NCBI GenBank assembly: GCA_903813345.2
Contig: CAIIXF020000001.1
Span: forward strand, 4,216,001-4,280,000
Direction: 5' to 3'
Source of the DNA: Owenia fusiformis
Taxonomy: Eukaryota
Length of the DNA stretch: 64,000 bases
Below are positions 1-64,000 of the stretch, piece after piece. Both the position numbers and the translations under genes were made by a program. The notes under the pieces were generated by a model. That model had not been told where the DNA came from. It ran no database searches and worked only from the letters and a program-made list of their open reading frames with translations. Numbering within the stretch: the stretch's first letter is position 1; every line of letters begins with the position of its first letter.

Positions 1-14
1 ATTTTCTTGTTTAC

Positions 15-3000
15 CTGGTTATATGTGCAGTTTCTTTTGCCACACTTTCCACATTTCAGTAAGTCAGTTGTGGTTCCGCCTGAGACAGACATTTGATGAT
101 CATCTATAGATTCCTTTGTATACTTGGCCCGCAATTTTTGCATCTCTTCATTTGCCATTTCCTGTAGAAAATAAATTCATGAATAACACAAAATTTAAAG
201 CTTATGATATAAATGTTGTTCAATTCATATTTCTATATCTTGCTTTGTATTTATTGCGCCCTGAAAATCACATAACCTATTGATATTGATCCATATTGAG
301 ACATTAGGTCCATACTCCATAAGGCCAATTCTCATGAATGTAGAGAACTTCCACATTTGATTCGATATTTCAATTCTTTTTTTAGAGAGTGAAAGATCCC
401 TTAAAACATTTTACACTCTTTAATCTGAGCTGCCACTTTTAAATGTTTCAATTCTTCAGGACAAAGCACCAACAGGACATCTCTCAAATGAATTACTCCG
501 CCTAACCAAAAGAATATACCTCTCGTCTTACCTCTGAAGTCATTACAGCTAATTTTTCTGCAGCAATACGCCCACTTAATACATGTTTCCGCAACTCTGG
601 ATTTTTCTTGTCTCTTAAATTAGATACCCTACTTCTAACCCTACTTTTGTATTTCATCCCAGTGTTCATCAGTTCTGTATAAATTGGTAGGATTGTTAAG
701 GAAGCAAGATCTTCTGACAGATAGTAATGATAATATACAGGTGATTTCTTGTTATCCCAATGAGATTTGAACTATCTAAATCTCAATATATTACAGCACA
801 CTTTCATATACTGAGTCAGTTTAAATAAAATGTATGCTGTATTTATGAATAAAGAACATAAAAATCATTTCAGGCAATAGTCTTGCATTATGACAGCCTG
901 TGCTTTTTCATACTCCTTTAAATGCCAACCATTGATTCTCAATCCAACTACATGACCACCAAATGAGTCTGAGGCCACATGATTTGAACTTCAAGTGAAG
1001 GCAAAACAAATCAAATCTAATCATTTGAAGTGATTAACAGATATGGAGCTGTCTTTGAAAAAGACATACATGCATTGTTTATCCATCAACTGTTAAAGGA
1101 TATTGTCTTCAATAGCTGCTGCAATGTCTTCAGGAGTGCCAACTGGGTTCTCTACAGCACCTGCAAGGCAATGTACAACATAATTTATAAATTAAGACCA
1201 TAATACTGCACTGCATAGGTGTGTCATGTTGAGAGGTTCTGCAGGGAAGTATCAATGAAAGTATTCTGTCATATGTTTGTATCCCTTTAGCAAGAGACAA
1301 AAGGCAAGAGGACAGACAAAGACAAGGATCACCAAACTGAACTAAAACCTTGAAATACTATAATCAGTTGACAACAATAATCAGTATTGTTCACAGAATC
1401 AAATAAGTGGCTATATAAATGTACCTACCATCTCCTTCTGCTCCTTTCAATGCATTGGTCAACATTTCTCGGCACTTCAGCCGTATTTCATCCCCTGTGT
1501 CATTAGCCCGTGGTAAGGATGTAGTTGTGGGAGTTTCCTCTTCAACGTCCTGTTGATTCTGGTCCCCATCCCTAGAGTCTTCATTAGTATCAGATGTGGA
1601 TTCCTTTTCCTTAGTTTCTTTATCCTTTTCTTTATTTTTATTTTGCTCTAAAATAAACATATGAATGTACTTTGATGTATGGATCGGATACATATATCAC
1701 ATGACAAAGGTATAAGTACTACCCAGGCCCATTCCTACAATATAAGTTATGGATATTGCTCTCGATATTTTGCATTGGTATTCGACTTTGTCTCGTTCAA
1801 ATACAGAATTTCTCGAGGAGAATATATCCTGTATTGCACTTCAAATCATTTTTATCCTATGATCTTAGGCCAATACATTTTACCTAGGTAAAGATAATTC
1901 TTAAGAAATATTCTGTATTCTATGTATTGCTACTGAGAGTGTCCCCTCCGTACCAATGCTCCGAAAACGATCAAAGGGGACAATCTCAGCAGCAATACTG
2001 ATTGGTAAAGCACAAGAACTGACCAATCAGAGGGCTTCATTTTACAGATTATACAATGATACACTATTGTACATAGTTTACTATGCAGGCTGCTTGTGCT
2101 GCAGCTTCACCCTTGCTAACTGAGAAACAAATTCAATGTATACATGTTTATATATCAATAAGTATTAAGAGATTCTAAAAGCAAATTATTCAAACAGGAA
2201 GAGGGAAAAATCTAGTTTGCTTTCAATTCATTAGATTTGAGGGGTCAAAATATCTATATGGTATCATAAGATTGTTATGTTCAACAACAGAACAGTATTT
2301 TTGTTCGATGTGCAAAACCAGCTGAAAGTCTGATTGTGCAAATCTTAAAATGTTCCATAAAAAATAGAACAAGGCACAGGGTAAACAATATCGTACCTAA
2401 AACATAGCAGTGTGGAATCGCAATGACAAGAATTATCTAAAAACTTCCAAAGGAATCCAAGATGGCCACCGAAAAGTTAATCAGCTCTAGAACTTCTTAT
2501 CATGTAACAATTGAGAACATTTGAAGTGAATCTGTCAAGTGGTTTTCCTGGAATCGCGATGACAAGATTTATCTAAAAACTACCAAGATGGCCACCAGAA
2601 TGCGAGATGGCCGCTGAAAAGTTAATCAGCTCTAGAACTTCTTACCATGTAACATGTGTAAAAATTTGAAGTAAATCCATTAAGTGGTTTTCCTGGAATC
2701 GCAATGACAAGAAAGTGAGACGCCACCTGTCAAGCTGACGACAATATCGTAGATAAAAATTCTAAAATGTTGCACTAAAAATATATAAAATACCCACACA
2801 AAAAATCCAGGGAAAAGCATTGTAGCAAAATATAATGCCAAAATAAAGGACATCAAAGGATACCAACGTGTATCACACTGTATAATTATTGTTGACGGTC
2901 GAGAAGTTAAACACATGTTCAAACATATATGTACCTGGTAAGAGCTTCTTCCAATTCTTGATGAGAGATTTAGCCAATGAGATTACATTTTCATCAGAGC

Positions 3001-6000
3001 ATGTCTTCCTGAAGTTGTTAACTGTCATACCAACTCTTGTTTTCTGGAAAATAAAATTCACATACAGTAAAGTAGATACAAACTTTCAAAATATTTCATT
3101 ATCCTTGTGTTCTATAACATAGTGCCACTGGTGTAAAATTATTGAAAACAAACAGTTTAAACAACAGGCCTCCTAGACTTCCAGCAATGCGAACATCAGT
3201 TCTGACCTCATCACGAACTACGTTCCTTGCACTTGAACCATGATTCTCACGTTGCGAAAGTGAAATCTATAGTTGCGCACCACCATTTCCCCGCTCCATG
3301 AACATATTTGCGAGCACGGATCTCTGTGCGCGAGTGGAGAAATATGTTCGGGAACGAGGAAATGGTGGTGTGTGACTAAAGATTTCATGTTCGTGATGTG
3401 AAAATCGTGGTTCGAGTGCAAGGAACGTAGTTCGCGAGGTCAGAGCTGATGTTCGCATTGGTGGAAGTCTAGGAGGCCTGAACAATAAGAATTCTGAGGT
3501 ACGATGGGGTGACAAAAGTACAACAAATATCCATAATTCACCAATTTATGTCTCATTAACATTACAAATATATTATACCTTATATAAATGATCAATGGTA
3601 TTTTATCAAATGGTGAAGTTACTGAAGATTCAAATTCTCTTGAAACTGTTGTTAAGTCTCTGAGTAATATATCTGATTGGTAACTTAATTGTATACACAA
3701 AAATATATATGTACTAATACTTATCAAACTTGTTCAAAAGATACTGTACATGAACATACTAACACTGTACTTACCTGTAGGACCTCTAGAGTCATTGGAA
3801 GTTTCTTGAGAGTTTTCAGGAGATCATAAGCAGAACCGTGCTCCTGCAAATATTTGACGATTAATAAATGTAAGTTAACAGAATCAAATCATTAGATGTA
3901 AATAATTACTCCCAAATATGAGGGTATGATGGCTCCAGCTCAAAAGATCTTGTAATTAGCAGCCCTTTCACTATAGAAATAGCAGCCATTCATCAAAATG
4001 GCATCCTACTAAACAAAGTGTCACATCATAAGGCAATGTACCATGCTTATGAGTATTCATATATCAAATATGAATAAAATCGCTCCACTACTTTTCAAGT
4101 TACAGCGAAAATCTTATAATACCATGTAGCGGCCACCATTTTTCAAGATGGCCACCATGTTTTTTTTAATATTTAGATTTTCAACTTAATCAACATCCTC
4201 TATAATTCTTTTGCATTTAAATCATATTAATGTTACAGTTTGATATGATGTACCTAAAAATTCTGCAAAATTGATACTAAAATGGAAATTGTCTTTCGAG
4301 CAGAACTTGTACTGCCCAGTGATCGTACAAAATGGATGGAGGCGGATTAGGAGATTTCTGCAAGAAAACTCAACAAATTTGGAAGATTTATTTTTTCAAC
4401 AGAAAATTTACAACTAAATTGCCAAATGAATAGGCGCAGTGCATGGCAAAATATGTTAGGTATTCTGGTATTTTTTTTTTGAACTGATACCCTTCTAAGA
4501 TATGAGATTTATTAAAAAAGGCGCATCATCACCAAAGTGCAAAAGTCAATGTTTTTGCTATAAATCGGGCAACAATGGTCTACACGACCTGTAATAAATA
4601 GGAATAAGGGACGTTATTATCACAATACTAATGACATTGCTCACTTTTTAAAGTTAGTTTCCATGCATTATACAAAAAATAATCGAAATAAATTAATATT
4701 AGATGGAGGGGGGAGTGGATAGACTGTATCCTTCGTCTGAATAAATATTCAGACTGTAAGTCACCTATTGTAAAATGTGGTGTTGTATAAATGTTACAAA
4801 TAAGTTTGTTTAATGATAGAATGATTACCTTATAAAGAACTCACAATATTATTTTTTCGTATATTGTCCTCTTACTGAAGATATTCATAAAATGTACAGA
4901 CACTTCTTGTAGCGAAGCCATTGATTAGGTCAAGCCATTTTGGCAATGCCAATTCTCACGATTAACGAGATTTAGCCAGTGACGTCAGTCTATTTGTAAA
5001 CAAATAACACGTGGAGCGGGAGCAACATTACGGAAGCGTATTGCTAAATTCCATTTGTGCGGGAATTTATTAGATCTAGTCATTTATTATCATTATCCCG
5101 ATTAATTTTCTTCATTTATAGTAAATAGAGCGGAAATATTCATGAAGAAGGCCGAGGTAATCAAATGTGTTGTCAAAGTTCAAAATTTGCATATCTCGTT
5201 TGGATCTCGTGAACTCAAACGTCCTTGACATTGATTTCGCGATCTACTTATGAACACATCCTGAAGTTTCGGTGAGTCTGAACATTTCATTATTTTATAT
5301 CAACTTGTACCCGCCTTATACAAATATTTTTGCTTCTAGTTTAAGATGAACATCTCTTCAACATATTCACCAATTTTCAAGGTGAACATTCTTATAATAA
5401 ACGAGAAATTAATGTGCAAAAAATATCACCGCGATTTCCACAGGAAATATATCAATCATAACAGACCGAATATTATATTCGGTCTGTTGGATACATACTA
5501 GGGGAGTGGATGGAGGGGGGGGGGGAGATAACGTGTATATAAGACATTCTGAAGAATTCTGCTAAGATCAGTATCGATATGTTGTTGCCTTCATTGTCGT
5601 GTTTGGCTGCGCTCCACAATGTAACCTAGCAGGATGGATGACATAGAACAAACTGATACGTAGACACATGGTTACATTTCATTATTTCGTTATTTTAACC
5701 ATATGAACTTATAAAACTAGAATTTCTGTTTTATCTTTAGCAACCACATACACCAAAGTTCGTTGCATCTCCCCTAATGTCAACATGTGGAGTAATGTCA
5801 ACATTGTGAAAATTCTGGCTACGGGCCTGGCCCTTCCTTATCAAATAAAACACACTGACAAGCGATAAACTTAACAAAGTTCATAATCAAACTTTGGGCT
5901 TCTTCATATTTTCTGTTGTTCCCGGGCCTACGGTGCAAACGCATGGATCCTGTATGACTACAATGTAAAAGATTCAAAATAAACAAAAAATCCATTTTTC

Positions 6001-6097
6001 GTGATTTCTAAAGATTAGATTTACTCACCGAAGCATTGTCTTCAATCAGTTTTTCAAGCTTTTTACGAATCTTGATGACATCTTCTTCGCAGCTCAT
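15..6097 (-). CDS. TCEA1: Transcription elongation factor S-II (TFIIS/TCEA); 7 coding exons visible, the last exon(s) lie left of the window
   Basis: Exons 6097-6029, 3843-3775, 3043-2935, 1647-1429, 1160-1104, 686-532 and 161-15 join in frame. Translation includes [30 protein letters not shown]...[12 protein letters not shown] (N-terminal domain), [32 protein letters not shown] (domain II) and [18 protein letters not shown] (start of zinc ribbon). Introns are GT-AG except one AT-AC. The symbol is the family name; paralog number cannot be assigned. Confidence 0.96.
687..1103 (-). other. U12-type (minor spliceosome) AT-AC intron in TCEA
   Basis: On the minus strand: 5' site ATATCCTTT starting at 1103, branch point TTCCTTAAC at 703-695, 3' end AATCCTAC ending at 687. 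Removal restores the frame IED-T-IYTEL. Confidence 0.95.
2415..2712. repeat. About two copies of a ~135-bp tandem unit; probable remnant of a Helentron-associated element
   Basis: GGAATCGC(A/G)ATGACAAGA recurs near 2415, 2550 and 2695; GAAAAGTTAATCAGCTCTAGAACTTCTTA recurs near 2471 and 2616. Confidence 0.55.
3165..3480. mobile_element. Fully palindromic MITE with a 5-bp target-site duplication
   Basis: CAGGCCTCCTAGACTTCC...GGAAGTCTAGGAGGCCTG; the arms pair imperfectly almost to the centre; AACAA flanks both sides (3160-3164, 3481-3485). Confidence 0.85.
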
Positions 6098-6183
6098 ATT
6101 GGTCTGTATCAGTTATTTAGTCAAACAATGTTAAAATCAACAATTTGCACTAATTGTTCGCTGGATGGAAATTTCTAGTTTTC

Positions 6184-6260
6184 AATATGGCGGCAATGGG
6201 AAGCCTATTCCCGCGAGAATTGGGATAGACCGAGACTTAATTATTGCGGGAAATTTAAAA
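6184..6260. promoter_or_regulatory. Probable TCEA proximal promoter
   Basis: CpG-richer patch about 90-160 bp upstream of the ATG, with AATATGGCGGC (YY1-like), TCCCGCGAGA (one mismatch to TCTCGCGAGA) and GCGGGAAA (E2F-like). Motif match only. Confidence 0.4.
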
Positions 6261-6631
6261 CTTTTAAAGTTTCTGTAGACTTTTCATCGCGACTAAGTTC
6301 TAAGTTCTAAGACTAAGTTCCAATTATTCTGGGCTACCCAGGTATTCCGACTATTGACGAATTATTCGCTCAAATGGCAGCCACTCAACCAGAGTCGAGA
6401 AGTTCAGCGACTCACAATCATGTACAGGGCTATTAGACTAACTTCACAATCACTATAAGTAAACTCAGAATACTTGGGTCAAGTCTACATCTATCTTAAT
6501 CCTTGGTAACGTCCTTATTGCATGGGCATCACATTAGTTTTGGAGGCTAGGCTTTACCAAATTCATTTTAAAAATGGTTTAAAGTGTATGTACATTAAAA
6601 GCGGGTTAAAATGAAACAGTCTAGCCAGAAG

Positions 6632-6839
6632 TGTTCCATACAAAAGTCAAACAACCAGGGATCTGACACTCCTCAATGGGTACGGAAGGCCTTTGGGTAC
6701 GAAGCAACCACATACATAAAATGTTATGACTGGTTTCATTAACTTAATTTCAAGAGTCATATCCTGGAAGAAACAAATTGAATTGAAATCACCGGTGAGT
6801 GTCAGATCCCCAGTTGTTTGACTTTTGCACCATGGAACA
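6632..6839. mobile_element. Small inverted-repeat element (MITE-like)
   Basis: About 40-bp inverted arms: TGTTCCATACAAAAGTCAAACAACCAGGGATCTGACACTC and GAGTGTCAGATCCCCAGTTGTTTGACTTTTGCACCATGGAACA. No clear TSD. Confidence 0.55.
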
Positions 6840-7320
6840 TTCCTGATCAATAGAATATATAAAATATTTAGGCTGGGTCTCAATTTCAGGAATATGCCTC
6901 AATTTTTGAAAAAATGGGCTTCGATTTGATAAATGGGTCCATATTTTCAAAAGTTGGGTCAAAATTTACAAAAAGGGCCAACATTTCAGGGCTTACATTT
7001 TCCCTGCAAAATTATTTGCTTGAATTCATATAGGCCTATTGAGATTATTTAATTGAATTCATAAATTATGTGCTTTTCACACATAGCTAGCCAAGGTGTG
7101 TCAGTATTTCATTTAACTGCAGTGCATTATATCACCAATAACCGCATCCAAGGTCACTCTTTATGTGGCTGTCAAGGTGACAACGTGATTCTACTGATTG
7201 AAATTTGAAATTGATGCTTTTCCAACTTGACCCTTGTAAAAAGTTTCATTGAAAATATGTTCTTTTAGTGATTTCGTATATTTTAAGTGACATGGTAGAG
7301 AATATTTTGCGAAGCGTGAA

Positions 7321-7482
7321 AAGAATTTAAGCCCAAGAATGCAATTTGTGGAATGACCATTCCTTATTGGCATTGTTTCCCAAAATTAACACTCAATGCT
7401 GTGCATTTCGTGCACATTTTGGAAAGCAACACCTTTAAGGAATGGTCATTCCCCATTGGTTTTAGTCCAGGGCTTAAATCCT
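7321..7482. repeat. Imperfect ~160-bp hairpin repeat
   Basis: AAGAATTTAAGCCC...GGAATGACCATTCCTTA pairs with TAAGGAATGGTCATTCC...GGGCTTAAATCCTT. Confidence 0.6.
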
Positions 7483-7508
7483 TAATTAATATATACGGTC
7501 CCCGATGG

Positions 7509-7552
7509 GTTCAATCATGGGCATTCAACTAGTTGAATGCCCATGGTTCAAT
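7509..7552. mobile_element. Perfect 30-bp CATG...CATG palindrome between 7-bp direct repeats; candidate P-like excision footprint
   Basis: GTTCAAT + CATGGGCATTCAACTAGTTGAATGCCCATG (7516-7545) + GTTCAAT. Confidence 0.65.
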
Positions 7553-9044
7553 CAAATTATGGCTCGACAGGTATCCTAATCTCAGGTCGGGTACCTTTTT
7601 TCCCCTTTGGTACTGCAATGGACTCATATTTTGCATTTTGGTATGACAAATTTTGTTTTTTGATGATTTAGCTTTACTACAGGGTCATACCTAGCAATGG
7701 TGTGGCTTTGGTCTATTCTTGATATTTTGGTATGGTTACTGAGCCATTTCAATGTTGGTAGGGCAACCCATACTATTGACCAGTAGGCATGGGGACAAAT
7801 TGATATTTGTTGATCCAGTTTAGGTCAACCTTTACATGAAGAGAACCCAGGGGATACAATCTATATACCTAATGTAGATACAATACTTAGACTCTAAAGT
7901 GAATAAACAAATATAGATTTCATTACATGTGTTTATTATATATAATCAATAGTGAAAATAATTTAGACATGTACATGAAATACAATAAGGCCCAACCAAA
8001 CATGAGGGTTGCCTAATCCTTTTTTCAAGAAAATTCATACCATATTGGTGGGAAAAATTGTGCTAAGGATTTCAAAACATCTTGTGTCTATAAGGCCTGA
8101 GTTGAAGTTTAGTTAGTTTGATAAATACTTTTCACCCTGAAGAGGAAAACAAGGACTTTAGTTTCAGATAATGAATGTGGATGACTCAATCCGAATAGCA
8201 GTTTTAATTTGTGCGGCCAATGTTGATGGATGGACGGACCAAAAAGGTTGGCTCATCCATAAATCTAATGTGCCATATGATATAAATTGAAATATATTCA
8301 TTAGAATTAATTGATCGGACGGATTTTCTACTACCAGAATTTCTAGCAATAATACCCCTTGTTAAATGTTCATGGTTACCTCTTTTAAAGGCTGACCAAT
8401 CAGATGAGTCAGCCTTTGAAAGAGTAAGTTCATGGGCATTAGGATATTATTAATTTCAAAATCGTAGACATGGGTAATTTTTTCAAATGAAATTATTGAT
8501 TTTTGTCAACAAAAGTGTGATCCAAGCAATTCTTGAAATGTCTCAGTAGTGACACTCATTTTCTAATAAATTCTATTGATGATGATATAAAGAAAAATCA
8601 CTGAACACACTCTAAAACACATGTCTGATTTGAATTATGCATTTCCGATGGAAACAAGTTTAATATCACAAATGTATGGAATGTCTCACATTTTAATTGT
8701 CTTTACAAGACAGAATCCTATAAGGATAGTAGTGTCAGAATTCTGTAATTGAACAGATCTACAGTTAGTTTAATTAAAAAAAAAAAAATTCATCCTACAG
8801 GACCATATCGATTATAATATACTGTTACAATGCTATCATTAAGACACCAACTAATATAATATTAATTTATGATCTAGAATATCATGATCAATACATTAAG
8901 TCAAAACATAATTTTATATTTCTACACAGAAATGATTTCATAGTTATTGTGATATTCATAGGATATCGTGTCAAAATAAAACTGGTATTCTTGAAACCAA
9001 TGATTAAGAGACTTGCTTCTTGGCTCAAAACGAGGCTGGTAGTA

Positions 9045-9177
9045 TCATGATACACTCATGATATGATTTTCATCCACACATGGATATTGATATCTGCACT
9101 CTCTCACTACACTCACTTGTCAAGATATCACATCTATTCATGGATAAAAATATCACTCATAAATCATAGAATATCCT
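9045..9177. repeat. ~135-bp hairpin repeat; related copies at 62838-62975 and 63285-63420
   Basis: Shared core GATATGATTTT(C/T)ATCCAC...ATGGATA(T)TGATATCTGCAC...GATATCA...TGGAT...ATATCAC...TAAATCATAG. Confidence 0.6.
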
Positions 9178-11628
9178 AAATATATACATGTATATATGTA
9201 CAGGTTTGTACAAATAGTCTCAGATTTTGCAAGTTCACTTATAATTTGAACTAGAGATTTTGCAAGAAATATTCCCAACCTTACAATTATCTTTAAGCAA
9301 GGATCAAGCGGCCATGAAAGTAATTTCAGAAAAAATATTGATATTTTTCAAAAAGATAAATGGATTACGAAATCTCTCTATCACCTTTCAACTGAACTTA
9401 TTTTATAAGTGAAACTGCAAAATAGCAGTCTAATGTGATTTATATCATTTTTCAAATTCATCTAAGGCACCAATAAGTGCTGAGCCCTATCTTATGGCTA
9501 AATCTTTTCTAAGACCAGATACATTTTGTGATTTTCGCAGCAAATGGAAAAAATAGCTGTATAGTGGCATAATAAAATACTCTTGTATTCATTATTGAGC
9601 CAAGGAGTCCTGCACCAGGCCTTAAATTCCATCATGATACATTTCCTTACCTTGTAGTTGTAATGAAGATGTGCATATTATCCAAGTCAAGACCATAGGC
9701 TAAAGAGCAATAGAAATAATGTTTAAATAAAGATGGCAGTAGAATCAATCTGTTTTAGATAATATTCTACCACTGCTGCCATCTTTATATCAGCCTAAAA
9801 CCTATGGTTGAGACCCGAGGACTTGAAACAAGACTATGTCGATACATATTATGTATGTGAAAACTGCATAGTTTAAACACCATTAAAACAATTGATATAA
9901 CATGTGTAAGAACAGGCAGTCCCTTGCATGTACAATGTTTTGAGCTAAACACCTATCAATCATACTTTTGACTAAGTCAACTACAAATGTATATTACTGT
10001 TACATAGAAATTCAGTATCTACCCTTTGGCTCATTAACTAGTACACCAATACTCTCTGACTAGTGACTAGTATCATTTTCAATCATTTGACATCATTTTG
10101 TTCAAACTACCTGGGAACACCTGAGCTCTGAACTAATAATATGTTTACTCATTCACATATTGTAGCTAAATCTATGTGGCTTTGAGAAGAAGAGATACCC
10201 CTTAGTTCATGGTTAAATTCATAATTACCACTTCTGGGCATCACCTTTGTTTCTCACAAAATTTCCACCATCTTTTATCTGAATATCACTCATCGATGTG
10301 ATGTTTTAATCGGTAAACACATATTCCTTACATCTCTTTTATCTTGATGTGATATCTTCAGATAATGAAATAACAAGCTATGATATTGCTTAACACACCA
10401 GAAATACAAGCATATCAGCAACTATAGTGGTCATCATGAAAATATGACAATGATTGAAACAATTGCATATTTGGGATACCTGATGAGTACATGTTACATG
10501 TACAGACATGTAAGAATGGCACCATCCTGTGGGCTGAAAAGGTGAGAATTTATGATAAATAAATTATGAGATATTTATCATGGATGAGTAACTATACCCT
10601 AATTAATCAAAAAGAATAACTTCAATTGCTTATAATAAAATAATTATCTGAGTTAAATCAAAAGTGTTAACAAACATGACAGTCCGCATTTGTGCAAAAA
10701 TAACATCCAGCAAAAACAGTAATACCCAGTAAGCTGAAACTTGCATTGCGTCTAACAAAAAGATAGATATCTCCAAATGTTGGAGCTGGGACTAATAGTG
10801 TAAATAACAAGTCAAGACCCCATGAAATGGATATGAGTATTGCGTCAGAAGAATGGGAGCTTTTATTTGTCACAAAACTGTAGGTGGATGACTTGTAGAT
10901 GGATAATTGGAGATTCTATAGGTTCACCATGTCAGCCAAAAAAGTACCATAAAATATATGGTACATCTGATAGTCAAGAATGGATTAATATAAATCTAAA
11001 CTGAACAAAAATGTGGCATCCTACACCAAGATCCCCTATTACAATAATCACTGTGTTTTGTCATGAACTGGTATGGTAGCTTATTTTTCTTTTTCTTGAA
11101 CTTCTTAGGGTTCAGATAAAAGGTTTAGGCAAAGGTCATGTAAAAATATCATAATATTAATCACAGAAAAATTACAAAGTGTATTTTGATGACATCCTTG
11201 TTATGTCTTTATGGGGTCAGAGGGGGTCTTGAATGGATGGTACATTTGGTTAAAACATACTTTACAAAAAGCTATGTTCCTAACCAGGAAAGCGAACCTT
11301 CAGATAGGTGGCTAGGGGCATGCTGCTTATTGGACATATTGTCTAAATGTCATGGCAGTGCAATGGATATCCTGTACTAAAACTGGGAATAAGTGACCCA
11401 ATTATACCTTCAGAGTGAATTAATTTTAAAATAAAGTGTGTCTTATGGAATGTCTTTTTGTTGTCCTTCATGTGAACATCATGTCAACACATTACACTGG
11501 AATAAAATGTCTTCTCTTTAAATGTTTCACAAGGGAAACCCATTTCTAATTTCCTTTCACAACTCCAATCATAACTCATCATAATGGAGAACAGAATTTG
11601 ACATTCAACGACACCTCACAATGGCCTG

Positions 11629-14600
11629 CTATTCCTTCGCTTCAGGAATTTCATTGTCATCTACAATCAGTGAATGAATTAGTCCTTCTCTCCTGTTTCC
11701 ACTAGATATGGCTTTTATATAAGCACTTTTGTTGCCTAATGTAAAATGTGTCTCTGTGCCGTCATCTACAAATTCACCCTGGAACAAAACACATAGCATG
11801 TTATTTATTGGAGGTTTAGGATATCAGACAGACCCACAAATATGAAAAGTTAGGTACAAGATTAGATAGATATAGGCCTATCTGATATAAAACATCCCAA
11901 TGGATGCATCCAATACGTATTTAGGAGTTGAGTATTAAGAATGTCTGAACATAGAACAATAAATGCCCCAATTGATTTCAATTGACTAACTGAATGGCAA
12001 GAATCATAAACAAAATCAAAAATGAACATTTAAACCTACAATACTGATAATGAGAGACAATTGAGCTGCAAATGTAGTTGCACGACAATGTGCTGTAAAT
12101 GTAGTTGCATGACAATGTGCTGTAAATGTAATTGCATGACAATGCATGAATGGTACACGATATGGAATTATAAAGCAATAGATGTCAAATTGACAAATCA
12201 TTAGTTATTAGTCTAAAAACAGATCTCAAACAATGTAGGTAAATGCGTCATAACAATCACATTAACAAATAATAAATATCCCACTTTATTACAGGGTGAG
12301 CCAAAAAAACGTAACTGAAACAAATGTTAATACCTTAGCTTATATTTGCGAATGTAAATGGTGGCTAGCACCTACCAGATTAACATTAAAGCAACTCATT
12401 TAAATATGAATACTGTAGATTGGGTTAATTTGGCGCCCGCTTTAATTTGGCGAATTTGGCGAAATTGAAAAATTCGCCAATATAAATCTTCGTCAAAATT
12501 TAGAATGAATCCCCGGGAATTATCTAGGGTATTTCGTCGAGTGTATTTAGGTCACTTCCGGTTGAGTTTTTTCCAAAAATATGAAAAAATGTCTCTCATA
12601 TATTGGCTCAGAACTGGTCAGTCACTTATTAATACTCAGGGAAAAACTAGAAAGGAAAAGTGCAGTATAGTAGCAGCATCAATCGAGGTGCAAAATGTAA
12701 AGGATGATCTCACAAAAATGTACAAACGTGGTGAATATTGCCAGTGGTCCTCAAAAGAAAAAATTAACATAAAATTCGCAAACAACGCGTAAGTTAATTA
12801 AATTTTTTTTTGCATATCTGCCAAATTAAATAGCTGCCAATATGCCAAAAATGGCAAAATCGCCAAATTAAGTAGCGCCAAATTAACCCAATCTACAGTA
12901 GTACCTGCCACTATTCCATTCATATTCAAATTAGTTGGTTAAAAAATAGTAGGCTAATCTGGTAGCCACTAGCCGTTGTATTCGTGAATACAAGCTTAGT
13001 CATCCAGTATGGGTTATAACTCATATTTGGCACAATTAAACTTTGTTCAATGTTGTTTCATTCAACTAAGTTTCATTGGTCAATTTCCAATAGTCATGAT
13101 GTCATGGCAATGACACAAGATATCTGTGAATGTGTAGTCAGAAAATTTCACTTGATGTGTTCAAGTTTGCCTCAAAAGTCAAGACGGGCATTTTGAGCAT
13201 GCCTTGTGAAATAGCCATAAAATTATCACCTTTTGGAATAGACCAATGAAATAATGGTTGAATGAGAGATCATTTTACAAGGTTCAACTAAGCCAAATAT
13301 AACTTGAAACCCATACTGAATGACTGAGTTATTAAGATTTGTTTGGGTTACCTTTTTTGGCTCACCCTGTATGAGTAAAAATAACACAATTGTACCAACA
13401 CTAAAATAATAACTTTATATCAAATGAATGTAAATATTTAAAATGATTTCCCTTTGATGAAAATATGATACAAAATGAATAGTATGAGGTGAATGGGACA
13501 ACTTGGTAAAGGGTTGAGTACCAAAATTATATGCTTAAAATAAACATGTATTTCATTAAAAGTGAAATCCTGGGAGCAGAATTTCCCTCTCCTGGAATAA
13601 GCCAGACTCAGGGTATATGTACAGCATGGGAACACCTCTCTCAGGTGAACACTTCAAACACAGAACATTTCATATGGCTTCAGTTTTGGATGTTATTTTA
13701 CTTTTATGAGGTGAACAGTTGAACACTTTCAGGTGATTCTGACTAGAATGTTCACTTTAGACAGGTTTTACTGCATTCCATATCATGAGCTATTACACTT
13801 ATAACTTACCGTTGACTCTACTCTTTGACCATTCACCCAGACATCTAAAGTATCTTTTTCTGGAAATACAGCATAATAGCTATTTAATTACATACAGAAT
13901 TTCTCATGCAGCAATCAGTTTTAAAAGATTGGTTAAGATTGAACCCATAGTCAATAGTCAATACAAAACATGGGGAGAATGGGAAAGCACTTATATAATT
14001 CAATACTTAGATCCGATCAAGCTTCAGCAACATAATGAAATAGAAATGATAATAGAAGGGGCATTGTTTTAGCACATAATGGAGAACTTGATGGGGTATT
14101 TAATAGCTATAGAAGAGAAAACAATACACTGTATGAAATATGGAATACCCAACCTTTACTATAGTAATACTATTAATCATTTTATCCGATAATGCATTTT
14201 GATCTGACACCTTAATAACATTCACAATAGATCTACATTATCTGATAAATATGATTAATAATAAGAATATATCTTTGGCGATATAGAGCATTGTTTTACT
14301 AAGTTCAATAACATGCCTACCAATAACTGAACTAAGTCGTGAAATCTAAATCAATAAAAGAACATGATCTAGAGAATACGCCATCAATAAATTATATCTT
14401 AATGTCATTTTACACAATGTATGTAAGCCTTGAATTATATTATTGGTTACTTTACAATCTATCTATGGCGTGACAAAAATTGTTTTATGCTTCAGACTTA
14501 CTAACATGATGCAATTTCATTAATGAACAAGTTATAGTATGCGTCAAGGTCTAGATGTTTTTGGTCAATCATTTTATACTGACAGTACGAAACATATAAA

Positions 14601-17600
14601 AGAGATAGAAGGATGCACATTTTCCAAAGTAAATTTGTATGTCTTAAATTTGTGGGATTGGGCATCAGTGAATTCATCCTGCATGCACAATTTAGTTATA
14701 AACTAAGAAAAAAACGAAGCTCTTTTTAAAAAAGCGAAGTCGAACAAATGCAAAGGGTACACTGAATTGTGGCACTTTGATCCAAATTACACTACTGACA
14801 AGATGACAAATGATCATCTTTTCCCTCCACAACCCTGTTCTGATGGTTGAAAGATGGGTGGAAGGGGTAGGGATAGAGAGAAAAGGGTTATGGAAGGGGA
14901 GGGGGGATGTAGTACATTGATGCAAGGTTATTTTATGCAAGGTTATTTTGATATTTCTTTCTCCAATCAAGCTTTTCATGAATCGGACTATATTCCCTGC
15001 TAAACATATTTGTTTTGTATGCGCGCTTAAATATATTTCTGTATTAACGTTCGCCATTAAGTTGTGAAAAACATCGTCAGCTTAAAGTCTCCATAGTCAC
15101 TGGGGGGTATCGTGATGCAACAACACCGTGTTGTTGCATCAATATGGCCAGACTTCCGGTGATAGATTTTCGTACGATGTTTTGTTTTCCCAATTTACAC
15201 CCATTTCTAGGACGAGTTGCTCAATAATCATACACATGCAGTTAGCACATGATCTATATTTTAAAAAACTGTCATTGGTATACATGTAGCATCATCAAGA
15301 AGCGATAAATTCGTGGTTTTAATTCCTCACTATTGATGCAACAACACCACTCTGTTTCTTATCGATGATGCAACAACACCAATGTGCTGATGCAAAAACG
15401 CCAATATAATGTATCATTGAACAACAAGAGAAACTGTTTTATGTTCTGTTTACAGGTGTAGGTCGGGACATGAATAAAACGCGTGAGTCAGTGGTCCATG
15501 GACGAAACGTATTTTGTTTGGTTTCTTTGTCTATATCAAAGTTAAAAAGATATACAAGGCAAACTAAATAAAGTACAGAATCCTCGGGAGGCAATCTCAT
15601 TGATATTGTATCTGAAAAAATAAAGATTATACATTTTCTAAATTAAATGCCCTTGATTTACCGTATGGAAATTGCTTACAAATAACTAATATAATTTTGG
15701 AAAGACAACAGATATCAGTCATTTTGTGTTGTTAGTACCTCAATTGAAATACTCAATTCTGATTGGTTGATGAGCGGGCAACAAAATGTATTGTTAGTAC
15801 CTCAACTGAAATACTCGATTCTGATTGGGTGATTAGCGGTCAAAATTATGTACTGTTGACCGCTACTAGGTACTGTTGACCGCTACTTCTGAAAAAAGTT
15901 TCATGACGTCACAAAAAAACATGGAAGACGGACATTTTGTAAATGTTGATGAAAATGACTTTACTAGGCGACAAGTATAGCAAAAATACAAAAAAAATTA
16001 ACATTAATTCACTAACGAGTACGCCGTGATGTGCCAAATACTATGGCTGGCCATCTGGACCAATGTATCGTCATACTTTTAACGCCGTAAAATCTACTTT
16101 TAACGTCGTAAAAACGATTTTATACGCCGTAAAGAATTACTTTTACGCCGTTAAAAACGATTTTGTACGCCGTTAAAATTCATTTTGAACGGCGTCAAAA
16201 ATAATTTTTAACGCCGTAAAAACGATTGTATACGCCATAAAGAATTACTTTTTACGCCGTTAAAAATTACTTTTTACGCCGTTAAAAATTATTTTTTACG
16301 CCGTTAAAAATTATTTTTTAGGCCGTTAAAAATTACTTTTTACGCCGTTAAAAATTATTTTTTACGCCGTTAAAAATTACTTTTTACGCCGTTAGAAATT
16401 ATTTTTTACGCCGTCAAAACTGATTTTTTTACGCCTTTCGAAATTGCGAACGTACAGAACATTGTTAATCATTTGCGAAAAAATGTTTAAACAATGAAAA
16501 CTCGATGTTTATCAAATTCCCGAGATTTCCATACAACCAAATGTGTCTGGCAAATAAAAATTCCAATATAAATGATAAATGTGACATGTAAAGTGACAGA
16601 AAAATAGGGTTTTGGATTTATATCAATCAGTCGGTAAGTCGAACATACACGTTTGTTTGTTCAATGAATACCAGATTGTAACGCTGGTTTTAATTGGCTG
16701 CCAGCTATACTTTTTAACGGTGTACAAAATCGTTTTTAACGGCGTAAAAAAGTAATTCTTTACTCCGTATAAAATCGTTTTTACGGCGTTAAAAATTATT
16801 TTTGACGCCGTTCAAAATGACTTTTTACGCGTACGTAATTATTTTGACGCCGTAAAAAAATCAATTTTGACGGCGTACAAAACCGTTTTTAACGGCGTTA
16901 AAAGTAATTCTTTACGGCGTATAAAATCGTTTTTACGGCGTTAAAAGTATGACGATACATTGGTCCAGATGGCCAGTCATAAAATACAGAGTTAAGCTTC
17001 TTGCACTGTCTCCATATTTTCTAAAAACAATATTGCTAACGTGGTTCGGAGAAAAGGTTGTGAAATGAAGCCATGCCGATTGATGATCGTCGTCTATATG
17101 TGTATTATTAGTTTACTCGGACTAACAAAACATTCGATCAACCGTCAAAATCATATACCTCGACTGTAAACCTTGAAACTACTGTTGACCTCGACCTTCG
17201 GTCTCTGTCAACAGTATTTTTTCGGTTTACAGTCTCGGTATACAATTTTGCCGGTTGGCCTCTGGGGAGGTCAACAATTGTAAACTGTTGACCACTACTA
17301 GGTACTGTTGACCCCTATTTTTGAAAAATTGTTTTTTTAATGTTGAAATTTTTTTAATTTTGAAAAAATAAGTTGTGTAAAAATTTAATTTTGAAAAAAT
17401 AAGTTGTGTAAAAAATTACGAGTATTTGACGGTTTGGGGATTTTTTGCTAAAATATGATACCTTTACTTATCAAATATGTTCACGTGATATTCGATTATA
17501 TATTCGTCCAATTATTATATTATTTGGACTAACAGAACAATTGTTAACCTCTCTTTTCGGCCAACTGGCAAAAGTGTCCTCGACATCTGGTCTTGATCAA

Positions 17601-20600
17601 CAGTACTTTCAACGTTTACAGTATCGTATCGGTATACAATTTTGCCAGTTGACCTCAAGAGGGGTCTACAATTGTATATTGTATATCCTTTGTTATCCCA
17701 CCCAAATTATGATGTCATATATCAAGTTGAAGAGTTGTATACGCTGCTCAGGAGTTTACGCTATCCAGGAGTTGTACATCGTTTTCAAGAGTTGTATAGG
17801 ATGAGTGTTGGTTTAATGATATTGCAGTTATACAATGCTATTATATAAAAGTTATTTACTGAGAGGGACTCAATGTTGGTTTTATTTCGAGAGATAATAT
17901 GATATTTCCCGAGGGCCCGGGATATCTGGGATAACTGTACCCCTATCAATTTACCTTTTTGGGCCCTAAATCTTATCACTTTTGTTTACCTTTTTACTCA
18001 GTCGGAGAGAAGGAATCCAAAGAGAGCAATAATTCTACATGTGCGTCGTGCAAGATTTCCATTAAACGTGTAACTAAACGGCCTCTCTAATAAAGTCAAT
18101 TAGACGTTTTTACACGTTGGCTCTCCAAATTGTAGGAAATAAAGAATCATGTCATATTATATCATAGATGAAGCAATCATCCCATCAACATCAGCTCACG
18201 AATGTCAGAGTTTATCACTGTTCCACAGATGGATGACAGATAATATCATGATAATATCCAATAGCTCATCATGTTTACCGAGAACGAAAGATGTTTGTCC
18301 ACCATTTTGAATGATACTAACTGGAGTCAGGGCCATCAAGCTATGGAACAGTGGTTTATGAAAATAGATTGGGTTACTAAAGCTTGCCATGTTAAAGGCG
18401 ATTGAACTATGTTATAGAATAACGTCCAGTACATTATAATATGTAAAAGTATAAATTTTGAAAATACATATAAAGGATCTTCGCCCACAGGACGTGTATT
18501 TTGAATGCCTTGAGAAGAACGCAAATATGGGTAAGCTAATTGATAACGGTATTGCAATAGTAGCATTTAAAAATCTGTTCCTCTCGAGATTTATGGTCTT
18601 CTGAAATTATATTATTAATTGGTGTTGCTGCATCATTGCTCAAATCTAGAGGAGTGTTGTTGCATCTTCGGTTTGGTGTTGTTGCATCAATAGTGAGGAA
18701 CTAAAACCGTGAACTTATTGCTTCTTGGTGATGGTACATGTATACTAATGACAGTTTCTTTAAATATAGATCGTTCGCTAACTGCACGTGTATGGTTATT
18801 GAGCAACTCGTCCTAGAAATGGGTTTAATAGGGGAAACAAAATATCGTACGAAAATCTATCACCGGAAGTCTGGCCATCTTGATGCAACAACACGGTGTT
18901 GTTGCATCACGATACTCCCCAGTGATAGTGGGATATATTCCCCATTCACCAAAAGTGCAAATTTAAATCTTATTATCAGTTGCAGCTAGTGGGGTATATA
19001 ATACTTGACTTATTGACCTTAACCCAGAATCAACACAAAACACATTTAGCTTGAAAGGAGTACTTGGCTTATCTCATTGCTCCAGAATCAATACAAAACA
19101 CATTTAACACAATAAAATATGATTTTAACTTGAAGCAATTCCCCTAAGGAGCATATTCCACTGAACAAAACATTTTATCAAATCTCTAAAAATAACCAGG
19201 CACTAATATTGTCTCCTTTTGGCAAAATTCTACACGCATGATGTGACAATCAGATACTATATTAGAAATTATCTTACACTTAGTGAACTTAATGTATAAT
19301 AACATCGTGAAATTTATTTTTCAATGATATTATACATTTAGTTCCCTAATTAAAGGATAATAAGAACATCTTATGATTTTTTTAGAATATCATTTTAATC
19401 TGCTCGGTGATATTAATGTCAATATCACCCTGTAGATAAAAATGATATTCCTCAAAATCATTGTATATCCTATAATTCTCAAGTAGATATCCTCTGACAG
19501 TTTAAATTCAATGGGCATCTTGAAAATTTCATCTTGAATAACGAGATGGATAGCAGATGGACGAACAGACAGACAGACTTTTCCCTCCTGAACTAAATGT
19601 TTGAAAGGATAATGGGCACTAAGAGGCGTTAAGTACAAATCAAATATTAGCAATTGAAATAATAAATTAATACAAATATTCCAAGTTTCCTGATTTCTGG
19701 TACGCAAATGAATAATCTATAATAACTTATTTGACATTAACTTATTCCCAATATACCATGTTAATAGTAGGGCAAGTAATGGAATTGCATCTACAAACCT
19801 GCAAACTTATAAGTTGATTTGAAAAACAGTTATTTTTACCTATTTATGTATCATTTCAATACTGTACTACGGGTAAATTTTGACGCAATAAAATTTCGCG
19901 ATTTTTCAAAATTGCAATTTTGCGGCTATTTAATTTCGTGGATTTGAGTTGATAACATTTCGCGAATTAATTGCACAAGTTGAATTTTTTCCGATTACCG
20001 TGAATCAATGCGTATCTGGCTATTTTAGCCCGTTCAGAATCTGAATAATGTTTGTATTTCCCACGTTTAGGGCATTTATTTGAATATTCTTGAATGTTTT
20101 TTTCAACTTCAATTTGTAGGATATCATTGTCGTCAACAGTTCTTGCCTTTGTTGGCCTAATAAGCCAATGTTAAGTAAATGTACGCGATTTTACTACATT
20201 CGCGAACAAAGCAAAATTAAATCGCACGCGAACAATACCCGGAGTACAGTATATAAACATTTAATAACATTTCAAATATGCATGAAAAAATTGCAATGAT
20301 AAGTTTACATGATATGATTTATCCATGTGGCAGTATTGTTGAGAGACATTTATATGTGTTCATACAGGCAACAAACAGATGAACAACAGAACGATTGCAA
20401 TAGATGAGACACATTGTAACCTGATATAATATACAGAAGACCTACCTAGCACCACTCTTGTTGGCTCTCCTGATACTGTTAAAGTCCAAGTCTTCATAAT
20501 CTTCGACTGATTTTCTGAGAACTTTTTTAAAGGTTTACCATTCACTTCGAGTGAATATTCATATGCGAATCCACTGATGGCTTCAACTATTATAGAACAC

Positions 20601-21759
20601 TTGGCTTTGCCAATATTAAAATGTTCCCTACCCACCAACTTAAACATCCAGTCTCTACGGAGTATTTCCTGAAATAAAAAAATGCAATTAATTTAAGCTA
20701 AGAACTACAAGAAGACAGTAATTTCATGAAGTGTTTTCTCAAAGACATTAAGGTGTTATATTCTCCTGGGCCCTGAGTCAATAGGCCCATGAAGTATGTG
20801 TTATACAAAGTTCAGAATATAGAAGATCACTTAAATCGCAATGTTTTCCGAATTTAGTCTAATTCGGACATCCACAATCCTTAACAACTTGTTCCAGGAA
20901 GTGAATATCAAATGTTGCATCAATAAATGACAACATTATTCCATTTTCTCCCTAAAATCATGAAATAAAGTGTGGTATGAATACACAGCACACTTTTAGG
21001 TTTTGAACATGGAAGCCGAAGATTAAAAAATGGGCCAGATACAAAGTGTTCACGCTGAGAGATGTTCAGATTAGAGAGGTGTTTGGATATACAGGTTTTA
21101 CTATATGTGCAACAGGCCTGTCAACTGTCCCGCAATTTGCGTATTTGTCACGCATTTGCTGAAGAATTTGAAGTCACGCCAGTTATTTTTGCGTGACAGA
21201 AAATGTCACGCAAATACGCATTTTACCTGGTAATTGTCAAGCAAAAATATTTATGTAGAAAAATTTCTAAAAAAGATCGTCTACACAGCAAAAATACGAA
21301 CGCCGGAAAAAAATGTACGCATTCCGTTCGGACTTTTCACGCGAATTACGTTTATGTCACGCATTCTGTTCGAAATTTTCCGTACCTACCCCTCCCCCCC
21401 TTTTAAACCAAAGTGTTCAACATTTGGAACGAGGTGTTCAGATTTGGACCAAGGTGTCCACATTTTGAGGGGAGGTGTTCAACATTTCCAAGTCACTCAT
21501 GTTAGGTGTTCCCAAGTTGACAGGCCTGGTGCAAGTCCATATATGAAAAAGGTAAAACGTTGTGTATTAAATTAGATTATTCATTCTCTGTTGTCTCCAT
21601 GCTAATATACTAAGTGAGTGATTATGATGAAGGAAATAAACTTACGATTCCATCTGCTCTTATGACTCTCTTTCCAGAAGTTGTGCCATGTTCAAACTCA
21701 ACTCTATGTATTCCATCACTGAGGGAGACGTCCCATAATGCAACCAAATCATTAGACAT
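11629..21759 (-). CDS. FAIM: Fas apoptotic inhibitory molecule, 178 aa, 4 coding exons
   Basis: Exons 21759-21646, 20668-20446, 13859-13810 and 11778-11629 (537 nt, all GT-AG, phases consistent). Translation: MSNDLVALWDVSLSDGIHRVEFEHGTTSGKRVIRADGI/EILRRDWMFKLVGREHF...YEYSLEVNGKPLKKF...RVVL/EKDTLDVWVNGQRVEST/GEFVDDGTETHF...EIPEAKE*. Confidence 0.96.
12068..12145. repeat. Minisatellite, 27-bp unit, about 3 copies
   Basis: TGCTGTAAATGTAGTTGCATGACAATG repeated; explains the repetitive ORFs at 11978 and 12016. Confidence 0.8.
12411..12900. mobile_element. Tc1/mariner-type MITE with TA duplication, copy 1
   Basis: Perfect TIR TA-CTGTAGATTGGGTTAATTTGGCG...CGCCAAATTAACCCAATCTACAG-TA; a highly similar inverted copy lies at 39556-39990. 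Confidence 0.92.
12999..13324. mobile_element. MITE, possibly PIF/Harbinger-like
   Basis: TIR GTCATCCAGTATGGGTT / AACCCATACTGAATGAC, flanked by TTA and TGA (imperfect 3-bp duplication). Confidence 0.6.
15730..17690. mobile_element. Nested hairpin-ended repeat, possibly Crypton-derived; boundaries approximate
   Basis: Duplicated GTTAGTACCTCAA(T/C)TGAAATACTC(A/G)ATTCTGATTGG; TACTGTTGACC repeats; long hairpin at 17150-17245 centred on GACCTTCGGTC with a decayed second copy near 17520-17675. Family assignment is inference. Confidence 0.45.
16042..16981. mobile_element. Foldback-type element with tandem 21-22-bp arrays in both arms and a 6-bp TSD
   Basis: TATGGCTGGCCATCTGGACCAATGTATCGTCATACTTTTAACGCCG pairs with CGGCGTTAAAAGTATGACGATACATTGGTCCAGATGGCCAGTCATA. 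AAATAC on both flanks. Units like TTTTTACGCCGTTAAAAATTA at 16075-16435 and inverted at 16710-16945. Confidence 0.9.
19860..20251. mobile_element. Tc1/mariner-type MITE with TA duplication
   Basis: TA-CTGTACTACGGGTA...TACCCGGAGTACAG-TA, with subterminal TTTCGCG/CGCGAA motifs. Confidence 0.7.
21113..21528. mobile_element. MITE with CAGGCCTGTCAACT TIRs and a 6-bp TSD
   Basis: CAGGCCTGTCAACT...AGTTGACAGGCCTG; GTGCAA at 21107-21112 and 21529-21534. Confidence 0.85.
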
Positions 21760-21862
21760 ATTGGAGTTCACTTCGGTACAGTATTTCCTTCAATTTCAAT
21801 ACTGAAATGAGAAATTCCTCATTTTTGAGGCATCTTTGTCTGGACTGTGTTAGCTATAGTCA

Positions 21863-22025
21863 CACTGGCGGATCCAGGGCTGCCCATAGCCTCCCCCCAA
21901 GAGAAGGCCCAGAAAATCTTTTCGGGCCCATAAAGATTTCTGGGCCTTTTGCTGGCCTCTATTTGTGGGCCATTTTGGGTCTTGAAATGTGCCCCCCCCT
22001 TTGTTAGCTTCTGGATCTGCCAGTG
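21863..22025. mobile_element. 163-bp MITE with CAC...GTG ends and a 5-bp TSD
   Basis: CACTGGCGGATCCAG...CTGGATCTGCCAGTG; AGTCA on both flanks; GC-rich interior with GGGCCC motifs. Confidence 0.85.
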
Positions 22026-22437
22026 AGTCAAGAGTAACTTTCAGTAACTTTAACTATATAAGTTGTCTCTTCAGTAAAATCCCCTTTGATCTGTACATTT
22101 TCACACCACTCAATCCAGTAAAAATCACACTCTTGGGTAAAAATCACATACAGGTAGATCATGAAGCTGCATCTAAATCACACCTTACAATAATCATCCT
22201 AAATGTAGTCTATCAAATTGAATCAAATAATAACCTACCCTATTCACCCTTTTCCTACCCATTTGAAGATAAACACAACTTGACGAGAAGAACCAGTCTA
22301 TTTGTAACATTTCCATTTCAATTTTATTGGTACGTGTGTACTATATCAAATCACAGAGAGTGCGTAATTCCATAAACCTAAACTATGGATTTTGGTCAAA
22401 AGTCAAAATAATGCTGGAATTATATACATGTATGAAT

Positions 22438-22905
22438 TAGTGTTGTCGCGATTAATCGATACATCGCGATAGACATCGCCAAAGCTGGTTCTGGCGATGC
22501 ATCGATGTCTGAAACAGAACATCGATGTTTTTAAAAAATTTTAATTTGCTAAAAATCACCCTTTCTTATCTTATTTGGACACAAATTGCTTACCTTTTTT
22601 CATGTCTTATTTCATTTTCAAATGTTTTCTGATATTCTTTCGCTTTAAAACTGTTTTAGCTAGTCGAAATGAACCATTAATCTAAAAAAATAACTTTACT
22701 TTCATTTCACCGTTACTATGTTCCCGGATGTACCAGCGTACTCTTATTAATTTGTTCTGTTCGATATTTTAGTGCATTAGCGTTCGGTATTTCAGTGCAC
22801 TTTTCTCGAACTTTTTCTCGATGTACATCGTGATGTGCATCGATGTTTACTACTGAAAATTGCCGATGCATCGATGTACGATTATGGCACATCGCGACAA
22901 CACTA
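22438..22905. mobile_element. hAT-like MITE with a 15-bp TIR; TSD not preserved
   Basis: TAGTGTTGTCGCGAT...ATCGCGACAACACTA with many subterminal CATCG/CGATG motifs. Confidence 0.7.
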
Positions 22906-23456
22906 GTCATTTCGACAGTTCAAATTTAGCATTGAAATTGGTTTGGGTGTATAAAAATGACCATAATTCAAAGAAAAAGAACTAAACTGGACCAGTGGAT
23001 GTCAAGGGGCATTTTGTGTGCAGTCTCACGAACAACCTACACCAGTACCCTAAAAACACAGATGATGTGAAACATATTTTGCTAGCTAAATATACTATCA
23101 AGAATAAGTAGGTCAATGAACTAACAAAATAGAGCCTTCATTTTGCCAAAATCTATCGATTTTTTACTGGATCATATAGTAAAATGTACCAAGGATTTTA
23201 CAAAGAATGCTATCCTACATGTGCACATGTAATCCAAAATATGCTAACATTCAATTTGGATCTGAAATAAAAATGCATTTTCCCATATAATATTGGTTCT
23301 TATAAATTACATGTACTTATTTTTAAAGTGATTCGGAATCTGATTACATTTACAATAGATCTGTCATGTGAAATATGGCTTATCTCCTCGTCTGACCACC
23401 TCTACTCATCATGCTACAAGGAGGATTGGAAGCCAGGGTTACAAATAGATATTCTT

Positions 23457-23890
23457 GGCTTTGAATAAAAACCTCCTACCTCATACCCAACTACCCAACT
23501 ACGTGGAACATGATACAGTCATTGACAGGGTTCAATTTTAAAGATTATTAAATCTCAAAATAGCTCAAATTATTAACATTTATACAATTCCGGCTACATT
23601 TTACGACTAGACAGATGAAAGATCTATAAATAAAGGCATGTGGATGCATTTTAATGTGTTATGACCCGAGGGCGCAGCAGGGGAATAAATACCGCGAGCA
23701 TAGGTCCAACAAGCCAGATAAAGAAATTGAAAGAAAGTGTGCTTAATTTGATGCCCCGAGTAGGAATCGAACCCAGCTGGGATGTAGTAGCAACTTGCTA
23801 TCAAGGGTCGTTACAAATGCATCTATAATTCATCATAAACTAAGGGCACATGTAGGCGGGTATGAGGTAGGAGGTTTTTTATACAAAGCC
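23457..23890. mobile_element. 434-bp MITE with GG...CC ends and a 9-bp TSD (Mutator- or Merlin-like) containing a tRNA-like segment
   Basis: GGCTTTGAATAAAAACCTCCTACCTCATACCC pairs with GGGTATGAGGTAGGAGGTTTTTATACAAAGCC. GATATTCTT at 23448-23456 and 23891-23899. Confidence 0.85.
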
Positions 23891-24986
23891 GATATTCTTT
23901 AATCTCCAATCGATGTGGTAGTTTCTAATCCTGCCTGTATATTTCTACGGCTGCAATAAAGGAGAAAGGCCGATATTCTTAATTCGGAATTTTGTATTCA
24001 TAACATGACTACATAATAGTGGTTGGAAGACTGACTCGTGTACTCGAGTTTTACTCGCATTTGTCCTAAAAATCAATTGATCGAGTTGAAAACTTGAACT
24101 CGCGATTTGAAATTTTTACCAAAAAAATATTTTTCACTCGTTTTCACCTTACCTTGACTCGCGATTCGTCTCTCCTATTCGCAATTTCCATGCTTATAGT
24201 TGTAATGTTCTGCTTAATCTGTATAGAATACAACTTATTTTCTATTTAATGCCATGTGCGGAAGACAAACATACTCGGATTTTATTCTGCGTTCGTTATT
24301 TTTATGCAAAAGTTTCATTTCCGGTTTGATCCATTCTGGGAATATCCAACAGCCGGGAATTTTAAAATATTTGTCTACCGCGGTGGAACTTTCTGGATTG
24401 ACGAAGTTTGTTTTCACTATTTATTCGGTAAGTTTTACTATCTATAGGGGACTAGGGGTGAACTTTAACGATTTATAGGGATGTGCAATACGATTTAGAC
24501 AATAAAAAGTATAGAGGCACTTGAAAGACTTGATCAAATTGATGAATTCTGCCGCTACTTGGGAAACTGAAACCGGAAGTAACTCAACTAAGTCAAATCG
24601 CGATTATAATCGTGGTTTTTCATGGCCCACTCGAGTGGAGATTTTCAGGCGAGTCCGACCACTACTACATGACCCATATATGGAACAGAATATCGATTGG
24701 CGTGCCTGAAAATCCTCCTTGGTCATGCTATATACATTTCAAAATCACAACACAAAAAATACTTGAAGTCAGTCAAAAGTGACAAACTGAGAAATTAGGC
24801 TATTCAAGTAAACAAATCAAATGAAGTCCTAAAGTTGCATTCCAAATGTCCATATATCATGGATATTCCACTCCGTAGATAATTTTCTAAAAGACACATA
24901 TGACTTTAAATTAATATTCATGATATTAGTTTCTATCGTGAGCACACCAATACGTTGAAAACACCTAAATTAGGGTTAGAACATAC

Positions 24987-25246
24987 CTGACCTGCTTCTT
25001 GCTGCCAGGCACCTTGTCAACATACGGGTACTTGGTAGCGTTACGAAGTGAAGATTCCAATCAAAATAAATTGTTGTGTCTGCAGAAAATGGATAGGACG
25101 ATTTTTTAAAATTCTTAAGTGATTTGAGACTCATTTAAATGCTAGAAATGGGGTAGGAACAATATTAGGTATGCTTTCAAAAGTAGCAAAAATAAAATTT
25201 ACCAATCAAACGAATAGAAATATTCACTCCTGTAGTAACAACAAAT
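24987..25246. promoter_or_regulatory. Probable bidirectional promoter and 5' UTR region shared by FAIM and CEP70
   Basis: Minus-strand donor CAG/GTATGT at 24987 could feed the acceptor 42 nt upstream of the FAIM ATG (exon start 21801). On the plus strand there is CCAAT at 25202 and AAATATGGCCGCC containing the putative CEP70 ATG at 25247. Confidence 0.55.
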
Positions 25247-28200
25247 ATGGCCGCCCGAGAAAAGAAATCAAAGCGGGTATGTTTTCCATTAAATGGGACC
25301 ATTAAGCTTAGTCTTCGCATCAAAAAGATTTATATTTGTATGTTGGTAATATGAATTGAAGACATGAAAAGTTTTGAAACAGTTTGCTTCGTTGTTTCTG
25401 TTCTAGACGTAATATAGCCCCTTTCTCGGATATTTTTCAAAAAATAATTTGAAAAGTTCATAGAATCGCGCCAAAAACTTGTAAAAGAAAAGAAGAGGAG
25501 AGAAAGCCTCAGCGCTTTCTAGAGATGTTTGTTTGTTTGTATCCTTTTATGCGTTATAATGCCGCTAAATGGTCTCGTGGTGCTTGTTTTTCACCCGTGC
25601 TTTCACTTGTGCTTATATTTTCATAAAGTCTAAAATCACTTTTATACCTTAAGTCTAATATATACAGTTTTATAATGTGCTCATTAGAATCTTCTGGTTT
25701 GCCTTATGTAGCTGCAAAAGGCATTATATAATTTCCTGTTTGACGATTCCGACAGATTCATGTTTAGTTCGCACGGGTGCGTAAATCAAGGGGAGGGTTT
25801 GTGTTTTCCCCGAGGAGAATGCTATCTACTTTCAAGTGGAGCGCTAGCCTTTCAGTTTCGAAGAGTTTACATGAAATTATGTAGTGGTCCACAATTTCTG
25901 GTTTATTACAGAGTTCACAGAGGTTTGTTGTACTTTGGTATATTTTGGCTTGGTGGCTATTGAGTTGGGTATGTCCACTTATGAGCTGGTTGATGATGCA
26001 GGAGATTCTGCGGTTGGGAGATACAATTTTGGTTTTAAAGCCAACCTTTGTTATTACTTGTGAAATGGCCCGAACTTTTTTAAAGTTAGAATACTGTCTT
26101 TGACATTTGTTTTTGATTGATTGGTGAATTATATTATATGCTTCGCTTTTGGTAATACTGATGGAATAAACCTCAAGCTGCTCTGCCAAACTTGCTGCAC
26201 TTTTTGCATACTTATCAGCTACTTCATTGCCAATGATGTTAACATGACCTGGTACCCTGGCTGCTTGTAAAAATTCCAACCTAAGCAGCAGAGCATAGAC
26301 TTCTTCTAAAAAGTTATTACCCTTCGCTGATACAGGTTTGTTCAGACAAATTGGATCTGTTAATAGTCCTTCCAGGTATATTATGGCTGCTGAGCCTGCA
26401 GGCCCTTCTACAGATAACGTCTCTTACTCCCAGGGGAAATAAATAATTTGGGTAGAAATGTGCAGCATGGGCAATTTTGGCTTAGGGCATAAACCATGGA
26501 ACCTGGCCAATTTGAGGAAAATTTGTCGAAGACTAGAGAGCCTTTTTTAAGTCAAAAATCAGTTTTTCTACAAAAAATCATAAATATTAATTAGTAAAAT
26601 CAGTTGGCGAGGTCTGGGACAAATCACTCAAAAAGTGAATTTTGTAGTTCATATAAAGTTTGGAACATAAAAAGTGGTGAACATGAATAATGACTAACAC
26701 TATGAAAAAGACATTCTGTCACATATGTCATAAATTCTTACCTCAGTGAATTGAGTGCTCTATTTTCTCCATCCCAGAACGTACAATATAGTGGAATTTG
26801 TGTCCATAATGACAAATAGGAACTTAAAAATTTAAAGTGATATTCACATGTTAATGTTGACTCTTCGAATGTTGAGGTGATTTTGCCGCCATTTTGAAAC
26901 CTGTCACGAGTAAATAAGGTTAACTGATGTTGCATTCTGGGAGTCAATCCTTCTTGGATCACAAACATGGCGATCCATGAAAACATTATTCGATTTGGTA
27001 GGAATTTATCCATCATTTGCAGGAATGAAGCTTTGGATTCATTTATTGCGCTACTTACAGTGAACGGGAATTATTTTTCTACCGCTTGGGAGAGTTTGAG
27101 ACATGAAACTTAGAATTTAGCTCATTGTGACAACTTTTGATGGTTGAGGTTTATAAAAGTCTCCGACAATAATGACTAACACAATGAAAATTCTGTCGCA
27201 CATATAATAAATTCTTACCTCAGTGAATTGAGTGCTCTATGTTGTCAATACTGGAAAGTACAAATGTAGTGGAATTTGTGTCCATAATGACAATTAGGAA
27301 CTTTTGAAGTGATTTTCACATGTTAATCCAGACTCTTCAGATGTTGAGGTGATTTTGAAGCCCGATTACGCCGCAGGGAGGATTGACTCCCAGAATGCAA
27401 CGTGACAGCTTTCAAAATGCAGTTTCGCCATTTTGAAATCTGTCATGGGTAAATAAGATTAACTGATGTTGCATTCTGGGAGCCAATCCTCCTTGGATCA
27501 CAACAATGGCGATCCATGAAAACATTCATTGAATTTATCCATCATTTGCAGGTATGAAGCCTTGGATTCATTTATTGTGCTACTTAGAGTGAACGGGGAT
27601 TATTTTCTACCGTTTGTTAGAGTTGAGAAACATAAAACTTAGAATTTAACTCATTGTGACAACTTTTGATAATTGACATTTATTAATTAAAGTTTTCCAT
27701 TGTACCAATATTTCTGGAAATTTACTCCCTTTTATAAGTCTGAGGGGATGTATACATGGAAACTTTCAATCTTGAGACGGAATTGACACGGAAAAAATAC
27801 TCAAAAATGGGGTCTTTGGCGCGGCACCTAGGTATTAAGAGGTATATTGGAATGTAACCACCGAGCTCTTATTTACCACCTTAGTTTGTTAGAATTTTTA
27901 CCGTCTAGTTTCCAAATACAACACTCCAATGTAAAGTTTTAAGGTTAAGATTTAGTATTAGTAATATTTCCAATCAACTACAGCTTATAATGCTATATTA
28001 ATAAACTAATGAATGGGAAAAATCTGTATTAGGTTTTAGAGATAATACACCCTCTTCATCTCAACATCGAGATCAAATTATTTCTAGCTTTAAGCTTTAA
28101 AAAATGAAGTTGCTGAGACCACCTTTTTGCTTGGTATTGAAACATTATTATTTCATATTCAAATATAAAATTACATGCACTTTATCAGTAATCGATTTTT

Positions 28201-31200
28201 AAGTGCATATTATTGTTAGACTCCAGATTAAGAATCTGGAGTCTATTGCTTTTGCATTTTGGGATATTTTAGAGATTTCAAAAGGTCATAACATTTAAAC
28301 CAGAAGTTGTGGCAAAATTTGGTTTGCAGATTCAGATTACTGAGGAAATTTTAATCTTATTTCATAACTCGTACATTAAATATTTTATTTTGACATACTT
28401 TTCGAATACCATATCTCAAAAGTTGGCCAAAATACTTTCTTACAGCAAAGGCTAACACTATAAGCACACTCTTTAATGGTAATGGTAAACAATGTTAAAC
28501 AATGGCAAATTGTTTTTTTGATTACTGCTACGTTACTCATCTACCTTTTCGGGTATTCACTCGCTACTTACTCAGCTATCTTGGTCAAATCAATCTGGAG
28601 TCTTGAATTTAACCTTGCAAATCTAGTATATTAATATTCTTCTCAGGTATCTTCAATTTGCCCTTCTTATCCTCATTGATTGAAGTTCATTTATTCTCCT
28701 GGGTTTTCTAATAAAATTTAATTTGTCCTTTCCCCAGGTATAAGAGAAAACCTTGACAATAGGAACATTATACACATAATCTGAATTTAGAAATCGATTT
28801 ATTTAATCATTACGTAAAATCTCTGTTTACATGTAGTAAATATTACATTCATTTTCTCATGCAACTAATATTCATAACAATTGATCTTGTTTCATTAATC
28901 AAAATATTGCCATTATTCACTTCACCTTTTATTCCATTTGGAAACCTTCTCTTTATTATGGTCAGAAAGAAAATATTTACTGAACAAACAATAATTATCA
29001 AATCACAATTTCTTACTCAACTTTTGAAATTTTCATAAAATTGATCAATAACAGAAACTGGGTTTAGTCATTGAAGTTACGCTTAATTTTTCATTGAAAG
29101 AAATTTCAGTTTTGATTTTTTAAACAAAAGAAACATCTGGATTGCTTGGTTTGATTGGAATGATTATTCTTTGGAAACATTTAGGAGTAAATTAAATCCA
29201 ATCAGAACCAATACAACACAGTTTAACATGGAACCATTTTTTAATTTCTACTGCAAGGTAAAGCTAGAAATAAACTCCAGATTTTACAAAATGTTGTGTG
29301 CAGTGTGCAATTTTGAACTCTTAAAATGATTCTTCAAACGCAGAGCTACAAAACTAGTTCCTCCTTTTGGATCTTGGAGCCCAACGGTCAGAGGATCAAT
29401 CAATATGAAAAGTCATACATGTGCACCGTATAAAGAAATATGAATGGTTTTATTTTTAGCTTGAGATGGAAGAGTGGGCAGGAGTCAACAGAAAACTACG
29501 TCAACATGGTTTGCCATCTATATCTACGATTCATCAATCGGAGGTGACGAGTACCTCAGGTATAATTTATATCTATTTTTAATTCAATGTCATGTTCTGT
29601 TTATCGTATATATAGGTTATTTCATGCTTGATTTTCAATATGAATTTTATTCCAGGGTAATATGATATATTGTCAATGTCATATTTGCCGAGGTCAATGT
29701 CATATTTTCCGTGGAATAAAATCCATATTGAAAAGCAACCATGAAATAAGTGTCCCGGGTAGAATTAGAATTATGATAAGTTTCCGAGATTTTTTCATCA
29801 AATCAATTTTTGAGTTAATACGATCCTAATACGAGCACGATTTTATTTCACAGGGAAAATAGTAGTATTATGGAATAAATTGTATTATGTTAATGAAAAT
29901 GTTAAGTTTCAATTATTACTGTATGTCACGTAATATTTATTTGAATCTAGCAAACAGCGAATATTGATTAAGGGACATTGATCTTGTAAATGAAATGGGA
30001 ATATTCATGCCATCCTTCACTAAATATATTATTAACATATCTGCAGTAGATTTCCCCATGTGGTTCTGTCATGTATACCCTTTATAAAGAGTTTTATTTC
30101 ATATCTCTTAAAAGTGGTTTTTGATTTTTTTCTACACTCTTTCAATAATTTATAAAAAAATCAAAATCAATATTTTCATATAGCTCATTTTCAATAGCTC
30201 ATTTTCAATAAAAATCATCAAGTTACTTTAATGAGGTCATACTGACTTTTTAAGTATCAGAACGGTGACTAGTATATGATTCTAGATCATCAGAGGGAAG
30301 GATTTTTACTGATATCATCTGGTCCTCAGGGTAGTTCATTCACAACATTGATGAAAATAATACTTTTCAGATGTTGTTGTATTAGAGTCTGATGTGGCAA
30401 AAAGTTTACGTCAGAGTGTGGTGTCTCTCATGACAGACTGTGATAGACGTCAAGAATTGATACAGGAACTTATCTCAACCAATAATCAGCTAAAGTAAGT
30501 AGGCTTTCGCTCAAAAACAAAATGAAGAAAAGGATGGGGTCCAAATGTTGACAGTTGTAGAAAAATGAAGTTCCACATATAACAAGATTTGAGAATGTGG
30601 TGATTTGCCTTTCACCTTTTCCAAAGATTGCCGATTCAACATTCTTCACCAATATTACCCATTCTCTCTCACAAAATTAACTTCATAATTTCACAAATGT
30701 TGCCATCTAGACAACATCCCTAAATCTACTATAATGAAACATTTCCAACTTGATCAAGTATTTTTGACTAACTTAAAGCCAGTTACACAGTCCTAAAATG
30801 TTTTTTCCTTGTGAGGAATTCTGAGTCAAACTATCCCTTTCATACCAATTTGTTGTTCAGGATTTTTATTGCATAGAAGTAAAAGGTAGAAAAATGTATG
30901 TTTCTCCACAGGGAAGATCTAAGCAGACAGCAGAATCTAACAGAGAAGTATGAAACCAGGATAAAAGATCTCAAGATTATGCTGGAGGATTCCAGAGCTA
31001 AGATTTCTGTGAGTTAAATCAATTAATAATCACAATTTTATCATCATCTGGGTCATGCTTATTTTAAACTTGCAGGTTCTTGGATTATCCACTTCATCCT
31101 CCTCTCCAGGGTGAGGCGAGGTGTTCAGAATGGGGTGGGGGGGGGGGGTTGGTCACAACACAAGCCCTCGATGCAAGACTATTCAAAATGTTTCTCTGCA

Positions 31201-31887
31201 CTTAATTCTTTTATTTAGTTCATATTTTTGAAAAAGCTGTTTCAGTATTTTCATTGATGATAATTTGAATATTTTAAGATATAATTCATAATATAATAAA
31301 GGATTTACATATGACCTGAGATTCCATATGACATGAGGATTCCATATGACATGAGGATTACATATGAGTTGAGGATTGGATTCTATATTCCAGGAATTAC
31401 AGGATGATAATTACACAACCAGTAACTATCTCCATGATGAGGAAACCAAACTTAGGAACACAAAGAATGCCATATCTGCCAAATACAGGGAGCTCCAGAA
31501 TAGGTGTAAACAACAAGATGATGAGATCTACAGGTTGAAAAAGAAAATTGATAGAATGACTCAAGAGGTTGGTATATGAATGGAAACTTATAAATTCTGG
31601 TAATGCATGGTAGATCTTGTTATGTACTTAAAAAGGGCCTAGTCAAAATTAAGTGGTAAGTTAAGATCCTCTTTGTCATTCAGTCTCATTAACATTATTG
31701 TAAAATTTACATTTAATGTTTAAAGGACTCCCTATACCTGAAAAGAAATTATTTTTGCTTAAGATAGCACAAAGATTTTTGACCATCCCTTTATTTTATA
31801 GGATGTTTTTATTAGCTCACATGGTGAGCTTTTGCAATCGCTCACTTGTCCGTCTGTCCGTCCGTCCGTCCGTCCGTCCGTCCGTCC

Positions 31888-31926
<39 letters not shown>

Positions 31927-34900
31927 AGTCAACAATAGTGGCACGTTTTAAAACCTCTGTCGATAGGATTCCTGTTTTAGGTTATTTCTGTTCAACATCA
32001 ATACATAAAACTCCCCTATGACTCCTGGTTCAAAAGCTCGCCTATTTTCAAAATGGCCGCCATTTTTGTCTCGCGAAATTCACTTTTGACTGGCACGTTT
32101 TAAAACCTCTGTCGATAGGATTCCTGTTTTAAGTTATTTCTGTTCAACATCAATACAGAAAACTCCCCTATGACTCCTGGTTCAAAAGCTCGCCTATTTT
32201 CAAAATGGCCGCCATTTTTGTCTCGCGAAATTCACTTTTGACCCATTTCCTAGCTTTACAAATAATTTCAGGTGTCCTACATTGTAGAAATCTGTGTCAA
32301 TGTAAAGAGTAGATATATGAAATAATTTTGTTACAAAAAATCAGCGAAAAATTATATCTATTTTTTTTATTTTCAGCCATTTTAGTTAACATTGATATGT
32401 CCATCTGACTTGTGAAATCCACTTTTCCGTCAACAACAGTGGCACGTTTTAAAACCTCTGTCGATAGGATTCCTGTTTTAAGTTATTTCTGTTCAACATC
32501 AATACAGAAAACTCCCCCATGACTCCTGGCTCAAAAGCTCGCCTATTTTCAAATTGGCCGCCATTTTTGTCTCGCGAAATTCACTTTTGACCTATTTCCT
32601 AGCTTTACAAATAATTTCAAGTGTCCTACATTGTAAAAATCCATGTCAATGTAAAGAGTAGATGTATGAAATAATTTTTTTACGAAAAATCAGCAAAAAA
32701 TTATATCCATTTTTTTTATTTTCAGCCATTTTAGTTAACAGATTTGTCCATCTGTCTCGCAAAATCCACTTTTGGACCATTTGCCTTAAACCCTCTGTCG
32801 ATAGGATTCCTGTTTTAAGTTAATTTTGTTCAACATCAATACAAAAAACTCTCCTATGACTCTTGGTTCAAAAGCTCGCCTATTTTCAAAATGGTCACCA
32901 TTCTTGTCTTGCGAAATTCACTTTTGGCCCATTTCCTAGCTTTACAAATAATTTCAGCTGTCCTGCATTGTAAAAAGCCATGTCACTGTAAAGAGTAGTT
33001 GTATGAAATAATTTTGTTACAAAAAATCGGCAAAATATTATATCAGTTTTTTTTATTTTCAGCCATTTTAGTTAACATTGATTCGTCCATCTGTCTCTCA
33101 GTCAGTCCAAAAAGGTGGCAAGTTTTAAACCTCTGTCAACACTTTTTAAATCCTCTGTAGATAGGATTCCCGATTTAAAATAATTTTGTTCAACATCAAT
33201 AAAGAAATAAACCTGTGACTCCTGCTTCAAAATCTCGCCTAATTTCAAAAAATTTCAACAATTATACCCGTCTTTTTTATTTTCACTTTTGAGCAACACC
33301 ATGTGAGCCCAGTACCCACGGTACTAATTTTTTACCATATCCCAAAAACTTGAAATATTAAAATATATCAACCAATATAGATTACTTAATTGTGAGTGAC
33401 CTTCCTGTTGGTTTTGCTCCTAAATGATAAAGCAAAATGAAAAAACAACTTTTAATAGGTGCATATAACACCGTATAAACATAGGTGTAAAGAGGAGATC
33501 TGTTGCCATCTTTTGATACTGGATGTGGTTCTGTGCATTCCATTTAACTTGATATTTTTTGTATAGGATGAGAAACGAATGTTGCATCAAAGTGAAGTAT
33601 ACAAGGAGATCAGGAAAAAGTCAAGTAGAGGACAACAAGCAATGGATGAAAAGTAAGAGATTTTACCTATGCTACACTGTATACTCCAAAACAAGGTACA
33701 AGTGCATCATGTAGGTGGCATTAGATCTCACATCAATATAGTAACTAGCTGCTTATTCCAGTTGAATATACAATTGCACACAGTTTTTTAGTGTCTGTTG
33801 CTTTTGCTTTTTATTTTATAAGAATGTCAATAACTCCATAATAGGATTTTTGTTTTGAAATTTCAAATTTTGTTATCCTTTAAGCAAGTATCATTGGCTA
33901 AAAGTATATGTAACCATTTATAATTTGAAACTGTAATATTCTCATTCCAGGTTATTAGATATTATAGACTCCTATGAGAGGCAGATTCATGGCTTGAAGA
34001 AGGAACTTGATATACTGAGGTAAATGATCATAATCATGGGATTGAATGTCCTAAATTCAAGGTTGAATGTTTTAAACAGGATTACCACATAAACTCTGCC
34101 CATTCAGTCATTCTCTTTTGTGTAACATATTTTACATTAGTTTCATCAATGATGATATTGAGAAAATTTGACACTAGGATACCGTAAGTCTTGTTACAAT
34201 TAATGTTACTATTGCAAAAGGACTCCATAAAATATGATGTGTCTTGTTATTTTCAGAATGCAAGAAAAAATCTACAAAGAAGATACTTTCATGTTCAGTG
34301 TATGAAAGGATAATCTGTTCATAAACTTTCCTTTGGAAATATGTTAATATAGGTTAATAAACCAACATCATGTTTTCTTGTGTCCAGGTTTAATGGTGAA
34401 GATGAGAGGCCAAGACATGATACATCATTTGATGAACCATCTGAAAACTATAAAACATTAATCAAGGTAAATTTTTCACATTTTTACAAAGTGGATTCAT
34501 TGTCTTATAAGACAAGTTGCCCTGCAGTGATACATTGTGGAACTTTAAATTCTTTCTGATCAGTCTAAAATACAAAAGTAAAACATCTCACATTTGACTT
34601 TGCATTGAAGATAATAAAGGAACAAATAAATTGAGTAAACTTAAGCTTATGGCCTTTTACATGAAAATCCAAAGCTCATGGTATGATGAAGTTGGGTTAG
34701 TACCTATTTGCAATGTACGTGTTTGTAAATTTCTATGTTTCTTTTCTTAGACTTATGAAAAGCAGTTGAAGGAATCCAAGAAGAAAATAAAAAGTTTTGA
34801 AGATCAAGTGGAAATATTGAATCTAGAATTGGGTTCCAGGTATGTTAATTAATTGAAAAAGTGTATTATGTGTAGCAAGATAGAAAAAACCAACTACTAT

Positions 34901-37900
34901 ACGGTAAAACCTGTCTTATTGAAAACCTCTAGAGAATACCTGTCTCTAGTGGACACCTTTCCTCCGTACACACTCTACTGACTTCTGTTTAATTTATGAT
35001 TTCTGAAGTGAACACCTTCAAACACTGAACATTTTTTCTCCGCCAAAAATGTTCAATATACACAGGTTTTACTGTATGTTTTTGTTTGGCCATTCTTGCT
35101 CAGAGGTTTTAAGTTACTTTAAGATTTTGCCATATTTTTACATGTCAGTATGCAACTTGCTTGTAAATGTCCAAGTTATTTATTCAGATTTTTGATTCTA
35201 TTCAGCTGACCATATAGTTTAATACTTGTTATATATTTTATGTTGGTTTCCTGTTGAAATAGTCTCCTCAGGAATAATTGAGAAGTACATGCACTTTCTA
35301 CATATGATTTAAAGACCACTATCAAACTCTATGTTACTAAGAGGGTCTTTTTTTTTCTCATGCAGGCCCGAACTTAAAGACTTTAGATCTGCCCAACACA
35401 GGATAAAGAAATTGGAAAAGATACTTGCCAAACATAATATCAGGTAGTGTTTAATTTACGATATACACTTACAATCCATTTCTCAAATATTAAAGCAACT
35501 AATTTCCTTGCACAAAGTATAAAGTTCAGTTTCAATATAGTTGAATATTTGGAATATTTTGGTCAGACTTCTTATTATAAAATTTTCCATCTCGTTCAAA
35601 TATTGATATAAAGCCATTGACAAAGTACCGTATATACACATATATGCCAAGATTCATGATAGCGATATTACTTCTAAGCCTGAATGCAAATACATATGTA
35701 CCTCACCATTGAATTATATTGTGTAACTAACTCACAGATGGGCAAGGTTAAACTAAAGAAAACTCAAAATTACATGTTTTAATACATAGTTCTGACTAAT
35801 GTAATCATGTTATGATACAATATGTCAATAAAAGTTATATATATATAATACACATAAAAACAAAAAGTGTTTGCCTGATTCAGGTTATCAGATGAAAAGA
35901 ACCAGGAGCAAGGTACATTGAAATACAGCACCCAAGTGGATGATATAGATTACTTGCCATTAAACCATTGCCGGAAATATTTGTCTGTAAGTCATAAGGC
36001 TAAACATCATGTTGGTCATATCTGAAAGTCCAAAATAGAGTGAAAATTCTGAAAAGGGTAAATTAAAGATGTAATTCTCACTCCTTCATTATGCCAAACC
36101 AATTGACAAATACATTTCCAGTAAATACTGAAATAAAGATCATTATCATTCCTCCAAACTTTGCCTCTTGAATTTTTACTTGATAATTTACAAGCATGTA
36201 TTTCGGAACTGGAGATCTCAGCAGAAAGGAGAAATTACAGGCTTAGTACTTGACAGATGCCTCTTAAATATGCATCTGGATTCTTATTGATTTTTGAGTT
36301 TTGACTTTGTAATTTGTAGATGTTCTGTACAGATGTCGGTGTATTTGACTTGGACCATGTGCAGCCAAAGCTACAGAAACAGGCCAAGGCTGTAGAGGCA
36401 TACCCAAGACTTGAACAGGTAAACAATCTGGTCCAGGGCATTAGAATTTCATAAACAGTGCTGACCTGTATTAGATACAGTTGGATGATGAAACCTGAGC
36501 TATTATTCAGATATTTCCCCCCAACTAAAAAATTGGTTATTCGTCTAACTGCCTCTGCCGTGCATAGATCTGTGTAAATTACATTCAATTTTGGAAATTG
36601 TTAAATATTTATTTCATACATTATCTAAATTACATTCAATTTTAGAAATTGTTAAATGTTGATTTCATACATTATCTACTTCCAGTTTGCTAGAGAGGTC
36701 CTTGAGGTGGTAGATTCTTCTAATGTACCCATGCCTCCTGGTGTAAAAGCCAAGTCACATAGGAGTTCACATAAACATGAAGTATGGTGTGAAAAGATGT
36801 GGCATCATGTCATACCTACCCTTCAATACTGGGTCCAGCAGCTAGCTGGTCTCAAGGTATGTTGGCAATTTACAGTATGCTGAATAATTGTTTTTCTAAT
36901 ATTGATCTAAACATGTTTTTTATTTTTGAGTGACATAATTCCATCAACAAGTTAAGGATGTTTTATGTATCACCCATTGTAACTCTTCACTGAATCAAAA
37001 CTAGGCAAATAATGTGATAAATTCATTACAGGCAAAAGGTACTAAAGTAGTAGAAATAAATAAATTATTAATCGTTTAAGAAATCGAATTCTGATGTACT
37101 TTTGTGTAAAACTCTTTTGATTAATGACAAACAAATATTTCTTCTTTCTTACATTTTTACTTTATCCTTTATTATCCAGGAACTTCAGCATTCTATTAAC
37201 AAATTAAGCAGTAGCCTATTACCTTGGAAGACCAGTAAATTCCACTCCAACCCTACAGTCACACAGATGGTGTCATCAATAGATTCCTTACTTTATGAAG
37301 AAGAGTCAAAAAGTAAATGTCAAGAACCAGAATGATTTACGACAAATGGGCATCAAAGTATCTTAAGATGTAAACTGTTGATTCTCTCGCCATACGGTGT
37401 CATTCATTCCCATTTTACCTAAATCGAAATAATCCTTATTAACACGATTGTTTGTGATTCACAGGAAGGTCGTGAGATCCCATCACAGACAGTCCTACAA
37501 GGCATAGTGGAGCACTTTCAGAATTTATTTGACGTCCCCAAGGTGTCAGGCATCTATCCACGTATGAATGATATTTACACACGGCTTGGTGAGATGCAGA
37601 ATGTTATCAAAACTCTCAGGAATTTACTTGGTTTGCGTAAGTGGCAATATAATTCAGCTCGATTCAAGTTTGAATTCACAATAATGTAAATACATGTACC
37701 TTGATTGCTAAATGGATGTGAATATTCCTCATGTCAATTCTCGCTCATTGTGTACAAAGAGAATAGTTTTCATTATAAAAGCCTGTGATTGGGCACTAAG
37801 AACGATTAAAAATTTCTGAGAGAAATCAAAATTGCTATAGATATCTATGAAGATATTGGGAGTTTTAATATGACGCTCCTTGATAATTCACGATGAATAA

Positions 37901-39094
37901 GAATAAATACACCTTATTACAAAACTTTAAGTATTGATTTTGATATTTCATGAAAGATGAAGAAGCCAGGACAACTGCTATAGTGGATGCTGTTGGTAGG
38001 TTATGTCAGAATCATAATGCTACAACAACACAACAACTGAAACAACTGCTGCAAGTAGACGAATTAGATGGGTAAGAATTGAGAAAGATTCAGAATATTT
38101 TATGATAATCTAGAATTAAGTCACGTGTGTTAGTATATTAATCCCAGCTTAATAAACAATAATTATAATCTGAGATTAAGTCAGCTTTAGTATGTTAATC
38201 CCAGCTAATAAAATAAACAATGTAAAAATTACAATTTGGTGATTTAGAGCAATCGAGTTCAAACTTCTTGATCAGGCCAATATGTGCACAACGATTACTG
38301 AAACTCAGAGATAAGATGCCATGATATTACACTTATATGTGCTTTTTAAAAGAAGAAATTGTTGGATTTGGATTCATCTCAGTATATTGACAACAATTTG
38401 AATTCCGTTTATGTAGGATAAATGTTAATAATATCTGTATACATACCGTATACAGTATGTTTGTAATTTCACTGCTACTTTTAGACACTTAACTCATATA
38501 GTGTTATTAAAATATATTCAGAAAAATAATGTGCACAGTCAATGTATGTGATCATATTGCATTCTATGTCTGTGTTTTGTAGAGTGATCAAGAAGCTTGA
38601 GGAACATGAGTCATTCTTTCCAGTCTTCCAAGACATCATCTCAAAGCTTATGGAGATATTAGGTGAGTTTTATCTTTGTATTGCTACTCTACCGAAAATT
38701 CCAAATCATTATGTTTTTTCAATTATTAGTTAGGCCCATTAGCCACAGAAATGTCCCTAAGTGGAACATAAAGAGAGATAAAGACAGGGAGGTTGAATTT
38801 TATAATGATCAATATCTCCATTCTGTCCTGAAGATGAATAGGTGACATCTTTCTGCTTACTCTATGTTTTTATGTTGCCATAGTAACAAAATCCACAATC
38901 ACTTTACAGAGTTTTCAGATCATAAACTATATAAATATTAATTCTTGAAACTTGAAAGAGCATTATGAATGCTCAGATATTAGTGAAGTTAAGTGTTCAG
39001 CTTGCTTAATTTTGAATTTTTACTTGTTTCAGATGTACATAAAATGGACCAAGTAATACCTGCAGTGAGAGCTGTGAAACTGTTAGCCACATAG
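25247..39094 (+). CDS. CEP70: Centrosomal protein of 70 kDa, about 618 aa, 18 coding exons
   Basis: Exons 25247-25276 (alternative first exon 29228-29257), 29460-29559, 30371-30494, 30912-31008, 31394-31567, 33567-33652, 33951-34019, 34388-34466, 34751-34839, 35366-35443, 35884-35986, 36320-36418, 36686-36856, 37180-37312, ~37469-37636, 37957-38071, 38583-38662 and 39033-39094. Motifs [62 protein letters not shown] and HESFFPVFQ...ILDVHKMDQVIPAVRAVKLL resemble CEP70. The first exon and one junction are uncertain. Confidence 0.9.
25527..26410 (-). mobile_element. 5'-truncated, decayed non-LTR retrotransposon (I/Nimb-like): RNase H, C-terminal zinc knuckle and 3' tail
   Basis: ORF 26279-25764 has VPGHVNIIGNEVADKYAK (RNase H C-terminal motif) and LISGH...CELCNKPEIVDHYIISC (CCHC). 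Upstream GPAGSAAIIY...GNNFLEEVYAL fits the RNase H N-terminus, with an internal deletion. The 3' end is a (CAAA)n tail at 25527-25540. Confidence 0.85.
26687..27675. repeat. Diverged tandem duplication, 2 x ~480-510 bp
   Basis: AATAATGACTAACAC at 26687 and 27168; AAATTCTTACCTCAGTGAATTGAGTGCTCTAT and CTCATTGTGACAACTTTTGAT each occur twice in register. Confidence 0.85.
28210..28626 (+). mobile_element. Helentron-associated (HINE/DINE-like) element
   Basis: Starts TTATTGTTAGACTCCAGATT with a 5' hairpin; subterminal inverted copy AATCTGGAGTCT near 28592; ends CTAGT. Confidence 0.6.
31305..31378. repeat. Minisatellite, 18-bp unit, about 4 copies
   Basis: GAGGATT(C/A)CATATGACAT repeats just upstream of the CEP70 exon at 31394. 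Confidence 0.7.
31806..33330 (+). mobile_element. Helentron-associated (HINE/DINE-like) element with a GTCY microsatellite and internal tandem array
   Basis: Starts TTTTTATTAGCTCACATGGTG; (GTCC)n(GTCT)n at 31848-31926; AAACCTCTGTCGATAGGATTCC-like units near 31950, 32103, 32452, 32788 and 33150; subterminal CACCATGTGAGC at 33297; 3' hairpin AGTACC-CAC-GGTACT followed by a T run. Confidence 0.85.
34900..35076. mobile_element. Tc1/mariner-type MITE with TA duplication
   Basis: TA-CGGTAAAACCTGT...ACAGGTTTTACTG-TA; related ends near 13760, 21090 and 49067. Confidence 0.75.
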
Positions 39095-39555
39095 CATATG
39101 AGAACATTACATCCACAATTCACAATGTCAACAAACTAACCAATCGAGGAGTAAAATGACAATATAGCCTACTGTATCCTAGCATATGGGAACATTAAAA
39201 CCACAATGTATGAGCACATTACTAATTAGAACCACAAAATCAACTAACAAAGTGAGGGTTACAATGACAAGAAACTTACTCTCTATTGGATACCCATTAA
39301 CAAAGACTATCATGATTACATAGCATACTATATAAACTCTCATGATTGGAACCAAGGAGAACTATAAAAGTCTATAAAAACCTTTGTTCAGTAATGTGGT
39401 ATGAGACTGACACTGTGCTGTTAGCTGCCCTTCCTCTTATTTATTATAAACATTTGGCCTCATTCAACAATAACAAAACTTATGATAAGAATCATTAGAG
39501 GCTATGTTAGGAAAACAAAGAAATATATTATACAGAACAATATATATATAATATA

Positions 39556-39990
39556 TACTGTAGATTGGGTTAATTTGGCGATACTTAATTTGGCGATTTT
39601 GCCATATTTGGCATATTGGCGGCTATTTAATTTGGCGGATTGCAAAAAGAAAAAAAAATTTTTAAGGACCACTGGCGATATTCACCACGTTTGTACATTT
39701 TTGTGAGATCATCCTTTACATTTTGTACCTCGATCTATGCTGCTACCATACTGCTTTTTTCCCTGAGTATTAATGAGTGACTGACCAGTTCTGAGCCAAT
39801 TTATGAGAGACATTTTTCATATTTTTGGAAAAAGCTAAACCGGAAGTGACCTAAATACACTGGACCAAATACCCTAGATAATTCCCGGGGATTCATTCTA
39901 AATTTTGGCGAAGATTTAAATTGGCGAATTTTTCATTTTCGCCAAATTCGCCAAATTAAAGCGGGCGCCAAATTAACCCAATCTACAGTA
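39556..39990. mobile_element. Tc1/mariner-type MITE, copy 2 (inverted relative to 12411-12900); probably in the CEP70 3' UTR
   Basis: Same TIR and internal sequence (for example CCGGAAGTGACCTAAATACAC and CCCTAGATAATTCCCGGGGATTCATTCTAAATTTT), inserted in a TA-rich run. Confidence 0.92.
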
Positions 39991-40574
39991 TATATAATAG
40001 GATGTATTTGTACTGATGCCCTTTAAGGGCCAAAGGTACATCCAACATACACTTTTTATTAACAGTAAAAAATAACAACAAAGTAACAGAACAATATATT
40101 ATACAATACAATATAGTATTTAGTACACTCATTAATGTGCGACTGCTGACTAGCTAGACTTGTTGGTAAATTGTAATTTTTATTACCGCTACCACATTAC
40201 TTCATACATTTCACATAATCAATGATTTCAAGATAATTTTAGTATGCTGGTACAGAACATTTATATGTGATGATGTTGTAGTGTTTTAGTGCATTTGTTC
40301 AATGACAATGACATTGGACAGTGCCCCTGTAACTTGAAAAACGATTAGCATCACCTGTTACTGCATTCATCTCATGATCTTGCCACATTTGTTATATTCT
40401 ATGAATTTTTTTCTCATTAGTGTACTCAATTTATCACTCTTTTTGTCGCTATTTTACATTATTGGAGAATTATTTTAAAAATAAATATCAATAAATAATA
40501 CAAATTTTAAGTGTTCTGTTTTTAAAATGAAATTTTACATTACATGTACTGTATATCACTTGTGGTATATGTAA

Positions 40575-41355
40575 TTATCCCAACGAACTAAGTTCGGTAG
40601 GGATATAGTGAAGCCCTCCGTCCGTCTGTCCGTCCGTCAGTCAGTCAGTCCGTCCGTCTGTCCGGAAGATAACTCAAATACTAGTAGATGGATTTTCTTC
40701 ATATTTAGTGGAGAAATGTATATTGGTGAATAGTTTTACGCAAAAAATGTTTTTCAAGATGGCCGCCGCTTTAAAAATGACGGGACTTTTTCGCAAAAAT
40801 CATAAATTTTTCATTCTTAACCAAAGTAATTAATATTATTGTTTGAAATTTTGGTAGTATATTCACAACATTTATCTATTTCACATATATTCCGTGTTTT
40901 TCATCCTGACCCCCAGGGGCCGTGTATGGGGGGACAGGAAAACAGAAATTTTCGCTAATTTCTAGATCTTTCTGAAGTATAGCTTTATTATACTCAAATG
41001 AAAGGCAATTAAGAGTAGATTGCAAATATTGTATCTTTTTTCTGATTCCAGCCTTGTAAAATTCAAAATGGCCGTCTAATGTACGATTTCGCAATAATTT
41101 TTCGATCCCTTCAAAGTACATGTATGGCTATATTATACTCAAATTGAAGGAATTTTGGAGTAGATCACAATTATGGTATTATTTTTCAGATTTGTATCTC
41201 CGAAAATTCAAAATGGCTGCTTTGCAGGAATTCGCAATTCTAAAATCTAATTTTTTCAATTTTAACCAAAGTAATGAGTATAATTGATTGTAATTCGGTA
41301 ATTGATATTTTGTTCGTTGGGATTTGCTACTCCGCAGAGTTGCCGTTATCTAGTT
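40575..41355 (+). mobile_element. Helentron-associated element, copy 1
   Basis: Starts TTATCCCAACGAAC; GTCY microsatellite; subterminal GTTCGTTGGGAT; 3' hairpin; ends CTAGTT. Near-identical copy at 54921-55648. Confidence 0.85.
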
Positions 41356-42240
41356 AAATATAATCTAATGAATAAAGAACAATTTAAAATTGTTTATAGT
41401 AAATTCTGCATGTACTGTAAACCAAGAAATATCTTGTTTGTGCTAGTCACAAATAAATTCTAGAAACATAAATCACCCAGGGACGAGTTGATTTAAAGTC
41501 GGTTGATCATTTTCCAATGCAGCACATAGTGATATTTTTTCTCTAGCTCTGGGGTTTGAATATTGTTTCAGTTTGCCCTATCTTATTTTACAGCTACTAC
41601 CAACAGTATGGTTATTATCTGCCACCCATGTTGCAATCAGTTACAATAAATCAAAGATTTATTGATAAAATGTACTTTTGATAAACTTATGAATACATAT
41701 GTAAAAAGGCCCTTGACACATACTGAGCTGTATATCTTGTGCTGCATTTTACATTCTTTCACTAGTAGAAAGTCACATCATATGTAGGCTAGGATTACAT
41801 TATCATTTTCCTATAGCATGTGAAATTGCCATTTTAATTTTGTCATTTCATGCTGATCAATACTATCGACAATTTGCATCTCAGATTTACCTAAGAGTAT
41901 GAAGAAAAGAATCTAATTGCAACCTTTCAGACACGCCCACTTTTCAAAGACCAATGCAGAATATTATGTCATCTAAATGTCTTCGGTGTTATATATAGTT
42001 CTACGCAATGACAGTTTATTAGAAACCAGATACACATTAATAAACGAAAAATACACACGGCTGCATGATCAATATCAAGTTACTAACGCTAACCTTATCA
42101 TGATAATCAATCAAAGTCGAAAGTACGAATCGTGTTCGAAAATTTTTGTTGACATTACGACGAACTTCCGGTGAATTGACCAATCAGCATCGAGACTTTA
42201 CAGGTGACCTCTTGAGTTTGATAGTGAATATTCTAACATA

Positions 42241-45200
42241 ATGAGCCGTGGTAGAGCGCTATTATCGACACTCTCCAAGATGCCGAAGATGTATTCAGCC
42301 CCAGAGAACCTGAAGGTGCCGATGAACTTCCCAAAGAAGTTACTGATGGGTCCGGGACCGTCCACAGCACCACCTAGAGTGCTTGCAGCAAGTGCCCTCC
42401 CCCTATTGGGACATCTTCACCCAGAATTCACACAGGTGTCTAACAGATTTTACTATTTTTATCATCCTTGATTGTACATGTATATAGATTTTTGTATATG
42501 TCGATTTCAGTTGAGAATGTATTCTATTTCTGTTATTTCTTGGAGTTATAGTGTACACGATTAGTTTACATCATTTGAACACATTGTTGCGCAGACTTCA
42601 TCTGTTCGTTCTGGAGACATCATCGAAGGATGTTCACAATCATAAGTACATGTACATGCATGTACCCATATGACTTATCTTATCAATACATGTGGACATG
42701 TTCATGTAGCCTACATGCTATATGAACATGTTGGAGTCTAATTGTAATTGTAAATGAAAGTCTAGTTCAATCATGGGTTTTCATGGTTCAATCAATGTGT
42801 TCCACACTTATCGTATACAATCCAGAAAAAAAGATGACATTGTCATGAGCTTTCTAAAGTCTTTCGAAAGCCTGTGGCATGGTGCGGCATAAGTGTAGTT
42901 ATAGACCAAATGACCAATGAAATAGTGACAGAAACTACTCGGTGGCAGATTTTATTTCATAATTTTCATCATGTCCTTTCAACGCCCATGTTTTCATGTC
43001 CCTATCCAAAGACATGGGACGTGGTCATGTCTAAGGTTGTATAGACAATTGCCATATATAACAATAAGATACGTGTATATCCAGATACATGTAGTGTTTC
43101 TTTACATTTAAATGTTTATTTTCAGATAATGGATGATGTGAAAGATGGCTTAAGATATGCATTCCAAACCAAAAATGAACTTGTTTTAGCTGTATCTGGC
43201 ACAGGTAACAATTAGCTCTTTTGGCCAATTGACCAGTTGCTATATAGTTGGATTGTTTGGACTGGATACCAGTATTCAGAATAGAAATTATTTTAAAAGT
43301 CAATTCATTTCTCAATTAATTCATCAAATATTTCTAATTTGAATGTATGTAAACCTTCATTGGCAAAAACCTCATGATCTTGACCTTGTTAATGTGAAAA
43401 TTGGAAGCTAGATAGTTGTGATACTTCTCATTTAAGAAAGAATTCCTTAATGATGTTTAGACAACTTCATGAGCTCTAAAAAATCTTTTCTGATATGAAA
43501 TATTCTGAAGTGTACATTGTAAATGTATTTTTGATGAGCAAATGCTTTATCATTTTAGGTCATGCTGCCATGGAGACCGCTGCCTGTAACTTAATAGAAG
43601 ATGGGGATGTGGTTATGGTCTGCAACATGGGGCTCTGGGGTACACGGTTTGCTGACATGGCAGAGAGGCATGGTGCTGATGTCAGACAGCTCAAAAAAGA
43701 TTTTGGCCAAGCTTTTACCCTTGAAGAAATTGAACAGGTAACCTCTATTAAAACATGAAAGTATCTGCATTTTTTGTATTTTTGTATTTGAATTGCCTGC
43801 ATTACATAAATGCGTGGAGTAGTGAAAGTTACATGCACATTTGTACATAAACAAATCAAACAATCACATTTTATCCCTTGTTCTGTATATTTCCTCTGCA
43901 GGGTCTTAAGGATCATAAGCCTGTTCTAGTCTTCCTGGCTCAGAGTGAGTCATCATCCACCGTCCTTCAACCAGTAGAGGGAGTAGGGGCCCTTTGTAGA
44001 AAGTAGGTCAAACAACTTTCATTTATTTTACTGTATATTTCTATTTTATACAACTGAATAATGTGTAACTGGTTAATTTTAGATACAGATAATTAATACA
44101 TTAATACATATTCTGTATGATGTTTTGTATATTTCAGACACAACGCTCTCCTTTGTGTTGACACTGTAGCCTCTTTAGGTGGTGCTCCTTTCTACATGGA
44201 TGCTTGGGGTAAGTAAACAGTACCCACATGAAATTAACTATAGGTAGGGCAAGCTTGGAATGGAAAAATTGTCTGACCAATCAATCTTACAGATCGTTTC
44301 CATTCTGTGCAAGTCCTACATACAAGGCTAAGTAAGAGCCCTTTATAAATTATTAGCCAAAGCACTATACATTATATTGTTTTCACATTTTTACTTTTCA
44401 CGTTGGATTACGATGTCTATTAAACGAATTAGCTTTGAAAATGTTAAACTTCATAGATTTTTACTTTTTACTTTTTGTCATGGTTATTTTTGTGGCTATT
44501 GCTCTACTAACGACACATAGCAGGCAGTAAAATGCAAAATTCTTTTGATGTAAGAGCAATGCTGGGCTTTAAAAGCTTGACATCATTTTGGCCAGATTAA
44601 TAGATACCACAGCCTGGTGCATTTAGTGAATTAGGAGGGTTCAGGAAAACAACGAATACTTGTTTTGCTATCAAATCCAAGAATTTTATTGAAAACATAG
44701 CCAATGTAGAGTTTGTGAACAGTATGACACTATGTTTATATTAAAAAAGATTTGGGTTAAAACTAACACTAGAAGAATAAACTTAGTTAAACCTTTGTTT
44801 TAATTAAAATAAGTAGATATTTTATTTTATAAGCAACAATTGTGTTTGTTTGTTTTTTGGGTCACCCTGTAACATAATTTGTTGATGTTTCTTGTTAGAT
44901 ATTGATGTCGTCTACAGCGGTGCACAAAAAGTACTTAGTGCTCCCCCTGGTGCTAGTCCTATATGCTTTAATGAGAGAGCTAGGTATTAATTTGCTTGTT
45001 TTTCTATTCATGAATCTATAATTCCCCCCTGTTTGTGTTGTTAGATGTTTAATCGAACTTCCATCGGAATCTTCGTAGAAACCTGTTGTTGGCCTATAGA
45101 TGGCATAATGAGCTATGGGATTACAAAAGACAGCCAATACATCTCTATTATAGTTATCTCGATAAAACAATTTATACTGGGATTGTGGGATTATATTTGG

Positions 45201-46895
45201 TCAAACTAAGTTAGTGGTCATTTTTTTAAAAAAATTGTCTTTTAACACTTACAACTGTCATGTTTTGAAATGCAGTTTGTGGATGCAGCAAGGAAGTACT
45301 GCCCTTTGAGCCTAACCAAAGTAATATAAAACCTTAGTAATTTTAGCTGGTTTTGAGTTCATTTTGAGTTTTGATCAATTTAAAAGTATATGTATCTAAA
45401 TTTGATAAACTAAAAAAAGTAAACTGAAAATACTAATTTTGCAGGCAGAAGTTGGTGAACAGAAAGACAAAACCGAGATCATTTTACTTTGACATGAACT
45501 TCCTGAGTAATTACTGGGGATGTGATGGCGAGGCTAGAAGGTAAGAGACCTCCATCCTTTTGAAAGAGAATATCTGAATTATATACAGACTAACCATATC
45601 ATAGATCCAGACTCATCATGCCTCATCATATAATATCCCTTAAAAAGCAGACCAACTAAGAAATGTTTAGTTCCTAAGATGCTGACCATTCATAAAATGA
45701 ACGACTTATAAAATAAATGATGTAATTGTTGAGTATAATTTATGATCTTTTAAGACTTCCTCAAAGTCTGAAATATTCAACTGATAATTATAATTCTATC
45801 TAATTCATGTAATTACAGTCTCATTATAATATCTTTAGATACCACCACACTGGGGTCATCAGCAGCATATATGCTCTCAGAGAGGGGCTGTCTATGCTGG
45901 TTGAGGAAGGTCTTGAGGCCAGCTGGCAAAGACATGCTGACTGCACACAACTCTTCCATGATGGCCTTGCCAAGATGGGATTATCCTGCTTTGTTGAAGA
46001 TAAGGTATATCTTATTTAACTCTCTGGTGTCTGGGATATTCTCTAATGCAGCGAAATGGCCAACCTATAATGCCAAAGGCGATTGGTGGCTGAAATGTAT
46101 TAAACTTGCATAAAGTTTATTTATAAAAAAGATTTTCACCAGATATGATCAGGATAAACTTCAGATATGATCCCTCCTAGGCTACAACCTCCATTTAGAT
46201 CTATGAATTTTTGCTTCAGAATATTCGCCTACCGACTCTTACTGCTGTGAATGTGCCTGAGGGCGTCAATTGGAAGGAAGTGGCAGACTTTGTCATGGAT
46301 AAGTGAGTGAAAAACTGCTTTATGTTTTCTACAGAGAGGATTGGCAAATCACATAATTGAATGGCGTTTTCATGGAACTATGATGTCATAGCATTTTCCT
46401 GGGATATTTATTGTGTCGATTTTTCATTGAAGTTTTATTTTATTTTAAGTGTCTGAAATGACATAGAGCTTCTATAAATTGAGTAAAATTCCTTCTTGTA
46501 CAATGTGTGAAATCATCTATCATCCCAACCGTCCAATGATAGATGAATCACTGTCGAAACATAAGTGTTTTCCATATAAAATATCATAAGCGGATTGTAG
46601 GTCTGGAGAATTGAATATTACAATATGATACCGCTTGCTTCAAGCTTCAGATATTAAAACATAGTGATTGAGCATGGAACCGATAATGATATGATACCAT
46701 CTAAAATATGTTTTGTTCTATATTCACTGAGAGATATATGTGTGTTTCAGATATAAGGTTGAGATATCTGGAGGATTGGGACCATCAGCTGGCAAAGTGT
46801 GGAGAATTGGAGTGATGGGCTACAATGCTGAACCAGCTAATGTTAATCTAGTCCTACGTGCATTACAAGATGGTATAGATAAATGCAAGAAATAA
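42241..46895 (+). CDS. AGXT: Alanine-glyoxylate / serine-pyruvate aminotransferase (class V PLP enzyme), 399 aa, 10 exons
   Basis: Exons 42241-42435, 43126-43204, 43559-43737, 43902-44002, 44138-44208, 44899-44983, 45445-45540, 45839-46004, 46220-46302 and 46751-46895 (1200 nt, GT-AG, phases consistent). Motifs [36 protein letters not shown] (PLP lysine), RRYHHT and [20 protein letters not shown]. Confidence 0.97.
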
Positions 46896-48324
46896 AGGCA
46901 AGTAGCATAAGAAAGATATTCCATATTCACTTGAACTTGGATTTGATTATTTTGAATGGAGTTAATATTTGAAACAACCAAGTGACTACATTGAGCTATT
47001 ATTGCTTATCTGAGGACAGATTGTGTTACAGTAAAGAAGTCACATCTGATTTAATTCCCCGCCTAATATAATGGACTTATTCATGATTACACAAATGCTT
47101 TGTCATTCATTTTGATTTCCAAAGTCATGAGTGGATGTGTCGGTTATGGCCACTTTCTGTAATGGTTTTGATTCGTCTTATGATAATATGAATCAAACTG
47201 GATTCATTCCAGGACCATCCATCACCTAGTTTTTGTATTTAAACCCATTCAGTTATTTAGAAATTAAAAAATTATTTCTGATTTTCAGGGTAATTTGGGA
47301 CTTCAATTCAGAGCTTCGTCAAAAGGAAGTAGCCAAAGTGACATTCCTAGTTCTTTCCACAAACATGGACAATTCGACATACAGTATTGTAACTCTGAGC
47401 TCAATAATACAATAAGGAAAACTTTGTGATATTAAGACATTTCTTCGCATATTAAAATATATGCTGAACTCAGTGCACTGATATATTAAAATCAGTCTCA
47501 AACCTCTCAAGCAATTCAGATATTTAAACTAGATTTACGTGAAAGTCTGAGGATTTATAATATTGATGGAGTATATTCCAAGGTGAGGGTTTATAGGGAT
47601 TTTAGAGCACATTTTACACATACTAAAGATAAAATTAAACCAAAAATCATGCAATATTTACAAGAATTTAAAATAGAACAAATTTTGTCATTATTCTGTT
47701 TTATTTATAAATAAATTAAAAATATATTCTATTTTACATAGAATTAGCAATATGTAACGACATCATTTTATAACATACACCATGCACAAACCTTATAAAA
47801 GATCATTGTTGCTTACAATACAATTTGCCAAATAAAATACAAAACATGGATTTGTAAAAATAAATGATTTGTTATTTTAGAGGTTCAACCAATTTGAAAT
47901 GTACATAATCACAAAGTAATTGATGAGAAGGGGGGGGGACAGTCATTATAGTGTACATATTATGAGTAGTGAAATAGAGTTGAACAGCTCCATTCTTCAG
48001 TTCAGTAAAACATGGATCTATTAGGAGCTTGAGGTATAAATAAACCAAAATCAAATACATTTCCACTACAATATGACGAGTGGGCAAATTCAGTTTAATC
48101 TGGATGTGTAATGATGGAACAGAAAAGAAACATGGAAGGTATTGGGAATACTCATTGCCTTTTGGCAAAAACAGAGACCTATAAAACATATATGTCTTTA
48201 GCAGAAATATTTGAGGTAACAATCATACTGGTAGACCTTGAAGAGACAAGTACACACACTTTCAATCAACAGGTCTGTCAGATGTGGCTACCCTATATAG
48301 AAGCCCAGGTATCATTAAATGTTG

Positions 48325-51300
48325 CTACCTCCTCCCCATTGCATTTGCAATCCTTTTCCTACTATCAGTCACACTATTGCCCTTCAGCTTCCCAGGACTC
48401 CTAGATTTCTCGCCATCAAATCCAACAGTCTGTACATTGTTCAAGTACTCCCTGGCCATGCTAGAGTTACTGGAACTATTCCCTAGGAAGTCTCTGGGGG
48501 GAGGAGGGTGTGGCTGGGGGGTGACACCCCCCGGTTGGGGATTGGCTATACTCCCAATGCTGTTTTTGTGACCAGCTTCACTACTGGTAGAATTTGACCT
48601 AATAGGTTTCATATTGTCTCTCTGGTTAGGGCTTTGGTAACCACCTGGAAATGAAAGGTAATGAATGTCACAATGGCATAATATTTGTATATTTGAAAAC
48701 CTTGATCTCTCAAACGCACGATGAGATGAAAAAAATTCCAATATTAAAGAAAATCGAGATCATTATGGATAATAATTGAACACATATTGCAGGGTGAACC
48801 AAAAACCCACAAATTTTTTAATAAAGGGTTCGGGTCACCCTGTATAACCACTTAATTAAACACCAAACAAACCTGATGGTCTTTTGAATGAAAGAAGTTG
48901 TTCTTTAGTCTCACTAAGAGTTTCCATGAGTTCAAACCTCTCCTCACATTCTTTCCTTACAGTCTCTTGAAGGAACAGGATCTGGAAGAAACATGTGAAA
49001 TGTAGTACAACAGACAAGCATCGGGATTTAAACAAACATGATTAAAATAAGCATAAAAACTGAAAAGTACAGTAAAACTTGTATGTCTGAACACCTCTCT
49101 AATCCGAACACCTCTCTTATCCAAACACCGCAATGTGGACACTTTTTACAGTATCATTTTAGTTAGGCATATAGACGTCCATATTAAAAACACACACAAA
49201 TCCAAACACTATTCTATCAAATTCTTTACTTACATCCTCCTGTTTAGCTTTGAGATCATTTTCTAAAGCATTTATTTCCTGTCTGAGATCATCTGCTTCA
49301 CTTGCTTTCTCAATAACTTGTACTTTAAGAGCAGACACAAGACCTTCATTGCCAACGTCAAGTTTTGCTAAAAGAAAGGTTTTGACAATGTGTAACTCTC
49401 TTGATGACAAATGAACCATTCTTTTAGAGAACCAACATACTGTATTTTTATAATTAATGTATTGATTATGAAGACAATAAAAACCCTTTAAACCTAAAAC
49501 TAACACAGCAACTTTAAGAATTTAGCCTGTTGATTAAAATACTGATACTTAATTTAAGAAGGGGTAATTAGTAATCTAATCCTAGTTTCCATAATTTTAC
49601 GCAAATTAAGAATTTAAATGAATGCAATGATTATGAATTAATAAAACCTAACCCTCATTAATAGATGATTTCTCATGAATTAATATAACTGAAATAATAT
49701 GTATTGACACCAATGGTACCAGAACAGAAGGTAGAGCTGCCCCGAAGAGAAAATCAACCCCTACTCCACAATCTGTGTGCCAAGGAAAAAGGGGGTTGGA
49801 TTTTCTTTTTGGAGATTTCTATCTGTGTCTGCTTGTGATTAATAAAGTTTACCATTTACCTAGTCTATCCTCTAGATCTTGTATAATGGCTTTCAGGCTG
49901 CTGATTTCTCCCCTCAGCTCCTGCTCTATCTCACTAGTCCTTGCTCTATAATCATTGTTCTCCTTTCTCATGCCTGCTATCTCATTTGAGTGCTGCTTTT
50001 GAAGTAATGCTAGTTGGTTTTGAGTCTAAAAATCACAAAATATGTTGATTCAAAATTGGTCAAGACTGTTTGGATCATACATCGGAACATTAAAAATGTT
50101 AGGATTTGCTGATCTGTTGCCATGGTAACATACATCACTCAAAATCAACAGTTGCAATATTTCTATAAGTGTTCATTACATGAACTCCCAGTTAATTTAA
50201 CCTCAAATTCTTCAGTCTAGTATAGCTATAGAATTAATGCTAAGCTACAAAAATGCTACATGTTCTTTCATTCCCCGATTCATTACTATGGTAAAATGTT
50301 ACAAATCTCCAAAACAAAATGGATCAAAACATACAGACGATCAAGATTTTGCTAAGATCTATTTATAACTTGCTCACATTGCTATTATCATCTCTATGTT
50401 CAGATTTGTATTTATCCAAGAGTTCCTGGTGTTTTTGTTGCTCAATCTGCATCTCCATCACAAAATTTTGCTTCAATTTTTCCTCAAGCATCCTCAGCTC
50501 TTTGTTGTGTTTTCGCTTTTCTTTTGATAGAACTTCCTCAAGCTGGAACCATACATAGTATATAAACTCTCAATTAAAACGAATTTTGGGTTTTCATAAA
50601 AATGGATACTTATTTAATATCATATAAAGGAGAGTCATGATTGATTGCAATCACATGTACCTTTTCAGGCCACCTCTCAGCCTCTGCCATTTTATTCTTG
50701 AAGCTTTGTCGGAGTTCCTCAATTCTGTTTTGATGTATTGAGATCATCTGTTCCCTCTCAGCCTTCATTGATGTAAGTTCTGACTGCACCCGGGACAACG
50801 AATCACGGAGCTGACTTTTTTCAGCTGTAAATTAATGGTGTTTTTAATCAATAAGATTTTAAGTTTTTTATTGTAAAAATGCCTTTGCACAATAAAGTTC
50901 AGAACTCCCATAATGATTACAATGTATTGGTCAATCTTCAATGTACTGCAGACTTCCAAACTCATTCTTCATGTTCTATATAGATTAACAATGTTACACA
51001 TTAGCGCTACATGGAGTTTGCTGGAGTTGTTCAATTGTATACCCACCAAGCTTTCACATTGAAATCTGAATTCAGATGTTGACTGTTATCTTATAAAATA
51101 AACAGTTTTCTTACTTGAGACTTCTGTTGCTTGTCTCTTTATCTCTAATTCAGCCTCCTGTTGTCTTTGAAATTTTCTCTGGAAGGACTCTAACTCATGT
51201 TGGGCACTTTGTATCTCAGATTCCTTGCTCTTCAACTCAAGCTGAAGTCTAGAAAATGTGAAATGAATATCTATACATTTATCTCTTTTTAAAGTTTAGC

Positions 51301-54300
51301 ATTTTGGACCTTTTAAACAGAATATAAATGTCACTGAAATTCCTGCATTAAAGCATGTGGTCACTTTGCCACCCTCTTTCAATTCTATAACCTTCAAATA
51401 CATGTTGAAATCTGGCTCACCCTGTATTTAAACAAAAGCAATTATAAGTGTTTTAAAATCTCAGATCATCTTTATATGAGTCACATAAATAAAGTCAATT
51501 ACCATAATTATCATAATCATGTATATAATATTTCAAGACACTGAATGTACTTACTTTTGTATCTGTTGTAAATTGTGTTGTTCTGTATTTCTGATATTAG
51601 ACTGCACATCTTCAAGTTCTTTGCTTTTGTTTCTGAGGAAAAATAACAGTTATTAGGTGAATGTATGTTATGTAAAGATTGTATTTATCTCGAATGTCAT
51701 CCTAAAATATAGTTAAGCTGGAGTAAGATAGGATACCGTTCACCTAAACTGCTTTCATTGATCTCTGATTATGATAAACAAACCATTGAATGTTACACTG
51801 TATTTACCTGAGTTGTTCTTTATATTGCTGGGACTCAATGGAAATCATTCTACTCCTTGATACAGCACCATCCAACTCTATCTGTAACTCTGTAATAGCA
51901 AGTGAACATACTGCATATAGCGAGTGAACAGCAAATGCACATAGCAAGTGAACAGCATATGAACAAACTGCATATAGCAAGTGAACATACTGCACATAGC
52001 AAGTGAACATACTGCACATAACAAGTGAACATACTGCACATAGCAAGTGAACATACTGCACATAGCGAGTGAACAGCAAATGCACATAGCAAGTGAACAG
52101 CATATGAACAAACTCCACATAGCAAGTGAACAACAAGACCATATTGCACATAGCAAATGAACAGCAAGTGAACATACTGCACATAACAAGTGACCAGCAA
52201 GGGAACATACTACACATAACAAGGGAACAGCAAGGGAACATACTGCAAATACAGGTACAGTAGTTTGCACTTGGTCCCAGTCTTTAGTAGAATATATAAA
52301 GTTGTTGCCACGGAGCATCAGAATAGGAGAGCAAAAAGTACATTTGAATTCCATACAGATATCAAAAAGAGTGGGTTTTATTCCAGTGCACCCCAAGAGA
52401 GGGAATCTACATCAATAAAGGTATGAGGCCTGTGAAATGTGATGTTATGTGAAGGTATGGTGCCTGTGAATGTAAAGCGTACGGGGTCCAAAATTGAGAT
52501 TTTAGGGTGTTTAAGCTTGCAATGTTTTCCACAACCTAAACGCGAAAGAAAAATATTTAAGCGATGCATTTGTATGGGCGACTGGTCATACGTGTAGGTT
52601 GGCGTTTCGATTATTTATGCAAGCTTAAACTCCCTATTAACAATTCAAAGACCTCGGACAGACCCTCCAAGATAAAAAGTCATCAAAATGAAAATAATGA
52701 AATATTTCTAAAGCAGATCAGAATGTACTAACACTTACCTTTGACTTTTGATTGCAAGGAAGAACATTTTTGTTGTAAATTCTGTGTTTCTTTTTCAGCT
52801 TCATTAAGTTTCTCATTAGTCTTTTGGGCAGCTTTCAGTTCAAGATTTGTGAACTCATCTTTGTCTTTGAGAGCAATGTTTTCATTTTCAAGCTGCACCA
52901 TTTTCTCATGCATTGTTGTCAGATCTGAAAGGTATTTCAGATATAATGGTAGAAAACAAGAAATATTGGCAATAAATAATTTGGAACTTTTGTGGTGATT
53001 GACATTTGAAAACTGATTTACAATTTACTTCTTATATGTATACACAATGGTAATAAATGGTATCTCTCTTTAAGTAAAATGCACTTAAGTCACCATGATC
53101 ATGCAATTGCAAGTTTATTAAATGTAGGTTTTAATTCTCACCATTTAATTCTTTATTGCAGGTTTCTTTAATGACTGTGTGTAGTTTATCTGTCTCTTGT
53201 TTGAAGACCTTGTCTCTCTCATGTACATTTGTTTGTATGATTGTCAACTCTGATCTCTGTTGTCTTATACTGTGCAGAAGTCCTGGCAAGTTTCGCCTTA
53301 TTGATTGCATACTTGACCTGGAAAGTGTGTTTATTGCTTGATGAGATCTAAGTTCACATATAGACTCTGTCAAGGGGAAGAAAATTGCAACAAGAAATTA
53401 TCTAAAACGATGTGTTCTACACCATCTAAATAATTTCTACAATTGAATGGTTCAGTTGTTGACAACGGACAAGATGAGGAATGATATAACACGAGATTCT
53501 GAAATTAAGTGACATGTTCCAAATTCAAGAATATTACTATGGTAAATCCTTATTAGAAGATAATCAAATAAATGTACTATTAACAGTACAGCACTATGGA
53601 TTGGTCATACAATGAATTATGTACTATACCTAGATGTCTCAGCATCTTGTATAGCAGTTGATAATTTCTCCTCTAGTGTCTTTCTATTCTCTGCCAAGGC
53701 TTCAATCTTTTCCCCTCTCTCCTTTAACAATTGTTCTAACTTCTCAATCCTAGATAACATGTAAAAAATGCATTCAAGAAAGTGTTTTGTCTTGCATCAT
53801 TTTGTCTTGTCTCTGGTCAGTGTGGACAGGACTTGGCTCAAGACTAATTCTATCCTTAGTTTGTCATTGACCTGTAGTTTTAATCAATTTTAATCCTTTA
53901 TAATGAATGTACTTAATAATTATCCTGGCAAATTGTTTTGAAATGTAAATGCCAGGCAAATTAGGAATCTTACTATATTTAGAAATAAAAAATGTAAAAC
54001 AGTTTTTATTACTGTAGCTACTAAATAAATGCTCACTGTGAGTTTCTTTCATTGATTTGTGTGTTGAGTCCATCGAACTTTGATTGCACTTTTTCTAATT
54101 CCAGTCTGGCTTCCTTTTCTTTTTGCTCGCAGTCTCTGCAATTAAAGCAAAATATATTTTTATTTGATTCATAATTCGTTATCATGTAATCCTTGATTCA
54201 TTCAGAGTGTATATTGCTATAACATTGAACTAAATAAATGGCAACAACAAAGCATAGAAAATCTCATCAAACATCGTTTCTCAAATGGTGCACATAGAGC

Positions 54301-54759
54301 AAACTTTGATGGAATATAAAAATAATTAATTACTCAAATAGTTTTTATGCACACCATTATAGATCACTTATATTCAGTCACATGTTTAATCAAAGGTAAT
54401 ATAGAACACAAATTACCAAATGTTATTTGAGGCCAAATTGTGTCATTATTAGCAGTTGGTATAAGCATGACATTTACGTTGTTTCTAAAGAAGCAAGATA
54501 AACAGCCAAGGTTTTACCAATTTATTATATTCATCAAGAGCATATGAAATACATTACAATACAGAACTTACATATAAAGCTGGAGTTGTTTCTCAGTGGC
54601 TTTCAGTTTATCTTCCAGGGCTTTTATCTCTCTATGTATCAGGTAGCTTACTCCACAAAATTTACAGACAGTATCATCTTTACCCATTTTACGTATCTCC
54701 TCTGGAAGGGGATGCTTTGGGGTATGATGCTCAAATTCAACATTGTCTTCTGCCTCCAT
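48325..54759 (-). CDS. LEKR1: LEKR1-like coiled-coil protein, about 706 aa, 14 coding exons
   Basis: Exons 54759-54572, 54135-54037, 53749-53630, 53317-53142, 52924-52739, 51889-51808, 51632-51555, 51248-51115, 50824-50661, 50542-50378, 50025-49860, 49367-49234, 48981-48873 and 48644-48325 (2121 nt, phases consistent). N-terminal HHTPKHPLPEEIRKM...VCKFCGVSYLIHREIKALEDK and C-terminal LQETVRKECEERFEL match LEKR1 motifs as I recall them. Confidence 0.88.
51896..52250. repeat. Intronic minisatellite, unit ~22 bp with variants
   Basis: TAGCAAGTGAACATACTGCACA repeated; accounts for three overlapping Cys-rich ORFs. Confidence 0.9.
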
Positions 54760-54920
54760 TGTGCTACAGGTTTAAGGATCTATTCTATCCTAGAATACGA
54801 ATAGCAAGTGTTGATATAATTTGATGAATGGTTATCTTGATTTAAAGGGTAGCAAACAATTGAGTCAAGTTGTAATTTTCAATTAGGATTTTCTTTTCTC
54901 AGGAATGTGTCAAAACCTTA

Positions 54921-55648
54921 TTATCCCAACGAACGAAGTCCGTCCATCTGTCCGGAAGATAACTCAAATACTAGTAGACGGATTTTCTTCATATTTAGTG
55001 GAAAGATGTATATTGCCATAATATTGGTGAATAGTTTACGCAAAAATTTTTTTTCAATATGGCCGCCACTTTAAAAATGACGGGACTTTTTCGCAAAAAT
55101 CATAAACTTTTCATTCTAAACCAAAGTAATTAATATTATTGTTTGAAATTTTGGTAGTATATTCACAACATTTATCTATTTCACATATATTCCGTGTTTT
55201 TCATCCTGACCCCCAGGGGCCGTGTATGGTGGGACAGGAAAACAGAAATTTCGCTAATTTTTAGATCTTTCTGAAGTATAGCTTTATTATACTCAAATGA
55301 AAGGCAATTAAGAGTAGATTGCAAATATTGTATCTTTTTTCTGATTCGAGCCTCGTAAAATTCAAAATGGCCGTCTAATGTACGATTTCGCAATAATTTT
55401 TCGATCCCTTCAAAGTATGGCTTTATTATACTCAAATTGAAGGAATTTTGGAGTAGATCACAATTATGGTATTATTTTTCAGATTTGTATCTCAGAAAAT
55501 TCAAAATGGCTGCTTTGCAGGAATTCGCAATTCTAAATTCTAATTTTTTCAATTTAAACCAAAGTAATGAGTATAATTGATTGGAATTCGGTAATTGATA
55601 TTTTGTTCGTTGGGATTTGCTACTCCGCGGAGTTGCCGTTATCTAGTT
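54921..55648 (+). mobile_element. Helentron-associated element, copy 2 (microsatellite shortened)
   Basis: Colinear with 40575-41355, same termini. Confidence 0.85.
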
Positions 55649-56887
55649 TTTAAAAAAAACTGTCCTGGTGTATACTATACTAGTATCCTCTTAATTTTGT
55701 TGGAATGTTTAAAATTCTGTCTGTTGGATATACATGTAGACTCTAGTGTATACTATAACCTACATGTATGTAAAGACCCCATAAGAAATGACATATGACT
55801 AGAAACTCCATAGACCTACACTTAGTAGATCGAGTCTAGATTGCAATATTAGATCAGAGACACATATAGATGGCTCTGAATAGATATGATCTGAAAATAA
55901 TACTAAGAGTTAGCCAAACCTTTCGTTAGATTTTTCTAATCATGTCTCATGTATGGCAGTCTTCCTGGGATTGATTGGCCTGTTTGCTGTCATGAGTTGT
56001 GGATCATTCATTCAATAGTTCATTCAAACTCGTTGGAAATCGAACAATCTTGACTGTCACTTTGAGCCTCAGATTCTGAGTCTCAGTTTCAGAGTTTGAC
56101 TGTCATTTGTGAGTTGAATTTTTGAATTTTACAAACCTAGATACTGTAGTGAAAGATCTTTAAACCTGGTCCTTACTACACGTTTAAAATATGTCTGCAA
56201 CTACTAACATTTCGTTAATTTATTACTTTAACCACAAGGTCTGATAAAACACACCGTAAATGTCGAATATCTTTCTGAAAAAATATTTTGAAATATTTGC
56301 AACCAATGTAAACATCCGGGTCTTTCAAAACTTACTTGGCAATGTATGAGTTGGTATAAGGCTGGTATGATATGTTTTAGTTTGCAAGAGTGAAACGTTA
56401 AGATAGAAATACATTGACACATTAAGGGTTCTATATTGCTGTTCCTATCATGCTAACGAGTAGTATTCATAGGAAATTATTCACGAATTATGCACTACCA
56501 TTTTGTACGAAAAATATGGGTCAAACTTTCCCAAGGTGCATTTCGGCCAAGTCAAAACATTAGAAGTCGAGTTGAAAGCTTTATCTACATCGATCATCAA
56601 AATGAGACCTCCGTAGATCATTAAACCATCTAAAATTTGGTAATGATGTAGATACAACGCTTCTTTATGACTTGGATGCTCCAAAATATAGAAGTAAGGC
56701 TATGATTTTATGTATATCAAAAGTTGAAATTGGTACAGAAATACACATTGAAATGCTGCAGGAAGTTCTAAAAATAAATCTGATGTGAGTGGGTAATTGA
56801 AACTAGATAATTCCAGCTCAGTAAAATGGGAAGTCATAGGAAAAACTACTTAGAAAATAATTGAAACTCAGCAAATCAAAAGGTAAC

Positions 56888-57217
56888 ATGCTTAAAAAAG
56901 TACGGTCAAGCACAACGTCTATTATTCCGACAAGCAAATCTACACCAGCCTTAGATAATCTAAATAAATCAAAGCTCAATGGAGAGAATGAGCTTTCAGT
57001 GGATATATCATCAAATATGGGAAAAGGACAAAACTATGAAATTGAACGGGGTTCACAGGATGATAACATGAACTGTTTACCACCCAGTCCATCTTCATTG
57101 AGTAGAAGAAGGATATCGTCATGCCAGGCTCTCAAGAGTGCTGTTGCCACATTGTATCGCATGGATGATTTTACGACTGAAGAACTTGGTTCAGGATTTT
57201 TTTCGGAAGTGTTTAAG
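56888..57217 (+). CDS. TESK: First coding exon of a TESK-family (TESK1/2, Drosophila cdi-like) kinase; remainder not found in the window
   Basis: ATG at 56888 to donor AAG/GTAAGT at 57217. Ends [34 protein letters not shown], the TESK-type pre-kinase segment and Gly loop. The start codon choice is tentative. Confidence 0.85.
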
Positions 57218-60200
57218 GTAAGTCATTTACCATTAGGACTTGTGTGTTTGTGCAACATGAATTTGTAACTTAGATTTTGTAGCATTTCAGTCATATGCTG
57301 ATATCTCATTTGACAATTATCTATAAAATTTCTTTCTTTACAACCTGAAATACTAGAATCTTCATTTCATAAAGTTACATTTTTAGTTGTTTTTGAGCCC
57401 CCTACCTTATTTTTTCTATGACGATAAGGCACTTTATTATCATGATAATAAAGACACTTGCTCAAGACAAAAATGACTGTTATTTGAATTCATATGATGC
57501 AAGCATGATTTTAAAGAGTATTTTCCGATGAGAATATCTGAAAATTAATATCCTGAACCTTTCGATAAGTAGTGATGAAATCACTCAAGATAAGATAACA
57601 ATGTTTTAATTAGATATCATTGGAGATTCTAAGACTTTCTTTATAAGTCTGAGTCATATAAGCTTCAAGAGTGATAAATTGATAAAGTTGGTCAGAACTG
57701 CCCAACCCATAAAATATCTCAAGGGCCCTCAAAATTTAAGCCTAAATGAGATTGGAGAACTTGCTCATAGTTCTAGCATAGATTTAGTTTCTTTATTCTT
57801 CTATCTACAGTCTATGTATGTTGAACACAAGGTCTAATTAGAGAATTATTCCATTGAATGACTGTTAAATCTTGGATAATCGAAGTTCCCAAACTTATTT
57901 GCTGTCATGTTAATTAGCTTCAATGTAGTTAGGAGATATGTATGGAAGATAATACAGGGATTCCACAGTTCATATTACATTAATTTCCTAAAATTAGATT
58001 TGCACCTACATTTGTCAGGAATTGCAGTTTATAATGCAATCATATCACCAGCAGCAGATTGCTGGTGATAATTACACTGAATGTAGACGAATATGATTGT
58101 GAAAATTAGCTGTGTAACTGTATATTACTAAATGTATGGTCAGATTTTATGATACAATTCTTGAACAGATCAGAATCATATTTTTTATAGTTTCAAATAT
58201 ACATTTAGTATAAATATAGATTGTGTCATATGAATCTTATAAACCCCCCTCTCCCAATGATCTAAACAAATTCATATATTAAAATACAGTTTTGAATCCA
58301 TAAAATCCAGTTGAAAATTGGTAGGAAAATCACCACAATGCTTATGGTTGACACCGCAATTATTTTTAATGACATTATATATAATGAGAATTTTCAGTTT
58401 TGTACTCAGGGAAAATCTCTGAAAACCCCCCAAAAATTTAGTGCAAATTCTGACTAACTTGTACCTACATAACTTCCGAGATAATTAGTCAACAACAAAG
58501 CTTACAAAATATCGGAAATATCTGGAAATTCAAGTCCATTTATCAAACAGTGTTTTCTCTGACATACCAGGCTAACTATCTAAGATGGTCTGACTTTAGA
58601 TTATGCTTTTGAGGTTGATAAATATTTGTTTGTGGTTGATTGATAGTTGTTTGTTGTAGATTGGAGGCGAGGCACACACTTGTGGTAAGGTACCAAACAC
58701 GTCATTCTGGGTTAAGTTTCATTAAAAATTTCCCTCTTTAGTCAATGTGGTTACTAGGAAAAGGGTATTTTTGAACTAGACAGGAATCACATTTTTGAGG
58801 GTAAAGGTCTCGGATCATCTTCTCTGCATATTTTTTTTATTTATATGTAGGAATCTCCTTACATGGTCTTGATAACTGAGAATGCAGTCAAGTTTTGTTG
58901 GTAGAAGTAGGTTCATTAATGTACATAGCGAAAATGCTTGTGACAATAATGAAAGAGATAGGGACCACGATGTTGAACCTTTTATAATTCATTAACTTTT
59001 CAGCTACCATTACAACATGTATAATATGTTATGTCTATGATATGTCCTCCTGGCTCACTTCCCCACAGCTGACCACATGTTACCTCTTAGAACATGTTCT
59101 TTACCTGCGGACCTTACAAAACAAGTGCTATTCTTCATAAAACAATTGCAGTCTTCACTATGTATTTTATTTATTTTCTTTCTCAATATGTTCAAATAAA
59201 AATCATTAAGTTACTTTCTGGATTCAATCTCGTGAGATTTTTCTTGCTTTTCTAGGGATATTCTTTATCTTTATTGGGATTCAGATGTCTTGAGAAATAA
59301 TGATCAATACTAATTAGTGTGAAGTCTAGACCTTGGAATCTACTATACTCATACACATAGTAGACCTTTCTAACTAGATTCATTGAGTTGATATGAAATA
59401 TTATAAATGAAGGAGCTTCATATATAATATGAAAAATACATGTTAAATTCACATGTGGGGATCATAATACAAGCTCTGTTTTTGTAATGTTTTGTAAAAT
59501 TGATTAAAGTTCTATTAAACATTGTGATACATCTGTAATTTCTTAAAGAATACAGCATTAGGATGTTGCTGTATCAGCTTAGTTCACTAATCTCCATGTA
59601 GGGGGCCTGTAAAACGAATTATAGGAAATCTATATGATGGAACTTCGAATAAACCTACAAGTAGAACCAATCGCATAGACTGACTTACATGTGAAAGGAC
59701 CCTCTTTGCAAGTAACACCTTTCCACAATGAACAATTTTTGGCAGTACAGATTGTGCTCCATATCAGTTAATATAGTAATATGGTTTAAGTAAGAGTTAG
59801 AACTGACCCATTCTATAACACACATTCCTCTCCTTCCCTTGATTACAGTCACTTAGTGCACCCCATCCTATAATCAATATACCTGGAGTCGGATAAAGTA
59901 GGTGATTATTTTGAGTCTGAGTCCTTCATTGCATCTAATGTCCTATTCCCTTCATCATGTTATATATAAGTATGGCAAGGGCACAATAACTATAGACGAA
60001 GACTGTTATCGAGCAAAATTAATTGTTACTCTTTTGTCGTTATTTTGGTAAAAAACTCTAGGTATATAATGCTGATGTATTAGTAAAATTACAACTTCTA
60101 TTATTGGAAATGGGCATTCTAAATATCATTCATTGATTCGAAAGAAAGTACATTACTTGCATATAGTCATATACTATGAAGGTTTCATATGAGCAGTGGT

Positions 60201-61352
60201 ATCTAAATCTTATTACAATATGTTTGCAGATATTTACATAGTTTTGCATGTTAAATGACCACGTTTTTCACACATTCAGCATAACATGAATTTCTATAGC
60301 AGCTATCCTATTCATATGAGGTGTGGTAGTGATTTGTTGAAACATTAATTAAAATGTTGCTCAAATGAGTACATCATGCTTGATGACCATGGGAAAGTGA
60401 CAATTTTATCGGAAATAAAAACTAATATGGTAATGTCATTGTTTTTATGGATGTCTCATGTGTCATATATGTGTTTCAATTAAGCCTTTAAATCATCTCT
60501 ATCCAATTTCTTTGTATTATTATAGTGAATCATTGCAAATGCACTGATAGGCACTCTCAGTTCAGTCAACTGTAAAAGAATGCAGAATAAATGGCGTATA
60601 ATCATTAGGTATGGTACATATAGTGCCTGGCATAAACTAGTTTTTTTTACATGCCACTTGCCTATAAATTGTAATAAAACTGATATATTTTTGTAATTGT
60701 ACAGTTTATCAACCATTTAATATTGGATTAATGGCTAATCTACTTTTTAATATATCTCCAGGCTATTCATCAACATTATAATCTCAAAGTGTGACGTTCA
60801 GTTTAAAGTTTAATGGACATCATTCAGGTTTATATCTGCATGATCTTTTTTTCTAAGAGAGCTCAATATATTATTATGAAGGACTGTTGTTTTTAGTATT
60901 CAGGTATTATTGCACTACGAGGCCTGTTGTTAGGAAAAAAAGATAGATGCGTGAGGGTTATAAGGGGATGCTAATGCAATTTAATGCCTCAAGCTCAAAA
61001 TAGAAGGAAATCATATGTTTTATCTGTGTTTTAAAAGCTATTATGCTATTTTAATCAATTCGCTCTGTTGCAATTGGAAATAGCAAAACGCACCCAGAAT
61101 ACCCTCTGTGGTTGTTATTCCTAAGAATCATTTTCTGTGGGTAGCTTATGTATAATATATAAAACTAAAACAAATGCATCATTCAAGTTATTAGGTGCAA
61201 TAATCTATATTTACCAGCTGACTTATTAGGTGCGGGTTATCCATAATAGAAGTGAATTGGAGCATACTACCAGTATAGATTTGTTTTTCAAAAGTATTAG
61301 GAAGTTAATTTTATGGCTGAATGTTTTCAGTAGCTTTGGTGTATATATAGAG

Positions 61353-62353
61353 ATTATCCTATATGAGGTTCAGGATATTGGGATTATCCTGAGGCCAATA
61401 TAATATATCTGCCCGATCACATTGTTCAATTGTTGCAACCAATCGTCACTGGCATGTAGCGATTATAGCGGTCCTGTCTTGGCTTATTGAATTGTTACGA
61501 AGTTACGTATGCGGTGCGGAAGTTAGAGAGCAAATGACTATCATTTCAATGTAATAGTTTATGCAGGAAAATTGAGATTAGGCCATTGGAGTATTTGTTT
61601 CATGCATTTGTAAAACATTACCCACTCATAGGTCATACTTATCGTTAAACCAATAACTCAAATATATGCCCTTGTACACCGATCACCTGTTGAAATTAAT
61701 ACAGGCCGATTTCAACAAATGTAAAGGGCGATATATTTAAAATCGTATTCAAGCATGACCACGTCCCAACTTCTTTTGTTTTCTTTACAACTAAGCTATG
61801 ACTGCAGTCTATTCAGTGTTGCGTATCGAACCTTGTTTATTATAAAAATAGTGCAACAACAAGCAGAATTCACACATTTACCTTATACTTATTCTCAACT
61901 GAAGACATTGAATTTATCTCTTAGGTTTTACATTATAAATATCTTAACATGCAGAATACGAAAATAGAGGCTTAGGCCCAACTTTGTATGAATTTTATGA
62001 GAATAATCTGATTTTAGAGAAATGAAAAGAAAAATGTCCACACCCTACACAAAATATTTATGGTTCCCCGGGAATACGTATGTGCTGCTTGTATATTAGA
62101 ATCGTATTCCAGTTACAGAAAGAAGTACATATCATGCTAAACTATATACAACAGTTATGCACTTGGAGGTTTTGGATACAGGGAATATCCCGAGGGATAT
62201 ATAATTCATCTTCCCTTGGTCCCTTCGGTCCCTCGGGAAGATATATTGTATATCCCTCGGGATATTCCCTGTATTCAAAACCTCCAATTGCATAACCCCT
62301 ATATATTGGCCAAGGGATAATCCCAATATCCTGAACCGCGACTATAGGATAAT
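61353..62353. mobile_element. 1-kb inverted-repeat element with a subterminal hairpin (possibly Crypton-derived)
   Basis: ATTATCCTAT...GGTTCAGGATATTGGGATTATCC..GGCCAATATA pairs with TATATTGGCCAAGGGATAATCCCAATATCCTGAACC...ATAGGATAAT; internal hairpin at 62165-62285 centred on CCTTCGG. Confidence 0.7.
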
Positions 62354-62690
62354 ATGTTTATCCCATACCAATCTTGGTCATCTGGTTCACATTGTTAAAT
62401 CGTGGAAACATTTTAGAATATTCATGTCCAGTTTTGTTTTCTTGGCCGTGGGCGGATTTTCATGTTCTCTCAAATATTCCCATATTTATTTTCTCGAATT
62501 TTTATTGATTAAGTGGATGCTCTTTCCCCTTTTTTAACTATCAAACAGACCCTGATTGTCTGTGTTTTCTCCATTGCCGTTTACAGTCATTCCGCGAACG
62601 TTACAAATTATGAACAAACATGCAAGCGGCGATTATGACGTAGCGGGCAGATATACTATATCTGCCCGCTTGGAGCGGGACGTAAAGCTT

Positions 62691-64000
62691 TATCCCATGG
62701 TTGCAAGGAGGATATAGATCGAATATCACATGATGATATATTTGATATGTGGATCAAGATATCATATTTTAGCAAACAATTTACAAACCATCGAATATCA
62801 CTTTTAAACTATCGAATATCACATCTTAAATAGAGGATATCCTATGATTTATGAGTGATATGATTTTTATCCACGAATGGATATGATATCTGCACGAGTG
62901 AGCGTAGCGAGAGAGTGCAGATATCAATATCCATAAGTGGATTAAAATCATATCACGAGTAAATCATAGGATGTTCTTTATATTCCATAGTTAAATTCAT
63001 CATCAGAATCGTCGGGAATTAAGTGATTTAAAACGAATTTTCCAAACGATACGGCGATATTGACACTTAGCCTCGTTTTGAGTCTGAAGTAGCAAAAATC
63101 CATAAACCATGGCATACGGCGCCGTATGTCATGGCTAAAAGGCCCCCCCCTAAAACACCGTATGCTATGGTCAAGTGAAAATTTGCCAAAAATATCATAT
63201 TTTACCACTGATTTCAAAAATACCGTTTTTGTTTTGACATGTTATCCTATGGATATCATGCTAACTATGGAATAATATAGGAATATCCTATGGCTCTGAA
63301 AAAATATCACTTATATCCATGAGAGGATATTGATATCTTCGCCTTTGAGTGCAGCGAATGAGTGAAGATACTGATATCCATGAGTGGATATAAGTGATAT
63401 TTTTGAAAAAACATAGGATTGTCCGTTTATCCCATTGGGAATTATTATCCAGCGAACATTGAATAGTCAGATAAATTGCAATGGAAATTCCATTTGGTCT
63501 GACATTTTGATTGCGATAATTCAACGAACGTCATATACGTGACGTAACAGAGTGGTTTGTATTTAATGCGAACGCCGTAAAAACAAGATCCCAAAAAATA
63601 AAAATATATAATAAATATATAAACAATCGTTTTGCTGAATTAATAAAAAAAATTGAAAAAATCAAAACCATCGAATATCACTTTTGAAATCATCGAATAT
63701 CACTTTTGAAACCATCGAATATCACCTTTCAAAAAGTGACATTCGATGGTTTCAAAAGTGATATTCGATGATTTGGGAATTGTTTGCTAAAATATGATCT
63801 TCATCCACGTATCAATTATATCTTCACGTGATATTCTATCTATATCCTTGTAACCATGGGATACATAAGGGTTATGTACTGGGGGGTTTTGGATATGGGG
63901 TTTTTCCAGAGGGAGATATGCATATCTACCTGAGGGACCGTAGGGACAGAAAGTAGATGTGCATATCTCACGAGGGATGAACCCAATATCCAAACCGACC
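62691..64000. repeat. Cluster of nested inverted repeats and hairpins
   Basis: Arms 62691-62830 and 63733-63863; hairpins at 62838-62975 and 63285-63420; inner inverted repeat 62979-63277; 21-bp ATCGAATATCACTTTT units; hairpin at 63880-64000 related to 62165-62285. Confidence 0.7.

Follow-up and report, generated by a model that had tools for sequence, protein, structure and literature searches.

The element at 15098-18924 of the window (the whole 64,000-nucleotide stretch of Owenia fusiformis DNA analysed) very probably belongs to a family of non-autonomous cut-and-paste DNA transposons, without a demonstrable conflict between protein and ends. The plan of the family is two motif-bearing ends of ~316 bp around a variable non-coding middle, and the family is young, recently amplified and high-copy. 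Several features pointed out from the letters of this copy hold: its termini are CAC...GTG (CACTG at 15098, CAGTG at 18924), an exact 5-bp target-site duplication (TSD), ATAGT, is present on both flanks, and the terminal inverted repeats (TIRs), put at ~300 bp with repeated sites, are ~316-bp arms carrying five 13-bp motifs each in mirror-image layout. The two arms match at 87.6% over 282 bp (blastn). The outer two motifs form a perfect 13-bp hairpin and are probable transposase-binding sites, with an outer-to-inner motif spacing of 221 bp. Given the FAIM1-like exon in the table and the next such exon near 13850, the element is intronic in a FAIM-like gene.

Features of the element and its surroundings (window positions; strand "." where no orientation applies)
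Feature	Position	Strand	Remark
Left TSD, ATAGT	15093..15097	.	
Left TIR, about 316 bp, starts CACTG	15098..15413	+	
Tail-to-tail pair of 13-bp motifs, perfect hairpin	15114..15140	.	Probable transposase-binding role
Inner 13-bp motifs, three in direct orientation (15335, 15367, 15389)	15335..15401	+	
Left core, common to both subfamilies	15414..15694	+	Site of the proposed HTH reading (15489-15620), which lacks significance
Non-coding cargo of the main subfamily	15725..17799	.	Tandem units of 62, 20 and 31 bp; fragments of palindromic repeats
Copy-specific nested insertion, TATGG...TCATA	16042..16981	.	22-bp arrays, IS3EU-type ends
Right core	17800..18607	+	Site of the proposed PHD reading (18035-18135), which lacks significance
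Right TIR, ends CAGTG	18608..18924	-	Five mirrored motifs at 18622, 18654, 18676, 18882, 18896
Right TSD, ATAGT	18925..18929	.	
Frame with exon of FAIM1-like host gene	20360..20692	-	PF06905, E 8.4e-31

Exact terminal 24-mers number 533 genome-wide, with the reversed control yielding 0, and correspond to about 270 family copies. These are dispersed, and their TSD sequences differ between insertion sites. Where both ends were available (55 copies), TSDs were found in 50, being of 5 bp in 34, 6 bp in 15 (27% of the 55) and 7 bp in one, with none in the other 5. Tabulation of TSD lengths across these copies gave no TA, unlike pogo/Tigger, and none of 8 bp (0/55 for each), in line with the sequence-only reading; its further proposal of a 5-bp-TSD lineage stands in so far as 5 bp is the most frequent length, but the length is not uniform. 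Target sites are AT-rich with A...T edges, the five flanking bases being 19% G+C (35/180; 36 copies) versus about 34% in the window, and of the 313 termini listed 226 have T as the base adjoining the end, about 220 A-type termini lying outside that listing. One trait is both uncommon and well supported, namely duplications of mixed length (5/6 bp) whose A...T edges are fixed. Close copies (n=36) are 2.1-4.3 kb with a longest frame of at most 217 aa, and longer ones contain inserts, two of them Ty3/Gypsy-like. An old end fragment, 79% identical and without a coding part, lies within a cytochrome P450 cluster.

The interior had been described as holding nested inserts over 15730-17985. The copy-specific part of this is 16042-16981 only, most of the rest being main-subfamily cargo; the segment 17800-18064 occurs in the other subfamily also (the parts of the right core common to both are this segment and 18254-18607). 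The copy-specific insertion is flanked by a 6-bp duplication (16036-16041 and 16982-16987), and its empty site is seen in all 31 of the 31 family copies with the left anchor. An old parent that bore a gene is the probable origin of the inner core, which has decayed too far to name.

From this core a pipsqueak HTH and a decayed PHD finger had been read. Both quoted peptides are indeed in the translation, with the qualification that the HTH reading joins three plus-strand frames with a stop and that the PHD peptide has two stops inside. The similarities do not survive: neither the segment 15489-15620 nor 18035-18135 gives a profile signal above random window DNA. In a frameshift-aware, codon-level comparison with the psq profile the remnant scores 9-11 bits versus a control mean of 12.5 (95th percentile 16.2), and among positive controls held-out broken copies reach 45-71 bits and simulated ones, with 35% decay plus 4 frameshifts, 23-37. 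Frame-switched readings, compared by HMMER with a psq profile of 11 sequences, gave 1.4 bits, a value equalled or surpassed by 6 of 40 controls. The frameshift-aware PHD score, about 12 vs 12.3, is within controls, in a test that found its positive controls at 25% decay and was marginal at 35%. Extension to full-length pogo, Chapaev N-terminus and core, hAT C-terminus and EnSpm profiles, along with psq and PHD, left the remnants within random-window controls throughout, and Pfam, over 12 frames across both, returned no relevant match and one weak unrelated one. Read on the opposite strand, the left stretch is about as similar to EnSpm proteins, again without significance. Two further candidates were set aside, namely the single phmmer match of the right remnant among 1.84 billion proteins, which is a spurious repeat protein, and the best ESM Atlas match of a 46-aa stretch (0.83), a lead at most and no PHD. 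A pogo-type protein within Transib-type ends is accordingly not supported, with HTH_psq and PHD similarity both undetectable beside working positive controls, an outcome that the sequence-only reading had itself named as refuting it. The claimed conflict between ends and protein is unsupported, the mismatch not being shown because the mobilizing enzyme could not be named and no coding remnant was detectable.

A transposase gene is lacking in the copies examined, about 60 of the ~270, whose middles consist of nested repeats, and the long or unpaired copies (20 + 3 + 1 stretches) are all non-autonomous. Genome searches yielded no partner for psq, DDE_1, hAT, RAG1, DUF1280, Transposase_21, DUF4371, DDE_Tnp_4, DDE_3, MULE, DUF6589 and KDZ, a set that does not include piggyBac, P, Kolobok, Sola, Zator, Ginger or Merlin. 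Matches to transposase families within 15 kb inward of the termini listed number 7 of 445, with about 4.2 expected by chance, in a count that would overlook any partner whose ends have diverged. Three of the seven are outside the element and the other four comprise two of DDE_Tnp_4 and one each of DDE_3 and KDZ. A metagenome pattern scan gave 0 matches, and reads on one copy (L036) show, among the splice joints listed (121 others are unlisted), none indicating a transposase mRNA, with a depth over its flanks below that needed for judging an empty allele. The 24 sequencing runs listed all bear a single organism label.

As to which enzyme mobilizes the family, the lean is to the hAT5/hAT6 branch of hAT, a doubtful choice and a weak first guess from TSD length alone, made because, of the lineages described, this is the one found to duplicate 5 bp as well as 6 bp. 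The earlier suggestion that hAT5 is worth comparing was apt, hAT5 and hAT6 having 5-bp and 6-bp TSDs. Counting against the lean is CAC, a CMC/Transib signature. Resemblance to hAT5/hAT6 extends to AT-rich targets, CA...TG ends and animal hosts besides the TSD lengths (parts available of PMC12730594 and PMC9004415), and the first of these sources, in the same part, has the 5-bp and 6-bp hAT groups adjoining near Blackjack. A preference of hATs for AT-rich sites is given in a portion of PMC1131882. The terminal motif YARNG, which the accessible text of PMC3014272 states for the 8-bp hATs of a lizard, is fitted by CACTG at four of five positions, with the C at position 3 breaking it. Differences are that both TSD lengths here occur within one family (49/55 copies have 5 or 6 bp), and that the element has ~316-bp TIRs and yields no detectable hAT coding remnant, a comparison made without hAT5/hAT6 end sequences. 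The best 30 hAT matches in the genome are Ac-type with no end motif in common with the family, a hAT C-terminal profile built on Ac-type C-termini only gave nothing on the element, and the hAT matches inward of a listed terminus, 2 of 139, are both outside elements. Ranked next, and unlikely, is a transposase of the CMC clade, Transib/RAG-like or other, whose ends would be atypical and whose 5/6-bp footprint would be AT-rich; CACTG with direct and inverted subterminal motifs is reminiscent of CACTA/EnSpm, and the genome has both Chapaev and EnSpm families whose frames are intact. Invariant CAC...GTG ends with a 5-bp mode, as in this family, are the Transib/RAGL signature in the parts available of PMC1131882 and PMC7204232, the latter also having a protostome RAGL consensus that starts CACT, and bioRxiv 10.64898/2026.08.26.747230 describes TIRs and TSDs as varying widely within a single Transib lineage and, for Transib Kodama/Hopper, long non-autonomous derivatives in >100 copies. 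The likening to Transib/ProtoRAG is right for the CAC...GTG ends and, as to the TSD, for its mode, 34 of 55 copies having 5 bp and 15 having 6 bp. In comparison with the same portions of PMC1131882 and PMC7204232 the element's ends are without the CACAATG heptamer, the A-rich nonamer or AAA at positions 8-10; the family's targets are AT-rich (19% G+C) whereas those of Transib are GC-rich; its 27% of 6-bp TSDs contrasts with off-length RAG TSDs of 3-4 bp, not 6 (PMC1131882, same portion); and its long TIRs are motif-bearing, with no detectable RAG1-like remnant between them. The RAG1 profile PF12940 had no match in the genome, but none in any control either. CACTA/EnSpm and Chapaev have CAC(T) ends like the element, but CMC TSDs are 2-4 bp in the same preprint text vs the 5-6 bp of the family. 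Of 13 Chapaev loci, 4 show CACAG ends and 4-bp TSDs, and the motif array is absent from all of them; no Chapaev or EnSpm match is inward of the termini listed, and Chapaev and EnSpm profiles (DUF1280 and Transposase_21 remnants) are negative on the element.

Because no autonomous partner was found, an origin from pogo is not excluded but only unproven, and descent from a pogo-type element (pipsqueak HTH, DDE_1, PHD) of a lineage duplicating 5-6 bp, not TA, has little likelihood. The peptides do stand in the expected order and strand, each preceded by an acceptor-like signal (15449-15457 and 17990-18000; without statistics), and the genome contains intact psq/DDE_1/PHD pogos that, like the element, have outer and inner end-motif repeats about 200 bp apart (in L129 and L131 the repeat is about 200 bp inside) and a G-run near the tip, the word GGGGTA there being common to the element and some of them. 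However, psq and PHD scores are at random-window level though decayed controls are detectable, and pogos here duplicate TA: end pairs could be read in 4 of the 19 pogo regions, and these ends lie within TA. The literature searched, which excluded Repbase Reports and most subscription papers, described neither a pogo group nor any other whose TSDs are 5 bp or 5/6 bp. Improbable also is a transposase from some other superfamily, or from one not yet described (e.g. Zisupton/KDZ-type or ISL2EU-type), in which case host DNA would have been captured as the inner core. No tested family matches all features, and one KDZ match 5.0 kb and two DDE_Tnp_4 matches 4.9-6.1 kb inward of termini would suit it, but inward matches are near chance numbers, the DDE_Tnp_4 case examined is outside a closed 2,958-bp copy, and for the nine other KDZ matches the 15 kb outward contain none of the termini listed. 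Of similarly low probability is an undescribed lineage, pogo- or CMC/Transib-derived, for which only the outer A and T of the target would be read, with 3 or 4 bases accepted as spacer and 5 and 6 bp arising in a constant 2:1 ratio, its active gene being absent from the assembly or too diverged.

For the preferred reading, that of a non-autonomous family, a DDE transposase encoded elsewhere would act in trans, binding the 13-bp motifs, pairing both ends and cutting at CAC; the cut ends would then be joined to a bendable AT-rich target of which the first and last bases are read, with 3 or 4 bases as spacer. The length of the TSD mirrors how far apart the two strand-transfer sites are, so that the partner, if found, would be a natural test of a change in that spacing. 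Were the partner a pogo-type enzyme, which is not shown here, the TA rule of the pogo group would be broken. On present evidence the family is ordinary, non-autonomous and recently amplified, and of use in annotating the repeats of the genome.

The transposon of the table below belongs to a real, high-copy, non-autonomous TIR family whose superfamily is left unassigned. Its terminal 24-mer has 533 exact matches in the genome (499.5 Mb, 819 contigs; reversed control, 0), from which ~270 family copies are estimated. Each end of the window copy carries five copies of a 13-bp motif in mirror-image arrangement, the outer two forming a perfect hairpin and the other three lying 221-275 bp deeper inside, and this copy is intronic in a minus-strand FAIM1-like gene. 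End identity is ~99% among 39 copies, a value that exaggerates youth since these were chosen as best matches to the window copy; a second subfamily, with other cargo, is ~90% identical, and a 79% identical end fragment persists in a P450 cluster. Together these identities point to an old family with a recent burst. The old fragment lies downstream of at least two duplicated genes of this tandem cytochrome P450 cluster (L171-L172), and a pair of facing termini on contig 1 of the assembly (168 bp, G000:C1:33138740-33138907) may represent the family in a minimal MITE form.

Features of the transposon and its surroundings, in window coordinates
Feature	Position	Details
Whole element	15098-18924	3,827 bp; starts CACTG, ends CAGTG
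Target site duplication	either flank of 15098-18924	ATAGT at both sides
Inverted repeats, ~316 bp	15098-15413 and 18608-18924	87.6% identity across 282 bp
Core common to both subfamilies	left ~600 bp; right 17800-18064 and 18254-18924	
FAIM1-like exons flanking element	near 20400-20670 (PF06905, E 8.4e-31) and near 13850	minus strand
Nested insert private to window copy	16042-16981	TATGG...TCATA ends, 6-bp duplication

Both ends are inside the retrieved DNA in 55 of the 62 copies looked at (window copy included) and not in the other 7. Among the 55, the TSD is 5 bp in 34, 6 bp in 15, 7 bp in one and absent in five. TA or 8-bp duplications occur in none, and on that point tabulation across copies upholds the sequence-only reading; the uniform 5 bp that it took from ATAGT fits the window copy and the 34, but not the 15. 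Since reading as 5 bp gives 1-5 mismatches in the eight 6-bp copies among 36 close copies, these are not chance-extended 5-bp duplications. Flanks of the 36 are AT-rich (G+C at 35/180 bases), with A as the fifth base outward in 26 and T adjoining the element end in 27; T also adjoins the end at 226 of 313 listed termini.

The 36 close two-ended copies span 2.1-4.3 kb with no frame longer than 217 aa, longer ones (up to ~22 kb) hold insertions, two of these Ty3/Gypsy-like, and collected transposase proteins found no match in 18 long or unpaired stretches. Nested inserts had been placed at about 15730-17985; the tabulated one is confirmed by an empty site in all 31 copies having the left anchor, and no other part is peculiar to the window copy. 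This insert is non-autonomous, with 22-bp arrays in both arms, and its ends and duplication are of the type described for IS3EU (PMC12730594, PMC10045372).

Pogo-like protein remnants had also been claimed, a pipsqueak (psq) HTH on the left and a PHD finger on the right. The quoted residues are present, but the HTH reading takes three frames and one stop, and the PHD reading contains two stops. Pfam, across 12 frames, gives no relevant match. With profiles built from resident pogo elements and 29 database relatives, and an aligner that works on codons and tolerates frameshifts, the left remnant scores 9-11 bits against psq (mean of 300 random-window controls 12.5, 95th percentile near 16) and the right ~12 bits against PHD (12.3, near 16). 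Genomic psq copies kept out of the profile (four, of which three bear stops) score 45-71, psq segments given four frameshifts on top of 35% simulated substitution reach 23-37, and PHD segments 22-30 at 25% decay and a marginal 17-19 at 35%. As positive controls are detected and the remnants are not, HTH_psq/PHD similarity being undetectable in these tests, the claim is unsupported, this being the outcome that the sequence-only reading had itself named as refuting, and no demonstration of a conflict between ends and protein is obtained. Whole-pogo, Chapaev N-terminus, Chapaev core, hAT C-terminus and EnSpm profiles score inside their 25 controls each, and phmmer of the right remnant against 1.84 billion proteins yields one match, a repeat-protein artefact; the CxxC stretch, on impression, might just as well pass for a BED or zf-AD finger.

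A hAT5/6-like transposase may, tentatively, have moved the family: 5- and 6-bp TSDs are described for hAT5/hAT6, which are grouped together near Blackjack within hAT (PMC12730594, PMC9004415), making hAT5 a hAT and no pogo-like group, and CACTG matches 4/5 positions of the YARNG motif given in PMC3014272 for 8-bp hATs of a lizard. Transib/CMC-type origin is somewhat unlikely. The accounts give Transib 5-bp GC-rich TSDs, a CACAATG heptamer and an A-rich nonamer (PMC1131882), protostome RAGL ends a CACT start, AAA at 8-10 and a TSD always of 5 bp (PMC7204232, PMC9435367), and CMC elements 2-4 bp duplications (10.64898/2026.08.26.747230); the element shares CAC(T) and the modal TSD length, but not heptamer, nonamer, GC-rich target or AAA, though the same preprint describes such Transib features as labile.

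A pogo with a 5/6-bp TSD would have the peptides in the expected order, acceptor-like signals ahead of both, and two resident pogos with similar outer/inner motif spacing in its favor; it is very doubtful, the motif array being absent from resident intact psq/DDE_1/PHD pogos, whose readable end pairs (4 of 19 regions) are all seated in TA. A literature search, with Repbase and Dfam outside its reach, turned up neither a pogo group having 5-bp TSDs nor an account of the family. CACTG also begins some TA-duplicating Tc1-type elements (PMC8472432) and PHD fingers are present in Ginger1 and Mutator proteins (PMC2836005), so on these accounts neither end word nor PHD is diagnostic; some other superfamily is an improbable source. 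The family should not be filed under hAT5/6, Transib/CMC or pogo.

The partner search set 313 G-type termini against 445 matches from ten transposase-domain searches, and 7 lie inward within 15 kb (~4.2 expected by chance), its reach being kept ends, the families searched and the assembled haplotype, such that a diverged-end partner would escape detection. Three of the seven, the three retrieved, were found outside closed non-autonomous copies. DUF1280 matches are Chapaev-type, 4 of 13 retrieved loci having CACAG ends and 4-bp TSDs. A RAG1 family search (PF12940) gave no match, in controls either, and so carries no weight for or against a RAG1-like partner.

Other residents were seen. Chapaev-type regions (L173-L185) comprise at least ten distinct families with open 650-900-aa frames, a zf-AD-like N-terminus and, where readable, CACAG ends and 4-bp TSDs; several, being multi-copy, are probably active. 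An EnSpm/CACTA family (L190, G000:C1:24242250-24243500), with nine equal-score copies and 608-aa open frames, is probably recently active. Intron-bearing pogos (L122-L133) have a pipsqueak HTH, DDE_1, a C-terminal PHD and TA-flanked ends with the end motif repeated further in. Academ-type DUF6589 matches (G000:C11:14708020 and seven more) lie within open frames that are very long, the largest 2,641 aa. At G000:C169:37741-98957 a terminus and ISL2EU-type gene are mirrored at both sides of a 109-kb contig, by large inverted duplication or assembly artefact. In the window, by eye, a 219-aa frame (25764-26423, minus) resembles a non-LTR retrotransposon's RNase H region, while an exon at 56861-57268 (plus) resembles a protein kinase start.

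RNA reads cover positions 101-2174 of L036, a family copy, on both strands. A>G and T>C together make up 309/572 and 297/558 differing places in RNA runs (X21, X22) and 103/466 in DNA run X24, which hints at A-to-I editing of fold-back transcripts, the runs being from different individuals and copies mixed. X24, of the same species label, has near-fixed TIR differences from the assembly on L036 (404/406 reads at one place), reflecting a diverged population or another subfamily mix.

Conserved ends, the motif array, a variable non-coding middle and a 5/6-bp A...T footprint are what the copies show. Going by what is known of cut-and-paste transposition, a trans-acting DDE transposase would bind the 13-bp motifs, synapse the ends, cut at CAC and then attack an AT-rich target that is bent; reading the outer A and T across a spacer of 3 or 4 bases would give both TSD lengths, and the middle would be free to gather other repeats. 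It is this mixed 5/6-bp footprint that is the noteworthy trait of the family.
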